Shown here: piece by piece, positions 1-5,168 of the stretch
How positions within the stretch are numbered: the stretch's first letter is position 1
Layout: every line of letters begins with the position of its first letter
Virus record (IMG/VR): IMGVR_UViG_3300018471_000116
DNA from: a virus
Lineage: Duplodnaviria > Heunggongvirae > Uroviricota > Caudoviricetes
Length of the DNA stretch: 5,168 nt
Reading direction: 5' to 3' (one strand)
Notes under the pieces: model-generated
Databases searched by the model: none
What the model was told of the DNA's origin: nothing
The model's input: the letters and a program-made list of their open reading frames with translations, nothing else
Position numbers and translations under genes: made by a program

Positions 1-14
1 CGCTCTTCCGATCT
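1..14. other. Sequencing adapter remnant (Illumina TruSeq, reverse complement of AGATCGGAAGAGCG); not biological sequence
   Basis: Positions 1-14 read CGCTCTTCCGATCT, identical to the 3' terminal 14 nt of the TruSeq universal adapter (...ACACGACGCTCTTCCGATCT). Recognised from established knowledge of adapter sequences. Confidence 0.9.
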
Positions 15-47
15 CCTAAATACTTACGCCATCTTTACCCTTACAAG

Positions 48-1166
48 TTGTGGAGAAAAAGCACATCTACACGAGATCTGAATGAGGCGAGAAGATTCAG
101 AAACCATCTGTTATTAGAATGGGAGGAACTAAAGCGGAAACATAATCCTGATAACCCCGAAAGGAGGTTACAAAAAGCTATTGAATCCTTACATTCAGAG
201 GCAAGGGCCAATAAAAACACGCAAAGAGCCGTAAAACGCGGTTATGCATCGCCTTCCCTATGCTTAATACGTGACGAATACGCCGAATGCTACAGAGAGC
301 GTCGTTCATACTCAACACTACAGAAATCAGCAAGGGCCGTTGAGCTATTTTTACAAAGCATTCAGAAAGATGATATTCATATTGAGAAAATAGGCAGACG
401 GCTTGTAACAGTATTCTTAGATGACCAGAAGCAACGAGGAGCAGCCGATCAATCTCGTCAAAACTGGCTTACATGCTTAGGATCGCTCTATGAATTTGCT
501 AAACGCCGTTATGACGGAATACCAGACAGTAACCCTTTTCACGGTCATAACCTCGAAGCACGTCGCACAATCGAGAGTTATCAACCGTTTACACCTGAAC
601 AAATGCAAAAGCTACTTGATGCAGCGGAGCCGGAGATCAGAAATATTATTTTAATGGGCTTGTTTTCAGGATGCAGATTAGACGAACTGGCAAGCCTGAA
701 AAAGTCAGAGGTTGTAACTGTGGAAGGAATACGCTGTTTTTATATCAGCAAGAGTAAGACTAAAGCAGGGATCAGACACGTTCCGATACATTCAAGACTA
801 TCGATTATTGTCGATGAATATTTAAATCATAATTATGGTGAATATTTGTTCCCTCACTCGAACAAAGTAAAAAGAATCGACGGCAAGAAAGGCCCGTTCT
901 ATTCTCAAGCATTCTCACGTTTACGTCGTAGCGTCTTGCCAATCGCTACAGATAGACAATGCTTTCACAGCTTGCGCGGGATGTTTATCACTTGTCTTGA
1001 TCGTGCCGGAGTGCCTGAACAGCGGATCGGAGCCATTACCGGACATACAGAGCAGAGAGCTAAAACAGAAGCCTTTCGCACCTACTCACAAGGGGCAAGC
1101 ATTCCAGAATTAGCTGAATATGTAGAATTAGTAAAATATGAATTAAATATTGATTTTAAGGCGTAA
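48..1166 (+). CDS. int: Tyrosine site-specific recombinase (phage-type integrase); start codon uncertain (TTG at 48, frame open back to the adapter junction at 15)
   Basis: 372-aa ORF. Catalytic-domain signature is readable in the translation: R210 in GCRLDEL (nt 675-677), K237/K239 in SKSKTKAG, H307-x-x-R310 in FHSLRG (nt 966-977), H333 in TGHT, and Y346 in AFRTYSQG (nt 1083-1085). Spacing closely parallels lambda Int (R212, K235, H308, R311, H333, Y342). No in-frame ATG occurs before residue 186 and no clear Shine-Dalgarno precedes the TTG, so the annotated start is tentative. Confidence 0.85.
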   Translation: MWRKSTSTRDLNEARRFRNHLLLEWEELKRKHNPDNPERRLQKAIESLHSEARANKNTQRAVKRGYASPSLCLIRDEYAECYRERRSYSTLQKSARAVELFLQSIQKDDIHIEKIGRRLVTVFLDDQKQRGAADQSRQNWLTCLGSLYEFAKRRYDGIPDSNPFHGHNLEARRTIESYQPFTPEQMQKLLDAAEPEIRNIILMGLFSGCRLDELASLKKSEVVTVEGIRCFYISKSKTKAGIRHVPIHSRLSIIVDEYLNHNYGEYLFPHSNKVKRIDGKKGPFYSQAFSRLRRSVLPIATDRQCFHSLRGMFITCLDRAGVPEQRIGAITGHTEQRAKTEAFRTYSQGASIPELAEYVELVKYELNIDFKA

Positions 1167-1174
1167 AAAATCAT

Positions 1175-1192
1175 AGGCGCTTCATTGCGCCT
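1175..1192. terminator. Hairpin between convergent genes; probable intrinsic terminator, mainly for the minus-strand operon
   Basis: Perfect inverted repeat AGGCGC (1175-1180) / GCGCCT (1187-1192) with 6-nt loop TTCATT. On the minus strand the stem is followed by AUGAUUUUUU (complement of 1165-1174). On the plus strand it is followed by the weaker TGTCCTATTTC. It lies in the 30-nt gap between the int stop (1164-1166) and the 218-aa ORF stop (1197-1199). Confidence 0.5.
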
Positions 1193-1196
1193 TGTC

Positions 1197-1853
1197 CTAT
1201 TTCACTTCTCCGTCATACGTCGGGAGGGTGTCTTTAGTGGTGCTGGCTGTTCCTGCATTGGTTGGCACTCGGCTTTTTACCTGTCCGCCTGTGCTCTTAG
1301 GTGATGCGGTCTTTACAGCAATAGCGTTAGTAGTTGCATAACTCACTAATCTTATCTGTTCGAACTGCAAATCAAACTGTAAAGCTGATTCTGTTTTATA
1401 TTCGTAGTCAATGCCTGTCAGAATCATATTATCAAACGTCTTATGCTCTGTGCTTACAATAATAGGCTGTCTGGCATTCATTATTTCATCAAGATAAGCA
1501 ATAGCCTGTGAACACCTGTTACCGTTCACCCCTGCACTTGATAGCATATCACCACGTAATGCTAATGGTGTTTCTGTAATAATGCCTGAAAGCATAAGTT
1601 TATTATTCTTGATCCTGACATTATCAGATACATCATTACCATCCTGCACAGGATACGATGTAACATCGGCAGAACGTGAAACCTTAGTTGCCGGAACAGC
1701 GTCAAAAGTAATAGCTTTATAACTGGCTATCGTTGATGCATTTTCGTTATTCAGGTTGCTACATATAATGGCAAATCCGTTATCAGATTTAACCTTGCTG
1801 TTAGATGTATTAATGTTAGATGTGCTGTTGATCTGACTTTCTTTGATAGCCAT
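1197..1853 (-). CDS. Hypothetical protein, 218 aa; candidate virion (distal tail / tail-tip type) protein by position only
   Basis: ATG start at 1853-1851 with an AAGGA Shine-Dalgarno about 12 nt upstream on the minus strand (complement of 1863-1867); TAG stop at 1199-1197. Ser/Thr/Asn-rich N- and C-termini and a central region rich in predicted beta-strand-like residues. Same strand as, and 73 nt downstream of, the 633-aa gene. No recognisable catalytic motif. Confidence 0.6.
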   Translation of the reverse strand: MAIKESQINSTSNINTSNSKVKSDNGFAIICSNLNNENASTIASYKAITFDAVPATKVSRSADVTSYPVQDGNDVSDNVRIKNNKLMLSGIITETPLALRGDMLSSAGVNGNRCSQAIAYLDEIMNARQPIIVSTEHKTFDNMILTGIDYEYKTESALQFDLQFEQIRLVSYATTNAIAVKTASPKSTGGQVKSRVPTNAGTASTTKDTLPTYDGEVK

Positions 1854-1875
1854 TTATATTAATCCTTGTGTAATG

Positions 1876-1904
1876 AGCGGAAAGCAATAAATATTGCCCC
1901 CGCT
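1876..1904 (-). other. Intergenic two-tier stem-loop just upstream of the ribosome-binding site of the 218-aa gene
   Basis: Outer stem AGCGG (1876-1880) / CCGCT (1900-1904); inner stem GCAAT (1884-1888) / ATTGC (1893-1897) with loop AAAT. On the plus strand it is followed by a T-rich run (1905-1920). On the minus strand (the transcribed one here) it is not followed by a U-tract and sits about 9 nt 5' of the SD. Confidence 0.3.
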
Positions 1905-1926
1905 TTATTATTAGTTATCGTTAAAC

Positions 1927-3828
1927 TTAGTTAACGCTACTCTGTCCTGACAACGTGCTAAGAATCAGATTCGAACTAAACTGATTGTTGTTCGCTCTGA
2001 TCTCAGTGCGGATTAAATCCTGAAAGCCGGGACCGTTAGGGATGACGTTAACAGAGATCATATCACTCGGCACCGTAACCTGTGCATTCACGTTAACAGG
2101 AGTTGCGTATTGACGTTGTAGGCTTACAGTCGGCTGATAGGCTTCTGCTTTACGTGCAACAAGGGTTGATCCGTAGCTGTTAGCATTGCCATTAATTAAA
2201 TCAGTCCACCACCCTGGAACGCCGGACTGTGTTTCCTCACCGCGCACAATACGCCCTACATCTTTCGTATCGAGTCCAGTTGCATAACGAATACCTTCAT
2301 TGATAATCGTTGATGGCGACCATTCCCCATCTGTAACAGCGTCCATAACCTTTTGTGTCTCAGGTCTGTTATCATTCTCACCACGGCTAAGATGTTTATT
2401 AATCCAGCTTGTGATTTGATTCCCGTAAGAAGTCATAGAGGTCAGTAATACAGCGCCTTGTTTAGCCAAATCCCCGAACGATGCACCAACACCATAAGCT
2501 GCATTCTGTAAGGCTTTGCTTTCTTCCGGTTTGAGTGCTGGCATGTTGGCTATGCCATCAAAGAAGCCCAAAATAGCCTGATTCGATAGTCCATCTGTCA
2601 GACGGTCAAAGGCTGTAGCTGTCTTGTTAGCTGCGCGATATTGCTCTTTCTGTGCTTCTGTCAGTAGCTGCCCGTTGTTTTCCATATCAACCATCGTTTT
2701 ACGGAACTCTTCCCCATCACGGGAAAACATCTTGAGATAATGGCTGGCATCGTCTGCTAATGGTTCGATCAGGGATATGATGGCTTCTTTAGTCATTCCT
2801 CGGCGTTCACCTTCTCTCACCACGTCTTGCAGGAGTTGCAGCGGTCGCCCCTGGTAGGAAGCTATCTTATCTTTGTTCCATGCAAAGGCATTCTGAATAT
2901 CATTTAATGATCCTTCCCCGCCTCGCCACTCTTTTTTCTTACTATCCCATTCAGCAGTTCGGCTTTGATGACCAATGCGTTCGTTTAAGTCTTTGATATT
3001 GTCAGTGGTCTTGTCCACGCTTGCACTTGATACACCGTTTGCCCTCCCCCAATTAACCATTGCAGCCACCTGGTTGGAGTCTGCGCCTACCAGATCGCTC
3101 ATCTTCTGCAATTCCATACGTTCACGGGCTTTTTCCATTCCAGCAGATACAGCCATACTTCCTAAGCCAACGGCAGCGCCGCCGATAATGCCACCAACAC
3201 CGCCCATCATTAACGCGCCACCGCCGCTAACACCTTCTTTGTGGAGCTTCTTAGAAGTAACTGGATATACACCCCCAGCGGCAGCATTACGACGCGTAGC
3301 AGCGGCTGCGGCTCGTCTTTCTAATGTGATGCGGTCACGGATCAGGGCATTCATCTTCGCTTGCGATATAGCGCCGGATTCATAGAGGCGGGTTTGTTCC
3401 TTAATGTAACGTAGAGCATCGTGATATTTCTTAATATCCATCCCTTCGCCATAGCGGGAATTGTTCTTGATGCCTTGTAACTGGCGATATGATGCAAGGC
3501 GCTTGATCTCTGCCTTTTCAGCAATTGAGGCTTGTTTAGCCTGTGCTTTAGCGAGGTTTTTAGCTTCCTGTAGCTTCTGTTTAGTGCTGGCTTTAGATGC
3601 CTGTGTCTCAGATTTAACAGCCCGCTTAACATGCTGATCATGCTGGCGCTGAATCTCTTTTCCCAGCCTCTGTAAATCTTTCTGACGTGCTGCCGCCACT
3701 TGCACAGGTTTGATCCCCTGCATCTTCTTTTGTAGCTTATCCACTTCATTCTTAGCTTTCTGTAAGCTCTTGAAATCAGTGGTAAATGTCACAACATTAC
3801 TAATTCGTGAGGCGGTAATTTCTAACAT
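1927..3828 (-). CDS. Large phage structural-type protein, 633 aa: coiled-coil N-terminal region plus Gly/Ala-rich hydrophobic segment; tape-measure-like (alternatively pilot/ejection-type) protein
   Basis: ATG at 3828-3826 with AGGGAAAC about 10 nt upstream on the minus strand; TAA stop at 1929-1927. Residues about 20-170 are K/Q/A/E-rich with heptad-like character (e.g. KLQEAKNLAKAQAKQASIAEKAEIKR). Residues 171-186 are poly-Ala/Arg. Residues about 200-231 (GGGALMMGGVGGIIGGAAVGLGSMAVSAGM, nt about 3136-3231) form a Gly-rich hydrophobic stretch typical of tape-measure and pilot proteins. The C-terminal about 390 aa looks globular. Product call is by architecture, not homology. Confidence 0.75.
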   Translation of the reverse strand: MLEITASRISNVVTFTTDFKSLQKAKNEVDKLQKKMQGIKPVQVAAARQKDLQRLGKEIQRQHDQHVKRAVKSETQASKASTKQKLQEAKNLAKAQAKQASIAEKAEIKRLASYRQLQGIKNNSRYGEGMDIKKYHDALRYIKEQTRLYESGAISQAKMNALIRDRITLERRAAAAATRRNAAAGGVYPVTSKKLHKEGVSGGGALMMGGVGGIIGGAAVGLGSMAVSAGMEKARERMELQKMSDLVGADSNQVAAMVNWGRANGVSSASVDKTTDNIKDLNERIGHQSRTAEWDSKKKEWRGGEGSLNDIQNAFAWNKDKIASYQGRPLQLLQDVVREGERRGMTKEAIISLIEPLADDASHYLKMFSRDGEEFRKTMVDMENNGQLLTEAQKEQYRAANKTATAFDRLTDGLSNQAILGFFDGIANMPALKPEESKALQNAAYGVGASFGDLAKQGAVLLTSMTSYGNQITSWINKHLSRGENDNRPETQKVMDAVTDGEWSPSTIINEGIRYATGLDTKDVGRIVRGEETQSGVPGWWTDLINGNANSYGSTLVARKAEAYQPTVSLQRQYATPVNVNAQVTVPSDMISVNVIPNGPGFQDLIRTEIRANNNQFSSNLILSTLSGQSSVN

Positions 3829-3852
3829 GTTAATTGTTTCCCTGTATTATGA

Positions 3853-3872
3853 TTATTGTTTGTTATTGTTTT
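3853..3872. repeat. Short AT-rich tandem direct repeat (TTATTGTTTG / TTATTGTTTT), with a third ATTGTTT copy at 3833-3839
   Basis: Read directly: 3853-3862 TTATTGTTTG and 3863-3872 TTATTGTTTT (9/10 identical). Spans the stop codon of the 65-aa ORF and the 5' leader of the 633-aa gene. Low complexity, so may be incidental. Confidence 0.3.
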
Positions 3873-4060
3873 TTAGAGCAATAATATTGGATTGCCTCAA
3901 AAGTGCTGCACCCAGTCTGAAACACACGCTGCCGCACATTATTTGCATCAATTGAAAGCATTCTGCATAAGGCACTGACATTGATTATTGAGTCATCGCT
4001 AATAGCTGCCAGTTCTTTTACAGACTTAAGAATTAATGCCTGTGAATTTTCTGTGTTCAT
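3863..4060 (-). CDS. Small hypothetical protein, 65 aa (possible small operon-leading protein; function unknown)
   Basis: ATG at 4060-4058, TAA stop at 3865-3863, same strand as flanking genes and exactly fills the gap upstream of the 633-aa gene (34-nt spacer). Weak purine-rich SD (GAGAGAAAACCA-ATG). No signal-peptide-like or strongly hydrophobic segment. Short length and weak RBS keep confidence low. Confidence 0.4.
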   Translation of the reverse strand: MNTENSQALILKSVKELAAISDDSIINVSALCRMLSIDANNVRQRVFQTGCSTFEAIQYYCSKKQ

Positions 4061-4211
4061 TGGTTTTCTCTCACATATATATTTTTATTTGGGTTTGTAG
4101 ACAGTAGAAAAACAAAAAGGGCAAAGAGATTCGTTACTGTATTTGCGCCTACAGGTTAGTTAATCCCTTTACCCTTATTGCCCCGATGGGGAATCGTCTA
4201 TTAACGCTTTA

Positions 4212-5136
4212 TTACGCAGCAGATCCGAAGATGATAGCTTGCGGAATGTTGTTTACTGGCAGATAAGATGTCTCAGTAACCACAGATGGGAATTGGAATT
4301 CATCCTTGATTAGATATTGGTGATGCAACACGGCATCTTGACCTAACTCAGCATGACGCACACCAACGCCGCTATGAAGCTGGTAACACTGTGCCGCTTT
4401 ATCCATTACCGGAACAATTGCGAAACCGTTCTCTCCGATGTGAGCAACAATCTCAGGAAACATTGACACATCAATAACAGTGATCCCACCAATCTGGAAA
4501 GAGTCATAGGCTGGGTTAGAATCAACCATACGGGTAAACAGGGCCGTAGCACTCGCATCGCCTGCATATTTCACCATGTCACTGATCAGCGGGTTAGATG
4601 ACAAACCATCAGCAGCAGTGCCAGCAGCAAAGATAATTACACCAGTTCGCTTTGCAGCAAGACCAGACCCCAGCTTTTCACTCTGTAAGCGCACCGCTTT
4701 ACGAATAGCAAGGAACGGGTTAACAGTAGTCGATGCAAAGTCGATAGCGGGTACCGTGGTTTTAGCCTGACCGTCGAGGAAGTCGAGATCACCTTGTCCG
4801 GCATATTCAGATTCAACTTTCAGGCCCAGCAGCGCGGTAATCAGATCCACTTCAACACGGTTTGCGTGTGAACGGTAATGAGCCTCAGAGAAATCATTAA
4901 CCGCTACCAGCATAGCATCAGAACGGTTTGGATATTGGCGGCTGTATTGTTCCAGGTCACGAGAAGTAACAGCGTTAATACTGCCGACGTGTTTCATCTG
5001 GAAAAGTTTGTTTGACCATTCCTGACGTTTAGAGGCGTTCCAGTCGCTTTGAGCGTAAGGCGAGGTTTCCCCAGCTACCTGCACAAACTGATCAATCAGG
5101 TCGGTAAGAAGAATGCTGTTTTCTGTATGATATTGC
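4212..5136 (-). CDS. Phage structural-type protein, 5'-truncated at the adapter junction (at least 308 real residues); major capsid or major tail/sheath candidate
   Basis: Uninterrupted minus-strand ORF from the contig edge to the TAA stop at 4214-4212. The first six residues of the six-frame translation (MCSSDL, 5153-5136) are encoded by adapter sequence, so the true N-terminus and start codon are missing. Composition is Ala/Gly/Ser/Thr/Val-rich with no P-loop or catalytic motif, consistent with a virion structural protein. Identity not resolvable without a homology or structure search. Confidence 0.7.
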
Positions 5137-5168
5137 AGATCGGAAGAGCACACGTCTGAACTCCAGTC
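5137..5168. other. Sequencing adapter (Illumina TruSeq indexed adapter / read-1 read-through sequence); not biological sequence
   Basis: Positions 5137-5168 read AGATCGGAAGAGCACACGTCTGAACTCCAGTC, the first 32 nt of the standard TruSeq adapter AGATCGGAAGAGCACACGTCTGAACTCCAGTCA. Confidence 0.95.

What the first reader, a model, noticed from the sequence alone, without database searches (positions are those of the whole stretch)
1..47. Left contig end is also adapter; the integrase start and its upstream region (likely attP/promoter) are cut off or uncertain
Positions 1-14 are the reverse complement of the adapter start. The integrase reading frame is open from the first real base (15) through the annotated TTG at 48, with no in-frame ATG until residue 186 and no clear SD. 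Either int starts at this TTG or its 5' end lies beyond the contig. Attachment sites usually lie next to int, and here that space falls off the contig.
Basis: partly seen in the sequence, partly recalled or inferred. Interest (0 to 1): 0.45.

Follow-up and report, generated by a model that had tools for sequence, protein, structure and literature searches.

The report
Adapter-capped contig end truncates integrase
The first 14 bases are leftover Illumina sequencing adapter, and the contig really begins 69 bases inside an ordinary, already-annotated E. coli integrase gene whose start codon and tRNA-Gly attachment site lie just off the contig; this is an assembly artefact, not new biology.

Summary
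Observation confirmed. Window 1-14 (CGCTCTTCCGATCT) is the 3' end of the Illumina TruSeq adapter. A matching adapter caps the other end (5137-5168). Homology to E. coli chromosomes covers only the stretch between them.

The integrase is cut off, and TTG-48 is internal codon Leu35. In complete E. coli genomes the gene encodes 406 aa and starts at a GTG (Shine-Dalgarno AGAGGA) 69 nt upstream of window base 15. Fifteen homologues, 66-99% identical and from five genera, all carry the same 23 extra N-terminal residues. Only the full-length protein passes Pfam's DUF6538 threshold.

The attachment site is also off-contig. It is a 22-nt direct repeat equal to the 3' end of tRNA-Gly(CCC) glyU, and it sits 85 nt upstream of the GTG. 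Its partner lies 12,445 bp away in glyU. Joining the two flanks reproduces an empty site found in about 3,400 genomes.

The finding itself is ordinary. One side lead is more interesting. The integrase belongs to a 12.4-kb phage-like island with a swappable integrase cassette. Its tail and capsid genes, and short stretches of near-identical DNA, match virulent phAPEC8-like phages. It may be an undescribed phage satellite.

The parts
1..14 (.). Illumina TruSeq adapter remnant (CGCTCTTCCGATCT; reverse complement AGATCGGAAGAGCG). Not biological sequence.
   Evidence: Exact 13-mer adapter core at 2-14(-), 0.01 expected by chance. Genome homology stops here.
15..1166 (+). 3' 94% of a tyrosine integrase gene: codons 24-406 plus the stop codon. 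The first 23 codons (MSIKSQAYLFKRKDGIWMFQIFV), the GTG start and the Shine-Dalgarno sequence are off-contig.
   Evidence: RefSeq CDS of 406 aa in L001 and L002 begins 69 nt upstream of window base 15. Alignment A1 of 15 homologues. Pfam hits.
15..128 (+). Truncated DUF6538 N-terminal domain, the presumed arm-DNA-binding domain. Only profile positions 16-53 of 60 remain.
   Evidence: the window fragment scores 19.6 bits, below the gathering score of 27. The full-length protein scores 37.4 bits over profile positions 1-53.
48..50 (+). TTG that a gene caller would take as the start codon. It is really internal codon Leu35.
   Evidence: this column is L/A/M/Y in the homologues and is preceded by 34 aligned, conserved residues; no Shine-Dalgarno sequence upstream.
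588..1055 (+). Catalytic domain (Pfam Phage_integrase). Candidate catalytic residues, numbered in the window fragment: R221 (nt 675), K248/K250, H318, R321, H344 and Y357 (nt 1083).
   Evidence: 48.5 bits against a cut-off of 27.1. These residues are invariant in A1. Positions.
1175..1192 (.). GC-rich hairpin AGGCGC-TTCATT-GCGCCT with T-runs on both strands. It looks like a bidirectional terminator between int and the convergent Dit-like tail gene.
   Evidence: L002 16161-16178, which is window 1175-1192.
15..1197 (.). Exchangeable integrase cassette. Sister elements integrated at thrW match the window at 99.6% only from base 1198 onward, so the boundary falls at the stop codon of the Dit-like gene.
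5137..5168 (.). Illumina TruSeq Read-1 read-through adapter (AGATCGGAAGAGCACACGTCTGAACTCCAGTC) at the right contig end. It cuts the capsid-like gene about 30 codons short.
   Evidence: The full gene encodes 343 aa in L002.

Best explanation
The left end of the window is an assembly artefact. An untrimmed short-insert read carried 14 nt of Illumina TruSeq adapter, and the assembler ended the contig in it. The right end shows the same thing with 32 nt of adapter.

Real sequence starts at base 15, which is the first base of codon 24 of a 406-aa tyrosine integrase. That protein has a DUF6538 N-terminal domain, a SAM-like core-binding domain and a catalytic domain. Its true start is a GTG 69 nt upstream, preceded by AGAGGA at a spacing of 7 nt. 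TTG-48 is an internal leucine codon.

A further 85 nt upstream lies the attachment core TGGAGCGGGCGAAGGGAATCGA, which is the last 22 nt of tRNA-Gly(CCC) glyU including the CCA. The integrase inserts a 12.4-kb phage-like island into the 3' end of glyU, next to ygeQ and the ETT2 island. Insertion regenerates the tRNA and leaves the duplicated core beside int.

Shown: the adapter identity, the truncation, the true N-terminus, the direct repeat and the occupied/empty site polymorphism. Inferred: that this integrase catalyses the insertion, that the motif GTAMCTGWTTRMGT on either side of the core is an arm-type binding site, and the mechanism of the contig break.
For: - Adapter: exact matches at both ends only. 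Genome homology is limited to 15-5136.
- Truncation: the annotated 406-aa CDS begins 69 nt upstream in L001 and L002.
- N-terminus: 15 homologues (66-99% identity; E. coli, Klebsiella, Enterobacter, Citrobacter, Cronobacter; 392-407 aa) all start 23 residues before the window's first codon, with the conserved pattern M-x-I-[KN]...YL[FY]...G-[ILV]-W-x-F-Q-[IV]-F.
- Start codon: the Klebsiella homologue has ATG at codon 1 and Val at codon 18, which excludes the internal Met18 as the start.
- Domain: DUF6538 passes its threshold only in the full-length protein.
- att site: the 22-nt exact direct repeat sits at L002 14825-14846 and 27270-27291, and the second copy is the 3' end of tRNA-Gly(CCC).
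- Empty site: 600 nt of joined flanks are found contiguous, at 100% identity in at least 12 genomes and at 80% coverage or more in 3,398 genomes.
- Generality: the core lies 86-116 nt upstream of int in all 10 fetched loci that carry a complete integrase of this clade, including a Klebsiella homologue at 70% identity and IMG/VR homologues at 65%. It is absent from the thrW-type loci.
- Copy number: the int 5' region plus its upstream 85 nt is single-copy and chromosomal in 184 complete E. coli genomes.
Against: - No raw reads were available, so the cause of the contig break is inferred, not seen.
- No sigma-70 consensus promoter was detected in the 85 nt between the core and the GTG.
- No excised attP junction was found in IMG/VR or JGI metagenome contigs. 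Present-day activity of the integrase is therefore unproven.
- Some gene callers start the protein at Met18 (P0004 and P0005). That codon is also off-contig, so the conclusion does not change.
Confidence: 0.95

Rival explanations
1. The integrase is complete in the window and starts at TTG-48 (372 aa). The open frame upstream is chance read-through.
For: TTG-48 is the first start codon after the contig edge in the open frame.
Against: There is no Shine-Dalgarno sequence upstream. All 15 homologues extend 34 conserved residues upstream of this codon, and the residue itself varies (L/A/M/Y). A start at TTG-48 would remove the first 26 of the 53 matched DUF6538 profile positions. The complete genomes annotate a 406-aa protein.
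Confidence: 0.01
2. The adapters mark genuine physical DNA ends. On this reading, a linear fragment of about 5.1 kb (for example a packaged or cleaved piece of the element) was ligated directly to adapters at fixed termini.
For: Both contig ends carry outward-facing adapters. Fixed genome termini are known to give adapter-capped contig ends; this rests on my own knowledge.
Against: Both break points lie inside conserved ORFs (int codon 24 and capsid-like codon 31). Those ORFs are contiguous in 48 complete genomes. No repeat, cos-like or pac-like feature sits at either point. The left adapter is only 14 nt long, as expected from a single read with a slightly short insert.
Confidence: 0.03
3. 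The integrase starts at the internal ATG (Met18, MFQIFVPKY...), as some automatic gene calls have it, not at the GTG.
For: P0004 and P0005 are called from this ATG. ATG is a stronger initiator than GTG.
Against: DUF6538 aligns from residue 8. Residues 1-17 are conserved down to 66% identity. The Klebsiella homologue has Val at position 18 and ATG at position 1. AGAGGA lies 7 nt before the GTG. Either way the start codon is off-contig.
Confidence: 0.08

Closest known systems
Illumina TruSeq adapter read-through contamination at contig ends
   Same: Exact adapter strings, outward-facing at both contig tips, with homology to reference genomes ending at the junctions.
   Different: Nothing differs. 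It is a textbook case.
tRNA-gene-targeting tyrosine integrases of genomic islands and satellites, such as P4 Int at leuX. The sublocation scheme for tRNA integration sites is Williams 2002, cited from my own knowledge.
   Same: The catalytic domain carries R-K-H-R-H-Y. The att core equals the 3' end of a tRNA gene, from the T-loop to the CCA. The tRNA is regenerated on insertion. int sits next to the att site.
   Different: The N-terminal domain is DUF6538 (PF20172), not the P4-type Arm-DNA-bind_3/DUF4102 domain. No solved structure is detectable by sequence. Identity to integrases in sequenced phages is 30% or less. int lies at the tRNA-distal end of the island and reads into the island.
RefSeq 'tyrosine-type recombinase/integrase' WP_137546437.1 / WP_437618152.1 and its 90% cluster (P0001, 727 members)
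   Same: 99% identical over the whole window fragment, with the same neighbours.
   Different: The window copy lacks codons 1-23 only because the contig ends there.
Phage satellites (P4-like, PICI, cfPICI, PLE, PICMI), as the possible context for the whole 12.4-kb island
   Same: Size of about 12 kb; an integrase plus a tRNA att site; a replication-initiator-like gene with iterons; no terminase or portal detected; structural genes related to those of a candidate helper phage.
   Different: The gene set fits none of the four families that SatelliteFinder targets. There is no alpA or primase as in PICIs, no P4 sid/psu/delta, and no portal, protease or terminase as in cfPICIs. Instead it carries capsid-like, tape-measure-like and Dit-like genes related to virulent phAPEC8-like myophages. 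Helper dependence is untested.

Membership tests
Illumina TruSeq adapter artefact | Exact match to the adapter sequence | tested here: met
   Window 1-14 and 5137-5168. The adapter strings themselves come from my own knowledge of Illumina's published sequences.
Illumina TruSeq adapter artefact | Located at the contig tips, facing outward, with reference homology ending at the junction | tested here: met
Illumina TruSeq adapter artefact | Supported by reads with inserts shorter than the read length at that position | not testable with these tools
   No read data were available.
Tyrosine recombinase / phage integrase (PF00589) | Catalytic-domain profile match above the curated threshold | tested here: met
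   48.5 bits against a cut-off of 27.1, for both the window fragment and the full protein. phrog_1 integrase, E = 1e-38.
Tyrosine recombinase / phage integrase (PF00589) | Catalytic residues R, K, H-x-x-R, H/W and Y | tested here: met
   R221, K248/K250, H318, R321, H344 and Y357 (fragment numbering) are invariant in 16 sequences. Their assignment to catalytic roles is by motif, not by a structural alignment.
Tyrosine recombinase / phage integrase (PF00589) | Adjacent att site: a direct repeat flanking the element, with an empty site reconstructable from the flanks | tested here: met
   Met in the reference genomes. Not present inside the window.
Tyrosine recombinase / phage integrase (PF00589) | Demonstrated recombination (excision or integration) activity | not testable with these tools
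   The only evidence is the occupied/empty polymorphism. No attP junction appears in public contigs.
DUF6538-type integrases (PF20172 N-terminal domain) | N-terminal DUF6538 match above the gathering score | tested here: met
   The full-length protein scores 37.4 bits (cut-off 27). The window fragment alone scores 19.6 bits and does not pass, because 15 profile positions are off-contig.
Phage satellite (generic) | Small integrative element that lacks a full virion and packaging gene set | tested here: met
   12,445 bp. No terminase or portal hit in Pfam or PHROGs among 17 ORFs.
Phage satellite (generic) | Induction, replication and packaging that depend on a helper phage | not testable with these tools
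   Only sequence links to phAPEC8-like phages are available.
PICI / cfPICI / P4-like (SatelliteFinder families) | Family marker genes: alpA plus pri-rep; or capsid, protease, portal and terminase; or P4 psu/delta/sid/alpha | tested here: not met
   None of these was detected in the Pfam or PHROGs scans. SatelliteFinder itself was not run.

The most novel reading that the evidence does not exclude
The truncated integrase and its off-contig glyU att site may be the swappable integration cassette of an undescribed family of 12-kb E. coli phage satellites. These would parasitise, or defend against, virulent phAPEC8-like myophages of about 150 kb (Phapecoctavirus and Justusliebigvirus).

The island carries diverged copies of that phage group's structural genes:
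- major capsid protein, 23% identity;
- tape-measure protein, 32-34% identity;
- Dit-like tail-tube initiator, 60-64% identity.

It also has 93-98% identical DNA patches in its replication/regulatory region and an 83-nt non-coding stretch shared with those phages. No terminase or portal was detected. The same cargo occurs with two different integrases, one targeting glyU and one targeting thrW.
Probability: 0.3. Interest if true: 0.65.

Novelty: already known. Interest (0 to 1): 0.12.

Why it matters
For the finding itself, the value is practical.

- The contig needs adapter trimming.
- The 372-aa TTG-started 'integrase' is a mis-call of a 406-aa protein.
- The missing 5' end, the start codon and the att site can be restored exactly from reference genomes, so nothing unusual needs explaining.

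The reconstruction does add a clean assignment. This DUF6538 integrase clade is tied to the 3' end of tRNA-Gly(CCC) across Escherichia, Klebsiella and IMG/VR homologues.

The wider context could matter more. If the 12.4-kb island is a satellite of virulent phAPEC8-like phages, it would be an E. coli counterpart to the Vibrio PLE/ICP1 system. Those phages are used in therapy cocktails, and the island is present in about 7% of complete E. coli genomes.

Tried and rejected
- Megablast of the window against 50,697 phage records found no match, so the element is not a sequenced phage.
- tblastn of the capsid-like protein against phages found no match.
- A sequence search of the PDB with the integrase found no hit at E <= 0.01.
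- An attP-specific 36-mer (right end + core + left end) had 0 matches in IMG/VR viral contigs and 0 in JGI metagenome contigs. There is thus no evidence of an excised form.
- IMG/VR loci holding the capsid-like gene are 20-58-kb provirus predictions, and by their id format most appear to come from isolate genomes. They say nothing about packaging.
- The sigma-70 promoter scan found no plus-strand hit upstream of int. Hit counts for the region were at background level.
- Rfam found only the tRNA.
- Literature searches for glyU + integrase + satellite, Phapecoctavirus/phAPEC8 + satellite, and DUF6538 turned up no description of this element or integrase. One paper only confirmed that ETT2 lies next to glyU (PMC2808357).
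- The neighbouring 408-aa integrase in L001 is unrelated to this one, so the two are not a duplicated pair.
- The idea that the window's first 14 nt are real sequence from an alternative junction was rejected: they match the adapter exactly and mirror the adapter at the other end.

Full report
**1. What is at the coordinates**

Window 1-14 reads CGCTCTTCCGATCT. From my own knowledge of Illumina's published adapter sequences, this is the last 14 nt of the TruSeq universal adapter and Read-1 primer site. Its reverse complement, AGATCGGAAGAGCG, is the beginning of what is trimmed from Read 2.

The right end of the window, 5137-5168, reads AGATCGGAAGAGCACACGTCTGAACTCCAGTC, which is the Read-1 read-through adapter. 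The shared 13-mer AGATCGGAAGAGC occurs only at 2-14 (-) and 5137-5149 (+), against 0.01 expected by chance.

The stretch 15-5136 aligns end to end at about 99% to 48 complete E. coli chromosomes. A direct comparison shows the homology stopping at the adapter junctions. One base on each side (T14 and A5137) matches the genome by chance.

- The frame is open from base 15.
- TTG-48 and ATG-603 (residue 186) are the only in-frame start codons in the first 600 nt.
- No Shine-Dalgarno sequence precedes TTG-48.

**2. The integrase is truncated, and by how much**

In strains D7 (locus L002) and Combat11I9 (locus L001), window base 15 corresponds to locus position 15001. RefSeq annotates the integrase there at 14932-16152, encoding 406 aa. 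The ORF opens with GTG at 14932, preceded by AGAGGA with a spacing of 7 nt. The window therefore lacks 69 nt, which is 23 codons (MSIKSQAYLFKRKDGIWMFQIFV).

A database search returned 286 homologues. I aligned 15 full-length ones, 66-99% identical and 392-407 aa long, from E. coli, Klebsiella, Enterobacter, Citrobacter and Cronobacter. All begin 23 residues before the window's first codon, and they share a conserved N-terminal pattern (M-x-I-[KN]..YL[FY]...G[ILV]W.FQ[IV]F). The position of TTG-48 is a variable internal residue (alignment A1).

Pfam gives independent support:

| Protein | DUF6538 profile positions | Score | Gathering score |
|---|---|---|---|
| Full-length | 1-53 | 37.4 bits | 27 |
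| Window fragment | 16-53 | 19.6 bits | 27 |

Some automatic calls start at Met18. In the Klebsiella homologue, however, codon 1 is ATG and codon 18 is Val, so codon 1 is the start. In either case the start lies off the contig.

The catalytic domain is complete in the window. Phage_integrase scores 48.5 bits, and R221, K248/K250, H318, R321, H344 and Y357 are invariant across the alignment.

**3. The attachment site**

A 22-nt exact direct repeat, TGGAGCGGGCGAAGGGAATCGA, lies at L002 14825-14846, 85 nt upstream of the GTG. A second copy lies at 27270-27291. That copy is the 3' end, including the CCA, of tRNA-Gly(CCC) glyU on the minus strand.

The two repeats are 12,445 bp apart. I joined 300 nt of left flank plus core to 300 nt of right flank. 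The joined sequence was found uninterrupted at 100% identity in at least 12 genomes, and with at least 80% coverage in 3,398 of 5,426 genomes. The element's borders are therefore exactly at the repeat, and glyU next to ygeQ is the empty attB site.

The core is absent from the window. In window terms it would lie 155-176 nt to the left of base 15.

The arrangement holds across the integrase clade. All ten fetched loci with a complete integrase of this clade have the core 86-116 nt upstream of int. This includes the Klebsiella homologue at 70% identity, which carries a 53-nt tRNA-Gly fragment, and IMG/VR homologues at 65% identity. Loci with the other integrase type have no such core.

The int 5' region and its upstream 85 nt are single-copy and chromosomal in 184 complete genomes.

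A 14-nt motif, GTAMCTGWTTRMGT, occurs exactly twice per E. coli element: once 21-34 nt before the GTG, and once 47-60 nt inside the tRNA-proximal end. In a circular attP it would flank the core at 46 and 51 nt in direct orientation. It also occurs once at the equivalent place upstream of int in Klebsiella. I read it as a candidate arm-type Int binding site or operator. This is an inference.

No sigma-70 consensus promoter was found on the plus strand in the 85-nt spacer.

**4. How the contig end arose (inferred)**

Both break points lie inside ORFs that are continuous in the reference genomes, and no repeat sits at either point. The simplest account is low coverage combined with untrimmed reads whose inserts were shorter than the read length. 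On the left the adapter overhang is only 14 nt. The assembler would then have extended into adapter sequence and stopped.

The alternative is that the adapters mark true molecular ends. It cannot be excluded without the reads, but nothing supports it.

**5. Comparison with known families**

The artefact is a standard one. The gene is an already-annotated RefSeq integrase; its 90% cluster has 727 members.

Like P4-type island integrases, it targets the 3' end of a tRNA gene. It differs from them in three ways:
- It has a DUF6538 N-terminal domain instead of a DUF4102-type domain.
- No relative with a solved structure is detectable by sequence.
- It has only distant relatives, at 30% identity or less, among sequenced phages.

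I found no literature on DUF6538 or on this element.

**6. Context noticed in passing**

The integrase belongs to a 12.4-kb phage-like island. In order, it encodes:
- int;
- a Dit-like tail protein (PF21821, 98 bits);
- a 633-aa tape-measure-like protein (phrog_16051, E = 1e-71);
- a 65-aa ORF;
- a 343-aa capsid-like protein (phrog_29, E = 1e-4; the 342-aa variant carries PF03864 Phage_cap_E);
- several small ORFs;
- a replication-initiator-like protein, with four 22-nt iterons 1.3 kb away;
- a serine invertase.

No terminase or portal was detected.

Several features link the island to virulent phAPEC8-like myophages of about 150 kb:
- The Dit-like protein is 60-64% identical to a protein of these phages, and the tape-measure-like protein is 32-34% identical to theirs. 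The two genes are adjacent in the phage.
- The capsid-like protein aligns collinearly with the phAPEC8 major head protein, at 23% identity over 178 residues (E = 7e-4).
- The non-window half of the island contains stretches 93-98% identical to genes of Mt1B1_P17 and PaulScherrer.
- An 83-nt non-coding stretch is 80% identical to an intergenic region of many of these phages.

The same cargo, including a 633-aa protein identical to the window's, also occurs with a different integrase. That one is 425-444 aa long and 33% identical, and it integrates at tRNA-Thr thrW. Homology to the window begins exactly at base 1198, the stop codon of the Dit-like gene. Window 15-1197 is therefore an exchangeable integration cassette.

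This points to a possibly undescribed satellite or defence island tied to phAPEC8-like phages. It is a lead only and has not been tested.

**7. Verdict**

The feature itself is an adapter artefact plus a truncated, already-known integrase, so its interest is low. The surrounding island deserves a separate look.

Noticed in passing
window 5137-5168 and 4212-5136 (-): The right contig end is also adapter (32 nt of TruSeq Read-1 read-through). It cuts the capsid-like gene about 30 codons short: 343 aa in L002 19200-20231. The listed 313-aa ORF 'starts' at a GTG that lies inside the adapter.
   Followed up: yes
window 1197-3828 (-); L014 (phAPEC8) 12843-15659: The Dit-like 218-aa protein is 60-64% identical, and the 633-aa tape-measure-like protein 32-34% identical, to the adjacent tail-tube-initiator and tape-measure genes of virulent phAPEC8-like myophages of about 150 kb (Phapecoctavirus, Justusliebigvirus). 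The first 45 nt of the tape-measure gene are 82% identical at the DNA level.
   Followed up: partly
L002 23293-23843 and 26267-26349 (outside the window, same island): There are patches of 93-98% DNA identity to early-region genes of Mt1B1_P17, muut, PaulScherrer and VEcB. An 83-nt non-coding stretch is 80% identical to a 1.5-kb intergenic region of many phAPEC8-like phages. These point to recent exchange with that phage group, or to a shared cis-acting site.
   Followed up: partly
window 15-1197 versus L006, L008, L009 and L010: The integrase and att site form a swappable cassette. Elements with identical cargo carry a 33%-identical 425-444-aa integrase and sit at tRNA-Thr(CGT) thrW near proBA. 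Homology to the window starts exactly at base 1198, the stop codon of the Dit-like gene.
   Followed up: yes
window 4130-5136 versus L003: The window is a mosaic. It is 99.98% identical to L003 over 14-4129, after which L003 diverges into a 342-aa Phage_cap_E capsid variant. The window's capsid-like allele matches the L002/L006 type instead.
   Followed up: partly
L002 14898-14911 and 27210-27223; L011 9967-9980: The motif GTAMCTGWTTRMGT occurs exactly twice per glyU-type element. In the reconstructed attP it flanks the att core at 46 and 51 nt. It also occurs once upstream of the Klebsiella homologue's int. It has no other matches in 29 loci. It is a candidate arm-type site or operator.
   Followed up: partly
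L002 25047-25148; 20890-21815; 24753-25705: Four 22-nt iteron-like direct repeats (GATAGGAACTCATTTCCTAGGT) lie in a 1-kb ORF-free stretch, 1.3 kb from the replication-initiator-like gene. A second ORF-free stretch of about 0.9 kb lies in the middle of the island. Rfam finds nothing in either.
   Followed up: no
L001 1-14846: In strain Combat11I9, glyU carries islands in tandem. An arsenic-resistance and ABC-three-component island, with an unrelated 408-aa tyrosine integrase, abuts the same att core from the other side. The two int genes diverge from the shared core.
   Followed up: partly
L011-L013 (Klebsiella): The 70%-identical Klebsiella integrase serves a different island of about 11 kb. 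That island also encodes a Phage_cap_E capsid protein, a 721-aa protein and a Phage_phiTE_211 protein. This integrase clade is therefore repeatedly linked to small capsid-encoding islands.
   Followed up: no
window 1175-1192: A GC-rich hairpin with T-runs on both strands lies between the convergent int and Dit-like genes. It looks like a bidirectional terminator and sits on the integrase-cassette side of the swap boundary.
   Followed up: no

Follow-up and report, generated by a model that had tools for sequence, protein, structure and literature searches.

A lambda-type tyrosine integrase and its PICI-like island at the Escherichia coli tRNA gene glyU

The stretch of DNA analysed here (5,168 nucleotides, in the following called the window) is bounded on both sides by non-biological sequence, which was recognized by reading the letters and by pattern search and is assigned to no strand: cGCTCTTCCGATCT at positions 1–14, which we take to be a remnant of the Illumina TruSeq adapter, and AGATCGGAAGAGCACACGTCTGAACTCCAGTC at positions 5137–5168, presumably an Illumina adapter as well. 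The first of these artificial contig ends cuts a tyrosine integrase gene on the plus strand (15–1166), which is for this reason 5'-truncated; it was delimited by a frame that is open to the contig start, by the corresponding 406-aa gene of E. coli, and by matches to PF00589 and phrog_1. Retained in the window are residues 24–406 of the 406-aa protein plus the stop codon, i.e., the 3' 94% of the gene. A GC-rich hairpin, AGGCGC-TTCATT-GCGCCT, follows at 1175–1192 (no strand assigned), with T-runs that give terminator-like sites on both strands and a fold energy of -11.5 kcal/mol (z = -2.5). It is likely a bidirectional terminator between the integrase gene and a converging gene for a Dit-like tail/baseplate protein of 218 aa (1197–1853, minus strand; PF21821, E 5.2e-28), which shares 63% identity with gp103 of phage phAPEC8 (E 1e-89). 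On the same strand, positions 1927–3828 encode a tape-measure-like protein of 633 aa (phrog_16051, E 3.6e-72), whose N-terminal region is rich in Lys and Ala and is accompanied by a hydrophobic, Gly-rich segment and a C-terminal region that is conserved; over residues 197–632, the protein shares 32% identity with gp104, the tape measure of phAPEC8 (E 1e-62). The pair features the gene order of phAPEC8 gp104-gp103, and the closest phage relatives of both genes are found in virulent phAPEC8-type myophages. An ORF of 65 aa (3863–4060, minus strand), taken from the ORF list and from genome annotation, is a hypothetical protein in RefSeq genomes and matched no family in Pfam and PHROG scans; it was considered as the counterpart of phAPEC8 gp105, to which its position corresponds, and dismissed as such for having no sequence similarity. 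Finally, positions 4212–5136 (minus strand) encode an HK97-fold major capsid protein of the lambda gpE family, whose homologues at 42–49% identity carry PF03864 and whose AF2 model matches the capsid proteins of PhiTE, ICP1, Bas63 and lambda (E down to 2e-14). At its 5' end, this gene is truncated by the second contig end, and a GTG "start" at 5153 falls within adapter sequence; the full length of 343 aa was taken from complete genomes. This capsid protein is known from 26 protein clusters only, all of them enterobacterial. PADLOC defence models returned nothing meaningful for any of the window proteins.

The DNA between the adapters is E. coli chromosome. The integrase gene is identical to that of strain GE3 in 1152 of 1152 nucleotides, and the complete genomes used for mapping the att sites and the island show 99–100% identity to the window. 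Neither megablast with the complete window against 50,697 phage records nor tblastn with the capsid protein against deposited phages gave a match, and the integrase is only 22–30% identical to phage integrases. Therefore, the window does not represent a known phage, and an assignment to a deposited one was rejected.

The earlier note had called the gene product a tyrosine integrase, which the proposed HMM search verified with a PF00589 score of 48.4 bits (cutoff 27.1; E 1.2e-12), far more than chance would give, the full-length protein scoring the same. In addition, the protein matches the integrase family phrog_1 (E 5.9e-37), has 5384 representative homologues at E<=1e-3, and is already annotated in RefSeq, in identical form, as a tyrosine-type recombinase/integrase. 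As a single-sequence search of solved structures yielded marginal matches (E 0.017), a family profile was needed, and this retrieved Tn1549 Int (E 6e-31), XerA (1e-27), lambda Int (1e-22) and XerD (4e-21), placing the catalytic motifs in register. Three domains can be distinguished. The N-terminal DUF6538 domain (PF20172, 37.4 bits against a cutoff of 27; residues 8–61 of the full-length protein) survives in the window as residues 24–61 (15–128, plus strand), its first two beta-strands falling outside; the AF2 model of the complete protein places strands at 9–11, 17–22 and 35–39, followed by a helix at 45–66. It is a putative arm-type DNA-binding domain. The core-binding, SAM-like helical domain (258–509, plus strand) comprises approximately residues 71–154 of the ORF starting at position 48, corresponding to 105–188 of the full-length protein. 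There, PF02899 scored 20.4–20.8 bits, slightly below its cutoff of 22.3, the AF2 model shows helices throughout, and the profile alignment to Tn1549, XerA and lambda Int takes in the region. The catalytic domain lies at 588–1124 (plus strand), with the PF00589 match at residues 181–336 of the shorter ORF. The AF2 model as a whole reached a pLDDT of 92.3. Its best Foldseek matches were the full-length lambda Int chains 5J0N, 1Z1B and 1Z1G (E 4e-10 to 1e-8, about 400 aligned columns), and lambda Int, Tn1549 Int, XerA, Cre and IntI4 were all retrieved with a probability of 1.00. Target-normalised TM scores were 0.55–0.77 for lambda Int, Tn1549 Int, Cre and IntI4 and 0.42–0.52 for XerA, with 0.71–0.77 against the N-terminally truncated lambda chains 1Z19, 1P7D and 5J0N_E. 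The suggested structural comparison with lambda Int hence recovered the core-binding and catalytic fold with lambda chains as the top match. The P4-type domains PF13356 (Arm-DNA-bind_3) and PF22022 (Phage_int_M) are absent. Altogether, the gene product is a routine lambda-type tyrosine integrase and a standard member of a very large family.

Both att sites lie outside the window and were observed in complete genomes. In these, the 3' terminus of glyU, a tRNA-Gly gene, is present as a 22-bp repeat, and the integrase gene is situated 85 bp inward of it. This repeat and the intact tRNA bracket an island of 12.4–13.7 kb in four E. coli genomes (loci L001–L004), the repeats being perfect in every locus examined. 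The junctions match the empty, uninterrupted glyU site of K-12, in which the flanking sequence runs on across the junction. Likewise, orthologous integrases at 67–71% identity, from Klebsiella and from another type of E. coli island, have the same tRNA-Gly fragment about 95 bp upstream. Short repeated motifs surround the core: direct copies of TAGGTAACTG occur 63 bp before its start and 49 bp after its end, and three to four GTAACT sites lie within 125 bp of it, approximately 10-fold denser than elsewhere in the island, a ratio based on few copies. These arm-like sites are partly conserved in a variant of 88% identity. No excisionase or other directionality factor (Xis, AlpA, HTH_17) was detected by Pfam and PHROG scans of the small ORFs of the island, the sole match being a weak Arc-like one (E 0.002). 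Directionality factors are small and diverse, and one could be missed by such scans.

Elsewhere, the island encodes a protein resembling the replication initiator O (phrog_270, E 1e-8) as well as a serine invertase of the Hin type. An invertible segment beside the latter was looked for and rejected, there being no convincing inverted repeats and no inversions among the four loci. An Rfam scan of the whole island found the tRNA alone; two stretches of the island are free of genes, and Rfam matches none there. Terminase, portal and protease genes were not found in the island, and the idea of a complete miniature phage was rejected for this reason. Some genomes carry a further integrase, of the P4 type and with both PF13356 and PF22022, back-to-back with the one studied here across the same glyU att repeat. 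The cargo behind the conserved integrase and attP is mosaic, which points to ongoing exchange. Moreover, other lone capsid genes, combined with different cargo, accompany related glyU integrases, and integrase and attP may thus constitute a shared chassis for exchangeable modules.

The integrase gene is present in 185 of 5426 complete E. coli genomes (3.4%), spread across diverse strains, and 178 of these 185 copies are essentially full length. The claim that it marks an integrative mobile element is well founded in this distribution, in the bracketing 22-bp glyU repeat and in the empty K-12 site. The gene could nevertheless be a fossil, i.e., intact in sequence yet no longer integrating or excising an island that has become a fixed, immobile remnant. 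Such a state would agree with the failure to recognize a directionality factor, with 192 of 192 copies being chromosomal and those examined all occupying the same site, and with an island which has no terminase, portal or primase and thus cannot move by itself. Against this, the integrase shows a dN/dS of 0.07–0.08 at dS values of 0.04–0.61 and has therefore been under sustained purifying selection; besides, the 22-bp repeats have stayed perfect at every examined locus, the gene occurs in diverse strains while the K-12 site is cleanly empty, and the cargo is mosaic behind a conserved integrase and attP. A fossil is accordingly regarded as improbable. Still less credit is given to a recombinase that is not the integrase of this island and serves a neighbouring island, or acts as a Xer-like resolvase or an invertase. 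The back-to-back P4-type integrase across the shared att repeat, the serine invertase encoded in the same island and weak NCBIfam matches to XerA, XerC and XerD could be read in this way. However, in GE3 and CREC-591 the island is the sole one at glyU and the integrase its sole tyrosine recombinase, located inside the repeat. The Xer equivalog models scored far below their cutoffs (XerA 44.4 against 220 bits, XerC 38 against 335, XerD 35.6 against 330), the protein carries an extra N-terminal domain as arm-binding integrases do, and neither the inverted repeats nor the inversions of an invertase system were found. This makes a role apart from the island very unlikely.

The earlier note had further placed the gene start at position 48, which does not hold. 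The frame upstream of 48 contains no stop and continues into the adapter at 1–14, the same gene in complete E. coli genomes has 406 codons and starts 23 codons upstream of the point where the genuine sequence of the window sets in, and the Klebsiella orthologue has an ATG at the same start position; the TTG at 48 is the internal codon Leu35. That the ORF at 48–1166 is a complete native protein of 372 aa, a shorter integrase without arm-binding domain, can be practically dismissed: initiation at TTG is permitted and the frame appears in the ORF finder output, but the frame runs without upstream stop into adapter sequence, the peptide PKYLRHLYPYK encoded before 48 is identical to the full-length E. 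coli protein and lies within the DUF6538 match, and the orthologues from three genera all start approximately 34 residues farther upstream.

True residue numbers hence equal those of the shorter ORF plus 34. Translation of 48–1166 on the plus strand confirmed the presence of all residues that had been proposed for the active site, namely (codon positions on the plus strand; full-length numbering in second place) Arg-I R210/R244 (675–677), the catalytic Lys K237/K271 (756–758), K239/K273 (762–764), His-II H307/H341 (966–968), Arg-II R310/R344 (975–977), His-III H333/H367 (1044–1046) and the Tyr nucleophile Y346/Y380 (1083–1085). Conservation was assessed in 69 diverse homologues with 22–47% identity to the integrase. 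R244, R344 and Y380 were found in all 69, K271 and H367 in 68 (one homologue has W in the His-III column) and H341 in 67. While either K237 or K239 had been named as the catalytic Lys, the first is conserved in 68/69 and the second, present in 22/69, is unconserved, and only the former can be retained. The residues therefore occupy the active-site columns of the family; in the family profile, the columns R, K, H, R and H align to R212, K235, H308, R311 and H333 of lambda Int, and the Tyr column falls on the Tyr of XerA. The assignment of the nucleophile needs some care. The local PF00589 alignment ends at residue 336, short of Y346 (both in the shorter numbering), the lambda Int profile alignment ends at Q341, one residue short of Y342, and in the Tn1549 alignment the family Tyr is displaced by one column, to the C-terminal side of the position that carries the Y379F mutation in the crystal construct. 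The Tyr assignment therefore rests on its invariance and on the alignment to XerA. A positioning almost exactly as in lambda Int, as had been stated, was not found. The match in absolute numbers is coincidental because it arises from the truncated ORF, and the relative spacings, counted for lambda from the printed profile alignment, differ (integrase/lambda: R-K 27/23, K-H 70/73, H-R 3/3, R-H 23/22, H-Y 13/9). The His-to-Tyr loop of 13 residues belongs to the longest class in the family (4/69 homologues) and is the part of the catalytic domain with the lowest confidence in the AF2 model (pLDDT approximately 70). With active-site columns at least 97% conserved, the recovered fold and the low dN/dS, the earlier view of a probably functional integrase is supported, catalytic activity being predicted.

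Gram-negative phage-inducible chromosomal islands, or PICIs, are described as elements of 10–20 kb that encode an integrase and have captured late genes, a capsid gene standing alone being typical; in many of them, the target is a tRNA gene (PMC10111431). The 12.4–13.7 kb island, with its integrase, lone HK97-fold capsid gene and tail genes, resembles such a satellite in size and content, and a satellite lifestyle would be consistent with this. AlpA beside the integrase, a Bro-N zone and a primase-based replication zone were not detected in the island; a tRNA-Phe group of PICIs without primase that encodes a resolvase has been reported (Mageeney et al., 2023; PMC10111431). In the literature on glyU islands, DUF6538, Phapecoctavirus satellites and capsid-encoding satellites, no description of the island was found. 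As lone capsid genes are already known in Gram-negative PICIs along with captured late genes (PMC10111431), novelty would be confined to the tail-gene content and to the connection with a virulent helper, and the island context is the sole moderately novel aspect of the integrase. Tentatively, and with more doubt than confidence, the island might be assigned to an undescribed lineage of PICI-like satellites, or of assembly-interfering defence islands, directed against large virulent myophages of the rV5/phAPEC8 type and not against temperate lambdoid helpers. This reading draws on the tape-measure and Dit-like pair beside the integrase, on the lone gpE-family capsid gene and on the failure to find a terminase, portal, AlpA or primase; the different lone capsid genes and cargo of related glyU integrases, and the lone capsid and late genes already known from Gram-negative PICIs, speak against it or at least lend it no support.

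Overall, the locus is very probably explained by a 406-aa lambda-type integrase which inserts a PICI-like island into glyU. The integrase would carry out recombination between the attP of the island and the 3' terminus of glyU, the chromosomal gene for tRNA-Gly(CCC), exchanging strands inside the shared 22-bp block TGGAGCGGGCGAAGGGAATCGA. The predicted attP junction of the circle after excision reads …GGGGAGATTC-TGGAGCGGGCGAAGGGAATCGA-GGAAACCC…. The island would supply a replacement for the 3' end of the tRNA, so that glyU stays intact, and leave the 22-bp repeat at the opposite end, 85 bp ahead of the integrase gene. This gene lies at the island end away from the tRNA and converges on the late genes of the island. 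For arm-type sites, the N-terminal DUF6538 domain with its three-stranded sheet and helix is the candidate binder, and a directionality factor would presumably be required.

For annotation, these results mean that the window derives from the E. coli chromosome, namely from a mobile island located at glyU, that the integrase ORF is incomplete solely through a contig ending in adapter, and that the active site is correctly numbered R244/K271/H341/R344/H367/Y380. The integrase itself is of a known type and will not surprise the specialist. Its value is that of an anchor, which fixes the boundaries and the target, a 22-bp core in tRNA-Gly, of a small family of islands; their phage structural genes, a variable cargo, may merit a separate study.

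Among known systems, lambda Int is the top structural match and shares the architecture of a small N-terminal sheet-plus-helix domain followed by core-binding and catalytic domains, as well as short repeated motifs on either side of the attP core. The integrase differs from it by an identity of only about 16–18%, by a DUF6538 domain with no sequence match to the lambda arm-binding domain, by wider distances from His to Tyr (13 against 9) and from R to K (27 against 23), by a tRNA gene as target instead of the lambda attB, and by having no recognized Xis. Tn1549 Int (PDB 6EMY/6EN0), which stands for the integrases of Tn916-family conjugative transposons, is the best profile match among solved structures (E 6e-31), covers the core-binding and catalytic domains, and has the RxxE, K-hairpin, HxxR and GH motifs in register, with the Tyr column offset by one in the alignment. 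This enzyme has a loose target specificity and inserts through heteroduplex crossover regions, whereas the glyU integrase is tied to a single tRNA gene by a strict 22-bp block of identity. The P4-type island integrases (Arm-DNA-bind_3 / DUF4102 N-terminus) likewise insert genomic islands at the 3' ends of tRNA genes; they feature PF13356 and PF22022 where the present integrase has DUF6538, and the latter sits at the island end far from the tRNA. With regard to Gram-negative PICIs, the island differs by the absence of detected AlpA, Bro and primase genes, by an integrase that converges on the late genes from the downstream end instead of heading an integration zone, and by late genes that resemble those of a virulent myophage and not of a lambdoid prophage. 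Like the tRNA-Phe group, however, it combines the absence of a primase with a resolvase, and as in Gram-negative PICIs such as EcCICFT073, an integrase mobilises an island of 10–20 kb with a lone major capsid gene among its captured late genes.

The plus-strand ORF drawn at 48..1166 in the ORF listing was called a probably functional tyrosine integrase in the earlier note, and this call was right, neither of the outcomes named there as refuting it having occurred. The PF00589 profile matched with 48.4 bits (cutoff 27.1, E 1.2e-12) and the PHROG profile phrog_1 'integrase' with E 5.9e-37, values far beyond those expected by chance. The identical protein is already listed in RefSeq as a tyrosine-type recombinase/integrase, and the enzyme as such is ordinary. 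R210, K237, K239, H307, R310, H333 and Y346 all occur in the translation of 48..1166 as the note had listed them. The start at 48 is wrong, with no upstream stop and a frame running into adapter. The first bases of the 5168-base window are cGCTCTTCCGATCT and the last AGATCGGAAGAGCACACGTCTGAACTCCAGTC (sequence read, pattern located), at 1-14 and 5137-5168, both of which we take to be Illumina TruSeq adapter. Because this sequence stands at both contig ends, the ends stem from library preparation, and the genuine insert covers about 15..5136. The adapter cuts the 5' end of the integrase gene and likewise that of the capsid gene, whose listed start ('GTG MCSSDLQ…' at 5153) is translated adapter. 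A chromosomal locus of many E. coli genomes matches the window with about 99% identity, and there the integrase has 406 aa and an N-terminal DUF6538 domain (PF20172, 37.4 bits); the integrase portion of the window is identical to that of strain GE3 (1152/1152). The window encodes residues 24-406, the TTG taken as start is Leu35, and the true numbering is shifted by 34, giving R244, K271, H341, R344, H367 and Y380. The supposed positional match to lambda Int fails accordingly: since the 5' truncation shifts the numbering, the near-agreement of absolute numbers is a coincidence, and the His-to-Tyr spacing of 13 is not that of lambda.

Among 1.84 billion representative proteins, searched exhaustively, 5384 homologues were found (E<=1e-3), and conservation was assessed on 69 near-full-length ones with 22-47% identity. 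R244, R344 and Y380 are present in 69/69, K271 in 68/69, H341 in 67/69 and H367 in 68/69, with one Trp. The catalytic Lys had been left as K237 or K239; the former (K271) holds, while the latter (K273) is variable (22/69). The family profile matched Tn1549 Int (E 6e-31), P. abyssi XerA (1e-27), lambda Int (1e-22), P2-type Int (6e-22) and XerD (4e-21), and its R, K, H, R and H fall on lambda R212, K235, H308, R311 and H333 (counted along the printed profile alignment), which places the residues on the active-site columns. The lambda alignment stops at Q341, one residue short of Y342; the family Tyr aligns with that of XerA with a one-residue gap and lies one column past the site of the Y379F mutation in the Tn1549 construct. 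This uncertainty of register arises from the variable His-to-Tyr loop, the spacing ranging from 9 to 13 in the family (mode 10-11), with 13 shared by only 4/69. As the sole conserved Tyr of the region, Y380 was accepted as the nucleophile. A seventh invariant residue, absent from the list of the earlier note, is R277 (69/69; window R243, 774-776), the Arg of 'IRHVP', which lies 6 residues past the catalytic Lys and has its counterpart in the Arg of the Tn1549 Int segment 'GVRKIP'; P280 is likewise invariant.

The AlphaFold2 model built on the 69-sequence alignment (mean pLDDT 92.3, pTM 0.74) features an N-terminal three-stranded sheet with a long helix, a helical core-binding domain and a catalytic domain, in which the His-to-Tyr loop is the segment of lowest confidence (pLDDT about 70). 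The structural comparison with lambda Int proposed in the earlier note bore out the assignment, as the best Foldseek matches were full-length lambda Int chains (5J0N, 1Z1B, 1Z1G; about 400 columns), followed by Tn1549 Int, XerA, Cre and IntI4, all with probability 1.00. Two other classes were considered. A P4-type integrase was rejected because PF13356 and PF22022, present in a neighbouring integrase, are missing here, and a Xer recombinase because NCBIfam scores reached 35-44 bits against cutoffs of 220-335. The gene occurs in 185/5426 complete E. coli genomes, chromosomal every time and near-full-length in 178/185; dN/dS was 0.07-0.08 against copies at dS 0.04 and 0.61.

That the DNA belongs to an integrative mobile element was substantiated by its chromosomal context. 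Strain Combat11I9 carries TGGAGCGGGCGAAGGGAATCGA, 22 nt that repeat the 3' end of the tRNA-Gly gene glyU, at 85 bp upstream of where the integrase begins, and the intact tRNA-Gly 13.2 kb from this copy. Islands flanked by the same repeat pair measure 12,395 to 13,658 bp in GE3, CREC-591 and 97-3250, whereas in K-12 MG1655 glyU directly adjoins ygeQ without an island. This pattern is the classic signature of insertion into a tRNA gene 3' end, the element supplying the replacement end. The K-12 flank runs unbroken across the distal junction of GE3 except for a 73-bp indel; the extra sequence of GE3 (L002 14739-14811), just outside the distal att repeat, is also found in loci L009 and L010, and the difference may be a remnant of earlier integrations or reflect loss of the segment from K-12. 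In the reconstructed attP, direct copies of TAGGTAACTG flank the core, 63 bp ahead of its start and 49 bp past its end, and within 125 bp of the core the density of GTAACT-type sites exceeds that elsewhere on the island about 10-fold. These sites, conserved in part in a variant of 88% identity, are candidate arm-type sites. The same tRNA-Gly fragment stands about 95 bp upstream of orthologous integrases from Klebsiella (71% identity) and from another E. coli island type (67%), and thus the whole clade is glyU-specific. Some strains carry tandem islands at glyU (L001 3000-19846; L004 5740-14846): beyond the shared att repeat, Combat11I9 has a second island, whose integrase is of the P4 type and whose cargo comprises two ars operons, an ABC-three-component defence system and an inovirus-type Gp2 gene, and 97-3250 has a different second island with a degenerate third repeat, TGGAGCGGGCGAAGGGAGCCTA.

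Besides the integrase, the window holds four substantial minus-strand ORFs (five in total) converging on it, with a terminator-like hairpin between (1175-1192; hairpin/terminator scan), flanked by T-runs on both strands. The Dit-like gene (1197..1853, 218 aa; PF21821, E 5e-28) and the tape-measure-like gene (1927..3828, 633 aa; phrog_16051, E 4e-72) encode proteins 63% identical to gp103 (E 1e-89) and 32% identical to gp104 (E 1e-62) of the virulent myophage phAPEC8, respectively; the latter alignment, which covers 243-660 of phAPEC8 gp104, leaves out residues 1-196 of the 633-aa protein. As gp104 and gp103 are adjacent in the same order in phAPEC8-type virulent myophages of about 150 kb, tail-core genes typical of a group of lytic phages are present on a chromosomal island, pointing either to a satellite or to interference with tail assembly. 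A 65-aa ORF (3863..4060; ORF listing) is followed by the capsid-like gene (ORF listing 4212..5153; 4212-5136 without adapter; 343-aa protein). The 150-bp gap between capsid stop and 65-aa ORF start (4061-4211) features a short GC hairpin on the minus strand, CCCCATCGGGG, which may be an internal terminator or attenuator inside the late-gene block. The capsid-like protein has no Pfam match of its own, a weak PHROG match (phrog_29, E 2.8e-4) and no tblastn match among 50,697 deposited phage genomes. Its homologues at 42-49% identity have PF03864 (lambda gpE family), and the AF2 model (pLDDT 69.8) shows an HK97-fold matching the PhiTE, ICP1, Bas63, Sf14 and lambda capsids (E down to 2e-14). The family is very small, with 26 clusters among 5.8 billion proteins, all enterobacterial.

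Outside the window, the island encodes a replication-initiator O-like protein, a Hin-type invertase and small unknown ORFs; terminase, portal, protease, AlpA and primase were not detected in it. Two stretches of GE3, L002 20828-21818 (about 1.0 kb) and 24140-25655 (about 1.5 kb), are without annotated gene, ORF >66 aa or Rfam match and might contain an origin, a packaging site or unknown RNAs; at the longer one, which adjoins the Hin-type invertase, no invertible segment was found. Islands with orthologous glyU integrases (67-71%; L009 10001-20042, L006 10001-19904) differ in cargo, each with a lone capsid gene and neither with portal or terminase. Those of Klebsiella keep the gpE-type capsid gene, lack the tail genes and encode a 721-aa protein and a Phage_phiTE_211-domain protein, and the second E. 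coli type combines a different lone capsid gene (phrog_267, E 2e-69) with genes for nucleases (HNH, endonuclease VII), a DEAD helicase and AbiTii.

The cargo is a more interesting lead than the integrase and lies outside the scope of the integrase finding. A literature search found no paper on the glyU island or on any satellite of phAPEC8-type phages. Gram-negative PICIs, a type of phage satellite, are islands of 10-20 kb, and a tRNA-Phe group among them has a resolvase gene and no primase (Mageeney et al., 2023; PMC10111431). Since the glyU island fits this general picture, the lone-capsid pattern is not new. Nevertheless, the glyU island differs from PICIs by being without AlpA, Bro and primase genes, by an integrase at the downstream end that converges on the late genes, and by tail genes resembling those of virulent myophages.

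Follow-up and report, generated by a model that had tools for sequence, protein, structure and literature searches.

What kind of element places a single small gene, and no host-recognition genes, between a gene resembling a phage tape measure and an integrase? This arrangement is found in the window, by which we mean the whole 5,168-nucleotide stretch of viral DNA analysed here (IMG/VR virus record IMGVR_UViG_3300018471_000116). An earlier note had described the order (a 633-aa gene, a single 218-aa gene, then the integrase) and offered two explanations: either the element is reduced, or of a satellite type, and takes parts from a helper, or the proteins do not belong to a tail at all and are, for instance, the pilot proteins of another virion type. 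The order itself is borne out by the open reading frames of the window and by complete genomes, and the evidence set out below points to the first explanation.

The window and the complete element

On the minus strand the 633-aa gene leads into the 218-aa gene and then into a hairpin, beyond which lies the convergent integrase; between the 633-aa gene and the integrase there is no further ORF of at least 60 aa with a family match besides the 218-aa gene. The hairpin (1175..1192), situated between the convergent integrase and 218-aa genes, resembles a bidirectional intrinsic terminator, with a G+C-rich 6-bp stem and a T-run on each strand (a pattern match only, from a consensus scan). The tyrosine integrase, truncated at its N-terminus, occupies 15..1166 on the plus strand (Pfam Phage_integrase, E 1.2e-12; PHROG 1, E 6e-37); its ORF was listed as 48-1166 (+), the frame being actually open from base 15, and the full-length protein has 406 aa in complete genomes (19932-21152 in locus L001).

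Both termini of the window are non-biological. A remnant of Illumina TruSeq adapter stands at 1..14 (cgctcttccgatct) and further TruSeq adapter at 5136..5168 (agatcggaagagcacacgtctgaactccagtc), the latter also matching the ends of unrelated phage records, so the window represents one whole short contig. Its alignment to the E. coli chromosome starts only at base 14, and a megablast search with the window against our phage collection returned adapter matches only. The contig ends clip 23 aa from the integrase and 36 aa from the capsid protein.

Complete E. coli genomes place DNA 99% identical to the window within a 13,179-bp element, which is bounded by 22-23-bp repeats of the 3' end of tRNA-Gly (glyU), both att repeats being intact. 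Integrative elements of this kind in Enterobacteriaceae are 13-14 kb long, and the window covers the third of one that lies nearest the integrase. Another variant at glyU measures 14,263 bp, a member at another tRNA about 13.1 kb, and one member is a circular contig of 14,251 bp with an end overlap of k-1 = 30 nt; three different left flanks accompany one and the same right flank. Because the complete 13,179-bp element contains no further tail or host-recognition genes, the suggestion that a contig break had split a full tail module can be set aside: the gene arrangement is not a contig-break artefact.

By Pfam and PHROGs, the virion genes of the element are restricted to those for a capsid protein, a decoration-like protein, the tape measure and a tube initiator. 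The same searches revealed no portal, terminase, tube, sheath, baseplate or fibre gene in the 13.2 kb, and the called genes of six relatives likewise include none. As in satellites, therefore, the virion and packaging gene set of the element and its relatives is incomplete, while integration functions of its own (integrase, att repeats) and replication genes mark it as a discrete mobile element. The virion operon is unidirectional and runs from a small protein through the 127-aa protein, the capsid protein, the 65-aa protein and the tape measure to the tube initiator, where one is present. The replication module comprises a gene for a 208-aa winged-helix, initiator-like protein and three 22-bp iterons that adjoin an AT-rich stretch, which by homology form a putative origin and its initiator. 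A small recombinase is also carried, and small accessory genes are held in common with Escherichia phage phAPEC8 (gp142, gp032), a Phapecoctavirus of the Stephanstirmvirinae, and with the Justusliebigvirus phage inny. Beyond the recombinases, NCBIfam assigned no curated family; an Rfam scan of the whole element (by E-value) recovered the flanking tRNA only, with nothing in the two long non-coding stretches.

Elements of 13-14 kb with the same recurrent order (capsid, 65-aa gene, tape measure, tube initiator or nothing, integrase) occur in Kluyvera, Buttiauxella, Citrobacter, Scandinavium, Phytobacter, Pseudenterobacter, Enterobacter and E. coli, and relatives were also found in Klebsiella, Enterobacter, Citrobacter, Cronobacter and others. 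The window has a match in 397 of 5,426 complete E. coli genomes, carriers of the element including strains Combat11I9, D3, EcPF20 and B7A. Only three matches were to plasmids, one of them an IS-bearing fragment on a 166-kb plasmid and another a chromosome-size record. Clusters at 90% identity contain 847 sequences for the tape measure, 494 for the capsid protein and 341 for the tube initiator. The genes are under purifying selection (dN/dS 0.16-0.17 at dS 0.3-0.6), with values of 0.17 for the tape measure and 0.16 for both the tube initiator and the 65-aa protein. Modules have been shuffled between elements, such that the integrases of L008 and L001 are 98% identical and their tape measures only 29%.

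Tape measure, tube initiator and capsid genes

The 633-aa protein (1927..3828, minus strand) is, as judged from sequence comparison, the orthologue of the Phapecoctavirus tape measure. It matches PHROG 16051 ('tail length tape measure', E 3.6e-72) and is 32% identical over 450 aa to gp104, the tape measure of phAPEC8 (BLASTP, E 1e-62). Identity to gp104 rises at the ends, reaching 53% in residues 1-40 and 43% in residues 561-633, and both termini together with a central block are conserved between the element and phage tape measures. Residues 200-230 form a Gly-rich hydrophobic segment. Length is tightly held within the family, as all 47 element-type homologues have 613-635 aa even though their mutual identity is only about 33%. 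The protein has 633 aa compared with 662 aa in gp104, and the element tape measures are consistently about 45 residues shorter than that of the presumed helper. This is the family's invariable 'tail' gene. Its genomic position departs from the canonical one, which is behind the tail tube and chaperone genes and ahead of the hub genes: here it comes after the capsid gene and the 65-aa gene, and at most the tube initiator stands between it and the integrase.

The 218-aa protein (1197..1853, minus strand) is a probable Dit-like protein or tail-tube initiator with a tube-type fold. It matches Pfam PF21821 (Dit_like) with E 5e-28 and 98 bits against a cut-off of 24, and is 63% identical (E 1e-89) to phAPEC8 gp103, whose gene directly follows that of the tape measure; the tube initiator of L007 reaches 71% identity to Phapecoctavirus gp103. 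An AlphaFold model of moderate confidence (mean pLDDT 65) matched tube-fold baseplate chains of PhiTE (Foldseek E 1e-12), Pam3, XM1, Bas63, pyocin R2 and Mu in Foldseek searches, as well as the lambda tip protein. The gene is optional, being missing from five of the nine related loci whose downstream side is visible. Tube initiators of the L008 type show at most 51% identity to any phage in our collection, and no closer helper was found for them. The homologies to gp104 and gp103 and the tube-fold model of the 218-aa protein speak against the earlier proposal that these are pilot proteins of another virion type.

Upstream of the tape measure, the truncated gene at 4212..5135 (minus strand) appears from its structural model and its homologues to encode an HK97-fold major capsid protein of the lambda gpE family, with a full length of 343 aa in complete genomes. 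The query falls below Pfam detection; relatives at 42-49% identity carry PF03864 (Phage_cap_E), and there is a weak match to PHROG 29. The AlphaFold model (mean pLDDT 70, pTM 0.71) matches the capsid proteins of PhiTE (E 2e-14), ICP1, Bas63, Sf14 and lambda, so that PhiTE and Bas63 are leading matches for the capsid and tube-initiator models alike.

A conserved 65-aa protein (3863..4060, minus strand) is always encoded between the capsid and tape measure genes, with homologues at the same position in L006, L007, L008, L019, L021 and 13 further loci. It has no family or structure match, nor does it resemble the small gene that precedes the tape measure in the phage. For the 127-aa protein, comparison with the phAPEC8 head decoration protein was negative by both BLASTP and hhalign, and its top sequence match among solved structures, the Bas63 head decoration protein, reached only E 0.54. 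No homology being supported, the label 'decoration-like' reflects its size and position.

The presumed helper lineage and a putative mimic of its DNA terminus

The homologues of gp104 and gp103 keep in the element the order they have in phAPEC8, and a terminator follows the two genes in either case. In phAPEC8, however, the pair is flanked by the tail chaperones on one side and by about 20 kb of genes for the hub, baseplate and fibres on the other, whereas in the element the integrase comes next. Phapecoctaviruses are lytic myoviruses of 148 kb, and the phage matches of the tape measure and tube initiator are, among records with a listed length, all to genomes of about 130-155 kb, every named genus being one of virulent myoviruses. 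The comparison with lambda-like prophages drawn in the earlier note was thus off target, since the relatives are large virulent myoviruses and not temperate phages.

A second connection to this lineage is an 81-nt non-coding stretch (L001 31302-31382) that is 79-81% identical to Phapecoctavirus sequence; a search of 50,697 phage records placed the motif in 65 of them, all Phapecoctavirus. In three of the phage records, which have terminal repeats of 328-329 bp, the edge of the repeat lies within the stretch, at CGTT|AAGC, and for one of the three a 328-bp terminal repeat has been reported (PMC6563267). In about 80 E. coli genomes there is a variant in which the similarity to the 81-nt stretch starts exactly at the CGTT|AAGC boundary. 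An IS end was considered for the breakpoint at motif position 64 in about 80 genomes and rejected, because about 160 nt of other DNA lie between it and IS2 and an IS-free copy shows the identical junction. From this mimic of the phage terminus, a cut is predicted at L001 31353|31354 (CGTT|AAGC).

The mimic lies within a serine-invertase cassette, is present in 219 of the 5,426 E. coli genomes and is absent from L006, L007 and L019-L021; because it is limited to some E. coli elements, it may belong to the invertase cassette and not to the family core. An invertase crossover site was also considered for the motif and discarded, as no inverted copy defines an invertible segment. The helper promoter motif of phAPEC8, a repeated hairpin annotated as a phage promoter, is not convincingly present in the elements.

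The satellite interpretation and its rivals

Taken together, these findings suggest that the window is probably part of a family of phage satellites that parasitize large lytic myoviruses of the Stephanstirmvirinae type and would be mobilized by them. Having kept only the capsid, tape-measure and tube-initiator genes, the element most likely spreads by stealing the rest of the particle from a lytic phage. The satellite option of the earlier note thus holds as regards a reduced element (13.2 kb, integrase, att repeats, iterons, few virion genes and a recurrent layout); dependence on a helper is what we infer. Points that count against the satellite reading include the identity of only about 23% between the capsid protein and that of the presumed helper (phAPEC8), the confinement of the mimic to part of the E. 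coli elements, and the interruption of some copies by IS elements.

Under this reading, induction and particle formation would begin when a virulent Stephanstirmvirinae-type myovirus (a Phapecoctavirus for this E. coli variant) infects the cell, upon which the element would excise and then replicate. Small shells would be built from the element capsid protein on the helper portal and filled by the helper terminase, which would act on the mimic of the helper terminal-repeat boundary. The heads would then be joined to helper-made tails in which the element tape measure, with or without the tube initiator, takes the place of the helper's, presumably by means of the helper-like N- and C-terminal docking ends it retains. 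Genes for a portal and a scaffold are absent from the element, so that we offer assembly on the portal of another phage as a proposal. A more specific version of the reading, which we hold tentatively and with slightly more doubt than belief, is that of an undescribed satellite family of virulent Stephanstirmvirinae that re-specifies both ends of the virion, through its own portal-less shell and its own tape measure, and is packaged via the terminal-repeat mimic. The searchable literature yielded no account of such an element, and the wider literature may differ.

If particles are not the point of the structural genes, they might serve to disrupt those of the phage. An assembly-interference island, whose divergent capsid, tape measure and tube initiator act as decoys that poison Stephanstirmvirinae assembly, with transfer secondary or absent, would account for genes homologous to helper parts with conserved docking ends, and for their high variability and reshuffling between near-identical backbones (L008 versus L001), as an arms race predicts. 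Interference with the helper is moreover common among known satellites such as SaPI, P4 and PLE. Pure defence, however, would call for no att-site integrase, no replication origin and initiator, no closely kept size of 13-14 kb and no terminus mimic, and a PADLOC scan of ten accessory and small proteins matched no defence model. We regard this explanation as unlikely, and since interference and transfer are not mutually exclusive, it complements the satellite reading more than it rivals it. A satellite of some other helper, an unsampled and possibly temperate relative outside Phapecoctavirus, would fit the weak capsid similarity to phAPEC8, the L008-type tube initiators without a close phage match and the confinement of the motif to invertase-bearing elements, where the 81-nt stretch would serve the cassette in regulation or recombination and would not act as a packaging signal. 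That the motif is exclusive to Phapecoctavirus in the phage records and straddles the terminal-repeat boundary, that no inverted repeat of it defines an invertible segment, and that tube initiators are 63-71% identical to Phapecoctavirus gp103 make such a helper quite unlikely.

Integration at a tRNA with an integrase, IS insertions in some copies and the location of the region inside predicted prophage stretches in IMG/VR are what a decaying prophage of a temperate myovirus, left by chance with its capsid and tape measure genes, might show. Decay is nevertheless difficult to reconcile with an identical compact order and size in at least eight genera, purifying selection, ORFs intact in hundreds of genomes, intact att repeats on both sides and a circular member, and the phage relatives (about 130-155 kb where length is listed, virulent in every named genus) do not suggest a temperate parent; we consider a remnant very unlikely. 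An autonomous small non-tailed virus, with the 633-aa protein as its ejection or pilot protein, is hardly credible: the Gly-rich hydrophobic segment and the lack of tail tube, sheath and fibre genes would suit it, but HK97-fold capsids require a portal and a terminase, neither of which the element has, and the 633-aa protein is orthologous from end to end to a myovirus tape measure and often followed by a tube initiator.

Among known satellites, the element resembles PLE as an integrative island of similar size class with its genes almost all on one strand, an integrase at the end and a virulent myovirus as helper (presumed here), and the ICP1 coat protein (8g1r) is among the best matches of its capsid model. 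PLE is not known to encode a capsid protein, a tape measure or a tube initiator, it showed no sequence similarity to the element, and the host family differs. It is reported to remodel the ICP1 coat protein with an external scaffold, TcaP (PMC10945586). With capsid-forming PICIs (cfPICIs) the element would share a capsid shell of its own combined with helper tails (element particles being our inference), as well as occurrence in Enterobacteriaceae and a size of 13-15 kb. Those satellites encode a small terminase, portal, protease, capsid protein and head-tail connectors and are not known to carry tail genes, whereas the element has only the capsid protein and a small decoration-like protein, plus the tape measure; Pfam and PHROGs detected no small terminase, portal, protease or head-tail connector in any element ORF. 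P4-like satellites are similar in tRNA integration, size (11-14 kb), a circular form (in one element member) and a small capsid-associated accessory protein, and the P2-type cos site of P4 has a counterpart in the element's copy of a presumed helper DNA terminus. P4 relies on the capsid protein of P2 together with Sid and Psu, has a large primase and a temperate helper, and is not known to carry a capsid or tape measure gene; no element protein was named Sid, Psu, Delta or Alpha by Pfam or PHROGs. Classical PICIs and SaPIs are marked by an AlpA-type regulator beside the integrase, a primase-replicase gene and the lack of a capsid shell gene; in the element the small ORFs gave no AlpA match, the initiator is the 208-aa winged-helix protein and a capsid gene is present.

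We know of no satellite that has a tape measure, so any advantage the gene confers is speculative. Since the tape measure is always supplied by the element, the first part of the particle to enter the recipient's envelope would, in the satellite reading, be satellite-encoded; it may bypass exclusion aimed at the helper, or it may sabotage helper tails. If the reading is true, the element would be the first case in Enterobacteriaceae of a satellite family linked to virulent phages instead of temperate ones and, to our knowledge, the first satellite of any kind with a tape measure gene. Phages like phAPEC8 and phi92, the presumed helpers, are favoured as therapeutic candidates, and cocktails for phage therapy make wide use of Stephanstirmvirinae; the element could therefore influence how therapy turns out, through interference, as well as gene flow during treatment. 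It also bears on how small the capsid module of a satellite can be, on capsid nucleation on a foreign portal and on the roles of tape measures beyond setting tail length.

Gene order and boundaries of the element

Four minus-strand genes appear in the ORF listing of the window: the capsid gene, a 313-aa ORF cut by the contig end (4212-5153), followed by ORFs of 65 aa (3863-4060), 633 aa (1927-3828) and 218 aa (1197-1853). The tyrosine integrase, on the plus strand and convergent with the 218-aa gene, stops at 1166, and a terminator-like hairpin with T-runs on both strands occupies 1175-1192. These ORFs and the hairpin bear out the earlier note, which had described a tape-measure-like gene followed only by one small gene, a terminator and the integrase. 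The window is an entire short contig with Illumina TruSeq adapter at 1-14 and 5136-5168, and thus comes from untrimmed reads; its ends cut both the integrase and the 313-aa ORF, and neither the TTG start at 48 nor 'MCSSDL' at 5153, the first residues listed for these two genes, is genuine.

The arrangement is not caused by the contig break, as complete E. coli genomes show a bounded element without further tail genes. E. coli chromosomes carry DNA 99% identical to the window insert; matches occur in 397 of 5,426 complete genomes, and in 48 the match covers at least 80% of the insert. Two copies of TGGAGCGGGCGAAGGGAATCGA, 13,179 bp apart, flank the region in strain Combat11I9 (locus L001); one of them is the 3' end of tRNA-Gly (glyU). 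The right flank (actS-glyU) is constant across strains while three different left flanks (another island, the ETT2 secretion cluster or yqeG) lie directly past the integrase, which fixes the element boundaries. The length difference between the window and L001 is explained by a single gap, seemingly a 15-nt indel, which subtraction of gene coordinates alone places between the capsid and 65-aa genes (window 4061-4211, L001 24047-24212).

Besides the integrase and the four window genes, the 13,179-bp element holds two genes upstream of the capsid gene (127 aa and 65-79 aa), a 208-aa winged-helix protein similar to replication initiators, a serine invertase, a gene for a YecR-like lipoprotein, several small genes and two non-coding stretches of ~0.9 kb and ~1.5 kb. 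Genes for a portal, terminase, protease, tube, sheath, baseplate or fibre were not found in it. Within the 1.5-kb region, three tandem 22-bp iterons (CCCCCTAGCTCACAGTGACCTA-like; L001 30155-30235) adjoin an AT-rich stretch and are probably the element's replication origin. The non-coding region upstream of the capsid operon (L001 25887-26828) is 0.55-0.95 kb long and conserved in position in L001 and the related loci L006, L007, L008 and L019; neither an Rfam match nor a recognisable helper promoter motif was seen there.

Directly adjoining the integrase end of the element is a further island (L001 3543-19660), which has an integrase of its own and carries two arsenic-resistance clusters and a RefSeq-annotated 'ABC-three component system'. 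Copies of the window region are interrupted by IS3, IS2 or IS1 in some E. coli genomes (H46, H47, H50, H56), and a 166-kb plasmid (NZ_CP126938.1, 29493-36046; H58), typed conjugative or non-mobilisable in a source that gives summary counts only, holds 77% of the window together with IS3 transposases.

Tail and capsid proteins

The 633-aa protein matches the tape measure family PHROG 16051 (E 3.6e-72), and its phage-collection relatives are large-myovirus tape measures, mostly from Phapecoctavirus, the listed phage lengths being about 145-155 kb. Over 450 residues it is 32% identical (E 1e-62) to gp104 of phAPEC8, a phage of this presumed helper lineage. Conservation is concentrated at both ends and in a central block, with identity to the phage protein of 53% at residues 1-40 and 43% at both 251-380 and 561-633, compared with 8-24% elsewhere; residues 200-230 form a Gly-rich hydrophobic segment. 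Element-type tape measures span 613-635 aa in 47 cases despite a mutual identity of only about 33%, whereas the phage protein has 662 aa.

The 218-aa protein scores above the Pfam Dit_like threshold and shares 63% identity with gp103 of phAPEC8, encoded directly behind the tape measure. gp103 is wrongly annotated as a tail fibre, and one record names the homologue a tube initiator. The model of the 218-aa protein (mean pLDDT 65, moderate confidence) matches baseplate chains with a tube fold from PhiTE, Pam3, XM1, Bas63, pyocin R2 and Mu. Homologues of the 343-aa capsid protein carry PF03864 (lambda gpE family), and the HK97-fold capsid proteins matched by its model (mean pLDDT 70, moderate confidence) are led by those of PhiTE, ICP1 and Bas63. 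The 127-aa protein weakly resembles a head decoration protein, and the 65-aa protein matched no family or structure. The tape measure and the tube initiator show dN/dS of 0.17 (dS 0.34) and 0.16 (dS 0.62), respectively, between L001 and L019, and the 65-aa gene likewise 0.16; all three are working genes.

Conservation and mosaicism across the family

In a census that is a sample rather than exhaustive, family members share one gene order: a ~125-aa gene, the capsid gene, a ~65-aa gene, a ~618-aa tape measure, a tube initiator or nothing, and a convergent integrase. This order recurs in a second E. coli variant at glyU (14,263 bp), a third E. coli variant, an element at tRNA-Thr, a member between repeats of another tRNA (~13.1 kb), a contig circular at 14,251 bp (L021), which has a replication gene of helicase type but lacks a large integrase, and species representatives of Kluyvera, Buttiauxella, Citrobacter, Pseudenterobacter, Scandinavium, Phytobacter and Enterobacter. 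The tape measure was present in every member examined, while the tube initiator was absent from five of the nine loci with a visible downstream side; in L006 an EAL-domain gene (cyclic-di-GMP phosphodiesterase type) occupies its position on the opposite strand (10496-11167).

The genes are combined in differing ways. L008 and L001 have integrases 98% identical and tape measures 29% identical, and L021 joins the L008 capsid protein (98%) to a different tape measure. A second capsid-protein lineage (L019 8576-9604, L031, L036, L040, L041), with a PF03864 match on record and 25% identity to the phAPEC8 capsid protein, gave no BLASTP match to the window type; its pairing in L019 with a window-type tape measure (91%) indicates that capsid and tail modules reassort independently. 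L021, a 14,281-bp Logan contig (SRR16178778), assembles as a circle through its 30-nt (k-1) terminal overlap; its genes include those for a 189-aa tyrosine recombinase, an HNH/endonuclease VII-like protein and a 492-aa helicase-like replication protein, and it may represent an episomal or packaged form.

Links to a presumed helper lineage and a proposed way of life

Small accessory genes of family members (L006 760-978, L007 1547-1756, L008 8313-8525, L001 28842-29012) have phage likenesses, some being 34-44% identical to phAPEC8 gp142 and gp032 and another resembling a 60-aa gene of Justusliebigvirus phage inny and phage muut. The strongest link to the presumed helper lineage is an 81-nt non-coding motif (L001 31302-31382), just after the invertase gene and about 6.2 kb beyond the window's right end, which is 79-81% identical to sequence in 65 Phapecoctavirus records only, among 50,697 phage records. 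Three of these, Schickermooser, Mt1B1_P17 and WPEC4, have direct terminal repeats of 328-329 bp (328 bp for Schickermooser; PMC6563267), and CGTT|AAGC, within the conserved stretch, marks the inner repeat boundary of each, the termini being taken from deposited records and one paper rather than from reads.

The full motif, each time next to the invertase gene, occurs in 219 of the 5,426 E. coli genomes. In about 80 further genomes an invertase-less variant shows motif similarity beginning exactly at the equivalent of the phage genome end, with a junction reading …GCAACCTC|AAGCGATG (e.g. L047 9001, NZ_CP090456.1; L010 3556), which is what a recombinogenic DNA end at the motif site would leave. 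An IS end was considered for this breakpoint and rejected. The motif, a candidate packaging or cleavage-site mimic as judged from sequence, does not occur in family members that lack the invertase cassette, and is thus a strong lead for the invertase-bearing sub-group rather than a family-wide feature.

We think that the element is a phage satellite, and we infer its helper dependence, packaging and particle structure. A decaying prophage is contradicted by the conservation, selection and compactness of the family. An HK97 capsid without portal or terminase excludes in practice an autonomous tail-less virus; the earlier suggestion that these proteins belong to another virion type rather than to a tail is not supported. 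A defence island with decoy subunits is compatible with the satellite reading and may add to it, while a satellite of an unsampled helper is a rival to the Phapecoctavirus assignment.

Among known systems, PLE and cfPICI are closest in working, the former through a virulent myovirus as (here presumed) helper and the latter through its own capsid, and P4 resembles the element in size, tRNA integration and terminus mimicry. The element lacks the defining gene sets of all three. No description of it was found in the literature searched, although a paper beyond that set is possible, and to our knowledge no other such element carries a tape measure.

As a satellite, the element would replicate on its own, its capsid protein would form small shells on helper portals, and the helper terminase would package it, via the terminus mimic in the sub-group that holds L001, the window's closest complete relative. 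It would exit on helper-made tails in which its own tape measure, with or without the tube initiator, substitutes for the helper's, a plug-in role consistent with the helper-like termini of the protein. The tape measure may have been kept for self-supply if helper late genes are repressed, to escape exclusion directed at the helper's ejection apparatus, or to sabotage helper tails.

Follow-up and report, generated by a model that had tools for sequence, protein, structure and literature searches.

A Gly/Ala-rich apolar segment, probably membrane-inserting, in a phi92-type tape measure protein encoded on an Escherichia coli island

The tape measure proteins (TMPs) phi92 gp134 and phAPEC8 gp104 of the Stephanstirmvirinae belong to PHROG 16051, and phi92 gp134 has been described as a trimer with its C-terminus in the baseplate, inside which residues 631-656 could be resolved, again in trimeric form (PMC13450770). 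As a matter of arithmetic, 659 aa x 1.5 Å gives 989 Å, to be set beside 24 rings x 38.63 Å plus initiator and hub in phi92. In T4, gp29 serves as tail length determinator and inner-membrane channel former, and its chain comprises a coiled coil, a transmembrane segment (residues 207-246), a helical bundle and a C-terminal loop, with the transmembrane segment assigned to density at the membrane-bound end of the tube (preprint 10.64898/2026.03.06.709160). A hydrophobic stretch of T5 pb2 likewise inserts into the membrane, and TP901-1 cannot do without the first hydrophobic region of its TMP; the authors of the TP901-1 study favoured chaperone binding over membrane insertion (PMC5099701). TMPs are also encoded by the PLE satellites of the Vibrio cholerae phage ICP1, which supply their own TMP, chaperone and baseplate hub to build chimeric tails; in 2026 these became the first satellites reported with chimeric tails using an own TMP, an arrangement that the authors suggest is possibly widespread (PMC12987554).

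The window analysed here, that is, the whole stretch of 5,168 nucleotides, encodes a 633-aa protein that, by homology, is a TMP of the kind that phi92, phAPEC8 and allied E. coli myoviruses have in their contractile tails (Table 1). The protein matches phrog_16051 ("tail length tape measure protein") with an E-value of 3.6e-72 and the structure of Phi92_gp134 (PDB 21vq_V) with an E-value of 6.7e-49, with both an N-terminal stretch and residues 206-632 aligned, and a tblastn search with it recovered annotated TMPs in 134 phage records. Its gene is under purifying selection, with a dN/dS of 0.17 for positions 1927..3828 against a 91%-identical E. coli allele. An overlapping ORF on the plus strand (2975..3385) was rejected as a gene, since both homology and this dN/dS favour the minus-strand frame; it is a by-product of the GGN/GCN codons on the minus strand. 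In RefSeq the family is labelled "hypothetical protein", and searches of Rfam, PADLOC and NCBIfam with the TMP returned no matches. A megablast search of the window against phages gave matches to adapter sequence only, and a scan of viral contigs with the single TMP protein recovered no more than a pair of long contigs of provirus type and one weak match.

Table 1. Features of the 5,168-nt window, with window coordinates; residue numbers refer to the 633-aa protein.
Feature	Position	Strand	Basis or remark
Tyrosine integrase, full 406 aa, first 23 codons outside the window	15..1166	+	PF00589, DUF6538; RefSeq coordinates
Terminator-like hairpin, bidirectional, where the integrase and tube-initiator genes converge	1175..1192	both	consensus match only
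Tail tube initiator (Dit-like), 218 aa	1197..1853	-	PF21821, E 5.2e-28
633-aa TMP gene, phi92 gp134 / phAPEC8 gp104 family	1927..3828	-	profile and structure-database matches
C-terminal peptide, residues 606-633	1930..2013	-	aligns with phi92 gp134 residues ~631-657
Conserved central helical domain, residues 232-420	2569..3135	-	pLDDT >90 (AlphaFold2)
Gly/Ala-rich apolar segment, residues 199-231	3136..3234	-	putative site of membrane insertion in the TMP
Basic Ala/Arg linker, residues 171-198 (RRAAAAATRRNAAAGGVYPVTSKKLHKE)	3235..3318	-	charge count and alignment
N-terminal helical K/R/Q/A-rich rod, residues 19-183	3280..3774	-	AlphaFold2 helices
Conserved N-terminal motif, residues 1-30 (MLEITASRISNVVTFTTDFKSLQKAKNEVD)	3739..3828	-	identity to phage TMPs
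Conserved 65-aa small protein between capsid and TMP genes	3863..4060	-	helix-turn-helix-like by eye
Major capsid protein homologue, full length 343 aa, 5' end cut by contig end	4212..5135	-	hhalign

The protein shares with phi92 gp134 and phAPEC8 gp104 a full-length relationship in which the N-terminal motif, the apolar Gly/Ala segment, the central domain and the C-terminal peptide are all common, whereas overall it is only 32% identical to phAPEC8 gp104 and 26-29 residues shorter than the phage proteins. Conservation is concentrated in a few regions. On average the N-terminal motif is 45% identical to its counterparts in phage TMPs, and 63% identical to those of the phAPEC8 type, whereas the rod beside it falls to 13%; the central domain reaches 35%, with D276 invariant in 43 of 43 sequences and K279, D280, K297, G303, G304, P329, E355 and D360 conserved in at least 90% of the 43; and over the last 28 residues the identity to the phAPEC8 type is 39%. 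AlphaFold2 predicts 22 helices in the protein. The first-pass annotation had described a long coiled coil ahead of the apolar segment, and the helical part of this description stood: predicted helices occupy residues 19-37, 45-122, 132-150 and 156-183 of a basic rod (39 K/R versus 16 D/E). A crude home-made heptad score, however, did not exceed that of shuffles, and we have therefore lowered "coiled coil" to "long predicted helices". Ahead of the segment lies the Ala/Arg stretch quoted earlier, which we located as RRAAAAATRRNAAAGG at residues 171-186 (window 3271..3318) within a linker that carries seven K/R versus one D/E in 28 residues; in the island-type alignment (A6), R171, R172 and A174 of this linker do not vary. 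At this place the phage homologues hold a mixed-charge, R/E-rich insert of 56-67 residues, and its lack accounts for the shorter length of the window TMP.

The Gly/Ala-rich hydrophobic segment proposed at positions 3136-3231 is real. Reverse-complement translation of these minus-strand positions gives residues 200-231 (VSGGGALMMGGVGGIIGGAAVGLGSMAVSAGM), and with residue 199 included the protein contains a run of 33 residues free of D, E, K, R, H, N, Q and P, a length reached in none of 5000 whole-protein shuffles (shuffle mean, 11). The composition is unusual as well, with 12 Gly per 30 residues (1/5000 shuffles) and 17 Gly+Ala per 30 residues (4/5000 shuffles), and the Gly/Ala codons raise the G+C content locally to 0.54 at positions 3001-3400. 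Basic residues flank the segment on either side. Its hydrophobicity is marginal: the 19-residue Kyte-Doolittle maximum of the protein, 1.63 at residues 204-223, was equalled or passed in 746 of 5000 shuffles (15%), so that what sets the segment apart is an unbroken stretch of apolar, small residues and not strong hydrophobicity. An additive sum on the Hessa scale amounts to about +3 kcal/mol. On this hydrophobicity-scale sum the segment is the only minimum in the protein (3.1 versus 8.35 for the next best stretch) and thus its sole candidate membrane segment.

A glycine-zipper-like character had also been suggested for the segment, and this holds for its spacing but not for any statistical distinction of that spacing. 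A small-xxx-small ladder, S201-A205-G209-G213-G217-G221, places small residues at i and i+4 as in a glycine zipper, and GxxxGxxxGxxxG spans residues 209-221, with GxxxGxxxG beginning at residues 209 and 213. The regularity of the ladder does not go beyond composition, however, as an equal or longer one arose in 1763 of 5000 cases when the residues of the segment alone were shuffled. Against composition-preserving shuffles, Fourier power at periods of 3.6, 4 and 7 was not significant, the 3.6-residue periodicity of Gly having a p of ~0.12. We therefore characterise the segment by its composition and not as a proven glycine zipper.

Conservation of the segment extends across the family. A Gly/Ala-rich apolar run occurs at the matching alignment position in all 43 members examined, and this Gly/Ala/Leu-rich run stays in register among proteins that share only 15-35% identity. 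The segment itself is 24% identical to the phage homologues, its apolar character being kept despite the turnover of sequence. When compared with the 91%-identical allele of E. coli, codons 196-232 show 7.7 synonymous and 3.3 non-synonymous differences, and the 30-residue core is unchanged. The segment lies at a relative position of 0.34 along the chain, compared with 0.40 in phAPEC8 gp104 and 0.42 in T4 gp29. The window TMP and T4 gp29 are alike in layout, each with a helical N-terminus, a single apolar segment (34-42% of the way along), a helical domain and a C-terminal docking peptide, and in both cases the gene is followed by that of a tube cap or initiator; in T4 gp29, however, the segment is a classical hydrophobic helix (Kyte-Doolittle 2.2) that is not Gly-rich. 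The family profile gave an hhalign probability of 0.9% against T4 gp29, that is, no detectable homology, so the comparison concerns layout only and no homology is claimed. The T5 pb2 and TP901-1 TMPs resemble the window TMP in having hydrophobic stretches for which a part in crossing the envelope has been proposed or shown, or without which infectivity is lost; they differ in belonging to siphoviruses with non-contractile tails and in having longer hydrophobic regions (two to six predicted helices) nearer the C-terminus, and pb2 carries a peptidase motif. Homology to an unrelated enzyme family, named beforehand as an argument against a function in DNA delivery, was looked for, and no enzyme fold was found for the central domain and no enzyme motif in the 633-aa protein. 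With its position shared by 43 members at about one-third along the chain, as in T4 gp29, the segment supports, by homology and analogy, the role of this TMP in DNA delivery that the first-pass annotation had proposed, and it is probably a conserved, membrane-inserting segment of a phage TMP.

The genes next to the TMP gene point to the same group of phages. The tube-initiator gene lies directly downstream, a gene order shared with phAPEC8, phi92 and T4, and its product matches the Phi92_gp135 tube initiator (PDB 21vq_N, E 1.6e-68) and is 63% identical to phAPEC8 gp103. The capsid profile of the island (A4) aligns with the phAPEC8 major head protein gp114 over 313 columns (hhalign probability 98.9%, E 1.7e-17); the best PDB match of the capsid protein is Phi92_gp124, and Phage_cap_E is recorded for its homologues. 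The island structural genes are thus divergent homologues of those of phAPEC8, a candidate helper. The 65-aa protein shows no similarity to phAPEC8 gp105 or gp106 and no family match, and is kept at the position between capsid and TMP genes in islands of five genera.

In contrast to its phage homologues, the window TMP is encoded not in a phage or prophage but on a 13.2-kb E. coli chromosomal island at tRNA-Gly, bounded by 22-nt att repeats 13,179 bp apart, one of which lies 85 nt upstream of the integrase gene start in strain Combat11I9 (NZ_CP021726.1, locus L001). Matches with 100% coverage include this strain, D3, MS8345 and FDAARGOS strains. The island encodes an integrase, replication-type genes, the capsid protein homologue, the TMP and the tube initiator. 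The same core is found in Klebsiella, Kluyvera, Citrobacter and other genera. The only hints that a helper phage might induce, package and transfer the island are its patchy occurrence, with some E. coli genomes having it and others not, and two circular contigs of 14,281 and 14,403 bp that were assembled independently. No terminase, portal, sheath or tube gene was found between the att repeats, and the gaps without annotation hold no long ORF; a prophage tail module was rejected on these grounds. The island resembles the cf-PICIs of Enterobacteriaceae as a small integrative island with its own HK97-type capsid protein that would take helper tails. It differs from them in that genes for a portal, a protease, a small terminase or head-tail connectors were not detected on it and in the relation of its structural genes to virulent phi92/phiTE-type myoviruses; with only a capsid homologue and a possible decoration protein, cf-PICI identity was rejected, as was that of a P4-like satellite. 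The possible decoration protein, so considered on position and size only, is a protein of 127 aa, the longest unassigned on the island, whose similarity to the phAPEC8 head decoration protein is not significant. A search for packaging-site mimicry, in which the two non-coding gaps of the island were compared with all phage records in distant mode, gave nothing meaningful. No tail assembly chaperone was matched anywhere on the island, and a chaperone gene pair ahead of the TMP gene is missing, which is a trait of the locus and not of the TMP itself.

The island looks like a phage satellite that carries its own capsid and tail-core genes. Like PLE, it is small and integrative, lacks a complete set of virion genes, and encodes a divergent homologue of a virulent-myovirus TMP together with one adjacent tail-core protein. 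The respective identities are 20% and 41% in PLE11 versus 32% (TMP) and 63% (tube initiator) here, and the TMP is shorter than that of the phage in both. The two differ in that no homology between them has been established, in host family and integrase type, in the lack of a chaperone gene on the island, and in the capsid, since PLE takes the ICP1 coat protein whereas the island has its own homologue. Because the TMP gene lies on an integrative island and not in a phage, we infer, on the model of PLE, that the TMP and tube initiator would be used in chimeric tails otherwise made of helper-phage parts.

Taken as a whole, the evidence is explained best, and in our judgement probably correctly, by a phi92-type TMP with a membrane or DNA-conduit segment that is used in chimeric helper tails. 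Under this explanation, three TMP copies would fill the lumen of the tail tube, with the C-terminal peptide (~606-633) docked within the tube initiator and hub and the basic N-terminal rod directed toward the head; the modest hydrophobicity of the segment would let the TMP stay in solution, and fit the narrow lumen, until ejection. Once the sheath has contracted and the spike is lost, the TMP would be expelled, C-terminus first, and the Gly/Ala-rich segment would then partition into the inner membrane, where several copies may pack via their small residues and help to form a DNA conduit. Membrane insertion and channel formation are what we infer for the segment; on the island, its TMP and the co-encoded tube initiator would be built into tails of helper-phage parts.

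Among the other explanations, the one that survives best, although we consider it unlikely, is that the apolar segment is a patch for tail assembly only, which binds a chaperone or neighbouring TMP chains, keeps the TMP soluble or packed in the lumen and has no role at the host membrane. Its marginal hydrophobicity and the absence of a predicted helix (AlphaFold2 places no helix at residues 189-228, with a pLDDT of 28-40) would suit a packing or binding element equally well, and for TP901-1 chaperone recruitment by the hydrophobic regions was the explanation preferred by the authors, the second region being dispensable for infection (PMC5099701). Against it, structural studies of T4 and T5 locate the corresponding part of the TMP at the membrane or within it, and the island has no recognisable chaperone. 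Assembly and membrane roles of the segment are mutually compatible.

A flexible, low-complexity Gly linker that joins the rod to the C-terminal domain and has no specific function is a considerably less probable reading. The low-confidence coil predicted by AlphaFold2 (pLDDT <50 across the segment), the low identity to phage homologues and the non-significant GxxxG order all fit such a linker. However, flexible linkers usually hold polar and charged residues, whereas here charged, amide and proline residues are wholly absent and bulky apolar residues (L, M, V and I) make up one third of the segment; nor would a linker be expected to keep its apolar character in every family member despite sequence turnover, or its core unchanged as synonymous changes build up.

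Slightly less probable again is that the island is a defence element, its TMP being either a decoy that poisons the assembly of phi92/phAPEC8-type tails or a membrane-damaging effector of abortive infection. Defence by interfering with tail assembly has precedents, PLE11 targeting the phage TMP via Rta (PMC12987554, PMC11364771), TMPs are reported to be toxic on expression, and the ends and central domain, where contacts with helper proteins would fall, are the best conserved regions of the protein. PADLOC gave no match, however, a co-encoded full-length capsid homologue and tube initiator are better suited to the building of particles, and the TMP of the PLE satellites is itself a structural component. 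Finally, that the 633-aa protein is not a TMP but a host envelope protein, as one RefSeq genome ("cell envelope integrity TolA family protein") and one source for a homologue ("MICOS complex subunit MIC60") have it, or a microvirus pilot or podovirus ejection protein, the classes that the first-pass annotation had named as alternatives beside a TMP, is very improbable, given that the TolA and MIC60 labels come without any Pfam or NCBIfam match, that Pfam and PHROG searches gave no match to pilot or ejection families, that the homology to a structurally located myovirus TMP is full-length, and that all homologues found are TMPs or island proteins, with none outside tail-gene or island contexts.

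If the segment does enter the membrane, it is one more case of the established picture in which an apolar TMP segment is used in the crossing of the envelope by DNA. As a Gly/Ala-rich and weakly hydrophobic stretch, it stands at the far end of what standard transmembrane predictors accept, and so offers a useful test case of how a segment of this kind could be soluble in the tube and yet enter lipid. The island context outweighs the segment itself in importance. We put forward, tentatively, that the window is part of an undescribed family of ~13-14-kb Enterobacteriaceae satellites of virulent phi92/phAPEC8/phiTE-type myoviruses which, unlike any characterised satellite, would contribute their own capsid and tail-core proteins (the TMP, joined in some by the tube initiator) to small capsids and to chimeric tails about one tube ring shorter than those of the helper, with the short basic linker and the Gly-rich segment as a satellite-specific device for DNA entry. 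If so, linker and segment might allow evasion of exclusion or defence systems aimed at the helper TMP. In E. coli and Klebsiella, an element that has att sites and circular forms and carries homologues of capsid, TMP and tube initiator from a well-studied group of phages would make the idea of chimeric tails testable in a tractable host, and for phi92, a candidate helper, cryo-EM structures already exist.

The 633-aa protein of the window matched the PHROGs profile phrog_16051 ('tail length tape measure protein') with an E-value of 3.6e-72 and covered almost the entire profile. A tblastn search retrieved 134 phage records, most of them from E. coli myoviruses of ~150 kb in the phAPEC8/phi92 group; in many, the match is annotated as a tape measure protein (TMP). 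The PDB match was Phi92_gp134 (21vq_V; E 6.7e-49), with the N-terminal motif aligned too. The phi92 cryo-EM study describes gp134 as a TMP trimer of which residues 631-656 are resolved in the interior of the baseplate, and gp135, encoded by the following gene, as the hexameric tube initiator (PMC13450770). The ORF downstream of the TMP gene matched Phi92_gp135 (E 1.6e-68), and the same gene order is found in T4 (genes 29, 48). The tape-measure and DNA-delivery role proposed in the first-pass annotation is thus supported by homology to phrog_16051 and Phi92_gp134 and by analogy with T4 and T5; RefSeq labels the TMP gene 'hypothetical protein'.

The Gly/Ala-rich stretch first reported within this protein at 3136-3231 was confirmed: in the reverse-complement translation, residues 200-231 read VSGGGALMMGGVGGIIGGAAVGLGSMAVSAGM, and residues 171-186 read RRAAAAATRRNAAAGG. 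Compared with 5000 shuffles of the protein's own sequence, the run free of D, E, K, R, H, N, Q and P spans 33 residues (199-231), a length reached in 0/5000 shuffles (shuffle mean 11), and 30-residue windows holding 12 Gly or 17 Gly+Ala were matched in 1/5000 and 4/5000 shuffles, respectively. The 19-residue Kyte-Doolittle maximum, 1.63, lies within the segment and was also reached by 15% of the shuffles. These tests identify a genuine, non-random, unbroken apolar stretch of small residues, although one of moderate hydrophobicity only. The suggestion of a glycine zipper held in part. A small-xxx-small ladder is present (S201-A205-G209-G213-G217-G221), but ladders of equal or greater length arose in 35% of trials in which the segment's own residues were shuffled, and helical periodicity of Gly in the segment was non-significant, so the pattern is inseparable from composition. 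The local G+C peak and the plus-strand ORF overlapping the segment are side effects of its GGN and GCN codons. On an additive hydrophobicity scale with approximate values, the segment is the sole minimum (3.1; runner-up, 8.35); a sole minimum also occurs in phAPEC8 gp104 and T4 gp29, the relative positions being 0.34 in the window protein, 0.40 and 0.42, respectively.

Coordinates of the features in the window and in L001, the E. coli Combat11I9 locus carrying the 13.2-kb element
Feature	Position	Strand	Remark
Adapter fragments	1-14; 5136-5168		Illumina TruSeq: cgctcttccgatct; agatcggaagagcacacgtctgaactccagtc
Integrase			element gene; DUF6538 + Phage_integrase
Hairpin	1175-1192	both	GC-rich, with T-runs; between convergent integrase and tube-initiator genes
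Tube initiator	1197..1853	-	element gene
TMP	1927..3828	-	element gene; 633-aa window ORF
Central helical domain of TMP	2569-3135	-	residues 232-420
ORF overlapping the segment	2975..3385	+	
Apolar segment of TMP	3136..3231	-	residues 200-231
65-aa helix-turn-helix-like protein	3863-4060	-	element gene; between capsid and TMP genes
343-aa protein	4212..5135	-	element gene; capsid homologue, cut at its 5' end in the window
313-aa ORF	4212..5153		
127-aa and 65-aa proteins			element genes following the 343-aa protein, with several more small ORFs
208-aa helix-turn-helix protein			element gene; weak matches to phage replication initiators
Invertase; lipoprotein			element genes
Whole element	L001 19825-33025		13.2 kb
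Window within the element	L001 20001-25136		
Three tandem 22-nt repeats	L001 30155-30235		TCACAGTGACC(C/T)ACCCCCTAGC-like; in a 1.5-kb non-coding gap
Second island	L001 3500-19700		own integrase

The TMP family is small: when 1.84 billion cluster representatives were searched exhaustively with HMMER, only 59 clusters matched. Almost every full-length member has a stretch rich in Gly, Ala and Leu at residues ~160-285 that forms either its longest apolar run or its most hydrophobic window; across the 43-sequence family alignment these stretches are in register, and pooled they consist of 23% Gly, 19% Ala and 11% Leu. As an ordinary family hallmark, the segment is itself little new. Its sequence turns over (24% identity to phage homologues). 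Conservation is highest in the first 30 residues (45%), the central domain (35%) and the last 70 residues (~25%, and ~40% to the phAPEC8 type), and the rod, the N-terminal helical region, retains just 13%. Comparison with an E. coli allele of 91% identity gave a dN/dS of 0.17 over the whole gene, and codons 196-232 show 7.7 synonymous and 3.3 non-synonymous differences with an identical 30-residue core. The central domain, the family's best conserved part, is predicted with very high AlphaFold2 confidence and matched none of the Pfam families and solved folds; D276 is invariant in 43/43 sequences, and K279, D280, K297, G303, G304, P329, E355 and D360 are conserved in at least 90%. Phage-borne TMPs carry a 56-67-residue, mixed-charge, R/E-rich insert directly before the apolar segment (e.g. 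RRRIRRELEAEAKMRIRMRNRELRDIERNRKRE), located between the alignment columns of residues 171 and 199, whereas the linker of island-borne TMPs is 17-46 residues long and almost exclusively basic, and these proteins are shorter than the phage copies by 26-46 residues. This rule holds for every TMP whose context was checked (n = ~10 contexts). A 668-aa family member, unlike the island copies, lies in a complete phiTE-like morphogenesis module.

AlphaFold2, run with the family alignment, predicted long helices at residues 45-122, 132-150 and 156-183 and, with confidence, a helical domain at 230-410; residues 189-228 were modelled as coil (pLDDT 28-40). Since this model is a monomer without lipid or partners, it speaks neither for nor against a helical segment. 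Of the coiled coil previously proposed for the upstream region, the long helices are borne out by the prediction, while the coiled coil itself is not demonstrated. T4 gp29 starts with a coiled coil (1-120) and ends in a loop; in between lie a transmembrane segment (207-246), to which density at the distal, membrane-bound end of the tube has been assigned, and a helical bundle (273-518). A predicted transmembrane helix is stated to be common in TMPs (preprint 10.64898/2026.03.06.709160). The window protein has the same layout, although without sequence homology to gp29 (hhalign probability 0.9%), so we infer the mechanism by analogy. The TMP trimer would occupy the lumen of the tail tube and dock by its C-terminus in the tube initiator and hub; after contraction it would be expelled, and residues 199-231, between K193/K194/K196 and K233/R235/R237, would insert into the inner membrane and contribute to the DNA conduit. 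For T5 pb2, membrane insertion and channel formation by a hydrophobic stretch have likewise been proposed. In TP901-1, the first hydrophobic region of the TMP is essential and its authors lean to chaperone binding (PMC5099701); we consider it unlikely that the present segment is a chaperone or packing patch only. A role as inert linker is more improbable still, given that polar residues are wholly absent and that this is kept across 43 divergent members. For the favored membrane-inserting conduit, the small residues would permit tight packing in lumen and membrane alike.

The genomic context of the TMP gene is a more interesting result than the segment. E. coli chromosomes match the window at 99% identity; 397 of the 5426 complete genomes show a match, which covers at least 80% of the window in 48. 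In Combat11I9 it belongs to an element bounded by a 22-nt direct repeat (TGGAGCGGGCGAAGGGAATCGA), the 3' end of tRNA-Gly, whose copies lie 13,179 bp apart. A prophage was ruled out for this att-bounded element, in which no terminase, portal, protease, sheath, tube or fibre gene was detected; its unannotated gaps hold no long ORF. Along its full length, the 343-aa protein is homologous to the major head protein of phAPEC8 (hhalign probability 98.9%, E 1.7e-17, 313 columns), and its best PDB match is Phi92_gp124. Similarity of the 127-aa protein to the decoration protein is non-significant, the two corresponding in position and size. The 65-aa ORF that separates the TMP gene from the capsid gene keeps its position in islands of several genera, displays a helix-turn-helix-like pattern (ILKS...LC..L.I....VR.RIF) and is unrelated to the phage chaperone-region ORF; its product could be a regulator or packaging-specificity factor. 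The hairpin looks like a bidirectional terminator ending the capsid-TMP-initiator operon, and the three tandem repeats, near the gene of the 208-aa protein, may be iterons of a replication origin.

A core of genes encoding proteins of about 124 aa, about 345 aa (capsid), about 62-76 aa and about 600-630 aa (TMP), with or without the tube initiator, recurs beside an integrase in another E. coli type, Klebsiella, Kluyvera, Buttiauxella, Citrobacter, Scandinavium and metagenomes; TMP relatives without the rest of the core occur in Pseudenterobacter, Enterobacter and Cedecea. The core is also present on two contigs from independent assemblies, of 14,281 bp (L016) and 14,403 bp (L008), whose ends overlap exactly over 30 and 141 nt, respectively. 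Such overlaps are the signature of circular assembly and suggest an excised or episomal form. The element is mosaic: identity to phAPEC8 counterparts is 63% for the tube initiator (gp103), 32% for the TMP and ~20% for the capsid protein, and similar TMPs are paired with two capsid-protein subtypes, a 91%-identical TMP accompanying a different capsid type at locus L014. The tube-initiator gene, which Klebsiella islands and some others lack, seems to have been acquired later.

In Vibrio, the PLE satellites of phage ICP1 bring a TMP, a chaperone and a baseplate hub of their own (20%, 20% and 41% identity to the phage proteins), whose selective incorporation gives chimeric tails ~10 nm shorter, and putative tmp genes have been noted in further satellites (PMC12987554); a TMP is also reported in mycobacterial EPIP satellites (preprint). 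Like PLE, the 13.2-kb element encodes a divergent TMP and an adjacent tail-core protein of a virulent myovirus; unlike PLE, it carries a capsid protein homologue, has no chaperone and belongs to another host family. Lacking a portal, protease and terminase, it falls outside the definition of capsid-forming PICIs (cf-PICIs). Its gene content and att sites, together with the circular contigs and the precedent of PLE, lead us to infer that the TMP gene belongs to a family of satellite-like islands, candidate phage satellites, in several Enterobacteriaceae genera, which may supply their own capsid and tail-core proteins. Within our incomplete coverage of the literature, no report tying satellites to the phi92, phAPEC8 or rV5 groups was found. 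By the usual rule of 1.5 A per residue, the 659 aa of the phi92 TMP correspond to 989 A, consistent with 24 rings x 38.63 A plus initiator and hub; the window protein is 26 residues shorter, the length of ~1 ring, which speculatively predicts a tail shorter by about that much.

The second island lies in tandem beside the element, on the side distal to the tRNA-Gly gene; its genes include two operons for arsenic resistance and an ABC-three-component (ABC-3C) system. Both window ends are adapter fragments: the only Megablast matches to phages were record ends of unrelated phages sharing the 33-mer adapter, and MCSSDL, the start of the 313-aa ORF, is adapter-encoded.
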